NCBI GenBank assembly: GCA_965214615.1
Contig: OZ243952.1
Location: forward strand, 2,238,822-2,302,821
Source: Arenicellales bacterium
Lineage (GTDB): Bacteria; Pseudomonadota; Gammaproteobacteria; Arenicellales; JAJDZL01
Direction of reading: 5' to 3'
DNA length: 64,000 nucleotides
Part shown: one piece after another, positions 1 through 64,000 of the stretch
Layout: each line of letters starts with the position of its first letter
Numbering within the stretch: the first letter of the stretch is position 1
Notes under the pieces: model-generated
The model's database searches: none
Seen by the model: only the letters and a program-made list of their open reading frames with translations
What the model was told of the DNA's origin: nothing
Made by a program: the position numbers and the translations under genes

Positions 1-1250
1 GCCGCCCCGTAGCCCAGGCAGTTGACAAATTTGCTCGAAGCGAACATTCGATGCTGCAATTCGGCAAAGGCATTGAATCGATCCTGCTCGCCGCATATGG
101 CTTCGGCAATTATCTTGCCTGCAATACCTGTCAATGCCACTCCATGCCCGGAAAACCCTTGCGCATAGTATACCTGCTGACGTTTCGATCCGATTGCAGG
201 CAGTCTTGAATAGGTGATTGCAATCCGTCCTCCCCAGCAATAATCAATTCGCGCATCGCTCAATTCGGGATACAGGGATACCATTCTAGGGCGAACCTTT
301 GCTTCGATTTGCGATTCGTCAAGTTCGGTTAAATGCGACTCGCCGGCTCCGAACAGCATGCGCCGGTCCGCTGACAGGCGGTAGTAGTCCAGATCTGCGC
401 GCGAGTCATGGACCGCGACATCGTCTGCATTGATCGTCCTTGCAAGCTCTTCGTCCAGTGGCTCCGTGGCGATGATATAGCTGTAGATCGGCAGGACAAG
501 TCTTGCGATTGCGCTGTCCAATGCGTCAAGGTAGCCGTTGCAGGCAATAACCAGAATCGAAGCCCGCACGCTGGCGCCACCCGACGTGTGAACGATCATG
601 CTGTCGGACTGATTGCTGAACGATGTCGCTGCGGTTTGTTCATAGATTCGCCCGCCGCCTTGCGTGAACGCTGCCGCCAGGCCGATTGCGTAGTTCAAGG
701 GGTGAATATGCGCCGCATCGGTATCAAGCTTTCCGCCGCGATAGCCCCGCTGTCCCAGGATGCTCTGGATTTGCCGACGATCAACGTAGTGGATCGAATC
801 GCACAGATAACGGCTCTGAAGATGTTCGACCTGCTTCTCGTAGGCGCGCGCATCGCTCGATGTCACAGCGACTCCGAGCACCCCGGGCTTGTAGTCGCAG
901 TCTATTGCATGGCGGTCAATGCGATTGCGCACTTCAGCCTTGGCCTCCTCGCACATATCCCAGAGCAGCTTAGCCCGCGCCCAGCCGTATTCACGTTCGA
1001 TTTCAAACTGAGACTGATTCAATCCAGTGCCAACCTGTCCGCCGTTTCTTCCTGATGCCCCCCATGCGGTTCGACGCGATTCAAGTACGACGACATCGCA
1101 GCCTCGTTCTGCAAGATTCAAGGCGGTTGACAATCCCGTAAACCCGCCGCCGATCACACATACGTCGCAATCGATTGATTCATCGAGCGAGGGATGGCTT
1201 GTCAAGCCCTTTGCGGTTGCAGAGTAGTAGGATCTGACGTGCTCGGACAT
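1..1250 (-). CDS. puuB: FAD-dependent oxidoreductase, gamma-glutamylputrescine oxidase-like (3' end runs off the window)
   Basis: Not in the ORF track because it is open at the edge. Translated by hand from ATG 1250: MSEHVRSYYSATA...DVCVIGGGFTGLSTALNLAERG...GASGRNGGQ, with C-terminal YYAQGFSGHGV. Lies directly downstream of the puuA-like gene. Confidence 0.85.
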   Translation of the reverse strand, partial: MSEHVRSYYSATAKGLTSHPSLDESIDCDVCVIGGGFTGLSTALNLAERGCDVVVLESRRTAWGASGRNGGQVGTGLNQSQFEIEREYGWARAKLLWDMCEEAKAEVRNRIDRHAIDCDYKPGVLGVAVTSSDARAYEKQVEHLQSRYLCDSIHYVDRRQIQSILGQRGYRGGKLDTDAAHIHPLNYAIGLAAAFTQGGGRIYEQTAATSFSNQSDSMIVHTSGGASVRASILVIACNGYLDALDSAIARLVLPIYSYIIATEPLDEELARTINADDVAVHDSRADLDYYRLSADRRMLFGAGESHLTELDESQIEAKVRPRMVSLYPELSDARIDYCWGGRIAITYSRLPAIGSKRQQVYYAQGFSGHGVALTGIAGKIIAEAICGEQDRFNAFAELQHRMFASSKFVNCLGYGA

Positions 1251-1282
1251 CGGCTAACGACCTTTGAGCGAATTGGTCCTGC

Positions 1283-2677
1283 CTACAGATACCATTGATA
1301 CTCGCGGTCTGATATCTTTTGATGAAATTCGGCCATTTCTCCGCGTTTCAATTCATAGTAGAGCTTGAAATACTCATCCGTAAGGTATTGTCTTGCAAAG
1401 CTTGATTCGGCAAAACGATCCAGCGCATCCGGCCAGTTCAACGGCCACGTTCTATCGACATTGCCGCTTTCGTTGACTAGGCTGCTCGGTGCTCCGGGGT
1501 CGATTCGATTCTCAATCCCATGGTGAACTCCTGCCAATATCGCAGCCAAAACCAGATAGGGATTGGCATCGGCGCCCGAGACGCGATGCTCCAGTCGACG
1601 CGCCTTGTCATCTCCCCCCGGTATTCGTACTGCCAGTGAGCGATTATTGACACCCCACGACGGATTAACAGGAACGAAGATGTCCGGCACAAACCGCCGG
1701 TAGGCATTGATGTTGGCCGCAAATATTGCGAGCATGTCGGGAATCGTCTGCACCAGTCCGCCGATGGCGTAGCGCAGCATGTCGCTGCCGAGGCTGGTTT
1801 GTCCTGCGAAGACATTGTTGCCGGAACTGTCAGACAGGCTCATATGCACATGCATACCGCTGCCGGCGTGGTCCTTGAATGGCTTGGACATGAAGGTGGC
1901 GCGCATGTTGTGCTTTTTCGCCGATTCTTCAATGACTCTTTTCAGCAAAACGCAATGGTCAGCTGCAGCAAGCGGATCATCCACATGCCTAAGGTTGATT
2001 TCGTACTGCGATGGCGCGAATTCGCTGGTCATTACCGAAGCGGGAATTTGCTGGACTTCGCAGGCGGCGCGGACGCTCTCAAGAAATTCAAACCGTTCAT
2101 CAAGATCTTCCAGGGAATACACCTGAATTTCATCTTCAACAGCCAAAGACGATCCTTGGTTCGGAATCCTAGGCGCACCGTTTGCGGCCAGTTTGGAATC
2201 CGCAAGATAGAACTCAAGCTCGAATGCGATGTTTGCCGTCAAGCCCAGCGAATTGAATGTGTCGACTACGCGGCCGGCAACGTTTCTCGGGTCGGTTCCG
2301 CAAAGGTTTCCAGCATCGTCGTAGAGTCGTGTGAGCACCTGCGCTGTAGGAATATCATACCAGGGCACGATGTGGGTGCGCTGCGGTATCGGAAACAATG
2401 TCCCATCCGGATCTCCGTCGTCAAACCCGCGCCCGCATGGATCCGAACTGCTGCCATCGACATTGAGCAAATAGGTGCTCTCGGGAATCTGCACTCCCGA
2501 CGTATAGACTTTTTCGGCGTCTGCGATCGGTATTCTCTTTCCACGGATTCGGGCGCAACTGTCTGCTGTGATGACATCCAGATAGCGGACCTGCGGATGC
2601 ATCTTCATCAAACTGTGAAACTCCATTTCCGGAGCTGATTCAGGACTTGCGTTCATCGGATTGCTGTGCGCCTGCAC
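1283..2677 (-). CDS. puuA: Glutamine synthetase family protein, gamma-glutamylputrescine synthetase-like
   Basis: Motifs RGKRIP, DGDPDG, FELEFYL, SEFAPSQYEINL, GSGMHVHMS, WGVNNRS, RLEHRVSGADANPYL; adjacent to the puuB-like gene. Confidence 0.8.
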   Translation of the reverse strand: MQAHSNPMNASPESAPEMEFHSLMKMHPQVRYLDVITADSCARIRGKRIPIADAEKVYTSGVQIPESTYLLNVDGSSSDPCGRGFDDGDPDGTLFPIPQRTHIVPWYDIPTAQVLTRLYDDAGNLCGTDPRNVAGRVVDTFNSLGLTANIAFELEFYLADSKLAANGAPRIPNQGSSLAVEDEIQVYSLEDLDERFEFLESVRAACEVQQIPASVMTSEFAPSQYEINLRHVDDPLAAADHCVLLKRVIEESAKKHNMRATFMSKPFKDHAGSGMHVHMSLSDSSGNNVFAGQTSLGSDMLRYAIGGLVQTIPDMLAIFAANINAYRRFVPDIFVPVNPSWGVNNRSLAVRIPGGDDKARRLEHRVSGADANPYLVLAAILAGVHHGIENRIDPGAPSSLVNESGNVDRTWPLNWPDALDRFAESSFARQYLTDEYFKLYYELKRGEMAEFHQKISDREYQWYL

Positions 2678-2756
2678 GCACTCTTGATTTTTTTCAGATA
2701 TGAATTGATGCTCGGCGAAGAGGATTATCTTACGACCATGGTAGGGGAATTATCGC

Positions 2757-3119
2757 ATGCCCGGACAATTTTGGCATACAACTGCCTTCAAGGCAGTGCA
2801 TATTGACGTCATTGCGGACGCCGTTCTCGAAACTGCCTTCAAACGCATTTCACGGTTGGACAAATATGAATGGAATCGATGGGCATTCTTTCCAAATGGC
2901 CTCGAATCAGTAGATGCGTTTGAGGAGTTTTCCGTCCTAGGCAAAGCCCTGCGGGCAAAACGGGCGAGACTTGGAATCAGATTCTGCAAGCTACGTCGGC
3001 AAATGTATCGACGTTTGATACGGCCTGAAGCAGACCGGGAAGCGCCTTATCACACCAAGGTCATGCAGTGCCGCCGATCCCTCAAGGCCTTCGAGAACAA
3101 GCATGTTGTTGCCGACTGA
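2757..3119 (+). CDS. Hypothetical protein (120 aa)
   Basis: Only sizeable ORF between puuA and the Cache gene; purine-rich GGGGA upstream; no recognisable motif. Confidence 0.3.
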   Translation: MPGQFWHTTAFKAVHIDVIADAVLETAFKRISRLDKYEWNRWAFFPNGLESVDAFEEFSVLGKALRAKRARLGIRFCKLRRQMYRRLIRPEADREAPYHTKVMQCRRSLKAFENKHVVAD

Positions 3120-3147
3120 CAAACTCCCTGTTGACAACTCTGCCTGT

Positions 3148-3627
3148 TCAATACCTGTAGACGCCGCATCCGAATATGAAGCCTTCGTGCCGAACCACCC
3201 AGGAAAGCTTGTCTATGGACTCGCCAGGGACAGTCGTCTGCGATCCGTAATTCACCCAGGCACCTGATGGACTTACTCCGTCGAGTATCGCATTGCCGAT
3301 GTTCAGCCCGTTCGGGTCTATGAGCAGGCGTACGTCCGTCCCGACTATTGAAGGAACCCCCGCGTGAGCCACTATTGTGGCATCATTCGCGCTCAAGACA
3401 AAAATATACAGATCCTTGTGTTTGAACTTCGGTGCAGGATTTTCGTTAAAGCGTTCGAAAGCAGATTCAGCCCCTTCGGAATCAAACAACTCAATCGCCT
3501 GAGATACCATCAACTGGGCCTCATGGAGCGAACCGCGTTCATCCTCGTCCTCTGCAGCGACAGCGACTGCGGCAAACAATAACATCGCGACGGTGGACGT
3601 CAATCGGAAAATAGACAATTCTTGCAT
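3148..3627 (-). CDS. Stand-alone single Cache domain protein, probably exported
   Basis: Signal-peptide-like AMLLFAAVAVAA, then AFERFN...FKHKDLYIFVL...IVAHA...DPNG...WVNY...KLSWV...FIFGCGVY, typical of single-Cache sensors. Start moved from 3822 to ATG 3627 because the upstream extension lies in the Rpn 3' repeat. Confidence 0.75.
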   Translation of the reverse strand: MQELSIFRLTSTVAMLLFAAVAVAAEDEDERGSLHEAQLMVSQAIELFDSEGAESAFERFNENPAPKFKHKDLYIFVLSANDATIVAHAGVPSIVGTDVRLLIDPNGLNIGNAILDGVSPSGAWVNYGSQTTVPGESIDKLSWVVRHEGFIFGCGVYRY

Positions 3628-3730
3628 TGAACACATACTCTGCGATTTTCGATGGCACTTCAAATCTGTAATGTCAAACTTTGAATCAAAACGTATTTTT
3701 CTGATCGCTGTCAGCTGATCGGCGATTCCA

Positions 3731-4762
3731 CTTGCGGACTTGTGCTGCAGATTTCTAAAATCCGCCAACATGCCTGACCTTGATGCGAAGACTTGTACTC
3801 CGGTCAGCGAAGGAACAGTCACGAACGAATACCGCAGCAGTTATTCGGAATCTCGCTCTTCAACGATTAATCTGAGCTGTTCTTCATCCAGGTCAAAATA
3901 TTTTCGGACAAATCGTTCGTCGACCCCGTCTTGCAGCATACGTTTCGCTAAATCGTGCCTTGCTTCCTGACGGCCTTCCTGCCAACCTTCCTGCCAACCT
4001 TCCTGCCTGAGTCGCTCTATGCTACTCAATGCCATTTCTGCCATCTTGCTTTCTCCTGTTTCATGCAGTTCAAGTTGCGTCCATCACTCATTTTTAGGGG
4101 CTCATGGTGGCTCTCCAGATTTCCAAACTCTGCCGCCCGAATTTCGTCATATTCGACTTATCTGAGCAACTTGCCTTTCGAATCAGCATGAACCGCAAAG
4201 CGTTCTTTCAGCCGGCCGCTTGAGTCAACTCCATGTCGAGTCGATAATGCGTGGCGGGAAACTCAATTCGGACAAAATTTGATGCGCAAAGTTGCCAACG
4301 CTCTCGAGCGCTAAATCGATACGCTGCAATTTGACACACTCGCACGCGAGCCAATAAACTTACGATCTTGTCAGATTCGTCTTGTAGGCTTGCGCTGCAG
4401 ATTTCTAAAATCCGCCAACATGCCTGACCTTGATGCGAAGACTTGCACCCCGGTCAACGAAGGAACAGTCAAGAACGAATACCGCAGCAGTTATTCGGAA
4501 TCTCGCTCTTCAACGATTAATCTGAGCTGTTCTTCATCCAGGTCAAAATATTTTCGGACAAATCGTTCGTCGACCCCGTCTTGCAGCATACGTTTCGCTA
4601 AATCGTGCCTTGCTTCCTGACGGCCTTCCTGCCAACCTTCCTGCCAACCTTCCTGCCTGAGTCGCTCTATGCTACTCAATGCCATTTCTGCCATCTTGCT
4701 TTCTCCTGTTTCATGCAGTTCAAGTTGCGTCCACCACTCCATTGTAAGACGCTCATGGTGGT
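3731..4762. repeat. Direct repeat, 650-bp period (about 3731-4112 vs 4381-4762); core 3823-4083 identical to 4473-4733
   Basis: Direct line-by-line comparison: 261 bp identical, scattered mismatches in 3731-3822, and rapidly decaying similarity beyond 4084. Confidence 0.97.
3841..4044 (-). CDS. Stand-alone copy of the Rpn C-terminal small protein (RpnS-like, 67 aa)
   Basis: Identical to the last 67 aa of the Rpn at 4491-5456; AGGAG Shine-Dalgarno 8 nt upstream of ATG 4044; QEGW repeats. Confidence 0.75.
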   Translation of the reverse strand: MAEMALSSIERLRQEGWQEGWQEGRQEARHDLAKRMLQDGVDERFVRKYFDLDEEQLRLIVEERDSE

Positions 4763-5456
4763 ATTTCAAATAGTCGACAACAGGCACCCATATCTGGCCG
4801 ATCTCCGCTTCGCTAAACAGGCTGCTCTTGCGAATCAGATTCAAACCTATCTCACGGTCGATCTCACCGTACACCACCCCCATCGCATACAGTCCCGCCG
4901 CAACCGGCGCATCCGACTCCAGCAACCTTTGCTGCACCTTGGAATCCTGCAAATTCACGACAATCGCATCAAACTGGTTGACATTGGCTCCGTATGTGCG
5001 CCAGAACACTTCGCCCGGGTCTTCAAGCCAGTCTCGAAACCTCATCGTGCTCCCGCCTCGCCATGTGGCGCCGTTGTTGACGATCAGTGTGACCACAGGC
5101 TCGCGGCTGAGCGCATACAGCCCGCTCTGATATCGAAGCACCTGTCGAAAAATGTCGCCGTAGCGTATCGTGCTCTTGTGCTCTACGAGAAAGCGAAATC
5201 TTACCGCCGCTGAAGATGCAGACGACTTCAACGGCACCCGGATCACCGCGTCGGCGTCCTGCAATGACTTGTTCGGCGCCTTGCTTCGAGTCACCTGAAG
5301 CTCGGCGCGATCCGCGTCGATTACGGACCATTGCTCTTCGCTCAAGGTCAAGCGCAACGCCTCGATTGCGCCGCGCGTGGACGAAATCACCTGGCTGAAC
5401 ATCCAGTCGTGGTCGTGTCTCTCGGAATCTTTATTCTTATCTTTCGGGTCTGCCAT
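4491..5456 (-). CDS. Rpn family recombination-promoting nuclease / putative transposase (YhgA-like, PD-(D/E)XK)
   Basis: N-terminal HD..F, DADAVIRV...FLVEHKS nuclease motif, RQVLRYQ, PVVTLIVNNG...W, C-terminal QEGWQEGWQEGRQE repeats. AAGGAG RBS before ATG 5456. Confidence 0.85.
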   Translation of the reverse strand: MADPKDKNKDSERHDHDWMFSQVISSTRGAIEALRLTLSEEQWSVIDADRAELQVTRSKAPNKSLQDADAVIRVPLKSSASSAAVRFRFLVEHKSTIRYGDIFRQVLRYQSGLYALSREPVVTLIVNNGATWRGGSTMRFRDWLEDPGEVFWRTYGANVNQFDAIVVNLQDSKVQQRLLESDAPVAAGLYAMGVVYGEIDREIGLNLIRKSSLFSEAEIGQIWVPVVDYLKYHHERLTMEWWTQLELHETGESKMAEMALSSIERLRQEGWQEGWQEGRQEARHDLAKRMLQDGVDERFVRKYFDLDEEQLRLIVEERDSE

Positions 5457-6037
5457 GCTGCGCTCCTTTTCTATTGCCAATACATTCCTCACCCGCATCC
5501 AGCAGCTCGCCGACCGCGATTGAATGTCGCAATATTAACACGAGACCGAGGTGACCTCAAATGCTGCATAACAACTATTTTCGCGGTGCCAACTGCGCTG
5601 CCGAGTGCGGCTTGCAGCAGCGAGCCTTTACATGAACGACGTGCACATCCGCGATTCGAATAGCGAATATCAACACGGTTCCGGCTGACTGGTGCCGATT
5701 CGGCGGCCGTGTCAAGAACCTATGCGTATGCAACGCATGTTCGAACTGATCAACATGCGCCCATGGCGTTTGTCTTATGCGCTGAAAGCCAATGCTAAGA
5801 TTAGGGGCACCGCTTCGCTTACAACACCAATCTTGACACTCCAAGACTTGCCATCATTTAAATTGGTGCGCAACCGTGTTTAAGTATAATTCTGCAAACC
5901 GCAGCAAATGACAGCGAAAATGACATTCGTGCTCTGTGACCGCCTGCCATGTTCGCGTTCAGTAGCGTCGGCAAGCAATGCACAGCAAGCATAGCCACTA
6001 AAACCACCACATTTTGCATTCAATCGGAGACATCGAC

Positions 6038-6517
6038 ATGACCCTATCCGTAGGAGACAGGATTCCTAGCGTCACTTTGCATATCCTTGGCGACAATGGA
6101 CCGAGCGCCGTAACCACAGAAGAAATATTTAAAGGAAAAAAGGTGGTTCTGTTCGCTCTGCCAGGAGCGTTCACCCCGACATGCACCAAGGCCCACCTGC
6201 CAGGGTACGTTGTCAAGGCGGACGAGTTCTTCGAAAAAGGAGTCGATACCATCGCCTGCCTGTCGGTAAACGACCCTTTCGTCATGAACGCCTGGAGCGA
6301 GCAGCAAAACGCTGAAAAACTCCTCATGCTCGCAGACGGAAACGCGAACTTTACTCAAGCAGTCGGCCTATCCCTGGATCTGTCCGCTGCAGGACTCGGC
6401 ATTCGCGCAGGCCGCTATGCGATGATCGTAGAAGACGGAGTCGTCAAAGCACTGAATGTTGAAGAAAAAACCGAACTCAAAGTCAGCGACGCAGACACCG
6501 TGCTCGCCCTGCTGTAA
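6038..6517 (+). CDS. Peroxiredoxin (Prx5/Redoxin family)
   Basis: FALPGAFTPTC peroxidatic motif, SVNDPFVM, LADGN; GGAG RBS before ATG 6038. Confidence 0.93.
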   Translation: MTLSVGDRIPSVTLHILGDNGPSAVTTEEIFKGKKVVLFALPGAFTPTCTKAHLPGYVVKADEFFEKGVDTIACLSVNDPFVMNAWSEQQNAEKLLMLADGNANFTQAVGLSLDLSAAGLGIRAGRYAMIVEDGVVKALNVEEKTELKVSDADTVLALL

Positions 6518-6537
6518 AACCGGGCGCGCAGATCAAT

Positions 6538-7509
6538 TCAGATTGCGCCTCGCTGGTCGGCGCGTGCGCCGATCACCTGCACAGTTCGCGCAGCAGTGAC
6601 CGACCCGATGCGCATGCACTCCGGAATCGGCTTGCCGCGCGTCATTGCATACAGGAAACCGCCGGCGTAGGCATCGCCCGCGCCTGTGGTATCCACTGCC
6701 GTCTTCACCTTGACTGCGCTGCACGAATACTCCTCGCCATTGACCACGGCAATCGACCCTTGCGCTCCGCAGGTAATCACACAAAGGTCAACGCGGTCTC
6801 TGAGGGCTTCTACGGATTCCGCCAAGGTCGCAGATTGGTAGAGATTTGCCGCTTCATCCTCATTTGCGATGACGATATCCGCATGCGTTTCAACAAAATG
6901 CTGCAGCGCCGGACGGTGACGGTCAACTAGCAGCGCATCTGAAAGCGTAACCGCTATCCGCGTGCCGCTTGCGCGCGCATCGCCCGCCACATCCCCTATC
7001 AACTCTACTGAATGCGGAGAATCCCACAAGTAGCCCTCGATCAGCACCGCAGACGCCTCGCGCAACGACGGTGCATCAAGGTCGTCCCGAGTCAATCGGG
7101 TCGTCGCGCCAAGATAGGTGCAAAACGTCCTTTGAGCGTCAGGAGTCACGAAAATGTAGCTTTGAGCTGTCGGAACGCCGGATTGCAGCCTTGGCGTCCT
7201 GTATGCCACCGACGCGTCGCCTAGATCTTCTGCAAACTTGTCTCCAAGCGCGTCATCGGCCACCTTTCCGATGAACTGACAGCGTGCCCCCAGTTCGGCG
7301 CAGCAAAACATCGTGTTTGCAACGGACCCTCCGGAAACACGTTCGACGCGGCGATACTCTGATTGCAGTCTTGCAGCTTCATCTGGCTCGATCAATGTCA
7401 TCGAGCCGGGAACCAGCCCCATGGCGGCGAACGCGTCATCATCGATCAGCGCGATGCAATCGACAATGGCGTTGCCGATCCCCAGAATCTCTATCGATTC
7501 GCTGCTCAA
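6538..7509 (-). CDS. PfkB family carbohydrate/adenosine kinase
   Basis: GNAIVD, GGSVANT, ANEDEA, DTTGAGDAYAGGF PfkB signature. Confidence 0.9.
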   Translation of the reverse strand: MSSESIEILGIGNAIVDCIALIDDDAFAAMGLVPGSMTLIEPDEAARLQSEYRRVERVSGGSVANTMFCCAELGARCQFIGKVADDALGDKFAEDLGDASVAYRTPRLQSGVPTAQSYIFVTPDAQRTFCTYLGATTRLTRDDLDAPSLREASAVLIEGYLWDSPHSVELIGDVAGDARASGTRIAVTLSDALLVDRHRPALQHFVETHADIVIANEDEAANLYQSATLAESVEALRDRVDLCVITCGAQGSIAVVNGEEYSCSAVKVKTAVDTTGAGDAYAGGFLYAMTRGKPIPECMRIGSVTAARTVQVIGARADQRGAI

Positions 7510-8244
7510 GACCGGTTGGCGCTTTGCATCATCGAATGGAGCAAAACATTGGCGCCTGCCTGAGCCGCTTCAAATGAAGTGTTTTCCACTTCGCTATGAC
7601 TGATGCCGTCGTCGCAAGGGATAAAAATCATCGCTACTGGCGACACCTGGGCGATGTAAACCGAGTCATGCGCCGCTCCGCTGACCATGACTTTGCGGGT
7701 CGGAGTCGCCGAGATAACCGATACGGCGCAATTCTTCGCCGATTGTAATCCCGTCGTGATCGGCGCGGCTGTGCCCGTATTCAAGATCGAATGCTCCTGC
7801 GCATACCGCCGAACCGACTGCCGCCGGCGCAAAGCGAGAACCCTCTTCATTGGTCCACACTACAAGCTCAACCGGCAATGCGGTGGAGATGTCGTGATCA
7901 TTGAGCGTGCGAATGACCTCCAGCGCCGCTAAAACGCCGTAGGCGCCATCGAACTTCACTCCTGTCGGCTCGGTGTCCAAATGGCTACCCGACGCAACCG
8001 GTCTGGCGTTCTGATCAGACCCGGGACGGCGAAAATACATGTTTCCCATCGAGTCCACTGTGAGCGAGCAGCCTTCCGCTTCGCACCACCGCGTCAGCAG
8101 TTCGCAGCCCTGCCTGTCTAAATCGGTCAGCGCGAGACGGCATACTCCGCCCTTTTCGGTCGCGCCGATTTGAGCCATGTCCATGAGCGAACGCCAAAGC
8201 CGTTCGCCATTTACTCGAATTTGTGAAAATTCAGACACAATCAA
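7506..8244 (-). pseudogene. M20 Zn-dependent amidohydrolase (allantoate / N-carbamoyl-amino acid amidohydrolase type) with internal deletion and frameshift
   Basis: N-terminal part (7666-8244) has GSHLDT, GVKFDGAYGV and WTNEEGSRF. The C-terminal part MVSGAAHDS...MIFIPCDDGISHSEVE (about 7506-7690) is in a different frame. The whole span is only about 245 codons versus about 410 typical for the family. Confidence 0.8.
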
Positions 8245-8256
8245 TACTTCCCTGAT

Positions 8257-8766
8257 CTAATGAATGGTGTGTTTCTGAATGCGCAACCTGTCAATTCCAT
8301 GGTCTTCTATTTCGTCCCAATACTGTTCCAGAAGTTCAGTGAACAACTGCCTGATCATCGCGTCCTCTAACTCGGCGTCCTTCTTTATCGCCATATCCAG
8401 TTGTTCTCGTGCATCTCGTTCCGCCAACCGCCATGGCAGCAAATCCCAAAATGCTGTCTCTCTGAGTCCTGAAAACACTACATCCTCCGGAAGCGACTCC
8501 ATGCATTCGGGCATTGGAATATAGCTGGACGACTCTTCATCATAGTCGATCAAATTGTCGAATTCCATGTCGCTCGCGTGCGAATATATTTTCTGGCACA
8601 GCCAAAACATACTATGCAGTTTCCCATTCAATTCGTCGCCGGCCCCAATGTCATCGGAACTATAGTCGTCGTCGCGAAAATCTGAACCTAGGAATACGGC
8701 AATATCAACAAGAATCGCCATATCAAGCAAAATGCGAAATTCCTTTCTGCTAAAGACAAAACTCAT
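8257..8766 (-). CDS. Hypothetical acidic protein (169 aa)
   Basis: GGAG RBS upstream; fills the gap co-directionally; no known motif. Confidence 0.65.
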   Translation of the reverse strand: MSFVFSRKEFRILLDMAILVDIAVFLGSDFRDDDYSSDDIGAGDELNGKLHSMFWLCQKIYSHASDMEFDNLIDYDEESSSYIPMPECMESLPEDVVFSGLRETAFWDLLPWRLAERDAREQLDMAIKKDAELEDAMIRQLFTELLEQYWDEIEDHGIDRLRIQKHTIH

Positions 8767-8911
8767 TTTACTAACTCCGGTTTAGTGTCCGACAACAATG
8801 GATCTGCATACTCGTGCGCGCAGCAAATCCGACCCTGAATGCGAATCTCACCGATAGCAGGCACATCGTTCGACCGCATTGACTTCGCGAACCGCGCGGC
8901 AGCGTATGCGA

Positions 8912-10438
8912 TCACTCGTTTTCCTTTTCGTATTTCGCATAGTACGCACCGAACAGCTTGCGGTGACGAACGATATTCATAGTGATTGTGATCAGCCCTG
9001 CGCCTACCAGAATTCCGCTGATGGGCTCGCTGAACAATGCAAAAATGTTGTAGTCCAGCAAAACCATGGCACGCGAAAAGGTGTCTTCGCCGATTTGACC
9101 GAGTATCACCCCCATCACCAGTCCGGGAATCGAATAGTCGTATCGCCGCATCAGGTATCCGACTATGCCCGCAACAAACATGGTGTAGACATCGAGAATG
9201 TTGCTGCGCAAGGCGAAGGCGCCAATCGTAGCAAAAACCAAAATGGTCGGAGCCAGTACTTGAAACGGAATCCGCAACAGATTGACGATGCCCTTGGCTT
9301 CGATGACGCCGACAAACAAAATTGCCAGACTCGCCCAGAACATGGATGCGAAAAGAACCCAGACCAGGTCTTTCGCTTCAATCATGATTAACGGACCCAC
9401 ATCCATATCATGCAGATTGAACACGGCGATCATCATCGCAGTAAGCGCGCCGCCGGGAAGTCCGAGTGCCAGAAGCGGGATCATCGCCGCTCCCGTAGCG
9501 GCGTTGTTCGCTGTCTCCGGGGCGACTACGCCTTCGGGCTCGCCCTTGCCGAACCGCTCCGGGTGCTTGGACCATCTAACCGCCTCGTTGTAGGACATGA
9601 ACGCCGCGAGCGTTGCGCCGATACCTGGCAGCACGCCGCTGAAAAATCCGATTAGCGCAGATCGGACAACGACGAATTTCATTTTCCAGAACTCGGCGAA
9701 ACTCGGGTATGACACAGACACCTTAGGTGCCTCATATTCTCCTCGCGCCAACTTCAAGCCTTGTACAAAGACTTCTGAAACCGCAAAAAATCCAAGGATC
9801 AGAGGTATGAAGTGAAATCCTCCATGCAAGTACAGCGTGCCGAAATTAAATCGGGGAATGCCGCCGACCGGATCACTTCCTACCGCTCCGATGAGCAAGC
9901 CGGCAAGCAGAGACAGCCAGCCTCGCGCAATTGAATTGGTACCGATTCCAGCGACCACCGCCAGTCCGAAAAACACCAGGGCGAAAATTTCCACAGGACC
10001 GAAATTGCGTACCGCAAAATTAGCGACAGGACCTGTGAACGCCATCATCGCAATCGCAGCCAGAGTGCCGCCGAACGCCGAGCATGTCACCGCATATCCG
10101 ATTGCCTTGCCCGACAGCCCCTGGCGGGTCATCGGGTAGCCGTCAAAGGCGGTTGGAGCGTTCTCCACCGATCCGGGTATATTGAACAGGATCGCCGTCA
10201 CTGCGCCGCCGTACACCCCCGCCACGTAGATGACGCCGTACAGCATGATGGCATGGGTCGAAGACATGTATGCCGTAAACGGCAGCAATACTGCGGCAAG
10301 CGTCAGCAGACTCAATCCTGGAACTGCGCCAAACACCAGCCCGCCGACCAGTCCGACAACGAATATCAGAATGCCGATCGGATCGGTAAACAGCTGCTGG
10401 GTTCCGAATAGAAAATCTGCGAACATCAGGTCAGCCAC
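8912..10438 (-). CDS. tctA: Tripartite tricarboxylate transporter large permease
   Basis: GAVPGL, YGGAVTAILFNIPG, DGYPM, GVLPGIGA, APETANNA, LGLPG; highly hydrophobic. Confidence 0.93.
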   Translation of the reverse strand: MADLMFADFLFGTQQLFTDPIGILIFVVGLVGGLVFGAVPGLSLLTLAAVLLPFTAYMSSTHAIMLYGVIYVAGVYGGAVTAILFNIPGSVENAPTAFDGYPMTRQGLSGKAIGYAVTCSAFGGTLAAIAMMAFTGPVANFAVRNFGPVEIFALVFFGLAVVAGIGTNSIARGWLSLLAGLLIGAVGSDPVGGIPRFNFGTLYLHGGFHFIPLILGFFAVSEVFVQGLKLARGEYEAPKVSVSYPSFAEFWKMKFVVVRSALIGFFSGVLPGIGATLAAFMSYNEAVRWSKHPERFGKGEPEGVVAPETANNAATGAAMIPLLALGLPGGALTAMMIAVFNLHDMDVGPLIMIEAKDLVWVLFASMFWASLAILFVGVIEAKGIVNLLRIPFQVLAPTILVFATIGAFALRSNILDVYTMFVAGIVGYLMRRYDYSIPGLVMGVILGQIGEDTFSRAMVLLDYNIFALFSEPISGILVGAGLITITMNIVRHRKLFGAYYAKYEKENE

Positions 10439-10983
10439 CCCAGTATGAATCCGTTAATTTGATTGAACACTCCGGCACCGGGAGGCAAATAGGTAAATAT
10501 CAGCTTGACAAAGACAAGGACCAGCCCTGCGTAGATGCAAACGGTCAGGATAATCAGCGAACGCAATCGCCGCACCCCCATCAATGCCATGTACACGAAC
10601 AGAAACACCGGAGTAATCAGGAGAAACCCGAGTTTATGCATCAAATAGGTGTAGAGCACCGGCGTCACAAAAATCAGGACAATGCGAACTCTCGTCCTTG
10701 TGTCTAGATGCTCGGCCGGCTGCTCATCGGCATCCTCGCGCTCGGCTGCGGGTCGCGCAGGCTGGCGAAAAAACTCCGAATAGATGATCCATGCCACAGA
10801 TACGAACATGCCAAGCAGAATCGCCCGCGGCCAGTACGCCGGGCCAAAATCGTAAACCGGCAGCGGACCATCGAAGCCGAAAGTCATCGCATAGGCTCCG
10901 CCGGCGACAAACAGCCACGCGAGAACCTCGATCACCAAGGGACGCCTGTGCGGATCCCGCAGGCGGGCGACAAGCCTATCCAT
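10426..10983 (-). CDS. tctB: Tripartite tricarboxylate transporter small permease
   Basis: About four TM segments, GPAYWP motif, LGFL, terminal LPPG; lies between tctC and tctA. Confidence 0.85.
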   Translation of the reverse strand: MDRLVARLRDPHRRPLVIEVLAWLFVAGGAYAMTFGFDGPLPVYDFGPAYWPRAILLGMFVSVAWIIYSEFFRQPARPAAEREDADEQPAEHLDTRTRVRIVLIFVTPVLYTYLMHKLGFLLITPVFLFVYMALMGVRRLRSLIILTVCIYAGLVLVFVKLIFTYLPPGAGVFNQINGFILGWLT

Positions 10984-11074
10984 CAGATGATTGCGTTTGA
11001 ATATGAAAAAACCGTCAACGGCACGCCGGACGCTTGCCGTCAACGGTTCATTTCTATTTCAGGCTGGCCGGAGG

Positions 11075-12100
11075 CTACAAGCCTTCGCGGACATCCATGC
11101 CCAATTCGCGGAACGCGTTTGCGTATGCCGGAACCGACTCTGCCAGGATTTTCGCCGTATCTTCCCGGCTGCGGAACGAATCGACTATGTCAAGGCTCTT
11201 GCGTTTGACGAAAGCCTGATGCTCTTCGGAACGATAGGCTTCGGCAAATACTTCGGCCAGATATTCGACGATTTCAGGCGGCGTCCCCTTTTTCGCGAAC
11301 ATGCCGCGGAATCGCAGCAGCGGCTCCCAGTTGATCCCATAGTCTCCGAAAGACTTGGTGTCCGGAAAATTTTCAAACCGGGTTGGCCAAAGTGCCAGGA
11401 TCGGCTTCAAATTTCCCGCTTCAACGTATTTGGAAACGTCGCCCGGCTGCTCCATCAGGATGTCAAGCTGTCCGCCGATTACTGCGCCGAAACGCTCGGC
11501 AGACTTGCCTGTCAGAACCTGCTTGACCTTGATGCCGAAGTGATTTTCGATAACCGCCATGGACACCAGTTCCAGCGGAATATTGATGTTGGACGCCGTC
11601 AGCAAATCCGGTTCCTGCTTGGCATATGCGATCAGCTTGTCGAAATCCGGAACCCCGTCGGTTTGGAAACGCTCATCGTCACCGTTGATGAACAGCATCG
11701 TCGGCGCGACATTCATGATCACCAGGGACTCCACATCTTCGATCGGATTGATGTCAATGCGGCCTTCGACGTAGCGCGAAGACAATGTATCGATATGCTG
11801 AAGCAGCGTATAGCCGTCTGCAGGGGCTTGCAGAAATTCAGGCAGGCAGTTCAATCCGCCGCCGCCTGTAATATTGATTTTGTTTATTTTTGCTCCCATA
11901 ATCTCGGCCGCAGGCCCGACAATGGCATCCACAGCCTGATCGGAGCCTCCGCCCTTCCCATAGCAGCAAATCACAGTTATGGGGCGTTCAGGGTAGCCTC
12001 CCGGCCCGGCTGCGCCAGCCGACATCGATGCGAACGCACCAAACACGGCCATACTCGCCGAAACAACGGCAAGGACAATTTTACTGATTGAATTTTTCAT
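11075..12100 (-). CDS. tctC: Tripartite tricarboxylate transporter substrate-binding protein (TctC/Bug)
   Basis: Signal peptide, YPERPITVI..YGKGGGSD, PADGYTL, KGTPPEIV. Confidence 0.9.
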   Translation of the reverse strand: MKNSISKIVLAVVSASMAVFGAFASMSAGAAGPGGYPERPITVICCYGKGGGSDQAVDAIVGPAAEIMGAKINKINITGGGGLNCLPEFLQAPADGYTLLQHIDTLSSRYVEGRIDINPIEDVESLVIMNVAPTMLFINGDDERFQTDGVPDFDKLIAYAKQEPDLLTASNINIPLELVSMAVIENHFGIKVKQVLTGKSAERFGAVIGGQLDILMEQPGDVSKYVEAGNLKPILALWPTRFENFPDTKSFGDYGINWEPLLRFRGMFAKKGTPPEIVEYLAEVFAEAYRSEEHQAFVKRKSLDIVDSFRSREDTAKILAESVPAYANAFRELGMDVREGL

Positions 12101-12328
12101 GCATCTCACTCCCATGAAGTTATATTGTTGCGGCAATTTTATACGAACGATTGCGCAGTGTTTGCAAATTCATCGGTTAGTTTCGCACCGCACTCCCTGT
12201 TGGCACTTCCCATCGGCGTTCAAAACCTGAATCGACAACTGCTTCGGTCCTGATTCGGCTCGCGATTCTGCGCTATGACCGGCCGATATCGCAGCCGAAC
12301 ACGAAACCGACGCCGCGGTCTGTTCTGA

Positions 12329-13126
12329 CTAGGCAAGGTCCGGATTCTGTCCATGCGCATCACTCGTCTGTGCCAGAGACTCGGTATGGCCATCCACCGC
12401 CAGAGCCTGACCACTGATACGCGCACCGCGTTGCGAGCAAACGAACAGCACCATTTGCGCGATATCGTCCACTTCGACGAATTGCCGCAGCGACACTTGA
12501 CGCTCGAACTGGCGGCGCACATCGTCCGGCTCAAGCCTGCGGGTCCTGGCCTCGGCCTGGATCACCTGATCCATGCGCGGACCGGATACAGACCCGGGGC
12601 AGATAGCGTTTACACGGATGCCGAAACTTCCCAGTTCCATCGCCATGGACTTGGTCAGCCCTATGACTCCCCACTTTGCCGCCGCATACGGCGTGCGCAA
12701 GGGAAAGCCGAACTGTCCCGCAGTGGAAGAAAGATTGACGATGGACCCGCTTCTTGCGCTCTTCATTAGCGGGATCGCCTTTTTCGACCACAGAAACGTA
12801 CTGACCAGATTGATCCGCAGCGTCTCGTTGAAATCGTCCGCACTCAACTGTTCGAGAGGACCGTTTGGACCGGCGACTCCGGCGTTGTTGACCAGCACAT
12901 CAAGACGTCCGTCCATGCTAGAGGCGATGGTGTCGAACACCGCATCGACATCCTTTTCGCTCCCTGCATCCGCCAAATAGGCTGTAATCGAATGGCTTGA
13001 AGCATTGACCTGCCCGACCCTGGCAGGATCAATATCACACACATGCACCGAATCGCCCTGCTTTTCGAACGCTTTTGCAATGGCAAATCCAATACCCGAT
13101 GCGCCGCCGGTAATCAGTACATTCAT
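12329..13126 (-). CDS. Short-chain dehydrogenase/reductase
   Basis: TGGASGIG, NNAG, YAAAK catalytic motif, VNAICPG. Confidence 0.93.
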   Translation of the reverse strand: MNVLITGGASGIGFAIAKAFEKQGDSVHVCDIDPARVGQVNASSHSITAYLADAGSEKDVDAVFDTIASSMDGRLDVLVNNAGVAGPNGPLEQLSADDFNETLRINLVSTFLWSKKAIPLMKSARSGSIVNLSSTAGQFGFPLRTPYAAAKWGVIGLTKSMAMELGSFGIRVNAICPGSVSGPRMDQVIQAEARTRRLEPDDVRRQFERQVSLRQFVEVDDIAQMVLFVCSQRGARISGQALAVDGHTESLAQTSDAHGQNPDLA

Positions 13127-13139
13127 AGCTCAATCCAAT

Positions 13140-14483
13140 CTAAAGGTCCAGCACCAGACAACGCTCGTGCGCGGCGGCGCGCGAAGCGCAAAGTGCCAGA
13201 TGACCGCAATCAATCCAATCCATGGCGCCAGCGTCCGGATGCGCCGTGTCGCCGTGAAAAAACCGCACTCGGCACCGGCCGCAGGAGCCGTCGGCACACT
13301 CATAGTCTGCCGGATACCCGTTTGCATTCAGCGCATCGATGATCGTCTGATTCGCTCCGACGCTGATTCTTTTGCGCCGACGCGAAAGCACCACGTCAAA
13401 CTCGCTGCCAGAAGGTCCGCGAACAGCGTCTGTCACAATGGAAGCTTGGCGCATCGGAGCGTGCACTTTAGAAAATTCGCTGCAAAAATCCACAAACCGT
13501 CGTGGGCCGCAAACATGCACCTGAACATCGCTACCACGATCAGCCGTCGCCTCGGACCAGGCCGCATCCAAACAAGCTAAGTCCTGTAGATGAAAGGCTC
13601 CACCGTGGCGATCGAAGCCGGCAGGCGATTGGCGCATAGGCACATTGAGGGGTTCGTCGCTGCAAATGCCCGCCAATTCCTGAACGTGCGGCAATTCAAC
13701 GCCGGTTTCACCCTGTTGGCTGTCGAAAAAGCAATGTACCTCGAACCTGGCGCCGACGCTCTTGAAATGCCTGCATAGGGAAAGAGCCGAAGCCATTCCG
13801 AAACCGCAAGCGAAAATGAGGTGCGCACTTGCTGCGTCATCCAATGCCATTTGGCACTTCGGACGGGTTGACTGCACAGTTGCCCCGGCGGTCAAACGAT
13901 TGCGAATCCGGTCGGCCTCCTCCAATTCATAGCTGTCGAGCCAGACGCTGACGGCGTATGCGCGATCATCAGTCCGGTCACCTGTCATCCAGCACGAAAT
14001 CTTTCGTCCGTCATCGGCAATCAGCAGGTCGATATGTGATCCTGACTGAAACGCAGGAAGGATCGATCCTTGCTCGCCGTACAGCTTCAAGCCGATCACT
14101 TCAGGCGCCAAATCCACGCACTCACCTACGGTGAGCTCCATTCGTTCGGCGCCATCGAAAGGCAGTATCTCCAAGCCGTCTTCAAGCATCAGGCGCTCTA
14201 CCCGGCGATCCTCAATCACATGCGTCTGAAGAATTTCATCAATATCCTCAGTCGTCTCGCAGCGGTACCAGACCCCTTCGGGATAGATCACCATGGCCGG
14301 ACCGAGCTCGCACCTTTCCAGGCACCCGGACATATTGACGCGGATGTCGTTCAGCTTCAATTGCCGGGCGCGGGATTTCATGTAGTTTCTAAGTTCAGCC
14401 GAACCTCGCGCGCTGCAACAGCCCCTGGGATGCTTGCTTTCTCGTTCATTGACGCAGCAGAAAATGTGCTTACGGTAATGCAT
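13140..14483 (-). CDS. Fusion of a thioredoxin-like [2Fe-2S] ferredoxin and a PDR/VanB-type oxidoreductase with C-terminal plant-type [2Fe-2S]
   Basis: N-terminus HIFCC..RGCC...SGCLERCELGP..VIYPEGVWY; middle LPAFQSGSHID and VHVCGP; C-terminus ECADGSCGRC...LCASRA...LVLDL. Confidence 0.8.
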   Translation of the reverse strand: MHYRKHIFCCVNERESKHPRGCCSARGSAELRNYMKSRARQLKLNDIRVNMSGCLERCELGPAMVIYPEGVWYRCETTEDIDEILQTHVIEDRRVERLMLEDGLEILPFDGAERMELTVGECVDLAPEVIGLKLYGEQGSILPAFQSGSHIDLLIADDGRKISCWMTGDRTDDRAYAVSVWLDSYELEEADRIRNRLTAGATVQSTRPKCQMALDDAASAHLIFACGFGMASALSLCRHFKSVGARFEVHCFFDSQQGETGVELPHVQELAGICSDEPLNVPMRQSPAGFDRHGGAFHLQDLACLDAAWSEATADRGSDVQVHVCGPRRFVDFCSEFSKVHAPMRQASIVTDAVRGPSGSEFDVVLSRRRKRISVGANQTIIDALNANGYPADYECADGSCGRCRVRFFHGDTAHPDAGAMDWIDCGHLALCASRAAAHERCLVLDL

Positions 14484-14564
14484 GTCGTCGAATTATTGCA
14501 ATTTCAAGATTTGTCCATACTCCCGACTTCGGGCGCCGAATCCGGCTTTTCATCGAGCCTTGGC

Positions 14565-15662
14565 CTAGTGATCGTGCCGCACAGACGGCCGGCAGCGCAA
14601 GTATTGATTCGGGTATGGCATATCATAGCCGAGCGCGTCAGCGGCATGCCATGCCCATCTCGGATCATAGAGCATGCCTCTTGCCAGCGCGACGACATCG
14701 GCAGCCCCCGAGGCAATGATGCTTTCAGCCTGATCCGGCTCGGTGATCATGCCGACTGCGATGGTTGGGATCCCGGTGCGTTCGCGCAGTTCCCTGGACA
14801 GACCCACCTGATAGCCTGGGCCGGTCCGGATTGCCTGATGCGGCACCAGTCCGCCACTTGACACATCGAGCCAGTCACACCCCAGAGCCTTGAGGTGAGT
14901 CGCAAACTCTGCAGTGTCGTCCATCGTCAGCCCTCCGGGAGCCCAGTCGATGGCGGAAACGCGCACGCCGACAGGATAATCATGATTGAACTCGGCCCTT
15001 ATCGCTTCGAATACTTCAAGCGGGAATCGCATCCGGCCTTTTCGAGATCCGCCGTACTCGTCGGTTCGCTGATTCGTAAGCGGCGACAGGAATTGGTGCA
15101 GCAGGTATCCGTGCGCGGCGTGCATCTCGATCGCCTCGAAGCCTATGCGGCTCGCGCGGGCCGCCGATCTTGCGAATGACCGGACCAGATTGCGAATTTC
15201 CTGTACGCTCAGTTCCCTCGGCGTCAGCGAGTCCTTCGAATAGGGAATCGCAGAAGGAGCCACAGGCTGCCATCCTCCGTCTGATTGCATGACCGGATGG
15301 CGCCCCTGCCATGGCGGCGCCGTCGAAGCCTTGCGCCCGGCATGCGCCAGCTGAATGCCGATCGGGACGGGACCGATTCTCGAGCAGAACCGGCGCAGTT
15401 CGGTAAGCGCATTTTCGCAGTCATCGCTATACAGGCCGACGCAGAACGGACTGATTCGGCCAATCGGCTCCACATTGGTCATCTCGATCACCAAAAGACC
15501 TGCTCCTCCCAGAGCAAATTGGCCCAGGTGCGCACGATGCCAATCCGAAACGCAGCCGTCGGTCGAAGAGTATTGGCACATCGGCGAAACCATGACGCGG
15601 TTCGGCATCGTAAGCTGACGGAATTGAATTGGACGAAATAGCGCGGGAGTTCCGTTATCCAT
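14565..15662 (-). CDS. NADH:flavin oxidoreductase / old yellow enzyme (NamA/XenA-like)
   Basis: NRVMVSPMCQYS, QLAHAGRKAS, HAAHGYLLHQFLSPLTNQRTDEYGG. Confidence 0.93.
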   Translation of the reverse strand: MDNGTPALFRPIQFRQLTMPNRVMVSPMCQYSSTDGCVSDWHRAHLGQFALGGAGLLVIEMTNVEPIGRISPFCVGLYSDDCENALTELRRFCSRIGPVPIGIQLAHAGRKASTAPPWQGRHPVMQSDGGWQPVAPSAIPYSKDSLTPRELSVQEIRNLVRSFARSAARASRIGFEAIEMHAAHGYLLHQFLSPLTNQRTDEYGGSRKGRMRFPLEVFEAIRAEFNHDYPVGVRVSAIDWAPGGLTMDDTAEFATHLKALGCDWLDVSSGGLVPHQAIRTGPGYQVGLSRELRERTGIPTIAVGMITEPDQAESIIASGAADVVALARGMLYDPRWAWHAADALGYDMPYPNQYLRCRPSVRHDH

Positions 15663-15774
15663 GCAATCTCCTGTTGTGGCTGCCGAGTAAAGTCTTAAAA
15701 TGTGTCATCTGCCGAACGAGGCATATTCTATAAACCATCTTTGCCCCATTCAGCGGCGCGAGAGGCTCCTGTTC

Positions 15775-16602
15775 ATGCCAGAGCGAAATACCATATCCGA
15801 ATATTTGAGATTTGCGAACCTCGTAGCCGACCGCGCACGCCCGATCGCGCTGAGCGGGTTTCGCTCCGGCTGCGATGTCTCATACAAGGCGGACCGCACG
15901 GTCGTCACTGAAAAAGACATAGAGATTGAAACTGTTGTTCGGGCAATGGTCGCAGAAACCTACCCCGATCACGGAATTATCGGCGAGGAATTCGAGCCGT
16001 TGCAAGCCGATTCGCCCTATGTGTGGGTTGTGGACCCGATCGACGGCACCGAAGCCTATGCCTACGGACTGCCCACTTTCGGCATTTTGCTCTGCCTGGC
16101 CCGGGACGGGGTTCCCGTGGCCAGTGTCATCGACCTGCCCGCACTTGGCGAACGCTGGTGCGGAGCAACAGGTCTGCCGACAACGTGGCAGGGGGATCCT
16201 TGCCGTTCAAAATCTACAGGATCGCTGGATTCTGCGATAGTATTTGCATCTTCAATCGATATGTTCAACCAAGCGGAGAAGCGCGTTTTCGACAGGGTAT
16301 CTCAGATTGCACGGCACAGACGATTCGGAATCGACTGCTATGCCTACGGCATGCTCGCCTGCGGCTATGCCGACGTTGTCATGGAGGCGGCGATGAAGAC
16401 CGTAGACTACATGGCACTGGCTCCGGTGGTAGCCGGGTCCGGCGGCGTGATCACCGACTGGCAAGGTCGGGCGCTGACACTTGAGTCGCAAGGCACAGTG
16501 CTGGCGGTGTCAAATCCGGCGCTGCACGAGCAGTGCCTTGCTGCGATTCGCGAGACGAAGCAGCAGATACAGACCGATCAGAGATCTCCGGGAACACCGT
16601 AG
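15775..16602 (+). CDS. Inositol monophosphatase family protein (HisN-like histidinol-phosphatase)
   Basis: VTEKD, GEE, WVVDPIDGT, DCYAYGMLACG, GGVITDWQG. Confidence 0.85.
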   Translation: MPERNTISEYLRFANLVADRARPIALSGFRSGCDVSYKADRTVVTEKDIEIETVVRAMVAETYPDHGIIGEEFEPLQADSPYVWVVDPIDGTEAYAYGLPTFGILLCLARDGVPVASVIDLPALGERWCGATGLPTTWQGDPCRSKSTGSLDSAIVFASSIDMFNQAEKRVFDRVSQIARHRRFGIDCYAYGMLACGYADVVMEAAMKTVDYMALAPVVAGSGGVITDWQGRALTLESQGTVLAVSNPALHEQCLAAIRETKQQIQTDQRSPGTP

Positions 16603-17258
16603 GACGGCGCGTCTTCAGGCGAAAGCGCGCGCAGCAGGTAGTCTCTCATTTGGGGATTGAAATCCTCCCAGAGCTTTCTCAAGGCACCAACGGCGTCGGC
16701 ATCGTGCCAGTCGACGCGCAAGTCGACCTCCGGCCACGAATACCGACTGGCAACCAGCAGCGCCGCCGAATGGACATCGCCTTGCTCGCCGCCGGCCGCG
16801 ATGCCGGCTTCAAGCGCACCCAGAAGCGACTCTGCCAGATGCTGATTCTTGCTCCGGCTTTCAAAGGCGCGGACCATCGCGGATGGAACGTCGGTATTCG
16901 CAAGAAGGTTTCCGCCGGCGGCGCAGCAATCTCCGACCGCTACGGCATGGGTTCCAAGGGTCAGGCTGCCGGTAAGGTGGCCAATATTGCCGGCAGCGTC
17001 GATTGCCACAATCTGGCGGTATTGAATGTACTGCTTTGACTGTGCAAGTTCGTCAATCGCTGCAGCCGGTGTCTTGCCCTCGCCTATTGCATCGAGGATC
17101 GCGTTGCCAAGAGACGGATCGGTAATGTTCTGAGTGGCAACCGCGCCCACCCCGGCACGGACCCACGGGCATCTGCTGCCCACCGCTATGCTCGACGTCG
17201 TAATGGCTATGCCGACGCGATGGGCATTTTTGTCGCATGCGACAATGGAGAATGTCAT
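16578..17258 (-). CDS. DUF1028 family protein (Ntn-hydrolase-like)
   Basis: MTFSIVA N-terminus, GVGAVATQ, YRQ, GNLLA, SAAL, DLRVD. Confidence 0.88.
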   Translation of the reverse strand: MTFSIVACDKNAHRVGIAITTSSIAVGSRCPWVRAGVGAVATQNITDPSLGNAILDAIGEGKTPAAAIDELAQSKQYIQYRQIVAIDAAGNIGHLTGSLTLGTHAVAVGDCCAAGGNLLANTDVPSAMVRAFESRSKNQHLAESLLGALEAGIAAGGEQGDVHSAALLVASRYSWPEVDLRVDWHDADAVGALRKLWEDFNPQMRDYLLRALSPEDAPSYGVPGDL

Positions 17259-18130
17259 TGGCCCGTTCCCGTCCTGGCCGAAGGCTGGCCCTGTACTTGA
17301 AAAAAGGAATCTTCGCTGTACGGCGTGCGAATTTCTATGGATGTCGACTTGAGCCGGGCGACCGGGCTCGGCTTGCCGCGCACGATCATCCCTGAATACG
17401 GCGACGGTACCGCCGGAGGCAGAAGTTCAAAGCAGTCGGCTGCGTTGTAGTCGCAGATCAGCAGGCGTCGCGGCCTGGTATCGCGATTGCTCTCAGACCC
17501 GTGCACCATCCACGTATGGATAAAGCACACGTCACCGCGGTTTGCTTCAATTGGCACTTCGGTGCGCCTGAATTGAGGATAGAAGGACGGATCAATCTGG
17601 CCGGTAAACTTGCCGTTCTGGCAGTGCGTATACGGGGTTCTGTGCGAACCGGGAACGACCTTCAGGCAGCCGTTCGACAGCGTGGCATCATCCAGCATCA
17701 ACAGTACGGCAAGCATGTCGTCGTTGGTATGCGGGTCATAGGCATGATCCTGATGGTAATGAACGACGGCGTCCATGCCGGGCAGCTTGATATTCAGCTT
17801 GCAGTGGTGGAACTTGATGTCAGGCCCGAGCAACTGGGCAGCCATGTCGGTGATGGGACTGTCCCAGAGTGCGTCTCGGTAGGGCTGGGAAATATCGGCC
17901 GGATTGGCAACGCGGCGAAGCTTGGGGGAATTGGACGTATGTCCGACTTCCAGATCGAACCTGGCCTTGCCGTCCATCGTTGAACCATAGTTCGATTGAT
18001 GCTTGCGGCTGTCTTGAATCCATTCGTCCAACTGCCTGTCCATTGCCTGCATCAAGGCTTCGCTGATACCGGATGGCGCTACAGCGTAGCCGTGCTCCCA
18101 AAAGTGATTGATTTTCTGTTTGCTAAGCAT
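17255..18130 (-). CDS. Phytanoyl-CoA dioxygenase (PhyH) family Fe(II)/2-oxoglutarate dioxygenase
   Basis: GY near the N-terminus, KLNIK, HQD facial-triad motif, NGCLKVVPGSH, GDV..H...HGS..N...R. Confidence 0.9.
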   Translation of the reverse strand: MLSKQKINHFWEHGYAVAPSGISEALMQAMDRQLDEWIQDSRKHQSNYGSTMDGKARFDLEVGHTSNSPKLRRVANPADISQPYRDALWDSPITDMAAQLLGPDIKFHHCKLNIKLPGMDAVVHYHQDHAYDPHTNDDMLAVLLMLDDATLSNGCLKVVPGSHRTPYTHCQNGKFTGQIDPSFYPQFRRTEVPIEANRGDVCFIHTWMVHGSESNRDTRPRRLLICDYNAADCFELLPPAVPSPYSGMIVRGKPSPVARLKSTSIEIRTPYSEDSFFQVQGQPSARTGTGQ

Positions 18131-18623
18131 CTTGCAATGAATTTGTCCGCAATCGGTATTTAAACTTGATTCTGCAATTGTCGAGTTTCGGCACAATTAT
18201 ACAAACGGTGCGATGTGTGGCTTCTGACGAATTTGGCAAGCAGCAAATCTCATTACGGCATCCGCATTTTCTGTTTTGGCAAACGATCGTCAACTCGGTT
18301 TTGTTGAGAGTGCGGCGGTTTCGGATTCCGCAGTCGCGGGTTTTGCGGAGCAGGATAAGCACTGCCGTAATGGCCTGGTTTTCCTAAAATCTGACCGTTG
18401 CGTCCGCGACGCTCTACGAACGGCATGCATCACTGACGCGGCCAGTGTTATATCCCGCGTCTTCATCCGGGAGACGAGATTCAGAAAAATCATTCCGTCA
18501 GAGAATTAATTTTCAATTGACGCTGCCGTGCGGGGCGACGATCATCGATCGACACTTGACAGCGCCCGGTGCACACTTAAAGCCGCCGCGGCCATGATTG
18601 CACGGAATTCGATGATCGAGGCT

Positions 18624-19595
18624 ATGATGAAAAACGATCCGACCTATAGCAACTTTTTTTCGTATCGGACATTTTTCGAAGACTTTCTTCGCTATGTCTA
18701 TCGCGACGAGGGAGATCTTGAGGATAAATTTGATCTGTCTACGCTGCGCCAGGCAACCGCCGAGCACGTAACGCCCGAATTCAGGAAACGCTGTTCGGAT
18801 ACTGTTTGGGTGTGCGATCTGACCTCATCGGGCGTGACAGTGTGCTTTTGTGTCGAGTTTCAGACCAATTGCGATTTGCACATGCCGGTGCGCATGGCAG
18901 GCTATAGCGCGATGCTGCTGGGATCTTTGACCAAGGAAGCAAAGGGCGAAGTCTTAAGGCGGGCATGCCCGCCAGTGGCTCTTGTGGTAATCTTTCATGG
19001 ACCGGGACGCTGGAATGTGGCTGCAGATGTTCGCGACACGTTCGCCGAGACCGGCATCAAGGCGATTCAGTCGCGGCTTGTGTCGGCTCCGTATGAGTTG
19101 ATCGACGAGCGCGAGAAGGCGGCCGGAAGCTTGGACACGCGGTTGCTGTATCCGGCGCTGCTGCGGATGATCTACAGCGAAGATATTGTTCAAGTTGTCG
19201 ATGCATGGCGCGCGGTGCGCAGGCGTCTTGTCGGCCAAGGGCATGGCGAATTGCGCAATCAGTTCGTAAAATTGATACAAAATGTGGTGTCCCCGAAATT
19301 CAAGGGGATGACGATAATGGACGAGGAGGACTCGATGAGCACAGTAGAAGAGCGGTTTGCCGAATCGTTTGATAAGGGTTTGCTTAAATTCAAGCGGGAA
19401 AGCATGCAGGAAGGCATAGAGAAAGGCAAGAAGGAAGCAATGCGGTCTGTTCTGCAGAATCAGTTGGAGTATAAGTTCGGCATGGTGCCCGAGGCGGCGC
19501 GCGAGCGCATTGAATCTGCCGACTGCGGTCAGTTGCAACGCTGGGCGGTCCGGGTGATACAGGCTGCGGAGATCGACCACGTTTTTGCCGACTGA
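18624..19595 (+). CDS. Second Rpn family nuclease / putative transposase with a DUF4351-like C-terminus
   Basis: ND..Y..FFS, SDTVW...VEFQT, MPVRM..Y, PPV..VVIFHG...W, QEGIEKGKKE, LEYKFG..P...QLQRW. GAGG RBS before ATG 18624. Confidence 0.85.
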   Translation: MMKNDPTYSNFFSYRTFFEDFLRYVYRDEGDLEDKFDLSTLRQATAEHVTPEFRKRCSDTVWVCDLTSSGVTVCFCVEFQTNCDLHMPVRMAGYSAMLLGSLTKEAKGEVLRRACPPVALVVIFHGPGRWNVAADVRDTFAETGIKAIQSRLVSAPYELIDEREKAAGSLDTRLLYPALLRMIYSEDIVQVVDAWRAVRRRLVGQGHGELRNQFVKLIQNVVSPKFKGMTIMDEEDSMSTVEERFAESFDKGLLKFKRESMQEGIEKGKKEAMRSVLQNQLEYKFGMVPEAARERIESADCGQLQRWAVRVIQAAEIDHVFAD

Positions 19596-19639
19596 TTCGC
19601 CGGACTTCCCCGCCGAGGCAAGTTGCAAATATTTCCGCG

Positions 19640-19720
19640 TGCACAAAAATTGTGCACAATTCGCTTGAAAAATCGAGTGTTTACACTGTAAACACCCAAA
19701 AGTTGCACAATTTTTGTGCA
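19640..19720. repeat. Palindrome cluster: perfect 17-bp inverted repeat TGCACAAAAATTGTGCA (19640-19656 / 19704-19720) enclosing GTGTTTACA-C-TGTAAACAC (19677-19695)
   Basis: Read directly from the sequence. Confidence 0.9.
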
Positions 19721-19828
19721 TGGCTGTCCAATGAGAGGCCATCGCGTTGGAGTATATTGTCGAAACTTCACCGTCGATGTGCCGCCAGAGCAGGCGCAGC
19801 GTCGCATAATCAATATGCAAATCCTCCG

Positions 19829-20632
19829 ATGAGCGCACAGCACATGAAAGTCCTTGCCAACGGAATAGCAATTCACTGCGAAATCTCAGGAACCGCCGAC
19901 GGGGCAACCGTCGCGATGAGCCATTCGCTCGGATCAAGCGGGATCATGTGGGAACCGCAACTTCAGGAACTGGAGCGAAATTATCGCGTGCTGCGCATCG
20001 ATACGCGAGGTCACGGAAACACTTCCGCGCCCGTCGGTCCCTATTCGCTTGATCAGCTAATTGACGACGCAACAGCGGTCCTGGACGACCTTGAACTCGA
20101 TTCAGTACACTGGGTCGGACTGTCGATGGGCGGAATGATCGGGCAAGGCCTCGCGCTAAAGGCCCCGAACCGACTGCGCAGCCTGGCGCTTTGCAATACC
20201 ATGTCTGTCATCCGCGAAGAGGCGAAGAGCGCATGGAGGCAGCGAATAAGCACAGGCGAGCAGTTCGGAATGAACAGCCTGGCTGATTTTGCAATGGAGC
20301 GCTGGTTTACCGAAAGCTACCGCCAATCGGGAGCAATGCGATACCGTCAAATTCGCGACCAGTTTATCCGCACTTCGCTAGACGGCTATCTGGGCTGCTG
20401 CCACGCGATCTACAAAATGGACTACATCGATGAACTCTCGAGAATACAAATTCCCACACACATCATCGCCGGCGCACAGGATCTCGCTACGCCCGTATCA
20501 GAATCCATCGCCATGCATGATCGCATAAGCGGATCCACCTTGGAAATCATACCTGGCGCCGCGCATCTGTCGAACGTCGAACAGGCGCAAATCTTCAATA
20601 CCTCGCTAACCGCATTCTTGGATCGGATATGA
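19829..20632 (+). CDS. Alpha/beta hydrolase, 3-oxoadipate enol-lactonase (PcaD)-like
   Basis: SHSLG, DTRGHG, GLSMGG nucleophile elbow, D..TP, AAHLSNVEQ. Confidence 0.85.
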   Translation: MSAQHMKVLANGIAIHCEISGTADGATVAMSHSLGSSGIMWEPQLQELERNYRVLRIDTRGHGNTSAPVGPYSLDQLIDDATAVLDDLELDSVHWVGLSMGGMIGQGLALKAPNRLRSLALCNTMSVIREEAKSAWRQRISTGEQFGMNSLADFAMERWFTESYRQSGAMRYRQIRDQFIRTSLDGYLGCCHAIYKMDYIDELSRIQIPTHIIAGAQDLATPVSESIAMHDRISGSTLEIIPGAAHLSNVEQAQIFNTSLTAFLDRI

Positions 20633-20672
20633 AGGCGGATTGACCCCGTCCGCCGAATTATCGGCCTGACCG

Positions 20673-21167
20673 TCAGGCAGCATCCTGGGCAATTAATTCA
20701 AGCGCCCTTCGATTCGACCAGGACCATACAGTTTTTATCGCTTTTTCAATATGTTCCCAGCGATATTTATCATGTTCCTTTAGACTCAGGCGAACTTCCC
20801 GGACATCGTCGAGACAAAGCGAAAACATGTGCTCAACGTTGTAGGGCATGCCCGGAGGATAGCGATGCCGGACGCTCGGCAGGATTTCAAACTTGAATGT
20901 CCGGTTCCAATCGCGAATATCCGAAACCGCGGCGTCGATGCCGGTCTCTTCGCGCAACTCGCGCACCGCAGCATGAATCGGCGAAGATTCATCCCACTTC
21001 ATGCTACCGGTAACCGACTGCCAGAACTGAAACGGCGCCACGCGCCTGAGCATCAGCGCATCGCCCTTGCCGGTGTGCACTGCAACCAGAATGGATTCCG
21101 GGCGCTTGTAGTTCAAGTTACCTTGCCGGAGAATCGCCCGGGCATCGCGCACAGAGTGTCCGCTCAA
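20673..21167 (-). CDS. nudB: Dihydroneopterin triphosphate diphosphatase (Nudix)
   Basis: YKRPESILV, FWQSVTGS, AVRELREETGI Nudix box, EH, WSN; follows aspS. Confidence 0.92.
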   Translation of the reverse strand: MSGHSVRDARAILRQGNLNYKRPESILVAVHTGKGDALMLRRVAPFQFWQSVTGSMKWDESSPIHAAVRELREETGIDAAVSDIRDWNRTFKFEILPSVRHRYPPGMPYNVEHMFSLCLDDVREVRLSLKEHDKYRWEHIEKAIKTVWSWSNRRALELIAQDAA

Positions 21168-22960
21168 GTGCGGACCGTATTTTTCGCCGTCGGCTTAAGC
21201 CGCAGTTCAAGTTCGTCCAACTGCCCCGTCCCGATCTCATTGGGCGCCTGAGTCAGTGCGCAATAGGCCCGCTGAGTCTTGGGAAATGCGATTACATCGC
21301 GAATCGACTCCTCTTTCGAAAGCAGCGCCGCAATTCGATCGATTCCGAACGCGATTCCACCATGCGGCGGCGCACCGGCTTGCAGAGCCTCAAGCAGGAA
21401 TCCGAATTTCGCATCGATTTCCTCTTCCGTCAAGTTCAGTACTTCGAACACTTTGCGCTGCACATCGAAACGATGATTTCTGATTGATCCGCCGCCGATT
21501 TCGATTCCGTTCAGGACCAGGTCGTAGGCCCGGGATTTCACAGCACCGGGATCGGTCGCGAGCTGTTCAAGCTGTTCCGGGTCCGGCGACGTAAACGGAT
21601 GATGAGTCGCATGCCAGCGACCTTCGCCGGCGTCGTACTCGACAAGCGGAAAATCGACAATCCAAATCAACTCCCACCCGTCGCGCAAAAGATTCATATC
21701 CGCTGCGATTGCGTCTCGCAACGCTCCGAGCGACGCATTGACCACTGTTTCGCTGTCGGCACCGAAAAATATCAGATCTCCCGACTCGCTTGCAGTTGAA
21801 TTCAGAATCGCATCTATCGCCGCAGGCGACAGAAATTTCAAGATTGGCGACTGCAGGCCGTCAACTCCCCCTGAACGGTCATTGACCTTGATGTAGGCTA
21901 GCCCCTTGGCGCCGTAGTTCGATACCAATGCTGTATATTCGTCAATATTCAAGCGCGTCAGCGTGGCGCCGCCCGGCACCCGCAGCGCTGCGACTCGTCC
22001 GCCTTTGAGGTTTGCCGCGCGACGGAACACCTGAAACTCCTCATTGCACATCACATCGGTCAATTCGGTCAGCTCCAGCGGATTACGCATATCCGGGCGG
22101 TCGGTTCCAAACCGCCGCATCGCCTCTGCGTAGCTCATGCGGGGAAATTCTTGCGGAACCTTGGCGTCAGCCAGCTTGCTGAATATTCGCCCGAACATCC
22201 GCTCCATCAAATCGATGACATCGGATTCGGCAACGAAGGCCATCTCGACGTCCAGCTGGGTAAACTCCGGCTGGCGGTCGGCCCGAAGATCCTCATCCCG
22301 AAAGCAGCGGACAATCTGGTAGTAGCGTTCGAAGCCGGATATGACAAGCAGTTGCTTGAACATCTGAGGCGACTGGGGCAGCGCGTAGAAGGCGCCCGGA
22401 TGCACCCGGCTCGGAACAACGTAGTCCCGCGCCCCTTCGGGGGTAGATCGGGTAAGCATCGGTGTTTCGATGTCCAGGAATTCGTTTTCTTCGAGAAAAT
22501 TGCGAATTTCGCGTACCAGCCTATGCCGCAGCCGGATGTTTCGCTGCATTCTGCTCTTTCTAAGATCAATGTACCTATACTTGAGCCGCAACGCCTCGTT
22601 TACATCCTCGTCATCCGGCTGGAATGGCAGATTGCGCGCTTCGTTCAGCAGATTGATCCGGCTGGCTACGACTTCCACCTTGCCGGTTGAAAGCCCGGGG
22701 TTTTCCGTTCCCTCGGGGCGGATTCGCACAAACCCTTCGACCGACACTACGTATTCCGAGCGCAGAGCTTCGGCAATCGGGAAGTCATCCAGTTCATCAG
22801 GGTCGGCAACAACTTGAACGATGCCGCTGCAATCGCGCAAATCGACAAATACGATTCCGCCATGGTCGCGGCGGCTGTTGACCCAGCCGCAAAGACGCAC
22901 AGTCTCGCCGACCACGGATTCGCCAACGTGCGTACACGCATGGCTTCGCATACTGTTCAT
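21164..22960 (-). CDS. aspS: Aspartate--tRNA ligase (probably non-discriminating)
   Basis: MRSH, RRDHGG, STPEGARDY, PQSPQMFKQ, FRDEDLRADRQPEFTQLD, PPHGGIAFGIDR. Confidence 0.98.
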   Translation of the reverse strand: MNSMRSHACTHVGESVVGETVRLCGWVNSRRDHGGIVFVDLRDCSGIVQVVADPDELDDFPIAEALRSEYVVSVEGFVRIRPEGTENPGLSTGKVEVVASRINLLNEARNLPFQPDDEDVNEALRLKYRYIDLRKSRMQRNIRLRHRLVREIRNFLEENEFLDIETPMLTRSTPEGARDYVVPSRVHPGAFYALPQSPQMFKQLLVISGFERYYQIVRCFRDEDLRADRQPEFTQLDVEMAFVAESDVIDLMERMFGRIFSKLADAKVPQEFPRMSYAEAMRRFGTDRPDMRNPLELTELTDVMCNEEFQVFRRAANLKGGRVAALRVPGGATLTRLNIDEYTALVSNYGAKGLAYIKVNDRSGGVDGLQSPILKFLSPAAIDAILNSTASESGDLIFFGADSETVVNASLGALRDAIAADMNLLRDGWELIWIVDFPLVEYDAGEGRWHATHHPFTSPDPEQLEQLATDPGAVKSRAYDLVLNGIEIGGGSIRNHRFDVQRKVFEVLNLTEEEIDAKFGFLLEALQAGAPPHGGIAFGIDRIAALLSKEESIRDVIAFPKTQRAYCALTQAPNEIGTGQLDELELRLKPTAKNTVRT

Positions 22961-22996
22961 GAAAATACGATTCGGTCCAAGTGGAGAAGCAACCGG

Positions 22997-23332
22997 CTAT
23001 GCGGCCGAATTCGAAACCGAGTCTGCACTCGATGTCTTGCCGTCCGAAGACTTGGCGTCGGATTTCGGCTTATCCTTCACCTTTGAATCCGATTCGGCCT
23101 TGGACTTGTCATCGCCTGAGTCCTTCTTGGACTTGTCCTTGTCCTTGTCCTTGTTCTTGAAGTCCGTTTCATACCAGCCAGTGCCCTTTAGGTGAAAAGC
23201 GGCCGCGGTAAGCTTTAGCCGCAACTGCGGCTGTTCGCAGCGCGGGCACTCAACTTGCGGCGCTTCGCTAATTCCCTGCAGCCTTTCGAACTCGTGCGCG
23301 CAGTATTGACACTGATATTCGTAAATCGGCAT
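22997..23332 (-). CDS. FmdB family zinc-ribbon protein with low-complexity K/D/S tail
   Basis: MPIYEYQC..C...CPRC, FHLKGTGWYETDF; conserved position upstream of aspS. Confidence 0.92.
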   Translation of the reverse strand: MPIYEYQCQYCAHEFERLQGISEAPQVECPRCEQPQLRLKLTAAAFHLKGTGWYETDFKNKDKDKDKSKKDSGDDKSKAESDSKVKDKPKSDAKSSDGKTSSADSVSNSAA

Positions 23333-23417
23333 TGTTCAGCTATTGACGGATGATGATCACAGAACACATATGAGACTCATTGGCAATAATTCAACTGCGC
23401 AAACGAAGAATTTGCCG

Positions 23418-24767
23418 CTACTGACCGCCGACAGCCATGCGCTCGAGCAAAATCGAACCGGTTCTGACCGAACGGCGCGGGTCGACGTCGCTGCCGATCG
23501 CAGCCATCGAAAGAAACATGTCCCGCAGATTGCCGGCAATCGTGATCTGATCCACAGGGTACTGAAGTTCCCCGTTCTCAACCCAGAACCCGCCAACGCC
23601 GCGAGAATAGTCTCCGGTAACGATGTTGATGCCGAATCCGATAAACTCGGTAACCAGCAGCCCTGTACCCATCTCGCCGAGCAGTTCGTCGAGACTCTTC
23701 GATCCGCCGTCCGCGGTGAGATTGAAAACGCCGCCTGCGTTGCCTGTAGTGCTCAGGCCCAGCTTCCTCGCCGAGTACGAATTGAGCACATAGCCTTGCA
23801 AAACTCCGTCTTCGACGATATTTCGCGCTTCGGTCGCCACGCCTTCGGCATCGAATGCCGCACTTGCAGCCCCGCGCCTGATGTGCGGCTGCTCGTGAAT
23901 CCGTACCCAATCGGGAAAAATTTGCTTGCCGGCGCAGTCAAGCAGGAACGATGTCTTTCGATACAGGTTGCCGCCGCGAATCGCATCAACAAAATGCCGC
24001 AGCAGACTCGCTGCAATCGGTGCCTCGAATAGAACCGGCACCTCGCACGTCTTGATGCTTCTGGCATCCAGGCGCCGCACAGTACGTTGCGCGGCGGTGA
24101 GACCGACATGTTCCGGAGAATCCATCTGCGCGACATCGCGCACTGCGCTGTACCAGTAGTCGCGCTGCATGCCGCCGCCGGACTGCCCAATCACGGTGCA
24201 CGATATCGAATGCATGCTCGCGGATTCGGTCTCAAGAAATCCGTCGCTGTTGCCCAATGCGGCATGCCGCATCGATGTTGAAACACCGGCGCCGTCGGAA
24301 TTTATGATCCTGGCATCGTGATTTCTGGCCGTATCCTCGCATCGCAATGCGATGTCCAGCGCCTTGTCACGATCAAGTTCCCAGGGGACGCTCAGCTCGA
24401 GATCGGGTAATTCACGCGCCAGCCGGTCTGGTTCGGGAAGGCCGCTGCAAGGGTCTTGCGCTGTCAGCCGGGCAATCGAGCATGCGGCATCGACCGTATC
24501 GCGTATGGCCTGGCGATCAAAATCCGAAGTCGATGCAGAGCCGGAGCACTGCCCGATGTAGACGTTTACAGACAGTTCCTTTTCGTTATGGTGCTCGACG
24601 GTTTCAACCTCGCCAAGACGGACGTTCATCTGATAGGCGTGGGAGCGATGGGCGCCGGCCGACGCGGATGTAGCACCGCTTCGGGCCGCACACTCAAGGG
24701 ACTCGGCAACGATCGACTTCAATTCGGCGTCTTTGTCTGACACCGAGTCGCGAACAGCAGCAAACAC
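23418..24767 (-). CDS. pmbA: Metalloprotease PmbA (TldE)
   Basis: MQRDYWYS, FDAEGV, TTGNAGG, TGDYSRG, ITIAGNL. Confidence 0.95.
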   Translation of the reverse strand: MFAAVRDSVSDKDAELKSIVAESLECAARSGATSASAGAHRSHAYQMNVRLGEVETVEHHNEKELSVNVYIGQCSGSASTSDFDRQAIRDTVDAACSIARLTAQDPCSGLPEPDRLARELPDLELSVPWELDRDKALDIALRCEDTARNHDARIINSDGAGVSTSMRHAALGNSDGFLETESASMHSISCTVIGQSGGGMQRDYWYSAVRDVAQMDSPEHVGLTAAQRTVRRLDARSIKTCEVPVLFEAPIAASLLRHFVDAIRGGNLYRKTSFLLDCAGKQIFPDWVRIHEQPHIRRGAASAAFDAEGVATEARNIVEDGVLQGYVLNSYSARKLGLSTTGNAGGVFNLTADGGSKSLDELLGEMGTGLLVTEFIGFGINIVTGDYSRGVGGFWVENGELQYPVDQITIAGNLRDMFLSMAAIGSDVDPRRSVRTGSILLERMAVGGQ

Positions 24768-24772
24768 AGCGT

Positions 24773-26224
24773 CTAGACCTTTGCGCCGCCGACGGTGATG
24801 CCGTCGATCCGCATAGTCGGCTGCCCCACGCCGACGGGCACGCTTTGGCCATCCTTTCCGCAGGTTCCTACACCGGAATCCAGCTTCAGGTTGTCTGCGA
24901 CCATCGATACCCGAGTCATCGTGTCGGGGCCGTTTCCGATCAGCGTCGCGCCTTTCAGCGGCTGCGTCACTTTGCCGTTTTCAATCCGGTATGCTTCGCT
25001 TGCCGAAAACGAGAACTTGCCGGAAGTGATATCAACCGACCCGCCGAGAAAATTAGCCGCGTAAATCCCGCTGCCGACCGATTCGATGATCTCGTCGTGG
25101 GTGTGGTTGCCCGCGAGCATGTAGGTATTGGTCATCCGGGTCAGCGGGGTGTGCGCATAGGATTCTCGGCGCCCGTTTCCGGTCGGCTGATGCCCCATCA
25201 GGCGGGCATTTGTCAAATCCTGCATGTAGCCTTTCAGAATGCCATTTTCAATCAGCGTCGTGCACTGGGTCTGAGTGCCTTCGTCATCAATATTCAGCGA
25301 ACCTCTGCGATTCGCAATAGTGCCGTCATCGACTATTGTGCATAATTCGGAAGCAACCTTCTCACCGACCCGCCCGGAATAGGCCGAAAGCCCTTTTCGA
25401 TTGAAATCTCCTTCCAAGCCGTGTCCGACCGCCTCATGAAGCAGGATGCCCGGCCATCCGGGGCCCAGGACAACCGTCATCGTACCCGCCGGCGTATCGA
25501 CCGAATCCAAATTCACAATTGCCTGTCTCGCCGCTTCGCGCGCATAGTCCGATGCGCGATCCGATTCGGTTAGAAATTCGTAGGTAGAGCGCGAACCGCC
25601 GCCAGCCGACCCGGATTCGCGCCGGCCGCCTTGTTCGGCAATTGCCGAAACATTCATCCTGATCAGCGGTCTGACATCTGCGCAAATCACCCCGTCGAGC
25701 CGTGCGATCAGAACAATTTCGTATTTTCCGCTCAGACTGACCACGACTTCCTTGATCCGGGCGTCGTAGCTTCTCGCCTCGTGCTCCACTTTGTGCATCA
25801 GCGCAATCTTGTCGCCATCCGACATGCTGCGAAGCGGGTCGTCAGGACGGTACAGGACTGGCGTGCTGTCAACCTGACGGACAGATTTCAAATGCTTGTC
25901 CGAACCGATGCCCTGGGCGATTCCGCGTGCCGAGCGCGCTGCATCATTCAGTGCCGGCAAGGTCAGATCGTCGGAAAACGCGAAGCCTGTCTTGTCATCG
26001 CTGACCGCGCGAAGCCCTACGCCCTGATCAATTCCGTAGGATCCGGTTTTGACGATACCCTCTTCCAGCGACCAGCTCTCAGCGCGCAGATACTGAAAAT
26101 ATACGTCTGCATGATCGATGCTGCGACCGCCGAGGTGCCCCAGCAGACGGCTGAGTTCGCTTTCGCCGACTCCGGCAGGATCAAGCAGTGTTTTCTTGGC
26201 GGCCTCTAGATATGCGGTACTCAT
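24773..26224 (-). CDS. tldD: Metalloprotease TldD
   Basis: [45 protein letters not shown]. Confidence 0.97.
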
Positions 26225-26638
26225 TGAAATCAGCTTTCCTGGATGTGTGCGGCGGCAAATTTACAAGGTCTGCGACTGCCGCTAGCGAACCAATCGATTC
26301 GAAATGTCATGTCGGCGGGTATTTTAACGCAAAGTGATGAATCGGATTGATGCGCGAGTGTTTCCGTCGGACGACAGCATTGCGCCAATCATTCGAAACG
26401 GCCTGCAGTTAACGCATCCTGCAAGCGCCGAGCCCAAGTCGCCGCCCCTTTCGGCCCCAGTGAACAAGATGTCTGTCTTGAAAACATCCGACGGGCGCCG
26501 ATTCCTCTGTCCGGCGTGCTCTTCACAGTCTAATCCGAGTCATAAGGGCTTCGCAATTCGGTGTATATTTGCGGTTCGTCGCTCGTCTTTGCATGCTCTA
26601 TCGCTTGCTTTCACCATCCAATTCGCCGCAGTTCAAAT

Positions 26639-27226
26639 ATGTTCCTTGATTCAAAGCCTCGACAGCCAAGTCAGCTTGCATCCATTTTGGAGGATACCGC
26701 TAAAATGGACTTTGATATGCCGTCCGACATCCATACCGGCAGCCTTCTGCGCTTCTTGTCAACAGGCGTAACGGATGGTCAAATTCTGGAACTGGGCACC
26801 GGCACTGGCATTTCTACTTGTTGGATTCTGGACGGCATGGACAATGAGACGACTCTCATTAGTGTCGATAATGATCCAGTTGTCCAACGTATCGCAAAGA
26901 TCCATCTGGAAAAAGATCCGAGAGTCAATTTTGTTCTTGATGATGGCGAAGCAAGACTAAAGGAGTTTGCAGATTGCTCGATTGATCTAATGTTCGCAGA
27001 TACCTGGCCTGGAAAATTCGTGCAACTCGACCTGGCGCTCTCGAAGCTGCGCATAGGAGGGGTCTATATTATTGACGATTTACTTCCTCAGGCAAATTGG
27101 CCAGAAAATCATCAATCCAATGTCGACGATTTGATCGCAAATCTGGAGTCAAAGCGATTCCTGGAAACCATCACACTGAATTGGTCTAGCGGCTTATTGC
27201 TTGCGAGACGAAAAGTAATTTGTTAA
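26639..27226 (+). CDS. Class I SAM-dependent O-methyltransferase
   Basis: ILELGTGTG motif I, SVDND, DLMFADTWPGK, IDDL; lower GC than its neighbours and on the opposite strand. Confidence 0.85.
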   Translation: MFLDSKPRQPSQLASILEDTAKMDFDMPSDIHTGSLLRFLSTGVTDGQILELGTGTGISTCWILDGMDNETTLISVDNDPVVQRIAKIHLEKDPRVNFVLDDGEARLKEFADCSIDLMFADTWPGKFVQLDLALSKLRIGGVYIIDDLLPQANWPENHQSNVDDLIANLESKRFLETITLNWSSGLLLARRKVIC

Positions 27227-27943
27227 ATATGAGGATCTAATGCCTTGACTTTCATGGCATTTATGGGTTTTCATCAAATTTTGCAAAGAGCGATTACCTT
27301 GTCTTCGTCCCTGGCGATGAATACGAGGGAAGAACTCGCTCATCCGACAAAATATTCGAAAGGTGTTCTATGGGCACAACCGCTAACAGGATCGCGAGAA
27401 AGTTTATCTCGTCAAGAAATTGGAAAACTCTTGATCCGAAAAGTTGAAAAATAGGCATGGGGTTGGTTCGCGATGCCAAATTCGATGGCAACGATCCGGC
27501 ATCGTACAGCAAATTTTCGAAATTTGACCAATGCCACACCCACTATATCGCCGGAGAGAATTTCGCAAGGTATGCGTGCGAATCAATTGCGGAAGCGAAC
27601 GAGGCGAAAAATTTGTCAATGTCATCTGCAATGCTGAAGACGAATATCTGCAAAGCGGGTCGCCAATGAGTCCGCTGACCAGGAACTATTACACGATGCG
27701 GTCATTTTCCAATGTCCGATTCGGAAGCAGCCTTTGAAGCATAGCGCTCACTACAATCTGATGAAGTGCGCCCCGAGCCCGAACCCTTGGAACGAATACA
27801 TCTTGCTCGCACACGTCAACTATCAGTATGACGCGATCTTCCTGACTGGAATTCCTGACATCAGGCAAAGTCTTCCCCATGACAAGACGTAATACGAGGC
27901 AATGCCCGCCCGTACCAATTCGCGCCGCCCCTTCGACCGCGCT

Positions 27944-28774
27944 TCAATGCCCATCGATCACTGTCAGACGGCGACGATTGACGCATCCTGCAAACGCCGC
28001 ACGCAATTCACCGGCTCTTTCGGCATTCAATTCAGACACCACGACACCGTCGCCCTGAGCGCGGCTTGCCAGAACTGTCCCCCAGGGGTCGACAATCATC
28101 GTATGTCCGTAGGTGCGGCGACCTCCTGGGTGCTCGCCATATTGGGCCGGCGCCACCACATACGCAAAGTTTTCGATTGCCCGTGCGCGAAGCAGAACCT
28201 CCCAGTGACGGCTCCCCGTGGTGTGCGAAAAAGCCGAGGGAACTACGAACCAGCTGGCGTCGAGATTGGCCAGCCGGCGATACAGTTCAGGAAAGCGCAC
28301 ATCATAGCAAATCGATAGCCCGACCTTCCCTGCCGGCGTATCCGCAACCTGCACACTGTCTCCGGGCTCGGTATAGCTTGATTCGAAATAGCGTTCGTCG
28401 GCGCTCAAAGACACGTCAAACAGGTGAATCTTGTCATATCGGGCGACTCTGCGCCCGCGATCGTCATGAACAAAGCAGGTGTTTCTGACAGCTGAGGAGG
28501 TGCCGGCAGCAGTAAATATCCCCGCGGAAATGATCCACATACCGTGTTCGGCCGCCAGGCGCTGCAACGCAAGCTCGACGGGTCCGGCCCGGTCCCCGGG
28601 CTCGCATTCGCTCAGCCGCTGATCACGGTCCCGCGGCATAAGGGCAAAGCACTCGGGCAGAACGGAAACTTTTGCGCCGGACTGCTTCGCCTGGCCGATC
28701 AGTGCTGCGGCCTTTTCCAGATTCAGGGACATGGTGTCGCCTGCGCTCATTTGAATGGCGGCAACGCGCGTCAA
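27944..28774 (-). CDS. Carbon-nitrogen hydrolase (Nit1 / deaminated glutathione amidase-like)
   Basis: LPE, YDKIHLFDV, ICYDVRFPE (E-K-C triad), RARAIEN, GHTMIVDPWG. Confidence 0.93.
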   Translation of the reverse strand: MTRVAAIQMSAGDTMSLNLEKAAALIGQAKQSGAKVSVLPECFALMPRDRDQRLSECEPGDRAGPVELALQRLAAEHGMWIISAGIFTAAGTSSAVRNTCFVHDDRGRRVARYDKIHLFDVSLSADERYFESSYTEPGDSVQVADTPAGKVGLSICYDVRFPELYRRLANLDASWFVVPSAFSHTTGSRHWEVLLRARAIENFAYVVAPAQYGEHPGGRRTYGHTMIVDPWGTVLASRAQGDGVVVSELNAERAGELRAAFAGCVNRRRLTVIDGH

Positions 28775-29121
28775 GACGGCACTCTTGAAAACACAACCAG
28801 AATCTGAATGGAATCCGGCTCGCCGGATGCCGGTTCAACCGAAATGTCGGCACCCGGAACACCAAGGCCGATCAAGGTATTGCGGACTTCAATCGCCCAG
28901 TTGTTTCCCGCATCTCCGCCCGGATAGCGGATAATCAGTCTCGCATCAGCAGATTCGCCGAATTCATTGACCGCCCGGCGCAGCTGGGGAATGCTCAGTA
29001 CCGCTTCGATCGAAACCGGCTGCGGCCATTCGTAGCGAAAAACACGCGCCTCAAAGTCCGCCGAAGCAATCCAGGGCGCGAACAGGCCTAGCCCAATGGC
29101 GAATTTCCTGAACACTCTCAT
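28771..29121 (-). CDS. Hypothetical exported protein
   Basis: Signal-peptide-like N-terminus; 4-bp overlap with the nitrilase gene suggests translational coupling. Confidence 0.7.
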   Translation of the reverse strand: MRVFRKFAIGLGLFAPWIASADFEARVFRYEWPQPVSIEAVLSIPQLRRAVNEFGESADARLIIRYPGGDAGNNWAIEVRNTLIGLGVPGADISVEPASGEPDSIQILVVFSRVPS

Positions 29122-29130
29122 TTCGATGCG

Positions 29131-32100
29131 CTATTGCGAAGATGCCACAGGAATCGGCTCCACCGCTACATCGCTCCAAGGGCCTTTGATCGAATAGCGG
29201 GTCGTCGCAATTTCCTTTTGCAGCGCTTCATCCTTCGATGTGCGCTTTTGCAGCAGGTATGCCAGAACACCGGCCGGAAGACCTGCGATTGTCGTAATCA
29301 GAGTCGGAATTGCCGAGGTGATCTTCGGTTCAACAAATGCAATCAGGTCGTGGGTCTCATTCTCCCAGTCAGAGGTTCCCGCTATGACCATGTCTGCACC
29401 TTCCCCGGCTACAGTCATCTTATCCACTGTGATCAACCCTGAATCCACCGTTGCCGCGCCTCTGATCTTTTCGAACTGGTAGCCACTCTTGAAAGTATCA
29501 CCGAAATCAACCGTCAGTCTTCGCAGCAAGCTTCCGAATTCAAACAGGCCAAGCACCTTTGCCCCGGCAGAATTCGATTTCAGAAATGCTCCGTCGTCAG
29601 CCCTGAAACTTGCGTTCCCGAACGTATCGGCAGCGGACCAGTTCGTCAAGGCGTCGTTCCACGAGAGCGTCGCCTCTAGACTCGCCGTACCCTGGGAGAT
29701 CAAATCCTTGTAGCCGAGTTCTTCCATGGCCTGCCCGAAGTCATCGGATTTGAACCTGATGCTCAGCTGTGTTCGCTGATGGTCTTCCAGTGAATCCCAG
29801 TTTCCGGTCAGGCCGATGTTCAGCGCACCGGCATCGAAACTGGAACTGTGAATCTTCCAGCCGTCCTCGGAAGGTTTGCCGGCGAGCCGCGCCTTGCCAA
29901 GATTGTATTTTCCGAAAACCAGGTCATCGCAGGCGAAAATGATCGCAGGAAGGGATCTGGGATCGACCGGAGCGGCTGATTTTTCCCCTGCGGCCTCCGG
30001 AAGATGGCATTTCGACATGCTGACGATCAGTTCCGGCTGCTCATCCTCGGCTCCTTCATGATTTCGATACTCCATCACGCCCGCAATCTGGTCGCCGCTT
30101 AAATTCATTCGCCATCCGCTGTCTGTCGCAGCGTAGCTCACCTCAACCTGCTGCACCGGACGCTGTCTTGACAGCACCAGGGTGCCGGTCGTGGCGTTGA
30201 GCTGCTTTAGATTTTCCAGGCCAAATGCGTTTTCGCGATCGGCCTTTGGAGAGTTGCCGATTTTCATCCACCCGTCTAGATCAATAGTCGGCGCAATTAC
30301 ATTCAAAGCGATGCCGCCGTCTGGCACAGGTGGTTGCTTTGCCCCGAGACCGGCAGCGCCCTGGGTAATTTCCCACCTGCCGGACTCTTTGGAGAATGCC
30401 AGCGAGGCGCCTAGAAGCGAATCCACTTGAATGTCGACTTCCTGATAGACGGGGCTGGTTCGCCGCACATCAATGACAGTCATCCAGATTTCTTCGGACT
30501 GCTTGGCAAGCGGCGCAGGCAGTTGAGCTTCGACGCCGATCAAATTGCTCGACAAATGGGCCTCGAACTCCCCCTTGCGAACTTCATAGCTGGCCTTGTA
30601 GGAACCCGAACCGCCAAGGTGCGCGGGAATTGCAGGTCCGAGCACAGGTCCGAGCTGCGAGGGATCGACATCGCCGTACGAGGTACCGGTGATTTCCCAT
30701 TGACCCGGAGCGCTTGTTCCGGTAAAGGCAACTTCCGAACGGCCGCCGAACGCCGAAGCTGTCAGTGCACCACTCAGGATTCCGTATCGGCCGAATTTCA
30801 TCACTCCGCGCAAATCGGACAGGGTCGCTCCGTTGCTCAAAATCGCGGACGCGCCATTCAGATCGATCGAGCCGTCCACGGCAAACTCGCGCGCTCTTCG
30901 CATCGGCACGACAAATTTCGCTGACGCGGACACTTCGCCGTCACCGTCTCGAATCAATGACAGCTTGCCGGGAATCGCACTGCCTTCAGCGCCGAAAAGC
31001 GCTATGGCCTTATCGACCGGAACTTGCATGGATCCGGTCAGGATCATATCCGGCTCCGGAACCAGTATGTCCTCGATTACCGCATGTACATCCTTTGCGG
31101 CTTGGCCGTACACGGTTCCTTGAGCCAGCCGGGCTTCGAATTTTCTTTCGAGAAGCTCAAATGCTCCGGATCCATTTTCAACGGGAGGTAGTTTGTCACT
31201 GTATGCGAAATTCAAATTCACGAACTCGCCGGCGGCTTCTATCTCAAGGTCTGCTAGGCTGCGCAAATTATCAACCCTGATCGTTGCCTTGGCTTGCGGA
31301 ACCCAAAGCGATTCAAGATTCTTTGACATGTAGAGGTGAAATTTTGGCGGAAACGACTGCTGATACTGCCGCAGCAGCGAGACAAAATCCAAGCCCTGCA
31401 ATTGAATTTCGGCATCCAAGGCGCCGCTTTCGCCGGCAGATGCGCCAGGCGTCCAGGCACCGCTTGCAGCGATGGCGGCAACCGCAACACCGGGCATTCC
31501 GGCAGCCAGGTCCGGATCTTGCGCCGTCGCATCCCAGCTCGCACCGATGAGCTTGCTGTCTTGCCAATTCGCGCGCAGCTTCGCATTCACCACGGTTCTA
31601 ACGTCAGCAAGCGGAACGCGCGGAATGTTGGCGAATTTCAGCCATGCCAGATCCAATTGCGCAATATCCACATTCAATTGCGTTGCAGAATCGCGTCCGC
31701 CACGAGCCTCGGCAACGTCCAATTCAAATTCCACCGTCGACTCGTTGTATAGCGTCGTAGCGGCTCGGCCTAAAATGGCATAGCCATCAGGTGTCGGCAT
31801 GCTGTTCAGTTCAAAAGCGGCATTGACCGAAACCGTCGTATCCGACAAGTCCCAGTCGATATCCATCCGGCCTTGGTCAACCGACAGATTCTCAATTCGC
31901 GCCAGAGCCGAAACAAAGCCGACAGGAAGCCCCTGATTGCGCTGCGTCTGGCTCCGCTCCGCGGCCTGCCTTACGGCGCCGCTTATGCGGGGTTGCGAAA
32001 TTCTGAGCCGCTCAATGCGCCATGCGCCTGAAAGCGCGGCGCTGACCGCGGCCCGAACCTCGACATCCTCGGCCTCGGCATGCAAAGTGTGCTGTTCGTT

Positions 32101-32337
32101 GTCGTGAGTCAGCGACAGCCTCTTCGCTGTGAGTGTCGGCGCAGAAGTGAACAAGTCAACACCGATGCGCTCAACCGACACTTGGTAATCGGTTGCATCA
32201 TTGATCCAGCCGACGATATAGGGTGCGAACACGTTGATGTTCGACAGCGCGATCAAGGCGATTACGACCAATGCCGCAAACAGGCCGATCAGCGCCGCAA
32301 TCACCCTGACAGGCCATTTGATATACCACAATGCCAT
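29131..32337 (-). CDS. yhdP: YhdP / AsmA2-like phospholipid transport protein
   Basis: N-terminal TM helix, long beta-rich body, C-terminal LRRLTVDFGDTFKSG...YSIKGPWSD; lies between maf and nit-tldD. Confidence 0.85.
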   Translation of the reverse strand: MALWYIKWPVRVIAALIGLFAALVVIALIALSNINVFAPYIVGWINDATDYQVSVERIGVDLFTSAPTLTAKRLSLTHDNEQHTLHAEAEDVEVRAAVSAALSGAWRIERLRISQPRISGAVRQAAERSQTQRNQGLPVGFVSALARIENLSVDQGRMDIDWDLSDTTVSVNAAFELNSMPTPDGYAILGRAATTLYNESTVEFELDVAEARGGRDSATQLNVDIAQLDLAWLKFANIPRVPLADVRTVVNAKLRANWQDSKLIGASWDATAQDPDLAAGMPGVAVAAIAASGAWTPGASAGESGALDAEIQLQGLDFVSLLRQYQQSFPPKFHLYMSKNLESLWVPQAKATIRVDNLRSLADLEIEAAGEFVNLNFAYSDKLPPVENGSGAFELLERKFEARLAQGTVYGQAAKDVHAVIEDILVPEPDMILTGSMQVPVDKAIALFGAEGSAIPGKLSLIRDGDGEVSASAKFVVPMRRAREFAVDGSIDLNGASAILSNGATLSDLRGVMKFGRYGILSGALTASAFGGRSEVAFTGTSAPGQWEITGTSYGDVDPSQLGPVLGPAIPAHLGGSGSYKASYEVRKGEFEAHLSSNLIGVEAQLPAPLAKQSEEIWMTVIDVRRTSPVYQEVDIQVDSLLGASLAFSKESGRWEITQGAAGLGAKQPPVPDGGIALNVIAPTIDLDGWMKIGNSPKADRENAFGLENLKQLNATTGTLVLSRQRPVQQVEVSYAATDSGWRMNLSGDQIAGVMEYRNHEGAEDEQPELIVSMSKCHLPEAAGEKSAAPVDPRSLPAIIFACDDLVFGKYNLGKARLAGKPSEDGWKIHSSSFDAGALNIGLTGNWDSLEDHQRTQLSIRFKSDDFGQAMEELGYKDLISQGTASLEATLSWNDALTNWSAADTFGNASFRADDGAFLKSNSAGAKVLGLFEFGSLLRRLTVDFGDTFKSGYQFEKIRGAATVDSGLITVDKMTVAGEGADMVIAGTSDWENETHDLIAFVEPKITSAIPTLITTIAGLPAGVLAYLLQKRTSKDEALQKEIATTRYSIKGPWSDVAVEPIPVASSQ

Positions 32338-32420
32338 AATGCAGGTCCTTTGCTATCACATCTGACGGAACGTGTATTGATTCATTCGTTTGCGGCTGGC
32401 CAAAAGACACCCTGATACGC

Positions 32421-33080
32421 CTAGTACCAGAATTCGCCGCTCCAACCGCTACTGCCGGGTATTTGCGACTTTGAACCGCCGTACGCTGCGTCGTATGACG
32501 GCGCAGCCACTCCGATGCTTCGCAACAGCGCCAAGGTTCTGTCCATAGGCATTCCTACCACAGTGCTGTAGCTTCCATCCAAACGATCGACAAAACCGGC
32601 GGCGGCACCCTGAATGGCGTACGCCCCGGCCCGGCCGACATATTCGCCCGTATCCAAAAACATGTCAATTTCCCGTTTAGACAGCGTCCTGAACCTAACG
32701 TTGCTGCATTGCGCGTCAACGGTTTCGGTTTCCGCGCACCGCACCGCAACGGCGCTGTGCACCTGATGCACGCATCCGGAAAGCGCGCCCAGCATTCGAA
32801 TTGCATCGTCCCGGTCCTGCGGCTTGCCGTACACCGCATCATCCATCGCCACGCAGGTGTCGGCGCCGAGAACAGCGGAGTTTTCGGCATGCGCTGCAGT
32901 CAAGTCGGCTCCGCGGCGCGCCTTTTCAATGGCGAGCCGGCGGACATATCGCGCAGGACTTTCGTGCTCGCACCAGCACTCGTCGATATCCGGTGAAACC
33001 GCTACGAACTTAAGCTTCAGGTCTTTGAGAAACCGGATTCTCTGCGGCGAACTCGACGCCAGATACAGTCGGGGAGCCAT
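32421..33080 (-). CDS. maf: Maf family nucleoside triphosphate pyrophosphatase (YhdE-like)
   Basis: LYLASSSP.R, DIDE, GADT, GKP, AGAYAIQG, GSYSTVVGMP. Confidence 0.93.
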   Translation of the reverse strand: MAPRLYLASSSPQRIRFLKDLKLKFVAVSPDIDECWCEHESPARYVRRLAIEKARRGADLTAAHAENSAVLGADTCVAMDDAVYGKPQDRDDAIRMLGALSGCVHQVHSAVAVRCAETETVDAQCSNVRFRTLSKREIDMFLDTGEYVGRAGAYAIQGAAAGFVDRLDGSYSTVVGMPMDRTLALLRSIGVAAPSYDAAYGGSKSQIPGSSGWSGEFWY

Positions 33081-33136
33081 GTGCAGCAGTTCCAACCTGA
33101 AACCCCAGTGCCAGTCTTAAGCGAACCCAGGCGCAA

Positions 33137-33502
33137 TCAGTGCGATTCGCCGGCACTTCCGGAAACCGCGACGTCCTTGAGTGACGGTTTCCAATGATTT
33201 TCCAAGTCGTAGAATTCACGCGTCTCACGAAGCATGATATGAACGAGAACGTCATTGTAATCCAAAAGCACCCATTGACCGTGCTGTTCGCCCTCGACAC
33301 CGAGCGGACGGATGCCTTTGTCGCGCACCGAATCGACGATGGTTTTCAAAATAGCGCGGACATGGCGATTGGAGGTGCCTGTCACCACGACCATGTAGTC
33401 CGTGATATCGGTCATTTCCCGTACATCAAGCACTGCGGTGTCGACACCTTTAGCGTCATCGACCGATTCCACGACAAACTGCAGCAACGCGTTCGATTTC
33501 AA
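33137..33502 (-). CDS. rsfS: Ribosome silencing factor
   Basis: D.KG.D, TGTSNRHV, WVLLD..DVLVHIM...REFYDLE. Confidence 0.96.
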   Translation of the reverse strand: MKSNALLQFVVESVDDAKGVDTAVLDVREMTDITDYMVVVTGTSNRHVRAILKTIVDSVRDKGIRPLGVEGEQHGQWVLLDYNDVLVHIMLRETREFYDLENHWKPSLKDVAVSGSAGESH

Positions 33503-33520
33503 TTGCCCATCACCTCCTGA

Positions 33521-34147
33521 TCAACGGTAGAGCCGGTGTTCGGCGATATAGCCGGATACGGCATCGGGAACCAGCCCGGAACCCGCCTGTCCGGCCGCAA
33601 ACATTTTTCGAATCCGGGTCGAGGAAATATCCATCGGCACTGTTTCAATGTGGCAAATCGCACCGCTGATGCGCTTGCAAATGTGCAGCGGGCTGTCGCA
33701 TGTCAAGCGCCGGTAGCGGGCGGTCGAAGCTGGCATTAGGCGGCTGCCGAATCGATTGACCACGATGATGTTGGCCAGACGCAGCACCTCGGCCCGCCAA
33801 TACCAGCGATGGAACAGGGCGAACGCATCTGCGCCAAGTATCAGGCACAGCGGCCTGAAGCGGTATTCGCGACGAAACTGGCGCAGCGTCGGCACCATGT
33901 ACGACTTTCCGGGACGGCGCAATTCGCGGTCGTCGGCGACAAACCCCGGGATATCGGCAATCGCGAGGGCAACCATGTTCAAGCGATGCGTCGCATCGGT
34001 TCTCGGCGCACGGCGGTGGCCGGGCCTGGCGCTGGGGATATAGCGGACTTCGCGAATGCCTGTCTGTCTGCACACATCCAGTATCGGCTGAATGTGACCA
34101 TAGTGAATCGGGTCGAAAGTGCCGCCGTAAATGCCGAGCGCATTCAT
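33521..34147 (-). CDS. nadD: Nicotinate-nucleotide adenylyltransferase
   Basis: GGTFDPIHYGH, ILGAD, ISSTRIR. Confidence 0.95.
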   Translation of the reverse strand: MNALGIYGGTFDPIHYGHIQPILDVCRQTGIREVRYIPSARPGHRRAPRTDATHRLNMVALAIADIPGFVADDRELRRPGKSYMVPTLRQFRREYRFRPLCLILGADAFALFHRWYWRAEVLRLANIIVVNRFGSRLMPASTARYRRLTCDSPLHICKRISGAICHIETVPMDISSTRIRKMFAAGQAGSGLVPDAVSGYIAEHRLYR

Positions 34148-34258
34148 GCAGAAACGAAGCCGCCATGGCGCAAAGCCGCGATGCGCCTCTTTGATCGGCA
34201 CCAGCGGGAGGGCGAAATGACCATCGATGCAGAACCGGACACGGCCGGATGCCAATGC

Positions 34259-35539
34259 CTATTCCCTGACAGTACCATCGCCGTAGACCACGTATTTTTG
34301 TATCGTCAAGCCCTCGAGTCCCACCGGGCCCCGGGCATGGAGCTTGTTTGTACTGATGCCGATTTCAGCACCCAGTCCGTATTCATAGCCGTCAGAAAAC
34401 CGGGTCGACGCGTTGACCATGACCGAACTGGAATCGACCTCGTTCACGAAGCGCTGAGCGCTTGAAATGCTTTCCGTGACGATGCTGTCGGTATGCGCAG
34501 AGCCATAGCGCTCAATGTGGTCGATCGCCTGATCCAGATCATCGACGACGCGAACAGCAAGTATCGGCGCAAGGTATTCGGCGTACCAGTCGGATTCGGA
34601 CGCTGGCGCAATATCCGAATCGAACTCGCACGCTGCGGCGCAGCCGCGTAGCTCGACGCCGGCATCCTTGAACCGGGGAATAATCGCAGCAAGAAATTCA
34701 GACGCTGCGGGACGTGCGACCAGCAGGGTCTCCATCGCATTGCACACTCCGTAGCGATGCGTCTTGGCGTTAAACGCCACGCGCACCGCCTTTTCAAGAT
34801 CCGCGTCCGTGTCGACATACACGTGGCATACGCCGTCCAAATGCTTGATCACCGGCACTTTGGCGTGCTCGGAAATTGTTTCGATCAATCCTTTTCCGCC
34901 TCGGGGAATGATGACATCGACCAGATCGTCCAGCGCAATCAATTCCCGGATCGCAGCCCGGTCCGTGGTTTCGATCAGCTGCAGGCCGTGCTCCGGCAGT
35001 CCTGCATCGCGCAACCCCTCGCGCAGGCATTCGGCAATCGCGCAATTGGAGTGGAACGCTTCGGATCCTCCGCGCAAAATGACACAATTGCCTGACTTGA
35101 TGCACAGCGCGCCGGCATCGGCCGTCACATTGGGACGCGATTCGTAGATGAACCCGACAACGCCGATCGGCACGCGCATACGCCCCACCCGGATGCCGGA
35201 AGGGCGCTGGCGCATTTCGGTGACTTCGCCGACCGGGTCCGGCAAGGCGGCGGTTTGGCGCAATCCGTCTATCATTGTCGCGATTCGCTCATCGGTCAAT
35301 TCCAGCCGGTCGATCATGGCATCTGCCAGGCCTGACTGCCGGGCTTTCTCCAAGTCCAGCCGATTGGCGCGCCTAAGCGATGCGCGGCGCGCATCCAGCA
35401 AGTCCGCAGCCCGGATGAGAGCGCCATTGCGTGCCTCGCCCGGCGCGCTGCCCATGCCTCTTGCGGCATGGCGCGCCTCGCGCGCGGCGGATTGCACATA
35501 GGTGCCGATATCCAATGCTGTTTGCGCCTGTATGTTCAT
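34259..35539 (-). CDS. proA: Gamma-glutamyl phosphate reductase
   Basis: [47 protein letters not shown]. Confidence 0.97.
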
Positions 35540-35543
35540 TTCA

Positions 35544-36572
35544 CTAAGTTCCGATTTGCGGCACTCCGCATATCTGCAGAGCGATTCGTTCCAATTCGTT
35601 CCAGATGTCGCCGCCTGATGCAGTACTTTGCCCTTTGAGAATCCGGTCTGCCCGGGCGATTCGGCCGACAATTCTCTCAGAGCCGGCCAAGCCATGGCGC
35701 CGAACAGCCTTTTCAACAGAATTGTGCTTGCTTTTCCAGACTCCCATCTGCTCCATTGCGCCGCGCACAGAGTTGCCGGATGCGACCTTTTCTGCGCAAG
35801 CGCAAATCGTACGAACTTCTCTGGCAAAGACCCATAATATCAAAATGGGATCTTGCCCTTCGTTTCTCAACGAGCGCAGCAGGCGCAATGCGCGTGCGCC
35901 CTGCCCGGCCACGCACGCATCGCCCAGCGCATAGATGCTGAACTGCCCTTGATCCGCGACCACGAGTTCAATTTGCGAGGCGCTCAGCACTTCGCCGCCA
36001 TAGCCCATCGCGATTTTTTGCATCTCATTTGCTGCAGCGAGCATATTTCCTTCAAACAGATACGCCAGCCGGTCCACCGCTTCGCGTTCAAAGCGTATGT
36101 TCCTTCGCTCCAGCACATTTCTTATCCAATCGCGAAACTGGTTGGGAAACAGGGGGCGATTGTCCACGGCAACGGCTCCGGCGCGCCAAGCCTTATACCA
36201 TTTTGTCCGCGCCACGGTCGTGTCGACTGCGCCGGGAAGCAGCATCACGACTGTGTCCGGATCAGCTACCTGCATGCATTGCACCAGCGCTTCAGAACCG
36301 GCAGTGCCGATGCGATCGGTCAGCAGGCGGATTTCAATAATCTTTTTTTGCGAAAACATCGACAGCGACATCATGTGCTGATTCAGAATCGACCAGTCAA
36401 AATCCTTCTCCACGGCGAGCGCTATTCGCTCTTCGTAGCCGGCCTTGCGCGCAGCTGCGCGAATCAGGTCGGCGCTCCGCTCTGACAGGAACGATTCCTT
36501 GCCGTAGATGAAGTAGCGGGGATCGATCTGCGTTTCGAGTCGCGGAGCCAGCGCCTGACGAGACAAATCCAT
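35544..36572 (-). CDS. holA: DNA polymerase III subunit delta
   Basis: [23 protein letters not shown]; position after lptE. Confidence 0.92.
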
Positions 36573-36582
36573 TACTCGTCAA

Positions 36583-37092
36583 TCACTGCGCCGGCGGATT
36601 CACCCGGTTGATGAATTTGGTGAGCCTTTCAGCCACCTGGCGCACCGCCTGGCGCCTAAGCTCTTCGCGCTGGCGGGCACTTTTCGTATCGCTCTCCAAT
36701 TCGCCAAGCTGAAGGTCGGTTTCGTCAATGGTCAATTCAATCGCACCGCGTTCGGCCTCCGAGTCCCTGTCCTCGCCTCGAAATGAAAACTTCAGCGTAT
36801 AGGTCTTAGATCTGTACTTGATCGATCCGGTGGCGTCGGGAGTCAGTTCATCGAGGTTGAAACCCTCTTCGCCGACGCTCACTCGCCAGTCGTATTCGGC
36901 GGCAGCGATCTTGTACCCGGATTCACGCAGCGCAACCGAAAGAAGGTAGGACAGCTTCGGGTCACTGCTTTGCGTCTTGATTAAATGGTCGCCCGGAACT
37001 ATCGAAGATTCCTGAGTTCCTCGCAAATGGTAATTGCATCCGATAAGTGCGAACGCAAGCACCGCCGATGTGATGAGTTGAATTGTGCGCAT
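36583..37092 (-). CDS. lptE: LPS assembly lipoprotein LptE
   Basis: Lipobox LIGC followed by NYHLRG; lies between leuS and holA. Confidence 0.85.
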   Translation of the reverse strand: MRTIQLITSAVLAFALIGCNYHLRGTQESSIVPGDHLIKTQSSDPKLSYLLSVALRESGYKIAAAEYDWRVSVGEEGFNLDELTPDATGSIKYRSKTYTLKFSFRGEDRDSEAERGAIELTIDETDLQLGELESDTKSARQREELRRQAVRQVAERLTKFINRVNPPAQ

Positions 37093-37101
37093 AGTCCGAT
37101 T

Positions 37102-39594
37102 CTAGACAACGATATTGATAAGTTTACCTTGAACAAAGATGACTCGCTGCACCTTTTTACCGCCGACATGGCGTGCCACCCTCGAGTCGCTCAGCGCCGA
37201 GTCGAGCACCGAGTCCCTACCTGCGTCTGCCGACACCTCGATTTGCGCGCGCAACTTGCCGTTGACTTGCACCGGAATCGCGATCTGCTCGCGCTGCAGT
37301 GCCGATTCGTCAATTTTGGGCCATGGGGCATCGATTACCGCCCCGGGCATGCCAGCGCGCAGCCATAATTCGTGGCAGATATGAGGAACAATGGGAGCGA
37401 GCACTCTGATCAATATCGAAATTGCCTCGATCAATGCCTCGGCTCCGCGATCGACGGCCTTGAGCGCTTCGCCGCTTCGGGTCACGCTATTGACCAGTTC
37501 CATGCACGCGGCGATCGCCGTATTGTAGTGATGACGCTCGAAATCGTGGCACACCCGAGACAGCGCAGAATGGGTCAGATGGCGAAAATCCGAGACACCC
37601 TCGCCCACCTGCCCGTCGTTCCAGTCGAGGTCCTCAATTTCGCATCCGGCGCCTGCGGTCACTTCTCGAACCGCCGGCGCGTGCGCATTGACCGCATTCC
37701 ATAGCCGGTTGAGAAACCGGCGGGCGCCCGCTATCGCTTCATCGCTCCATTCAAGCGAATTTTCTGGCGGTGCTGCGAACAGGATGAACAGCCGCACCGT
37801 GTCGGCGCCATAGGCGTCGATCATGGTTTGCGGGTCGACCACGTTACCGACTGATTTCGACATTTTCGAACCGTCCTTGAGCACCATGCCCTGGGTCAGC
37901 AGGTTGGTAAACGGCTCGTCTGAATCGATCAGCCCGGCATCGCGCATCAGCTTGTGGTAGAGCCGCGCGTAGAGCAGGTGCAGCACCGCATGCTCTATGC
38001 CACCAATGTATTGGTCCACGGGCAGCCAGTAGTTGGCGCGCTCATCCACTTTCGCATCCGCACCGGGGCAGCAGAACCGTGCGAAATACCACGACGATTC
38101 GACAAAGGTATCGAATGTATCGACTTCCCTTCGTCCAGGCTCGCCGGTTCCCGGCACCGAAACCCTGAGAAATTGCTCGTCTTCGCGTATCGGCGACTTG
38201 ACCCCTTGAAACTCCACGTCTTCGGGCAGCACGACCGGAAGATCCTCATCCGGCACCGGATGGGGATCGCCGGCGGCATCGTAGACCACGGGAATCGGGC
38301 AGCCCCAGTAGCGCTGGCGGGATACGCCCCAGTCGCGCAGGCGGTAGTTGGTAGTACGCATTCCGTTCGCATGCTCGGCCAGATAGTCGGCGGTTGCTTT
38401 GAAGCATCCTTCAAAGTCCAGGCCATCAAACATGTCCGAGTTGCATGAAACGGTGTCGAGCTTGCTCTCGTAGGCGCCCTGAGTCAAGTCGGCGTCGCCC
38501 TTGGCCGGGCGCACGACCTGCCTGATATCGATGCCGTACTTGCTGGCGAACTCCCAGTCTCGCTGATCGTGCCCGGGAACTGCCATGATCGCGCCGGTCC
38601 CATAGGTGATCAGAACAAAATTAGCTATAAAAATGGGAATCCGCTCGCCGGTCACAGGATGAATCGCCTTAACCGGCAGCTCGCACCCCTTTTTTTCCAT
38701 CGTTTCGAGCGCCGCTTCGGAGGTGTTGGTCTTCCTGCACTGTTCGACAAACTGGGCAATCCTATCCGATTGCGCTGCAAAATGCTGCGCCAGCGGATAC
38801 TCTGCTGCGACCGCTGCATAGGTGATCCCCATAAGCGTATCGGGGCGAGTCGTATAGACTCGCAGCGGCGGATGCCCGTTCTCGACTTCGATATCGAACT
38901 CGACCCCTTGCGATCGCCCGATCCAGTTGCGCTGCATGGTCTTGACCGAATCGGGCCAGCCTGGCAGCCGGTCGAGCTCATCGAGCAGTTCTTCGGCATA
39001 GGCTGTGATCCGAATGAACCATTGCGGTATTTCCCGCCGCTCCACCATGGCGCCGGAACGCCACCCTCTTCCTTCGCTGTCAACCTGCTCGTTCGCCAGC
39101 ACGGTCTGCTCTACCGGGTCCCAGTTCACCACCGACATTTTACGGTAGGCGAGCCCCTTTTTGATCAAGCGGGTAAAGAACCACTGCTCCCATCGATAGT
39201 AGTCCGGACGGCATGTCGCGAGCTCGCGAGACCAGTCGTAGGCAAAGCCCAGGCGCTTGAGCTGGCGGGTCATGCCTGCGATATTGCGGTAGGTCCAGTC
39301 GGCGGCGGGAACCTGATTTTGAATGGCGGCATTTTCGGCGGGAAGGCCGAATGCATCCCAGCCCATGGGCTGCAGCACGTTCTTGCCCAGCATTCTCTGG
39401 TATCGGCTCATTGCATCGCCGATCGCGTAGTTGCGCACGTGCCCCATATGCAGCGCGCCGGACGGATACGGAAACATGGACAGACAGTAGAACTTGTCCT
39501 TTGCCGGATCTTCGACGACACGGAAACTTGAGTTGCGTTCCCAATAGTCTTGCGCCGCTGATTCGACTGCCTCGGGTTGATAGCGATCATTCAT
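37102..39594 (-). CDS. leuS: Leucine--tRNA ligase
   Basis: MFPYPSGALHMGH, GWDAFGLPAENAA, KMSKS. Confidence 0.99.
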   Translation of the reverse strand: MNDRYQPEAVESAAQDYWERNSSFRVVEDPAKDKFYCLSMFPYPSGALHMGHVRNYAIGDAMSRYQRMLGKNVLQPMGWDAFGLPAENAAIQNQVPAADWTYRNIAGMTRQLKRLGFAYDWSRELATCRPDYYRWEQWFFTRLIKKGLAYRKMSVVNWDPVEQTVLANEQVDSEGRGWRSGAMVERREIPQWFIRITAYAEELLDELDRLPGWPDSVKTMQRNWIGRSQGVEFDIEVENGHPPLRVYTTRPDTLMGITYAAVAAEYPLAQHFAAQSDRIAQFVEQCRKTNTSEAALETMEKKGCELPVKAIHPVTGERIPIFIANFVLITYGTGAIMAVPGHDQRDWEFASKYGIDIRQVVRPAKGDADLTQGAYESKLDTVSCNSDMFDGLDFEGCFKATADYLAEHANGMRTTNYRLRDWGVSRQRYWGCPIPVVYDAAGDPHPVPDEDLPVVLPEDVEFQGVKSPIREDEQFLRVSVPGTGEPGRREVDTFDTFVESSWYFARFCCPGADAKVDERANYWLPVDQYIGGIEHAVLHLLYARLYHKLMRDAGLIDSDEPFTNLLTQGMVLKDGSKMSKSVGNVVDPQTMIDAYGADTVRLFILFAAPPENSLEWSDEAIAGARRFLNRLWNAVNAHAPAVREVTAGAGCEIEDLDWNDGQVGEGVSDFRHLTHSALSRVCHDFERHHYNTAIAACMELVNSVTRSGEALKAVDRGAEALIEAISILIRVLAPIVPHICHELWLRAGMPGAVIDAPWPKIDESALQREQIAIPVQVNGKLRAQIEVSADAGRDSVLDSALSDSRVARHVGGKKVQRVIFVQGKLINIVV

Positions 39595-39903
39595 AAGGTC
39601 AGGTATTTTACTTGAAGGCTTGAGCCAAGTTGACTTTAGCATTTGAATCAAATTTCAAAGTGCCGGCGACAATTGAGCATCGGAGACTGGCCGATCGACT
39701 GCGCGTGGCGCGTGCGGGGACTGTTTGCGTACAGCTCGCGCACTCCGGAGCGGCCATATTCATGGGTCGCCGGCTTCGGGCCGGCATTTCAGATTTGCAG
39801 GATTCTTCAAAGGCCTGCCAATTTCGAAAACTAAGCCGGAGTAGCTGCGCGTTTACACAGAATCAGTATTTACTAAATATACTGAGTAAAATATATCAAC
39901 ATA

Positions 39904-41130
39904 ATGAGTAATTCGATTAAAACTGCGGCGAATTGCACGATCTATATGCGGCCTGTCGGCGCTGGTCTGTTAAAGCGCTTGCGCGAGCCCCGGCGATTCC
40001 TCCAAGTAATCACTGGCCCTCGCCAAGTCGGAAAGACGACACTGGCAACCCAGGTTGCCGAGAAGTCAGGATTGCCGTACAACCACGTCACAGCAGATGT
40101 TCCGGGTCTGCGAAGCTTGCAGTGGATTGCTCAACAATGGGAAACTGCCAGAAATCTGGCTGAAAGCTCTGCCGATGCCAAGTCTTTGCTCATTGTTGAC
40201 GAGATTCAGAAGATTCCAGACTGGTCGGAAATGGTGAAGTTGCAATGGGACCAGGATACGCGCGACGGCTGCCAGGTCGAAGTGATAGTTCTTGGTTCGA
40301 CATCGCTGGCGATTCAGAAGGGGCTGACAGAAAGCCTTGCCGGACGCTTTGAGTTGACGCGTTTGCCCCATTGGAGCTTCGCTGAGATGCAAGATGTCTT
40401 TAATTACAGTGTTGAGGAGTACCTGTTTTACGGCGGCTATCCGGGTGCCGCATCTTTGATTGGCGATCATCAGCGCTGGTCCGACTACATTCGCTACTCA
40501 CTGATTGAACCCATTATCAATCGAGACATTCTGCTGCTGACCCGGGTGGACAAGCCGGCATTATTGCGCCGCCTGTTCGATTTAGGATGCCGGTGCTCCG
40601 GACAAATTCTTTCCTATAACAAAATGCTGGGGCAACTTCAGGATGCCGGCAATACAACGACACTCGCGCACTACCTTGATCTGCTTTCCCAGGCAGGAAT
40701 GCTGACCGGTCTGCAGAAATATTCCGGCCATGTCGCACGCCAGCGAGGGTCCAGTCCCAAATTTCAGGTACTAAACACCGCATTGTTGACCGTTGAATGC
40801 GGGCGGACTATGCGTGAGGCGCTAATCGATTCTCAATTCAAAGGACAACTGGTTGAGTCCGCTGTCGGCGCTTACTTGGCAAATGCGGCCAGCATCGGTC
40901 AGATTGGAGTTTCCTATTGGCGTCAAAACAATCGGGAAGTCGATTTTGTAGTCGAAAGGGGAACACAATTGTATGCGATCGAAGTTAAGAGCGGTCGTTC
41001 TAGCAATGAACTGCCCGGCATCGCTTTGTTTTCCAAGTCATTCAATCCGAAGCGAGTCTTACTGATCGGCGAATCCGGCATCAGCGTTGATGATTTTCTT
41101 TCGCGACCGGTCGAACACTGGTTTTCGTAG
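39904..41130 (+). CDS. AAA_14 ATPase with DUF4143 / C-terminal PD-(D/E)XK-like domain
   Basis: Walker A GPRQVGKT, Walker B LIVDEIQ, ESLAGRF, GGYPG, EVDFV...AIEVKSG. Confidence 0.9.
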   Translation: MSNSIKTAANCTIYMRPVGAGLLKRLREPRRFLQVITGPRQVGKTTLATQVAEKSGLPYNHVTADVPGLRSLQWIAQQWETARNLAESSADAKSLLIVDEIQKIPDWSEMVKLQWDQDTRDGCQVEVIVLGSTSLAIQKGLTESLAGRFELTRLPHWSFAEMQDVFNYSVEEYLFYGGYPGAASLIGDHQRWSDYIRYSLIEPIINRDILLLTRVDKPALLRRLFDLGCRCSGQILSYNKMLGQLQDAGNTTTLAHYLDLLSQAGMLTGLQKYSGHVARQRGSSPKFQVLNTALLTVECGRTMREALIDSQFKGQLVESAVGAYLANAASIGQIGVSYWRQNNREVDFVVERGTQLYAIEVKSGRSSNELPGIALFSKSFNPKRVLLIGESGISVDDFLSRPVEHWFS

Positions 41131-41292
41131 TTTCGCCGGATCAAAGCGCTTGGGCATTCTTTATTCGTGCTTTTTTGTCGCTATTGCATTGGGAGGCAAG
41201 ACAAATTTGGTCTTTAGGACTTAAGCGGCGCGCTACACGAATGATGTTCCCTGTGTGATTGATTCGCGGCAGATGGCCGGGTTGGGTACTCA

Positions 41293-41317
41293 TGTTATTT
41301 TCCACGAGAAAATAACA
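41293..41317. terminator. Perfect 10-bp hairpin TGTTATTTTC-CACGA-GAAAATAACA between convergent genes; possible terminator or operator
   Basis: Direct reading. The stem is AT-rich and lacks a clear U-tract, so the function is uncertain. Confidence 0.35.
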
Positions 41318-41592
41318 AATGTGCTGCACGTTGCAGATCAACGAAATCGTTTTTCATCGGTTGAAATTGAACTATAGCAACTTATGGAATTAGCGGTGAT
41401 AGGAAAATGAATCAGTCTTGAACAATTCGTTCAAATGATCGTTAGAATTGTCAGCTTTGCAGCAAGCGCAACACACAGCAACACAAAAAAACAGCAGTCT
41501 CCCAGAGAAATATCTATTCTTAAGCTCTAGCTATTTCTGCCGAAGATGCAACTTCTACGCAATGACCGCCTTAGAACTGCAAACAAAGCGTA

Positions 41593-43872
41593 TCAGCATG
41601 TCGAAACGCGTTTCGGCGCTGTGCCTTCAAGAAACGGAACCGTGCGCACTTCCAGGCATCGCGGGCTTGCGCGCAATCCGGTTTTCAGGTCGATTTGAAC
41701 AGTTTCAACCGGCGACTGCGCCCCCGATTTCAGCGTCTGAAGATTCAAGCGCTTCATGACAGAACCCCATATGCGCATGGCGCCGGCGGAGCCGGTCAGT
41801 CCTGTCGTCTTGTTGTCATCGCGCCCCACCCAGACTACGGCGAGATAATTACCTGCAAATCCGGCGAACCAGCTGTCGCGATAGTTGTTTGTCGTGCCTG
41901 TCTTTCCTGCCAGCTGCAGACCCGGGGCAAACTGCCTCGACAGCGCTGCGCCAGTGCCGCTGGCAACAGCTTCCTTCATTGCCGACACGGCGAGAAACAC
42001 TGCATCTCTGGAAGCGACCTGAACCGCATCGGTCGGGGCTGGCCTAAATAGCGATCCGGCATCCCTGGATGTGGCCGATATTGTTTGCAAATCAATACGG
42101 TAGCCGTAGTTGGCCAATGCCTGATAGGCCTGAGCCACCTGCATCGGCGTCAGTTCCACCGAGCCGAGCAGCATGGAAGGATAAGCCTGCACCGAAGCCA
42201 ATGCGCCGAAATCCTTGAGCCGCCTTGCGACATTGGACACTCCGATGCTCAGGCCGAAACGCGCAGCGGCCACATTGTATGAATTTGCGAGCGCCTCGAG
42301 TATCGTCACGTCGCCATGATTCTTTCCATCGTAGTTTTTCGGCGACCAGTCGGTTCCGTCGTCAAGGCGATGCGTCAACGGCGCATCGGAAATCAAAGTC
42401 GCCAGTGTCCGGCTTGAATCAAGCTCGAAACCTGTCAGATACACCAACGGCTTAATCAGCGAGCCAATCGGACGTCTTGCCAAAGTGGCCCGGTTGAACC
42501 CGCCGGCAATCGACTTGCGCCCGCCCGCCATCGCAAGAACCTCGCCGTTGTCCGGGCGTACAACGATCGCAACGCCTTGAAGGCTGTCCTTGGGCAGACT
42601 TCGCTCGGATTCCAGCGCTGCAAGCTCTTCGCGCAATGCACTTTCGGCAGCGCGCTGGATCACGATATCCATGGTCGTATACACCGAGAATCTCTTGCGC
42701 GCTGCCAGGGTGGACGAAACTTCGCGATCCAGCTTCGACGACACCTCTCCAAGAAATGCCGCGAATTCCCGGCCCTCGCGCGGCGCTGCGGCCGGCCGCG
42801 CAATGCGCAGCGGCGCGCTGCGGTACTTATCGTAGTCCGTCTGGCCAATCAGTTGCTCCGCGAGCATGGCCTGAAGCACTACCTGACGGCGTTCAAGCGC
42901 CTGTTCCGGGTTGCGGCGCGGATTCAAGGCGGACGGCGCCTTGATCATTCCGACCAGCAATGCGATTTCATCGACGCTTAACTCTGTAACCGGCCTGCCG
43001 AAATAGAAATGGCTTGCAAGGCCGAATCCATGCACGGCGCGATTCCCGTCCTGACCCAGAAATACCTCGTTGCAATACATTTCGAGAATCTGGTGCTTTT
43101 CGAATCGCAGCTCCAAGAATAGCGCCATCACGATCTCCAGCAACTTGCGGCGATAGGTGCGTTCCGGCATCTCATAGACGTTCTTGATCAACTGCTGCGA
43201 CAAGGTGCTGCCGCCCTGGACGATCCGTCCCGCTCTGATATTGACCCACAGCGAGCGCAGAATGCCGCGAAAATCGATGCCGATGTGCCGGTCGAAACTC
43301 TTGTCTTCCACCGCGACCAGTGCGGCAAGAAGCAGTTTCGGCATCTCTTCGAGCTTGGTCACAATGCGATCCTCGTGCTGCGCATTCGACAGGCTGCCGA
43401 GCAAGTGCGGGGTCAGACGCAGCGTCTGAATCGATGCCCCGCTTGTCTCGTCCAGGATCTGGGAAACCTGCAAGCCTGAGAACGTCAGCCTCACAGGCCG
43501 CGATCTCTGCGGGCCGTCCCAGAAATCGAACGGCCGCGAAAAAAGAACCAGCGCCCCGTCATCGACTGCGTATTCCCCGGTGGCGGCGGCCTGAAAGGTA
43601 CGTCGGTAGCCCAGCGCATCGAGACGCCGTGTCAGTTGCTGAGATGTCACAGCCAGCCCGGGATGCAACTCGAACGGACGGCTGTACACGTGGATGGGAA
43701 GATCCCACAGAAGGTTCCCGAATTTGGTCCGTACCGTGGTGTCGAGCCACACCATTGCACCGCCGGCGCCGATCAATACGGCGACAACCGCCCAGATAGA
43801 GAAGTTTCGGATAATTCGGAGCACCACGAGCCGCAATCCGGCCCGTCGCCCCGTACTGTCGATGCGCGCCAT
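41593..43872 (-). CDS. mrcB: Penicillin-binding protein 1B (transglycosylase/transpeptidase with UB2H domain)
   Basis: EDKSF..H.GID, QGGSTLSQQLIKN, RKLLE, SLIK (SxxK), SYN (SxN), KTG. Confidence 0.95.
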   Translation of the reverse strand: MARIDSTGRRAGLRLVVLRIIRNFSIWAVVAVLIGAGGAMVWLDTTVRTKFGNLLWDLPIHVYSRPFELHPGLAVTSQQLTRRLDALGYRRTFQAAATGEYAVDDGALVLFSRPFDFWDGPQRSRPVRLTFSGLQVSQILDETSGASIQTLRLTPHLLGSLSNAQHEDRIVTKLEEMPKLLLAALVAVEDKSFDRHIGIDFRGILRSLWVNIRAGRIVQGGSTLSQQLIKNVYEMPERTYRRKLLEIVMALFLELRFEKHQILEMYCNEVFLGQDGNRAVHGFGLASHFYFGRPVTELSVDEIALLVGMIKAPSALNPRRNPEQALERRQVVLQAMLAEQLIGQTDYDKYRSAPLRIARPAAAPREGREFAAFLGEVSSKLDREVSSTLAARKRFSVYTTMDIVIQRAAESALREELAALESERSLPKDSLQGVAIVVRPDNGEVLAMAGGRKSIAGGFNRATLARRPIGSLIKPLVYLTGFELDSSRTLATLISDAPLTHRLDDGTDWSPKNYDGKNHGDVTILEALANSYNVAAARFGLSIGVSNVARRLKDFGALASVQAYPSMLLGSVELTPMQVAQAYQALANYGYRIDLQTISATSRDAGSLFRPAPTDAVQVASRDAVFLAVSAMKEAVASGTGAALSRQFAPGLQLAGKTGTTNNYRDSWFAGFAGNYLAVVWVGRDDNKTTGLTGSAGAMRIWGSVMKRLNLQTLKSGAQSPVETVQIDLKTGLRASPRCLEVRTVPFLEGTAPKRVSTC

Positions 43873-43892
43873 TAGGTCCGCTCAGATCCAAT

Positions 43893-44213
43893 TCACCGGT
43901 TTCTCAGTTCGGCCGCGCAACTCCAGCAGATTTCAAAATTCGCAGGATTGGCTTCGCCGCATTCGTCGCATTGCGACTCGCGCCCGGAGTCGGTGTGCTG
44001 CTCGTGCGCTGCTAAAGCCGAGGCAGCGGCCTGCTCATCGCACGCACGATCGAGCCAGACTTCGGGCCATGTGTGAGTAAACGGCAACTCGCCCACAGCG
44101 CCGTCGGCATATTCGTTGAACACATGCGCCTTGATGCCGATAGAGCGGATTCTATTGCACACAAGATACGCGTCTGCCAGGCTCGCAGCCACATAGAACC
44201 GCTTCAATTTCAA
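43893..44213 (-). CDS. DUF2007 family protein with C-terminal zinc ribbon
   Basis: GI.AHVFNE...GELPF...WPEVW; C..CGE.N...FEICWSC. Confidence 0.85.
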   Translation of the reverse strand: MKLKRFYVAASLADAYLVCNRIRSIGIKAHVFNEYADGAVGELPFTHTWPEVWLDRACDEQAAASALAAHEQHTDSGRESQCDECGEANPANFEICWSCAAELRNR

Positions 44214-44566
44214 TAGTCCGTGTATTTTCTCGAGTCTCCGCGCACCAGGTGTGCCGGATACTTCTTCTCGTTCAAGGTCAATTTTCGATGACCTGCGGCA
44301 AGCAGGTCGATGTCGAGTTGCTGCGCAATCCGCACCAGATAGACCAGAACGTCCGCCAATTCCTGCTCAACCTCGGCCAGCTTGGAACTGTCTAGCGATT
44401 CGCTTTGCTCCTGGGTCAGCCACTGAAAGTGCTCGACCAGTTCGCCGGCTTCGACAATCATCGCCATGGCAAGATTCTTCGGCGAGTGAAATTGCGCCCA
44501 ATCCCGCTCTTCAACGAATTCATTGACCCGCCGGGAAAATCGTTCGAATTCGTCTACTGAAGACAT
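44210..44566 (-). CDS. MazG-like nucleotide pyrophosphohydrolase
   Basis: ERDWAQFHSPKNL, EAGELVEHFQW, ELADV, N..KYP. Confidence 0.93.
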   Translation of the reverse strand: MSSVDEFERFSRRVNEFVEERDWAQFHSPKNLAMAMIVEAGELVEHFQWLTQEQSESLDSSKLAEVEQELADVLVYLVRIAQQLDIDLLAAGHRKLTLNEKKYPAHLVRGDSRKYTDY

Positions 44567-44575
44567 GGACGGAAA

Positions 44576-45844
44576 TCACGATTCATAAAGATGCTCGCGG
44601 GTCCACGGCACGGTGTTGTCCTTGCCGCGCGAGAAAACCATTTGAAACAGCTGAAGAGAGCCGACGCGAAAGGCGGCAATGGAGCCGGTCAGGTACATGC
44701 GCCATGCGCGCGCGAAGCGTTCGTCGAACATCTGCACAACCGCCGATTCCGCCTGATCGAAGCGGTCGAGCCAGTGACGCAGCGTCAAAGCGTAGTGCAG
44801 CCTAAGGTTCTCAATGTCCAGCACAGAAAAATCGTGCGGTTCGACGATGTTCATCATCTCGCGAATTGTCGGAGGATAGGCGCCGGGGAAAATTCGCTTT
44901 TCGATCCACGCGTTCATCAGATCCGGCTTGTTGCGCCCGATCGAATGCACCAGCGCCCGCCCATTGTCAATCAGGCATCGCTGGATGACATCGCCGAGCT
45001 GCCTGTAGTGCATTTTTCCCACATGCTCGAGCATCCCGACAGAGACGAATGCGTCAAAATCGCCCGAAATGTTGCGGTAATCGTCTTCGACATACTCGAT
45101 CTGATCGTTCAAGCCCTCCCTGTTTGCGCGCTCCACGGCATAGGCGATCTGTTCGTGAGAAATGTTGTAGGATTTGACTTTGACACCGTAATTCCTCGCC
45201 ATGTAGACGGCGAGAGATCCCCACCCGCAACCGGCCTCAACCACGGTCTGGCCGGGCCTAAGCTGCAGCTTTCGGCACACGTGCTCCATTTTTGCCGCCT
45301 GGGCCTGCTCAATCGTCAGATCCTGGCTCGGAAAATATGCGCAGGTATACTGCATCTCCTCGTCCAGCCATAGCCTGTAGAAATCGTTGCCAAGATCATA
45401 ATGGTGATGGATGTTGGATTTCGAATCGCTCAAGGTGTTGCCGCGCGCCTTGCGGGCAAAAATTTTCGACACCAGGCCGAGCAGATTCGAGGTGTCCATT
45501 TTGCGCTCCTTGGCCAAGTAGGCCTCGCATAGAAATTCCTCCAAATCGCCTTCGATGTCGATGCTGCCGTCGCTGTACCCGTCGCCAAATCCTATATCCT
45601 GCTGCGTCACCAGACGGCGCAAGGCAGAGCGGTTGTTAAATCGAAGCGCCGGCAAAGACGTATCCTTCGCACCGTAGACCTGTTCGCCGTTCCACAGAAA
45701 AATTCTGAACCGCGGGCTGCCCGCCTCCTTGGCGATGCTGCTGATTACAAACCGGTCCAAGCCGGACGGCTCGGACGACTTTGCCCCTGCATCGCGAGCA
45801 AGCGGCTTCATCGACAACGCTGATTCCTTATGTTCGCTTCTCAT
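44576..45844 (-). CDS. cfa: Cyclopropane-fatty-acyl-phospholipid synthase family methyltransferase
   Basis: HYDLGNDFY, YTCAYF, EAGCGWG, SVGMLEHVG, IFPG, HYALTL. Confidence 0.92.
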   Translation of the reverse strand: MRSEHKESALSMKPLARDAGAKSSEPSGLDRFVISSIAKEAGSPRFRIFLWNGEQVYGAKDTSLPALRFNNRSALRRLVTQQDIGFGDGYSDGSIDIEGDLEEFLCEAYLAKERKMDTSNLLGLVSKIFARKARGNTLSDSKSNIHHHYDLGNDFYRLWLDEEMQYTCAYFPSQDLTIEQAQAAKMEHVCRKLQLRPGQTVVEAGCGWGSLAVYMARNYGVKVKSYNISHEQIAYAVERANREGLNDQIEYVEDDYRNISGDFDAFVSVGMLEHVGKMHYRQLGDVIQRCLIDNGRALVHSIGRNKPDLMNAWIEKRIFPGAYPPTIREMMNIVEPHDFSVLDIENLRLHYALTLRHWLDRFDQAESAVVQMFDERFARAWRMYLTGSIAAFRVGSLQLFQMVFSRGKDNTVPWTREHLYES

Positions 45845-45878
45845 CGAATACCTGTAATTTAATTATCGAAATTCAATT

Positions 45879-46949
45879 CTAAAACAATGTTCCCTGAACA
45901 GGCGTCCCGGGTTTTTTGCGAAAAAGACCGGTGTCAAGACATGGCGGCTCAAGGTTCAGCCCGTTTTTCTTTGCTGCCGCCCGAAATCGCTGCCCGAACA
46001 TCTGCGCAATAGGACCCGACCCGCTGAATCGCCGATGAAACTGCGAATCGTTGTCTGCGCCGTCTCGCGACTGACGCATCAGACTTTGCACGCGGGCGAC
46101 TTTGAGCGGGTAGTGCTGTTCGAGCCATTCGTAGAACAAGTCCTTGACTTCCAGAGGCAGACGCAGCAGGATCCAGTTCGCACCGACCGCACCTGCGTGC
46201 CTGCCCTGTGCCACTACCGCCTCCAGTTCGTGATCGTTCAGACCCAGGATCACCGGCGCAAGCAATATTGTAATTGGAATCCCGGCTTCTGACAGCCGCC
46301 GTATCGCTTCGATGCGGCGATGAGGGGCGCTGGCCCGCGGTTCCATCCGCTGTGCGAGCCGATTGTCGAGCGTTGTGACCGACACCGACACCGATACCAG
46401 ATTATGCGAGGCAAGCTCGCCTAGGACATCAAGGTCGCGCACGATCAAGTGCGATTTGGTCGTAATTGTCACCGGATGGCGATGCTCTAAAAATACTTCG
46501 AGCAACTGACGCGTGAGCGCATAGGTCTTTTCGATCGGCTGATACGGATCGGTATTGGTCCCAAGCGCTATCGTCGCACATGCGTAGGATTTGCGAGAAA
46601 TTTCGCGGCGCAGCAATTGCGCGGCGTCCGGCTTGACCAGCAGCCGTGTCTCGAAATCAAGCCCCGGCGAATAGCCAAGATAGCTGTGCGTCGGACGCGC
46701 ATAGCAGTATGTGCATCCGTGCTCGCAGCCGCGATACATGTTTATCGACCGGTCAAAATGCAGATCCGGCGACTCGTTGCTTGAAATAATCGACCTGGAA
46801 GCATCAACCTCGACCGTGGTGCGCGTCCGAGGCGGCAGGGATTCCTGAGTCCAGCCGTCCTGCGCCGGGACGCGCCTTAGGCGCTCGTAGCGACCTTCGC
46901 GGTTGGATGCCGCGCCGCGGCCCTTGATCGGTCTGATGGTCGACTCCAT
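45879..46949 (-). CDS. PA0069 family radical SAM protein
   Basis: GRGA.SN, YRGCEHGCTYCYARPTH, NTDPYQPIE. Confidence 0.92.
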   Translation of the reverse strand: MESTIRPIKGRGAASNREGRYERLRRVPAQDGWTQESLPPRTRTTVEVDASRSIISSNESPDLHFDRSINMYRGCEHGCTYCYARPTHSYLGYSPGLDFETRLLVKPDAAQLLRREISRKSYACATIALGTNTDPYQPIEKTYALTRQLLEVFLEHRHPVTITTKSHLIVRDLDVLGELASHNLVSVSVSVTTLDNRLAQRMEPRASAPHRRIEAIRRLSEAGIPITILLAPVILGLNDHELEAVVAQGRHAGAVGANWILLRLPLEVKDLFYEWLEQHYPLKVARVQSLMRQSRDGADNDSQFHRRFSGSGPIAQMFGQRFRAAAKKNGLNLEPPCLDTGLFRKKPGTPVQGTLF

Positions 46950-48011
46950 CTACGCGTCCTCGGGAATCGCCTTGGGCCAGGCGATAAGCACCGCTTGGAC
47001 AAGCGTTGCAAGCGGGATCGCGAAAAATATGCCCCAAATGCCCCAAATGCCGCCAAAGAACAAAATAGCCACAATGATTGCGACCGGGTGCAAATTGACA
47101 ACTTCTGAAAAAATCAGCGGCACCAGCACGTTGGCATCAAGGATCTGAATAATGAAATAGGCGCCTACCAGATACGCGAATTCCGGCGTGTAGCCCCACT
47201 GGAAAAATGCAACCAGGACCACCGGTATGGTGACGATTGCCGCGCCGACAAACGGGATCAGCACCGACAGACCGACAATGACGCTGAGCAGCAGCGAATA
47301 TTGCAGCCCGAACAAGGTGAACGTCACCAGCGTAACGCTGCCGACAATCAGGATTTCCCAGAACTTGCCGCGAATATAGTTGGACATCTGGCGATCCACA
47401 TTCTCCCACACCGCCTGAGTCAGGCCGTGATCCTTTGCAGGCATGAAACTCCTGAGCCACTCGGTCAGCATGTGCTTGTCCTTGAGAAAGAAAAACACAA
47501 GAATCGGCACAAGAATCAGATACACGACAAGCGTGATGATTCCAACCACCGAAGAGGCCGACCAGGACAGCACGTTCTGTCCGAGTTCCGCCACCAGCAC
47601 GCCGATCACTTCAATCAACTGCCGAACCTGCTCTTCGGACACTACGTCGGGATAGCTTTGCGGCAACTGCAGCAAAGCGGATTGCCATTCGGAAATCCAG
47701 TTGGGCACTTGCGATGCGAACTGCACCGCCTGAGCACTGACCAGCGGCATCACGCCGAAAACCAGTCCTAGAAACAGAATCAGGAACAGTATCATGGTGA
47801 CAAGCGCCGCAGCAAGGCGCGGAATCTTCAACATTACGAAATACCGCACGCCGCCTTCGAGGACGTAGGCAATCACCAGCGCCGCAATGACCGGCTTGAT
47901 CAGCGCGCCTGCAAAGACAACCAGCGAAAAGCCGACTATCAGCACAATCCCCAGAATGATAATCTGAGGATTATTCAGCTGACGCCGAAACCAGTTCAGA
48001 ACCGTCTGCAT
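46950..48011 (-). CDS. AI-2E family transporter (PerM-like)
   Basis: Multiple TM segments; YIRGK..EI, LIPFVG, D.NVLVP.IFSE.VNLHP. Confidence 0.92.
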   Translation of the reverse strand: MQTVLNWFRRQLNNPQIIILGIVLIVGFSLVVFAGALIKPVIAALVIAYVLEGGVRYFVMLKIPRLAAALVTMILFLILFLGLVFGVMPLVSAQAVQFASQVPNWISEWQSALLQLPQSYPDVVSEEQVRQLIEVIGVLVAELGQNVLSWSASSVVGIITLVVYLILVPILVFFFLKDKHMLTEWLRSFMPAKDHGLTQAVWENVDRQMSNYIRGKFWEILIVGSVTLVTFTLFGLQYSLLLSVIVGLSVLIPFVGAAIVTIPVVLVAFFQWGYTPEFAYLVGAYFIIQILDANVLVPLIFSEVVNLHPVAIIVAILFFGGIWGIWGIFFAIPLATLVQAVLIAWPKAIPEDA

Positions 48012-48051
48012 GACTGTTGCCTTGGCACGGCGATTCTACAGGGGAGCCGAC

Positions 48052-48468
48052 TTATGCATCCACCACCTCGCATTCGTAGGTCACTTCGGCGGTGGAAGCC
48101 AGCATTGCGGTTGCAGAACAGTACTTTTCGATCGAAAGTTCGATCGCACGCCTGGCCTGCTTGCCTGTAATGCCGATTCCGGTGATTCGGTATTTCAGAT
48201 GAATGCCGGTAAACACCTTCGGCACCTGCTCGGAGCGTTGCGCGTCCATCTCGATAGTCAAGGCCGACGGCTCCTTTCTCTGCTTGCGCAGGATTTGCAT
48301 CACATCGTAGGCGGTGCACCCGCCCATGCCGAGCAGCACCGCTTCCATCGGCCGCATGCCGGAGTTCTGTCCGCCCGATTCCGGAGCGCCGTCGAGCGTC
48401 AGCCGATGCCCGGTTCCTGAGCGGGCCTCGAAGCGCACTGCGCTTGAATATTCGACGATGCCTTTCAT
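48052..48468 (-). CDS. OsmC family protein (YhfA-like)
   Basis: RPME.VL.G.GGCT..DV, KYCSA. Confidence 0.92.
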   Translation of the reverse strand: MKGIVEYSSAVRFEARSGTGHRLTLDGAPESGGQNSGMRPMEAVLLGMGGCTAYDVMQILRKQRKEPSALTIEMDAQRSEQVPKVFTGIHLKYRITGIGITGKQARRAIELSIEKYCSATAMLASTAEVTYECEVVDA

Positions 48469-49313
48469 TGCAATAGCGCTTCGCCGCGCATGCGACTGCC
48501 GGAAATATCCGGCGATGCGGCAAACAAACCCTGCAGCATTGCGCCCGGATCGGCGCTGCGCATGAACGCCTCTCCGACAAGAAAGCAGCTGATTCCCGCT
48601 GCCGCCAGCCGTTCCACGTCCTCGCGGGCGCGTATGCCGCTTTCAGACACGACAACGCGGCCCTGAGGAATGTCGCGCACCAGCTGCAGCGAAGTTTCTA
48701 TGCTCGTCTCGAAAGTGTGCAAATTTCGATTGTTGATGCCAATCATGCCAGACGGCAATTCAAGCGCCAGTTCCAGTTCCGGGCGCGAATGAGTCTCGAT
48801 CAGCACGTCGAGTCCGAGTTCGTCCGCAAGGGCGGCAAGGTCATGCAGCTGCGAGCGCTGCAGCATCGACACGATCAGCAGCAGGCAGTCGGCGCCATTC
48901 GCCCGGGTTTCATAGACTTGGATCGGATCGACAATGAAGTCCTTTCTCAGTATCGGAAGCGCGCACGCCTGCCTTGCGGCGTGAAGGTCAGACATGCTGC
49001 CGTGAAAGTGCCTGGCATCGGTCAGCACCGATATGCAGGTCGCGCCGCCGGCTTCGTAGCTTTGCGCGATGCTGGAGACCTGATAGTCTTCGCGCATCAC
49101 TCCCTTGCTCGGGGAAGCCTTTTTCGATTCTGCGATGACCGCAGGCCCGCCCTTGGCGATCCTGGAACGGATGCGCGCTTCGAATCCGCGCGCCGGGGGC
49201 GATTGGGCGATTCGCCTTTCAAATTCGCCCTGCTTTGACGACGCCCTGATATCAGCAACTTCTCGCTGCTTATCGCGCGCAATCGCTGCAAGAATGTCGC
49301 TGGAACCGCTCAT
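48465..49313 (-). CDS. trpC: Indole-3-glycerol phosphate synthase
   Basis: IAESKKASPSKG, SVLTD, LRKDF, GINNRNL, SESGI, LVGE. Confidence 0.97.
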   Translation of the reverse strand: MSGSSDILAAIARDKQREVADIRASSKQGEFERRIAQSPPARGFEARIRSRIAKGGPAVIAESKKASPSKGVMREDYQVSSIAQSYEAGGATCISVLTDARHFHGSMSDLHAARQACALPILRKDFIVDPIQVYETRANGADCLLLIVSMLQRSQLHDLAALADELGLDVLIETHSRPELELALELPSGMIGINNRNLHTFETSIETSLQLVRDIPQGRVVVSESGIRAREDVERLAAAGISCFLVGEAFMRSADPGAMLQGLFAASPDISGSRMRGEALLQ

Positions 49314-49314
49314 A

Positions 49315-50331
49315 TCATACCGATCGGGTATGCCTGATATATTGTTCGAACTTGTCCATCGCCGCACCGCTTCGGAGCGCTGCGCGCGCCAGTTCCACTC
49401 CCTGTGAAATGTCGTCGGCGATGCCGGAAACGTAAATCGCCGCACCGCCGTTCACCGCCGTGATATCTGCCGCAGCCGACGGTTCGCCGCGAAAAACCGA
49501 GCGGATGACTTCCAGGCTCTGCCCGGGGTCGTCCACCACCAAATTCTCAGGATGCGCCGCGCCGATTCCGTAGTCTTCGGGGCGGATCGAATAGGTTCGA
49601 ATCCGATTGTCTTTCAATTCGGCAGCCCAGGTCGGCGCACCAATGCTGATTTCATCCATTCCGTCCTCGGAATGCACCACAAGGACATGTTCGCAGCCCA
49701 GCTGCTTCATGACCTGTGCAAGCGGTTCGACCAGATCGCGGCTGAACACGCCCATCAGTTCGCGCTTGACCAGCGCAGGATTCGTCAGCGGGCCGAGAGC
49801 GTTGAAAATTGTCCTGACCCCGAGTTCCCGTCGTGCGCCGATGGCATGCTTCATGGCTGTATGATGGGCAGGAGCGAGCATGAACCCGAATCCGGTTTCG
49901 CCAACGCACTGTGCAATCTGCTCCGGCGTCAGGTCGATGCGCGCGCCGGCGTGTTCAAGCAGGTCCGCGCTACCGCACTTGCTCGAAGCTGCTCGATTTC
50001 CATGCTTGGCAACCGAGGCGCCCGCCGCTGCCGCGACAAAGGCCGATGCGGTTGAAACGTTGAACGACGAGGACCCGTCTCCGCCGGTTCCAACCACGTC
50101 CAGCAGGTTCGGCACAGAAATCTCGACCTTGTCGACCAACTCCCTCATTACTGTCGCCGCTGCCGCGATCTCCTCGATCGATTCGCCCTTGGTGCGAAGC
50201 CCGATCAAAAAACCGCCGATCTGGGCCGCAGTCAGCTGTCCGGTCATAATCTGGCGCATGATCGCCAGCATCTGGTCGGCGCTGAGGCTTTGCCCTGCGC
50301 AGATGGTCTTCAATGCATCCTGAATTTTCAT
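49315..50331 (-). CDS. trpD: Anthranilate phosphoribosyltransferase
   Basis: GTGGDG, FNVST, KHGNR..SS..GSAD, RTIFN.LGPL.NP. Confidence 0.97.
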   Translation of the reverse strand: MKIQDALKTICAGQSLSADQMLAIMRQIMTGQLTAAQIGGFLIGLRTKGESIEEIAAAATVMRELVDKVEISVPNLLDVVGTGGDGSSSFNVSTASAFVAAAAGASVAKHGNRAASSKCGSADLLEHAGARIDLTPEQIAQCVGETGFGFMLAPAHHTAMKHAIGARRELGVRTIFNALGPLTNPALVKRELMGVFSRDLVEPLAQVMKQLGCEHVLVVHSEDGMDEISIGAPTWAAELKDNRIRTYSIRPEDYGIGAAHPENLVVDDPGQSLEVIRSVFRGEPSAAADITAVNGGAAIYVSGIADDISQGVELARAALRSGAAMDKFEQYIRHTRSV

Positions 50332-50353
50332 GGTCGATGGCGTACGTTGGAAA

Positions 50354-50932
50354 TTAGCCGGTAATCCCGTTCTGATTCAAAAAATTACGCAGCAGATCGT
50401 GTCCAACGGGAGTGAGAAACGACTCTGGATGGAATTGTAACCCACTGACCGGGTACTCCCGGTGCCTTATGCCCATGACAGTGCCGTCGTCGGTCCATGC
50501 GGTCACTTCGAGGCAATCGGGAAGACTGTCGCGCCTGGCGATCAAGGAGTGATACCGGGTTGCCTGAAACGGATTTTCCAGACCGTCCAGGATGCCGGCG
50601 CCGCAGTGGCGAATGGTCGACACCTTGCCGTGCATCACGGTGTCGGCGCGCACAATGTCGGCGCCGAAGGCGTGGCAAATGCTCTGATGTCCGAGACAGA
50701 TGCCCAATATCGGACACGCCGATGCGAAGTGACCGACCGCGTCGACTGAAATGCCGGCCTCGGTCGGCGTGCAGGGGCCGGGAGAAATGACAATCCCTTG
50801 CGGGCCGAGACGTTCAATGCCCTCAAGGTCGATCTGATCGTTGCGCACGACTTTGGATTCGCAGCCAAGCTCGCCCAGATACTGGACCAGATTGTAGGTA
50901 AACGAATCGTAATTATCGATCATCAGCAGCAT
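50354..50932 (-). CDS. trpG: Anthranilate synthase component II (glutamine amidotransferase)
   Basis: [32 protein letters not shown]. Confidence 0.96.
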
Positions 50933-51091
50933 CGGGCAATTCCTGTCATTCGGCGAAGGCGGCGCAACACGACGTCATGCATTGCACTGGCCGGTTTGCA
51001 CGCAGCTTCGTGTTCCGCCTTGGGCATATTTGCATTGTTTCCGGTCAATTATAGTCACCGCGCGCGCTGCATGCGCCAGCCGAATCGATGC

Positions 51092-51898
51092 CTACAATTT
51101 TCGGCCATCCGATTCCATGTAGCGCTGAATTCGATCCAGCGTCGTTTTGATATTGGAAATCTCATACAGAATTTCGCCGCTGACATTTTCCTTGGTGCTC
51201 AGTTCCTGCTCGTGCTGAGCCTTGTGCAGGTTGTTGATCACCACGGCGATAAACATATTGATCACGATGAACGCGGCAATCACGACAAAGCTGATGAAAT
51301 ACAGCCAGGCCGCTGGATGCAACTCCATGGCTGTGTACATCACGTCGGTCCAGTCTTCCAGAGTGAGTATCCGGAACAAGGTGATCAGCGATATGCCGAG
51401 CGAGTTCCAGTGGAACGGATCGTGGGCATGAAACAGGTGATATCCGGCAATCGCATAAATATAGAACACGATCGCAAGCAGCATGATGACGTTGCCCAGT
51501 CCGGGCAGCGAGCGAATCAGCGTCACAACGATCAGGCGCAGCTCCGGCATCGCGGTAATCAGCCGGAATACGCGCAGCAGCCGGATTGTGCGGGCGATGA
51601 GCGCGAATTCCCCGGTCTGGGGAATCAGTGACAGAACGACGATCGAAAAGTCGAAAAGATTCCAGCCGTCGCCGAAATAGCGGCCGAATCTCGGCGCCAC
51701 CGCGATAATCTTCAACACCGCCTCGACGACGAATACGATCAGGACAAACTTATTGAAGCTCAGCAGCACATGCCCGTATCTTTCCATCAGGTAGGGGTAG
51801 GTTTCTAGCCCCAGCGCGATCGCATTGAGCACGATCACAGCAATGATCGTGCGCTCGAACCACGGATGGGTCGTAAGTCTCAGGCACAGTTGCCGCAT
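51092..51898 (-). CDS. Bacterial voltage-gated Na+/Ca2+ channel family (6TM ion transport protein)
   Basis: GWNLFDF (S3), S4 RTIRLLRVFRL, pore TLFRILTLEDWTDVM, S6 INMFIAVVINN, coiled-coil-like tail. Confidence 0.93.
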   Translation of the reverse strand: MRQLCLRLTTHPWFERTIIAVIVLNAIALGLETYPYLMERYGHVLLSFNKFVLIVFVVEAVLKIIAVAPRFGRYFGDGWNLFDFSIVVLSLIPQTGEFALIARTIRLLRVFRLITAMPELRLIVVTLIRSLPGLGNVIMLLAIVFYIYAIAGYHLFHAHDPFHWNSLGISLITLFRILTLEDWTDVMYTAMELHPAAWLYFISFVVIAAFIVINMFIAVVINNLHKAQHEQELSTKENVSGEILYEISNIKTTLDRIQRYMESDGRKL

Positions 51899-51931
51899 GT
51901 CCGATTCCGCCAGGTATTCAGGCCGTCCGGC

Positions 51932-53398
51932 CTATCCGGACATCGCCACCGCGCTGAGCAAAGCGCGCGCCTTGTCCAGTGTTTCCTGCCATTCGCGGCT
52001 AGGCACCGAATCGGCGACGATTCCGGCACCCGCCTGCACATAGACGCGTCCGCCAGACAGCACCGCGGTACGGATCGCGATCGCGGTATCGAGATTGCCG
52101 TTCCAGCCGATGTAGCCGACAGCCCCGGAATAAATGCCGCGCTTGGACGGTTCCAGTTCGTCGATGATCTGCATTGCTCTGACTTTCGGCGCGCCGCTTA
52201 CCGTGCCCGCAGGCAGCGCGGCGCGCAGCACATCGATCGCGTCCAACCCCTCAGCCAGCTCGCCGGTGACATTGGAGACAATGTGCATGACATGCGAGTA
52301 GTGCTCGATCTTCATGATTTCGTTCACGCGAACGGTACCCGTCGTTGACACTCGGCCGACGTCGTTGCGCCCCAGATCCACCAGCATCACATGCTCGGCG
52401 CGCTCCTTTTCGTCGGCAAGCAGTTCCTGTGCGATCTTCTCGTCGTGCTCTTCGTCCTTACCGCGGGGCCGGGTACCGGCAAGCGGGCGCACCGTGACCA
52501 GCCCGTCTTCGCAGCGCACCAGAATTTCCGGCGACGACCCGACGACGCAGTAGCCGTCCATGTTCAAATAATACATATACGGCGACGGATTCAAGGTGCG
52601 AAGCGCACGGTACAAATCGATGGAATCTCCGGAAAATTCAGCGGAAAGGCGCTGCGATAGCACGACCTGGAACACATCGCCGGCAAGGATGTATTCGCGG
52701 GCGCGCTCGACGGCCGCCATGAACTGCTCCTTTCCGAATGCCGATTCGAACTGCGACTCATTCGGCTCGCGACCCAGCAGCAGGGCCGGCCTTGACCGAT
52801 TCGGCCGGGTCAGCTTTTCCACGAATTCGCCGAGACGGCGATTGCCGACCTGCCAGGCGTCGGGGGCATTGGCGTCAACGCACACGACAATAAACAGCCT
52901 GCCGGAAAGATTGTCGAAAATGACCACCTCGTCGGACACCAGAAGGCAGATATCGGGCGCATCGATTGTCGCCTGATGCGGGCATTCGCCGAGCACCGGT
53001 TCAACGTAGCGCACAGCATCGTAGCCGAAATAGCCCACGAGTCCGCCGGTAAACCTGGGCAGTCCGGGCATGTCCGGGATCCGGTATCGCTGGCGGAACG
53101 CCTGAATGTCGGCAAGCGGGTCTTCGCTGGTCCATTGCTCGACCACGGTCGCGTCGCGAATGACCTTGAATTCGTAGCCGCGCACTTCGATGCGCGTTGA
53201 GCTCGGCAGTCCGATGATCGAATACCTGCCCCACTTCTCTCCACCCTGAACCGACTCGAACAGGTAGGTGTAGGGTTCCCGGGCAAGCTGATAGTAAGTG
53301 CTCAGCGGGGTATCGAAGTCCGCCAGAACCTGCCTGACGAATGGAATGTGGCTGTAGCCTTGTTCCCTTAATTCATTGAATTGTGATTCGCTTAGCAT
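51932..53398 (-). CDS. trpE: Anthranilate synthase component I
   Basis: DTPLS, YLFESVQGGEKWGRYS, NPSPYMY, GSSPEILV, EHVMLVDLGRND, QAGAGIVADS. Confidence 0.97.
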   Translation of the reverse strand: MLSESQFNELREQGYSHIPFVRQVLADFDTPLSTYYQLAREPYTYLFESVQGGEKWGRYSIIGLPSSTRIEVRGYEFKVIRDATVVEQWTSEDPLADIQAFRQRYRIPDMPGLPRFTGGLVGYFGYDAVRYVEPVLGECPHQATIDAPDICLLVSDEVVIFDNLSGRLFIVVCVDANAPDAWQVGNRRLGEFVEKLTRPNRSRPALLLGREPNESQFESAFGKEQFMAAVERAREYILAGDVFQVVLSQRLSAEFSGDSIDLYRALRTLNPSPYMYYLNMDGYCVVGSSPEILVRCEDGLVTVRPLAGTRPRGKDEEHDEKIAQELLADEKERAEHVMLVDLGRNDVGRVSTTGTVRVNEIMKIEHYSHVMHIVSNVTGELAEGLDAIDVLRAALPAGTVSGAPKVRAMQIIDELEPSKRGIYSGAVGYIGWNGNLDTAIAIRTAVLSGGRVYVQAGAGIVADSVPSREWQETLDKARALLSAVAMSG

Positions 53399-53480
53399 TG
53401 CAGCACCACGGGCAGCCAATAGGATTTACGGCTGTACATATCGGTTCGGTTCGGCAATATGCAAGTGCGCGGCGACCGGT

Positions 53481-54176
53481 TCAGCAGCCGCAGGAGTCCG
53501 GCGGGGAGCCTTGGACAAGCCGGCGCATTTGCCGTATGGTCGACGCGTAGTCGCTGGAATTGAAAATAGCTGATCCGGCGACAAAGGCATCGGCCCCTGC
53601 AGCCCTGATTTCGGCGATATTGCCTAAGGTGACGCCGCCGTCAACCTCGATTCGCACAGGATTCGGAGCGGATGCGACCAATTTCGCCGCATCCTTGATC
53701 TTGTCTAGCACGTAGGGGATGAATTTCTGCCCTCCGAACCCGGGATTCACCGACATCAGCAATAGCAGGTCGATGCAGTGAACGAGGTCTTCGATTTGCG
53801 AAAGCGGCGTCGCCGGGTTGAGTGCGAGGCCTGCGGTGCAGCCGGATTCGCGAATCTGGCCGATCGCGCGGTCCAGATGCACTTCGGCTTCCGGATGAAT
53901 CGTGATATGAGTCGCTCCGGCCCGGGCAAACTCATCGATCAGCCGACCGGTCGGACGGACCATCAGATGAACGTCGATCGGCGCTTCGACTCCGTAATCT
54001 CTGAGCGCCTTGCACACCATCGGGCCGAAAGTCAGATTTGGCACGAAGTGATTGTCCATGACGTCGAAATGAATCCAGTCGGCGCCGGCGTCGAGCACGG
54101 CGCGCACGTCGTCGCCGAGCCGGGCAAAATCGGCTGAAAGTATGGAAGGCGCGATTATCGGTGTCGCTGGCATCAC
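53481..54176 (-). CDS. rpe: Ribulose-phosphate 3-epimerase
   Basis: [36 protein letters not shown]. Confidence 0.98.
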
Positions 54177-54192
54177 AGTTTCGGTCCCCTTG

Positions 54193-55605
54193 TCATCGGC
54201 TTGAGGTCATGGCTATGACATGGCCGTCGCGCAGCACGGACAGCGCCAAACGGCGCGATTGGTCCTGCAAGACCGCTTCGAGTTCGCTGACGCTCTCGAC
54301 ACGCTTGCGGTTGACTTCAACAATGACGTCCTTTTCGCGCAAGCCAAGATTCCAGGCGGGACTGTACGGATCTATGACTTCAACGCGGATACCGGACACC
54401 TCGCCGGCGTGATTCCTGAACTCGGCCCCGGCAAATCGCCGATGGAACTCGCCGCCGGAAACATTGTGAAAGCCGCGAGGCAGAATCGTGCCCTGTCCGT
54501 CATGGGAATCGCCGTCGCGAAGGTAGCGCACGCGCGCCGCATCGCCCGCCCTGATCAAAGCGATCACACTGCGCAAATGGGCGCCGTCGGCAATTTCAAT
54601 TCCATTGACATGGGTCAGCACGTCGCCTTGAACCAGTCCCACCTCTGACGCCGCAGAGCCTTCGACAACCGAACTGATGACCACGCCTTTGGCAGACACA
54701 ACCCCAAGGGCATTGGCCAGCGCCGGGGTGAGTTCCTGAAACCGCACGCCGAGCAATCCGCGTTCAACTTTACCGTGCTCGGCAATCTGGCGCACCACGC
54801 TGTATGCGGCATTGATCGGTATCGCAAATCCGATTCCCACATTTCCGCCGCCCGGGGCGTAAATCGCGGTATTGATTCCGACCAGTTCGCCTGCCAGATT
54901 GACCAGCGGGCCACCCGAATTGCCCGGATTGATCGCGGCATCGGTCTGAATGAAGTTTTCGTACTTGTCCATGCCGAGTCCATGGCGCCCGAGTGCGCTG
55001 ACAATGCCTGAAGTGACGGTGGCGCGCAATCCGAACGGACTGCCAAGCGCGAGAACGAAATCGCCGACTCTCAGTTCATCCGAATCGCCCACGGGAACCT
55101 CTGTCAGGCGATCGGCGTCGACTTGCAGCAGCGCCAGATCCATTTCGGTGTCCTTGCCAAGCACCTCGGGGCGAATGGTGCGGCCGTCAGACAGTGTCAC
55201 AATAATATTCTTATTCACAAGAACATGAGCATTGGTAATGATATAGCCTCGCTCTGCGTCGATGATGACGCCGGAGCCGAGTGCTCTGCCATGTGGCTGC
55301 TCGCGGGGCGGCCGGCGGCGCAATTCCGGGATATTGAAGTAGCGGAACAGATTTTCAAAATCCTCCCAGTCCTGCGTGTCTTGGAAGATATCGTTGGATC
55401 TGCGCCCGGATATGTTGACAACGCCGTGTTCGACGCGCTCGACGACATCGGCCAGCGTAGGCAGTCGCTCGCCGTCGACTGCGGCAGGCAAGGCGGCGAC
55501 GGCCTGGGCGCAAGCCAGCGCCAGCGCAAAGCAAAGCGACGCCGCAATAGGCAGCTCGCGGCCCCGTCGCAAGGGGCGATTGCGCAGGCAATCAGCAGTG
55601 TTCAT
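54193..55605 (-). CDS. DegQ/DegP (HtrA) periplasmic serine endoprotease with two PDZ domains
   Basis: Signal peptide, [28 protein letters not shown]. Confidence 0.95.
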
Positions 55606-55899
55606 GTGCGTCCGGCGAGCCCGGCCCGAAGGGACCTATAGCAAATAAGACAAGAATTCCGAATCCAGAGTGACGAAATGCGTCGCATCACGTAGTGACG
55701 GTTTATACATAACGCACCGGATTTAATCAAATTGGAGTTTCGCGCCAGAAAGCGAATCGACGCGCAAGGCAGGCCTGCGGCGGCGAAAAGGCTGGCAGGC
55801 GGTCGCAAATTCGGAGCGGTCAAAACCCGCGGCGGCAGTCCTGAACGCCCTTGTGCCACCTTTTTCCAGACTTGATTCCCTCGGCAAATCAAGGCTGAA

Positions 55900-58800
55900 C
55901 TAGGCCGGTTCAAACGCCCACTCGCGCCAGCCCCGGTGCGACGGGAAATACAGCCCAAGGCGAATCGGGCGGCGGTCAATCTGCGAAACCAGTTCCCCGT
56001 ATTGCTGCAGCTGATCGCTGTAGCGCTTGCGCTCCTCGTCCAGAAACTTCTCGACATCTCCATCGGTATAGCCGGTCTTGTAGTCTACGATCCAGCGCGT
56101 ATCGGCATCATCGACGAACGAACGGTCGAGTATGAAGTTCCTAAAGTCGCCATCGCTTGCGGCGGTAAGACGCCATTCCGAATGCGCTTGGCGATGATTG
56201 CCGCTGAGCAGCCAGCGAGCCCGTTCGTCATCAAGCACATTTTTCAGCAGATCTGCGACCCGGCCGGCGGCCTGATCAACTCTGTCGCTTTCGACTCCCA
56301 GCATCCTCAGCCTCATTTTCCACTGCGGCTGTTCCCGGCGCAGCATTTCCCCGCTCCATTGCTCAATGCCTCGGACAGAAATTTTCTGCAACCATTCATG
56401 CACCACGATTCCGACCCAGCGTGCGACATCTCCCGCCCAGTCAAAGTCAATCTCATCGCGGCTGTGCGGCGATTCCATGCCTTTGCTCGCGAACTCGAGC
56501 GACGGGTGCGGCGCAGGCGGCTTCCAATCCGCAGGAAGCCGGACCAGGGCAGGTTCTTGGATGACCACATTCTCGACTAGGTCAGATTCCTGAGGCTCTT
56601 TGCCTGCCATTTGAACGCTTACGGGAATGAAAGGAGCCATTTCATACAAGATTTTGGCTTCGATGAACGGCTTCCAGAATTTTTCAAGAACAGATCCCTT
56701 TGGCGGCATTCGCCCCTGCACGTTATCCCGCAGCTTCTGAGTTACCGTCCCATAAAGGTAGAGTTCGTCCTTAGCGCGCGTGCAGGCCACATAAGCCAGC
56801 CGCACCAACTCCTGCTCGTCCTTGCTCCTGCGCAGGCTCTTGACATATTCGTAGATTGCGTTCTTCTGCTCGGAGTGCAAATCCGCAACCGGCGACAGCA
56901 GCAGCGAAGCGGATTCGCCGTAGGGTTCTTCCCAGACAATCAGCGGCCTGTCACTGTGCCGACCGACGCGTTCGAGTCCGGGAATGAAGACTGCATCAAA
57001 TTCCAGACCCTTGGCGCCATGAATCGTCATCACGTGTACGCGGGCTTTTTCCGGATCTGCATCGGGAACCGCATAAAGGTCGGCGAGAAACGTTTCGAAC
57101 CGGTCAAGGAACCGCACGCCTGTGCCATCGGAATGCGACTCGATCAAGTCCAGAACAATCCCCGCATTGACGACATCCGCCCCGGTCACGCACGCCGGGC
57201 CGCCAAGCAGGGTCCAGGTATCTTCGACCAATTGCCTGAAGTCCAGCCGCCCGCGGGCTTCGAATGCCTGCCTGACAATTGTTCGCACGCGGGCGACCCT
57301 CATCTGCCCGGGCTCAGACAGTTCGGCGAAGCGCTGTCCGTCATTCATTGACTCCCAGATGCAATCGCCCTCGGCGATAGTCAGCATGTCGGCCAACTCG
57401 ATCCCGCACCACGGTGCGCGCAAAATCGCCAGCCATGACGCGCGATCCCCAAGATCGCTTAGCGCCCGTGTCAGCGACAGCACATCCTGAACCGCCTGCC
57501 TGTCCTTCAGGCTTTCCAGATCGCTGCCGTAATACTCAATACCCGCCTGCTCGAGCAGAGGACGGATTTGTGCAAAACCGCTTCTTTGACGCAGTAGAAT
57601 CAAAGCCTTGGCGCCTTGCGGGGCTCGCGCCAGAAAACTGCGAATGTCTCTGACCAGATACCCGGCGGAATTGACTCGCGCCTCCTTCCTGTAATCTGCG
57701 GGCGTTCCCGGATCATTTCTTCCGTCGCTGTGCCGTTGAACGTTCAGCCGCATATGAACCTTTTCGCCCTCTTCGCCAGGCCTGCGCGACTGGCTCCCGG
57801 AGTACTTTACAGACCCCGTATCGGCTTCGTTTGTCTGCGGAAACGCCGTTTTGAACACCTTGTTGAACCAGTCGACGAGGCTTTCGTTCGAACGGAAATT
57901 CTCATGCAGGATCAACGGTTCAAGAGGCACCGAACCCAGTCCTTTTTCGAGCGCATGAAGATAGACTCCGACTTCGGCTTCCCTGAAACGGTAGATGGAC
58001 TGCATCGGATCTCCGACCACGAACAATGTGCGCCCGTCTTGCGGCTGCCAGCCCCCCGTCAGGCGATGCAGCAGTTCTTCCTGTGAACGCGAAGTGTCCT
58101 GAAACTCATCAACCAGCATATGCTTGATGCGGTAGTCCAGCACGAGATTCAGATCGGTCGGCGCCTGCGGCGTGCCGAGCGCGAGCGCGGCCTGGCGTGC
58201 AACCTCGATGAAGTCAACAGCCCCCTGCCGTCGAAATTCCAAATGCAACTGGGCAACCAGATACGGAAGAAGATCAAGTATTGCTTTCAGACTCTCCCAA
58301 TCCGCATCGTCGTATTCGGGATTCGGCATCAATCGCATTCGGTGCAGCGGGGCGTGCAGTTCGCGCTGTTCGCGCAGTATCGCCAGAACACGTCCGAAAC
58401 GTTCCTTCTTATCCCTAAAATCAGACGGAAACCCGATTCGCTTGTCGACCGCGCCCCTCACATCGCCTTGTTGAGTCATCATGAATTCGGCAGCGCCGCG
58501 CCACGCAGCCACGGCGCCGGCGCAATTGGCGTCATCGCTGCGCGAAAGTCCGTGCTGCACGATCGCATCCAGCGACTCCTTCAGTTCGTTGTTGTTCGAC
58601 ACCACAAGATTGCTCAGCGCGAATTCGGCAAGCCGTTCGATTTCGACAAGCAATTCTTCAGAAAACCGGTCTATGAGCCAGTCAATCTGCCTTTTGATTG
58701 AGCGCAGCAGGCTCTGTTCGAGAACGTCGCGCGCCTCCAAGCCCATGTCCTGAATCCACTTGACGCACTTTAGCCACTGGTCGCGGTTGCCGAGCATCTG

Positions 58801-59373
58801 GATGAAAACTTCTTCAACCTTGTACGGAGTATTGTCGAATTTTTTCAATACCAGCTTCATCGATTCATGAATCGCCGGATCGTCGATCTCCTTCAAAAGA
58901 ATGGTATTTTGCGCTGCAACCCGGTACATTTCGGCGAGCTTTTCCCGTACAGCAACCTGGGGCGCCATGCCGAAACGCGAAGCCCACGGCATGTAGCGCA
59001 CAACTTTCGCACAGAGCGCATCAATCGTCATGATCTGCAAGCGAGAGGGCTGGCGCTCCAAGTCCCAGCCTCTTTGCTCGGAGCGTGCGCGCACTCTCGC
59101 AAGCGCCGCGTTGGCAATATCCGAATTCAGATCAACATTGGCATTCGGATCAAGGGCGTTGAGGATCCGGCTGCGCATTTCGTGGGTCGCCTTGTTGGTA
59201 AACGTGACGGCGAGAATCTCCTCGGGCTCGTCAACCGTTTCGAGCAGACAGATGTACCGGCTGATCAGCAGCGATGTCTTGCCGGAACCGGCAGGCGCCT
59301 GGACAATGAACGACGTATGCACATCAAGCGCGCGCAGGCGCGCCTCGCTGTCTGATAGCACGCGGCCGCTCAT
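55900..59373 (-). CDS. UvrD-type helicase-nuclease (AddA-like)
   Basis: QAPAGSGKT, TFTNKA, VDEFQDTS, VGDPMQSIYRFR, MTIHGAKGLEFD, YVACTRA; C-terminal LDR...IVDYKT nuclease. Confidence 0.92.
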   Translation of the reverse strand: MSGRVLSDSEARLRALDVHTSFIVQAPAGSGKTSLLISRYICLLETVDEPEEILAVTFTNKATHEMRSRILNALDPNANVDLNSDIANAALARVRARSEQRGWDLERQPSRLQIMTIDALCAKVVRYMPWASRFGMAPQVAVREKLAEMYRVAAQNTILLKEIDDPAIHESMKLVLKKFDNTPYKVEEVFIQMLGNRDQWLKCVKWIQDMGLEARDVLEQSLLRSIKRQIDWLIDRFSEELLVEIERLAEFALSNLVVSNNNELKESLDAIVQHGLSRSDDANCAGAVAAWRGAAEFMMTQQGDVRGAVDKRIGFPSDFRDKKERFGRVLAILREQRELHAPLHRMRLMPNPEYDDADWESLKAILDLLPYLVAQLHLEFRRQGAVDFIEVARQAALALGTPQAPTDLNLVLDYRIKHMLVDEFQDTSRSQEELLHRLTGGWQPQDGRTLFVVGDPMQSIYRFREAEVGVYLHALEKGLGSVPLEPLILHENFRSNESLVDWFNKVFKTAFPQTNEADTGSVKYSGSQSRRPGEEGEKVHMRLNVQRHSDGRNDPGTPADYRKEARVNSAGYLVRDIRSFLARAPQGAKALILLRQRSGFAQIRPLLEQAGIEYYGSDLESLKDRQAVQDVLSLTRALSDLGDRASWLAILRAPWCGIELADMLTIAEGDCIWESMNDGQRFAELSEPGQMRVARVRTIVRQAFEARGRLDFRQLVEDTWTLLGGPACVTGADVVNAGIVLDLIESHSDGTGVRFLDRFETFLADLYAVPDADPEKARVHVMTIHGAKGLEFDAVFIPGLERVGRHSDRPLIVWEEPYGESASLLLSPVADLHSEQKNAIYEYVKSLRRSKDEQELVRLAYVACTRAKDELYLYGTVTQKLRDNVQGRMPPKGSVLEKFWKPFIEAKILYEMAPFIPVSVQMAGKEPQESDLVENVVIQEPALVRLPADWKPPAPHPSLEFASKGMESPHSRDEIDFDWAGDVARWVGIVVHEWLQKISVRGIEQWSGEMLRREQPQWKMRLRMLGVESDRVDQAAGRVADLLKNVLDDERARWLLSGNHRQAHSEWRLTAASDGDFRNFILDRSFVDDADTRWIVDYKTGYTDGDVEKFLDEERKRYSDQLQQYGELVSQIDRRPIRLGLYFPSHRGWREWAFEPA

Positions 59374-62120
59374 TGCATATCCTGGCGTTCGTCTTCAGCC
59401 ATTTCGCCGATACGGCACACCGGGGCTGCCGCGCAGTAGTCGCAAGCCCCTACCAGCGGATTCAGGCTCGCAATGCCGCGCTGGTACTCACGCGCCAAAA
59501 ATTCAAGCTTTACAAACGATTGCCGCAGAAATTGATCAATGCCGTCAGGAGGATCGATCTGCCTGTATTTGACCGCTTCGCTACTTACCGCCTCATACGC
59601 CATCCCGCTCACCTGATGTCCCTGCTCGGCCAGCGCGTACGCATAGACCAGCAGTTGGGCCTCCCTGATTCGGCTATCGCCGATCAACCTTTCAATTTGA
59701 CGATCGGCGGACTTGTAGTCGATGATCAGATGGCCCATGAGGGATTTGTCCAGGCGGTCGACCCGGCCCCGGATCGGCATCCCCGCAATTTCCGTGCTGA
59801 CTTCGAATTCCGTATCATGCACCTCGAATCTGTCTTCATAGAAGCGTTCGCATTCATGCAGCCGCCACTTCAACGCGATCGCGACGAGTCGTTGAACTTC
59901 ATTTTCGAGCACATCCGAACTGACAGGGCGCAAGCGGAGATCGTTGGCGTCGAACAGCAGCTTTCGCACAATGGTTTCCGAATCATGACGGAATCGTTCC
60001 CTGTCGACACTCGAATTTTTCGTGTCGAGCCTGATGCTGAAATCTCGCCATTCGCCCTGGAGCAGTTCATGCAGCATCTGATGCATCACGCTGCCGCGCT
60101 CCAGCGCCGTAAATCCCGGAGCGCCTTGATCGACGGAGTCGGACCTGACTTTCAGACGATGCTCGGCAAATGCCTTGAACGGGCAGTTCGACTGATCAGA
60201 CAGCACCCGGATGCCGCTTCGAACCGACTCAGGGTCGGCCACCGAAGGTCCGCGCCAGTCGCGGAACTGTTCTAGCGCGCCGCCCGATTCGGCAATCGTG
60301 CGCTGATAGCCATGATGCATATCCGAAGACGAAAGTCCAATGTCGCCGGCAGGCCGGCCGGCGAGCAGTGCGCTTGGATCATGCGAGCGCTCGCCATCGG
60401 TTCTGGCGAAACTCAGCACCGCTTGGTTCGAAGAACTGATCAGCGCGCCGAGTTCGCGCTCAACGCATTCGCGCATCAAGGCAGGCGATGCCATCGGAAT
60501 ATTGAGCTGCTTTTGAATGGAAATCGGTACAAACGGATTCGGCTGCGGCGCCCCGGGAACCGTATCGTTGTTCATGCCCATAATCCAAAGGTGGGTGAAG
60601 CGCTGTCCGACAAGCGCCTTGGGGCCGCCGATTTGAATCGGCACCTGCACGGCCCGCGGCTGAAAATCCATACTGACCGAAACCCGCCTCAGCTTGGCGA
60701 GCGCCTCGCCGACATGAAACTTCCTGCCCATGAATCCCAATTCTGCGAGCTTTTCAATAATATTGCCCCACTGCTGATGGGCGAGCACTTCATCAGAGCC
60801 AAAAATCCGCCCGCTGCGGGATTTCGACTGGAAGCATGCCATCCATTGGGTGAAGAATCTTGCCCAGAATGACATCTCCGCCGCATCGGGAGCCTTGGAG
60901 TAAAGCGAGAGGGCATCCGAAAGCACACTGTGCAGCTGTCGAAGCTGCCCCTTGCGGGCGCGGCCGATTAATTTCAGGACGTCCTCGATCCCTGCCCATT
61001 GTCCGCAGCGGCTTCTCAGCTCGGCGGCCAGGCCGGCGCGACCGGCGCTTTCCGTATCCCAGCCTTTGATCCGGTCCGACGTGATCACGGCGCAAAGGGT
61101 GTCGGTTTCAACCTGCGGGCTGATCAGGGCGACCAGATTAAGGGCATCGGCCACCAGAGGCATCCTGGAAAGCCGGTCGCCCAGCGTGATGTGAAATGCA
61201 AATCTCTGAGGCTGGCGGTCGGTCAGCAGATCGCCCGGATTGGTGCAGGCGGAAAAATTTCGCCTGATGCGCGACTGCAATGCGCGAAGATTCGGCACCG
61301 CGATGCCAACGGCATGGTTTTCGGGATCTTGCTCGATCACTTCCCGGGCCCAGAGGGCGCAGGCCGCGATTTCCTGGTCCGCTGTATCAAAATCGGCGCG
61401 CACAAATTCAGCAGCATCAAGGTCGGCACTTTGCTGGACCACCACCTCAACCTGAATTCGATGCGCCTGCAACGCCCTGACCAGCCGCTCCTGATGAGGC
61501 GTCAGCGGACAGAATTCGGCCAGAACGACCTTGTCGCACCCGAACTCGTCCGCAATGGTTCCGGCGAATCTTGCAATGTAGCCGGGAACCGATTCAGTGT
61601 CGATCAGATTTTCGGATTCAAGATGCCGGCAATACGCCTGGCGCCATGCCAGAAAATTCCGTACATCCTCGCTGAATTCGGTTGCCATCGATTCCGGATC
61701 AATTTCGTAGCCGCACATCATCCGGTATGCCTGCTGCGCCGTCGACGCGGTCGAGTTCACGTGCCAAAGGAGATATTCAAAGCCGTCCTTGCCAATCCGC
61801 CTGACGTGCTCGGATATGCACTTTTCCCAAATCGCTTCAGTCTGAAGCGCCGTAAGGAGCTGAGGAAGGGGTTCCCCGGCGACTTGTTCCAGCGATGTCC
61901 ACAGATGGCGCAGCCAGCCGATCCAAGTGTAGATTTCCGGCGAATCCCAGCACCGCTTTGCGCCATCGGCCTGGATGCGGTTGAAATGATCGGTCGCGAG
62001 GTGCCGGAGCCGTTCGGTGGCGGCGACGACGACAAATCCCTGATCAGCAAGCTGCGCGCAGCGCTCGACAGTGTTTTGCGAAGCCTTGTCTGCGAATTGA
62101 CCGCTATCCATCGGATTCAA
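59370..62120 (-). CDS. AddB-like PD-(D/E)XK nuclease partner
   Basis: Degenerate helicase fold; CPF..F, GRVDRLD...IIDYKS, QL..YA, CDYC.....C; 4-bp overlap with the helicase gene. Confidence 0.88.
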   Translation of the reverse strand: MNPMDSGQFADKASQNTVERCAQLADQGFVVVAATERLRHLATDHFNRIQADGAKRCWDSPEIYTWIGWLRHLWTSLEQVAGEPLPQLLTALQTEAIWEKCISEHVRRIGKDGFEYLLWHVNSTASTAQQAYRMMCGYEIDPESMATEFSEDVRNFLAWRQAYCRHLESENLIDTESVPGYIARFAGTIADEFGCDKVVLAEFCPLTPHQERLVRALQAHRIQVEVVVQQSADLDAAEFVRADFDTADQEIAACALWAREVIEQDPENHAVGIAVPNLRALQSRIRRNFSACTNPGDLLTDRQPQRFAFHITLGDRLSRMPLVADALNLVALISPQVETDTLCAVITSDRIKGWDTESAGRAGLAAELRSRCGQWAGIEDVLKLIGRARKGQLRQLHSVLSDALSLYSKAPDAAEMSFWARFFTQWMACFQSKSRSGRIFGSDEVLAHQQWGNIIEKLAELGFMGRKFHVGEALAKLRRVSVSMDFQPRAVQVPIQIGGPKALVGQRFTHLWIMGMNNDTVPGAPQPNPFVPISIQKQLNIPMASPALMRECVERELGALISSSNQAVLSFARTDGERSHDPSALLAGRPAGDIGLSSSDMHHGYQRTIAESGGALEQFRDWRGPSVADPESVRSGIRVLSDQSNCPFKAFAEHRLKVRSDSVDQGAPGFTALERGSVMHQMLHELLQGEWRDFSIRLDTKNSSVDRERFRHDSETIVRKLLFDANDLRLRPVSSDVLENEVQRLVAIALKWRLHECERFYEDRFEVHDTEFEVSTEIAGMPIRGRVDRLDKSLMGHLIIDYKSADRQIERLIGDSRIREAQLLVYAYALAEQGHQVSGMAYEAVSSEAVKYRQIDPPDGIDQFLRQSFVKLEFLAREYQRGIASLNPLVGACDYCAAAPVCRIGEMAEDERQDMQ

Positions 62121-63184
62121 ACCGCCGCGTCCGCATCAGCGACTGACCGATGATTCGAATTAGATTGAGACAGCCAGTCCGAAGCGGTTTCGCAAACCAG
62201 TTCGCAGAGCATTTCGATGTGGGACGGCGAGTCGTTCAGGCACGGGATGTAGCTCAGCGACTCCCCTCCCTGTTCGATGAACATTTCCCTGTAGGTCATG
62301 GCAACCTCTTCCAGGGTTTCCAGGCAGTCGGCGGAAAAGCCCGGGCAGATCGCATCGATCCTGGCAATGCCGTCGCTGACGGACTGCTTCAGCACATCCT
62401 CGGTATACGGCTGCAGCCACTGTTTCGGGCCAAAGCGCGATTGAAACGCCAGCGCCCAGTCCTGATCGGCGAGATCCAGCCGTTTTGCCAGGGCGCGAGC
62501 CGTTGCGCGGCACTCTGTCGGATACGGGTCGCCCTTTTCGGCATATTCGACAGGGATGCCGTGAAACGACATCAGCAGGCGCTGCGCACGGCCGTGTTCG
62601 CGCCAATAGGCGCGAACTGATTCCGCGAGGCTGTCAATGTAGGACTCCCTGGTTGCGTAGCTGTTCAGAAACCGAATCGAAGGCACGTAGCGGCGCGTCG
62701 CCATTGCCTTGCCGACAGCATCGAATACGGAACCGGTTGTGGTACTCGAATATTGCGGGTACATGGGGATCACGACGATCCGCCGCACCCCCTGGGCGGT
62801 CAGCCCGTCGAGCGCATCGGCGACGGACGGGGCGCCGTAGCTCATTGCGTGGCACACGATGCATGACCCGGCCAGACGCTGCTGCAGCGCTTGCGCCTGC
62901 CGTACCGCGTTGACGATCAGCGGCGACCCTTCGGCAGACCATATTTCCCTGTACGCAGCAGCGCTTTTTGCCGGACGAAACGGCAATATGGCGCAGTTGA
63001 GCACCAGCCACCACAGAAGTCTTGGCGCTTCGACAACGCGCGCGTCCGATAGAAACTGACGCAGAAATCGGCGCACCGACGGCACATCCGGCGCGTCCGG
63101 GGTGCCAAGATTGACCAGGACAACGCCGACCGAACTGTTCTCGATGTCCGCCCGGAAGTTGTCTGCGAACATAGCCGCCATCAA
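62117..63184 (-). CDS. hemH: Ferrochelatase
   Basis: LVNLGTP, FLSD.RVVE, PMYPQYS..TTGS, MSFHGIP, FQSRFG..QWLQPYT, DCLETLEE. Confidence 0.97.
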   Translation of the reverse strand: MMAAMFADNFRADIENSSVGVVLVNLGTPDAPDVPSVRRFLRQFLSDARVVEAPRLLWWLVLNCAILPFRPAKSAAAYREIWSAEGSPLIVNAVRQAQALQQRLAGSCIVCHAMSYGAPSVADALDGLTAQGVRRIVVIPMYPQYSSTTTGSVFDAVGKAMATRRYVPSIRFLNSYATRESYIDSLAESVRAYWREHGRAQRLLMSFHGIPVEYAEKGDPYPTECRATARALAKRLDLADQDWALAFQSRFGPKQWLQPYTEDVLKQSVSDGIARIDAICPGFSADCLETLEEVAMTYREMFIEQGGESLSYIPCLNDSPSHIEMLCELVCETASDWLSQSNSNHRSVADADAAV

Positions 63185-63193
63185 AAGCCGCCG

Positions 63194-64000
63194 CTATTGG
63201 ACAGACGTAGCTGGAGCACGGGCATGCAGCCTGCCGAATTCTACCATGCGGCGGATCGATCGCTCCGCGCGCTTTCGAATTGCCTCGTTGATTTCGATTT
63301 CATTGCCGCCGGTGCCAAGTACGCGCTCGAGTCGGTCCAGGTCGTTCATCTTCATCCACGGACAATGCGCACAGCTTTCGCATGTGGCGCCTTCGCCGGC
63401 GGTCGGCGCGACAAGAAAGGTCTTGTCGGGCAGCTGGCTGCGCATTCTGTGCAGTATGCCCTCCTCGGTCGCAACGATGAATGTACCGGCATCCAGATCG
63501 GACGCCGCCTGAATAATTTGCGAAGTCGACCCCACTACATCGGCCAAGGCGATTACGCTGGCGGGCGACTCTGGGTGCACCAGCACCCTGGCATCCGGAT
63601 AGCGGGACTTCAGGCCGTGCAGAACCTCTGCCTTGAATTCTTCGTGCACGATGCATGCGCCATCCCACATCACCATGTCCGCGGCCGATTCGCGACGGAT
63701 GTAGTCGCCTAGATACTTGTCCGGAGCCCACAGAATCTTCTCACCCTGTGCGTGAAGATGGTTCACCAGTTTCAATCCGATAGACGAGGTCACCACCCAG
63801 TCTGCCCGGGCCTTGACCGCAGCGCTGGTATTCGCGTAGACCACTACGGTTCGATCGGGATGCTCATCGCAGAATCTTGCAAACGGCTCCGCCGGACAAC
63901 CAAGATCCAAGGAGCATTCGGCATCCGTTTCGACGACCAGGACTGTCTTTTCCGGACTGAGTATCTTGGCGGTCTCTCCCATGAAGCGAACTCCGGCAAC
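63194..64000 (-). CDS. nadA: Quinolinate synthase (5' end lies beyond the window)
   Basis: [37 protein letters not shown]. Confidence 0.96.

Follow-up and report, generated by a model that had tools for sequence, protein, structure and literature searches.

The closest described relatives of the locus discussed here are the Rpn genes, whose gene-within-gene organization (RpnL/RpnS) is known for RpnA, RpnB and RpnP2. The parts of Zhong et al. (2023; PMC10400941) that treat downstream copies describe second versions of RpnS in E. coli, named rpnSs, with ypaA (rpnESs) following rpnE and rpnCSs following rpnC; they report that RpnESs is made and that rpnSs can be lost when the N-terminal domain fuses with the rpnSs region, and they remark on stand-alone DUF4351 genes in some species. 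According to section 12 of the same paper, four-amino-acid repeats, variable in number, start 8-20 residues after the RpnS methionine, and one added repeat abolished neutralisation in the case of RpnC. The point about downstream rpnSs is repeated in Koonin's commentary (PMC10400984), and our search of the literature after 2023 on RpnS and DUF4351 returned nothing relevant beyond the Zhong et al. paper, the preprint and this commentary.

The 64-kb stretch of Arenicellales DNA analysed here (the window) contains an Rpn-like gene and, downstream of it on the same strand, a free-standing copy of its C-terminal ORF, hereafter the orphan. It is a further, distant, non-enterobacterial example of the rpnSs arrangement known from E. 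coli. The original prediction knew of no description of this architecture; since rpnSs appears in the relevant parts of Zhong et al. (2023; PMC10400941), it is not novel. As in the pairs rpnE-ypaA and rpnC-rpnCSs, a full-length rpn gene that has an internal RpnS start precedes a free-standing same-strand ORF nearest to the gene's own RpnS; this ORF carries four-amino-acid (12-nt) repeats in its first helix and probably originated by partial tandem duplication. The differences from rpnE-ypaA are also clear: the window copy shows 100% identity across 261 bp, whereas in E. coli K-12 165 nt of rpnE match 177 nt of ypaA at 84%, with one repeat unit more in ypaA; the orphan ATG (4044) lies 446 nt past the stop codon of the parent gene (ORF end 4491), compared with the 12 nt that we measured in K-12 between the rpnE stop and the ypaA start; and the duplicated unit adds a decayed end of the N-domain and a 117-nt trailer. 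Moreover, the relationship of the window protein to the E. coli Rpn proteins is distant, and its family scores lie under the cut-offs.

With the RpnL/RpnS genes the locus shares a PD-(D/E)XK-type motif (D..D...E-x-K) in the N-domain, a C-terminal domain (CTD) similar to RpnAS (7TH0) that has a Shine-Dalgarno (SD) sequence and an ATG at its start, and hypervariable four-amino-acid repeats; unlike them, it lies between housekeeping genes, outside any defence island. The stand-alone DUF4351 (PF14261) genes resemble the orphan in being free-standing RpnS-like ORFs, but, searched against Pfam with E up to 1, the 67-aa ORF of the window gave no DUF4351 match.

The Rpn-like gene and its internal ORF

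The gene (4491-5456, minus strand) is predicted, from its ORF and family likeness, to encode a 321-aa YhgA-like PD-(D/E)XK toxin equivalent to RpnL. Taken alone, the protein remains sub-threshold, with 16.9 bits against PF04754 (cut-off 21 bits) and a TIGR01784 match confined to its C-terminal part (E 8.9e-8, 32.3 against a cut-off of 52.1). A homolog that is 47% identical to it (P0006) passes PF04754 at 25.8 bits, and the window protein can therefore be regarded as a divergent Rpn relative. Its N-terminal domain contains a PD-(D/E)XK-type catalytic pattern: H16, W18, D67, D69, E92 and K94 (DADAV ... EHKS) are invariant in 9/9 aligned sequences, as are Q105, R108 and Y109, and we take D67, D69, E92 and K94 to be catalytic by analogy with the PD-(D/E)XK superfamily. 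An AF2 model (pLDDT 73), built from the 9-sequence alignment, placed PD-(D/E)XK nucleases among the best VIA-align rows for the N-domain (McrC, Z 6.0; R.BspD6I, 5.8; MspJI, 5.4; NucS, 5.2), with SduA, SgrAI and FokI at Z 4.4-5.0, all of these values being under the guide value of Z 8; a Foldseek search of the model against the PDB gave no match at E <= 0.001. The identification of the gene as Rpn-like is supported, and the profile of 9 relatives matches the crystal structure 7TH0 (the RpnA small protein, a 49-aa chain; E 0.0039, residues 274-311). Judged by this profile and by the model, in which residues 278-321 align with HTH domains at a Z of about 5, the small C-terminal domain is homologous to the three-helix, HTH-like RpnS. 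PADLOC returned only a chance-level match (E 0.01-0.02).

The last 67 residues of the parent ORF (5456-4491, minus strand) form an internal RpnS-type ORF (4491-4694, minus strand) with its own ATG at 4692-4694, and the orphan (3841-4044, minus strand), the putative rpnSs equivalent, is identical to it. Both are preceded by AGGAG, at 4703-4707 and 4053-4057 respectively, in each case 8 nt ahead of the ATG, so that the comparison of the ORFs agrees with what had been proposed. An SD-like motif and an ATG at the start of the domain likewise occur in the majority of this genome's full-length paralogs and in the majority of its orphans. From these start signals, an internal RpnS is predicted to be made from ATG 4694, and the orphan would similarly be translated and act as an antitoxin. 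At the level of transcription, a sigma-70-like consensus scan found a candidate promoter inside the gene (TTGAAA-17-TACAAT, 4741-4769, minus strand, 10/12 matches), some 45 nt ahead of the internal start codon, which is a pattern match only; the pattern is lost in the orphan copy, for which the scan found no promoter-like site.

The 67-aa ORF contains a 12-nt tandem repeat of 3.8 copies (3963-4007, with its twin at 4613-4657) encoding QEGW/QEGR units. These begin at residue 14, within the range of 8-20 given in section 12 of PMC10400941. The orphan is 100% identical to its neighbour's RpnS, 86-93% to the copies of a paralogous module described below, and at most 77% to the other copies in the genome.

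A probable partial tandem duplication

At offset 650, the longest run without a mismatch makes positions 3823-4083 identical to 4473-4733 over 261 bp, just where a duplication of 650-bp period had been predicted, and the tract has only two occurrences within the window. A repeat search extends the full repeat to 3724-4110 against 4374-4761. Among the 362 ungapped columns of 3724-4085 there are 11 mismatches, ten of which lie in the trailer (3724-3822) and one at 4084. The 117-nt trailer past the Rpn stop (4374-4490, minus strand) and its orphan-side copy (3724-3840, minus strand), which ends the module at 3724, are 91% identical. The upstream limit of the identical tract is a TGA stop in the orphan copy (4084-4086, minus strand) where the parent gene has TGG; the same TGA is present in the orphan of the paralogous module. 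Rfam gave no match for 3400-5800 at E up to 1, and the folding of both trailers was indistinct from that of shuffled sequences (z -1.6 and 0.0). Two Ser/Cys-rich antisense ORFs of 76 aa (3740-3970 and 4390-4620, plus strand) were considered as genes and set aside as an unsupported mirror of the repeat.

Upstream of the orphan, identity drops abruptly from 100% to about 47%, and the proposal that the duplication is old is supported. Positions 4086-4200 (minus strand) are a decayed remnant of Rpn codons ~203-239, with a 1-nt indel and stops. At an offset of 651, the ungapped identity of 4111-4180 is 47% (z 4.2), a value matched by 0/7600 control offsets, while in the same offset-identity scan 4181-4280 and 4281-4373 are at chance level against the gene copy (z 1.8 and 1.5). 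The faint homology persists for ~115 nt upstream of the orphan copy, with none past 4200. The residual homology that the original prediction had noted here is real but of short extent, the likeness being at chance level past 4180: the match of GCTCATGGTGG falls within the repeat arm, and that of CGAATCAG (4179/4831) lies in a stretch where the best offset shifts to 652.

The spacer at 4201-4373 (minus strand) bears no detectable resemblance to the Rpn gene and corresponds to native downstream flank that is part of the 650-bp unit. A decayed nuclease in it was considered and rejected, given that its first 59 nt recur past the orphan trailer of the paralogous module; the Rpn N-domain profile, run with all filters off against its three-frame translations, gave E 0.3 or worse. 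The only word of the spacer in register with the DNA-level trace is LIRKAS/LIRKSS. The period itself implies a unit of ~362 nt from the 3' end of the gene plus 288 nt of downstream DNA; the claim that the copy had lost its toxin half is not supported. The 650-bp period fits a partial tandem duplication in which the nuclease half would never have been included.

Probable homogenisation and repeat-number variation

The divergence of the trailer (10%) gives a probability of ~1e-5 for zero differences over ~105 near-neutral sites. Since synonymous and non-coding sites are identical too, gene conversion is needed, as the original prediction had supposed in proposing recent conversion or concerted evolution. 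The whole module (3724-5600, minus strand) has a second copy in this genome, 520 kb away (G000:C1:1722171-1724130), with 94% identity, the same architecture and its own sequence differences; a loose contig end at 5600 agrees with the flank of this paralogous module. When its two copies are compared with the two in the window, 54/54 parsimony-informative sites of the decayed and junction stretch join the two Rpn copies to each other and the two orphans to each other, 2 sites in the CTD pair locus with locus, and 6 in the trailer pair crosswise, with zero internal conflicts in the segments. Three mutually incompatible patterns among four copies require later recombination or gene conversion.

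Orphan-type copies stand beside 10/15 Rpn-like genes of this genome, and in two Arenicellales MAGs the gene/orphan layout occurs at 2-3 of 4 loci. A DNA search of 40 related genomes found no orthologous module; its matches were mostly short and to the 12-nt repeat tract, with a few short low-identity coding matches. In 11 comparisons, the homology between orphan and neighbour begins ~75-480 nt before the neighbour's stop. The count of four-residue repeats is unequal in 10/11 orphan/neighbour pairs, by whole units from -7 to +6, with the flanking CTD sequence alike, and the window pair is the only equal one, with 4 units in both copies; in the paralogous module the gene has 3 units and the orphan 7. 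Repeat indels are always of whole 12-nt units, and the CTD-only ORFs are open in 12/12 cases. Outside the repeat tract, the window orphan and that of the paralogous module differ by 3 substitutions in the ORF, all synonymous, the ORF being 98.7% alike and the adjacent trailer 86%. The pooled pN/pS between orphans and neighbours is 0.42, a value that averages two lineages and is not itself proof of constraint on the orphans.

A probable second antitoxin source and its alternatives

We consider it probable that the locus is an Rpn toxin-antitoxin gene with a recently homogenised, rpnSs-type second source of the cognate antitoxin. The gene would comprise an N-terminal PD-(D/E)XK nuclease and a C-terminal domain that the internal start would also yield by itself, as the RpnS antitoxin, with a second, free-standing antitoxin ORF downstream in the same orientation. 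This copy would have arisen when a unit of 650 bp, from about codon 200 to ~290 nt past the stop of the gene, underwent partial tandem duplication, after which the non-coding remnant upstream of it would have decayed while recombination between the repeats repeatedly homogenised the RpnS ORF and its ribosome-binding site, and the trailer to a lesser degree; the latest such event in the window would be recent enough to account for 261 identical bp. As its repeat number is that of its neighbour, the orphan should bind and silence the neighbour's nuclease just as the internal RpnS would, thus constituting a second, separately regulable source of cognate antitoxin. Binding and toxicity, and any anti-phage role of the pair, are what we would infer from this scheme. 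The 10/11 mismatched pairs, together with the one-unit difference between ypaA and RpnES, imply that a cognate spare antitoxin cannot be the general role of the orphans, and the match of the window pair may be a passing state.

These mismatches also speak for another reading, rather improbable in our view, in which the orphans are mainly recombination cassettes, storing repeat-number variants of the CTD instead of spare antitoxins. The variants would reach the expressed gene through gene conversion, or through a deletion between direct repeats, and the specificity of toxin and internal antitoxin would switch in one step; the identical pair of the window would be the footprint of a fresh conversion from cassette to gene, or from gene to cassette. 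The incompatible site patterns in neighbouring segments and the start of homology ahead of the neighbours' stops are in line with such exchanges. The silent-cassette variation of pilE/pilS, in which an expressed gene is accompanied by truncated, promoter-poor partial copies with conserved flanks, offers a parallel in its variable tract and its gene-conversion mosaics; the window-type orphans differ from it in being short complete ORFs with their own start signals, and no donor-to-gene transfer was observed. The loss of rpnSs through N-terminal-domain fusion, a kind of recombination that RpnL is suggested to start in the corresponding part of Zhong et al. (PMC10400941), points the same way. Nevertheless, slippage within the 12-nt repeat alone would yield unequal numbers in the absence of any donor role, a silent cassette would not need the SD and ATG that are kept or the degree of constraint seen on the orphans, and no deletion or fusion joint appears in the contigs of four public runs, although rare variants drop from contigs. 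Were it true, the cassette reading would amount to programmed variation in a defence system, and the Rpn nuclease might itself drive it.

We find it distinctly unlikely that the orphan lacks any function and is just a by-product of Rpn loci prone to duplication, kept intact only through conversion by the expressed gene. That the identity reaches the non-coding bases flanking the ORF (3823-3840 and 4045-4083), that the orphan has no promoter-like site in the consensus scan and that ypaA is a pseudogene in RefSeq would agree with it; yet all 12 CTD-only ORFs are open while stops occur in the remnants just upstream, the changes between the two orthologous orphans are synonymous outside the repeat tract, the indels respect the 12-nt unit, and the RpnESs protein has been detected in E. 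coli (PMC10400941, in the part concerned). Very little credence is given to an artefact, whether a single copy assembled twice or two copies equalised by consensus polishing: over-polishing would produce exact identity, and no read or contig crosses the 650-bp repeat in the data used, but the shared piece is continued into the spacer by some contigs (4054-4333) and into the nuclease part by others (4704-5590). Contigs of the four runs also cover the distinguishing junctions 3475-3759, 4304-4394 and 4394-4550, with no insertions, deletions or other joints seen, and the depth of the shared piece 3902-4083 (135) roughly equals the depths of its two exits added together (60 and 81). As these runs belong to one study, probably of the source sample, they are not independent of the assembly. 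The paralogous module with its own differences, and the same layout at 9 further Rpn genes here and in the two MAGs, likewise speak against an artefact.

The second antitoxin source that we favour, and the genome that holds it, offer material for questions left open by Zhong et al. and Koonin, namely how repeat number changes and what role the second RpnS copy has. The 11 gene/orphan pairs of this single genome, one matched and 10 mismatched by 1 to 7 units, constitute a natural test series, with which it could be tested whether an orphan neutralises its neighbour solely at equal repeat numbers, and the pair of paralogous modules keeps a record of recombination.

The gene and its repeated C-terminal end

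A 321-aa Rpn-like ORF (the gene) occupies 5456-4491 on the minus strand of the window and is followed downstream, in the same orientation, by a 67-aa ORF at 4044-3841 (the orphan), whose product is the last 67 residues of the 321-aa protein. The full-length protein scores below the curated cut-offs for both PF04754 (YhgA-like; 16.9 bits, cut-off 21) and TIGR01784 (Rpn family; 32.3 against 52.1, with only the C-terminal part matched), and it is filed here as a putative divergent Rpn relative. One of eight relatives obtained by database search, 47% identical, exceeds the PF04754 cut-off, and H16, W18, D67, D69, E92, K94, Q105, R108 and Y109 are invariant across the nine-sequence alignment; the stretch DADAV...EHKS would, on a putative assignment of its residues, fit a PD-(D/E)XK pattern. 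The alignment profile matched the RpnA small-protein crystal structure 7TH0 over residues 274-311 (E 0.0039). The AlphaFold2 model (pLDDT 73) gave no significant Foldseek matches; with VIA-align, the best rows for its N-domain were PD-(D/E)XK nucleases (McrC, Z 6.0; R.BspD6I, 5.8; MspJI, 5.4; NucS, 5.2; then SduA, SgrAI and FokI) and its last 44 residues matched helix-turn-helix domains (Z about 5); every one of these scores is under the guide value of Z 8.

In the Rpn systems, as described in the sections of Zhong et al. (2023; PMC10400941) drawn on here, the full-length nuclease is toxic and is neutralised by RpnS, produced from an internal translation start. In the window gene, a 12-nt tandem repeat of 3.8 copies encodes QEGW/QEGR units that start 14 residues past the internal Met, within the range of 8-20 published for RpnS proteins (PMC10400941, section 12).

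A repeat search returned a direct repeat with 650-bp spacing (3724-4023 and 4374-4673) and a short extension (4089-4110 and 4740-4761). The longest exact match at this offset, 261 bp (3823-4083 and 4473-4733), occurs at these two places only within the window and comprises the 67-aa ORF, 18 nt past its stop and 39 nt ahead of its ATG, with AGGAG on the minus strand at 4053-4057 and 4703-4707, 8 nt upstream of each ATG. Upstream, identity ends at 4084, where the orphan copy has TGA and the gene TGG; downstream, it is broken at 3822 by the first of the 10 mismatches across the remaining 99 nt of the trailer (the 117 nt following each stop, 4374-4490 and 3724-3840). The original prediction had described the repeat correctly, including the decay on both sides. 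Likeness of the upstream flank is above chance over roughly 4086-4200, at about 47% identity with a one-base indel (z 4.2, reached by none of 7600 control offsets), and beyond it, in the spacer at 4201-4373, offset-identity comparison found likeness to the gene at chance level. Twin Ser/Cys-rich 76-aa antisense ORFs (3740-3970 and 4390-4620, plus strand) also lie within the repeat; they were considered as genes and set aside as probably its shadow.

The module stands among housekeeping genes, encoding a glutamine-synthetase-like protein, a Cache-domain protein, a peroxiredoxin and a PfkB kinase. In a same-genus genome only 411 bp separate the glutamine-synthetase-like gene from the peroxiredoxin/PfkB genes, which marks a segment of ~3.4 kb (window 2588-6035; Cache-domain gene and Rpn module) as accessory. 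Another YhgA-like gene, which belongs to a different subfamily and exceeds the PF04754 cut-off (47.7 bits), lies at 18510-19592 (plus strand); the profile survey of the genome saw no orphan adjacent to it.

Soundness and history of the repeat

The stretch is present in four public runs of one study, which are probably the genome's own source sample and therefore do not support the assembly independently. As expected for short-read data, the contigs of these runs are interrupted at the repeat, and no single contig record in the four runs spans the whole of it; every distinguishing junction is covered by separate pieces, which join the flank with the trailer (3475-3759), the orphan with the spacer (4054-4333), the spacer with the second trailer and the end of the gene (4304-4394 and 4394-4550), and the C-terminal domain with the nuclease part (4704-5590). 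In run X1 the depth of the shared piece 3902-4083 is 135, about the sum of its two exits (60 plus 81). The stronger argument is internal replication: a paralogous module at C1:1722171-1724130 of the source genome, 94% identical as a whole, repeats the gene-spacer-orphan layout with differences of its own. That the arrangement is an assembly or polishing artefact is very improbable.

The period of 650 sets the duplicated unit at 650 bp: it starts at about codon 200 with the last ~362 nt of the gene, continues through the 117-nt trailer and takes in ~173 nt of DNA beyond it. The earlier supposition of a copy that lost its toxin half is unnecessary: the duplication need not have included the nuclease half at all, to judge from the layout, since in the paralogous module the 59 nt that open the spacer are found again past the orphan's trailer, where a third unit begins, and the Rpn N-domain profile gave no signal in the spacer.

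Parsimony-informative sites were classed in an alignment of four copies, the gene and orphan of the window and those of the paralogous module. All 54 sites of the decayed and junction part join the two genes to each other and likewise the two orphans, so that the copying of the module came after the duplication, after the TGA arose and after the decay. Both informative sites of the C-terminal ORF (n=2) separate the pair of the window from that of the paralog, and the six in the trailer are all crosswise, joining the window gene to the paralog orphan and the window orphan to the paralog gene. Adjacent segments give three patterns that are mutually incompatible, which requires that recombination or conversion acted at least twice once the module had been duplicated. 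Moreover, by our own arithmetic, zero changes over ~105 near-neutral sites of the tract (~48 synonymous sites and 57 non-coding bases) at the trailer's 10% divergence has a probability of ~1e-5, which puts the identity beyond selection alone. Both results support the gene conversion that had been proposed.

Between the two orthologous orphans, the three ORF substitutions outside the repeat tract are all synonymous by our reading of the codons, the length difference between the repeat tracts is 36 nt, which corresponds to complete units, and the Shine-Dalgarno sequence and ATG are retained, while the trailers are only 86% alike. A pattern scan detected neither a promoter-like site for the orphan nor, on the minus strand between gene and orphan, a terminator-like one; transcription by read-through from the gene is possible.

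Gene and orphan pairs in the genome and its relatives

Iterated profile searches over all six-frame ORFs of the source genome yielded 15 full-length genes of the Rpn-like family, 12 ORFs with the C-terminal domain alone, four truncated genes retaining the end of the N-domain, and eight loci of a more distant subfamily with a partial match only, four of them also with a C-domain match. Beside ten of the 15 full-length genes, an ORF with the C-terminal domain alone lies on the same strand at a distance of 279-482 nt, downstream in seven (once in two copies) and upstream in three, giving 11 pairs (for example C1:545383-547013, 1416494-1418228, 2625931-2627373 and 3160954-3163036). The orphan is recognisably of its neighbour's own type in all 11 (55-100% amino acid identity); DNA identity is 78-90% elsewhere against 96% overall for the window pair, and pN/pS pooled over the pairs, an average over both lineages, is 0.42. 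Counted between shared anchors in units of exactly four residues, orphan minus neighbour gives -1, +2, -3, -1, +1, +4, +2, 0, +6, -3 and -7, the sole zero being the window pair and the other ten mismatched.

One gene with two serial orphans has eight units against five and one. The loci C1:1057089-1058767 and 2197703-2199438 form another paralogous module pair, with upstream orphans identical in displayed protein and genes differing by five units (9 against 4, by eye), and two adjoining C-terminal-only ORFs of the window orphan's subfamily (WWKQLELQETEESKM...) lie at C1:305587-306420 without a full-length gene nearby.

Among species-representative genomes, the nearest relatives found belong to two Arenicellales MAGs (45-47% identity), where the search for orphan copies suggested by the original prediction found a clear downstream orphan at two of four loci and a weaker one at another. 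At the MAG loci L027:2956-4447 and L029:2959-4471, Rpn homologs are followed by a same-strand C-terminal-only ORF, one unit longer than its neighbour in L027 and of equal length and diverged sequence in L029 (by eye).

The orphan as a probable second antitoxin gene

According to the same sections of PMC10400941, some strains have a second rpnCS downstream of rpnC, such second genes (rpnSs) each group with the RpnS encoded upstream of them, and they can be lost when the N-terminal domain becomes fused to the rpnSs region; a second RpnS copy in some loci is also mentioned in Koonin's commentary (PMC10400984). As the architecture of a gene with a downstream RpnS copy is already in print in these two sources, the claim that it was undescribed falls, and the window locus is a further example of it. 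In E. coli K-12 (L034:4905-6002), ypaA starts, by our measurement, 12 nt past the rpnE stop, 165 nt of the rpnE 3' end align with 177 nt of ypaA (84% identity), and ypaA has one four-residue unit more than the RpnES part of rpnE; it is a pseudogene in RefSeq, although its protein is reported in PMC10400941.

We consider it probable that the window orphan is an rpnSs-type second antitoxin gene, which an old partial tandem duplication would have created as a free-standing ORF and a recent homogenisation would have made alike to the neighbouring gene. Because the repeat numbers match, the orphan should be able to silence its neighbour's product, the steps from sequence to function being carried over from the E. 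coli work. As a general role of orphans, silencing of the neighbour is opposed by the paralogous module (three units in the gene, seven in the orphan), by the 10 mismatched pairs and by E. coli ypaA, since one added repeat abolished neutralisation in RpnC (PMC10400941) and a mismatched orphan should therefore fail. These mismatches feed the main alternative, which we regard as unlikely, namely that orphans are a store of repeat-number variants which recombination would move into the expressed gene; they equally feed the still less likely one that the orphan is a by-product held open by conversion. The second antitoxin remains our preferred reading for the window pair, and it is the series of matched and mismatched pairs across the genome that deserves specialist attention.
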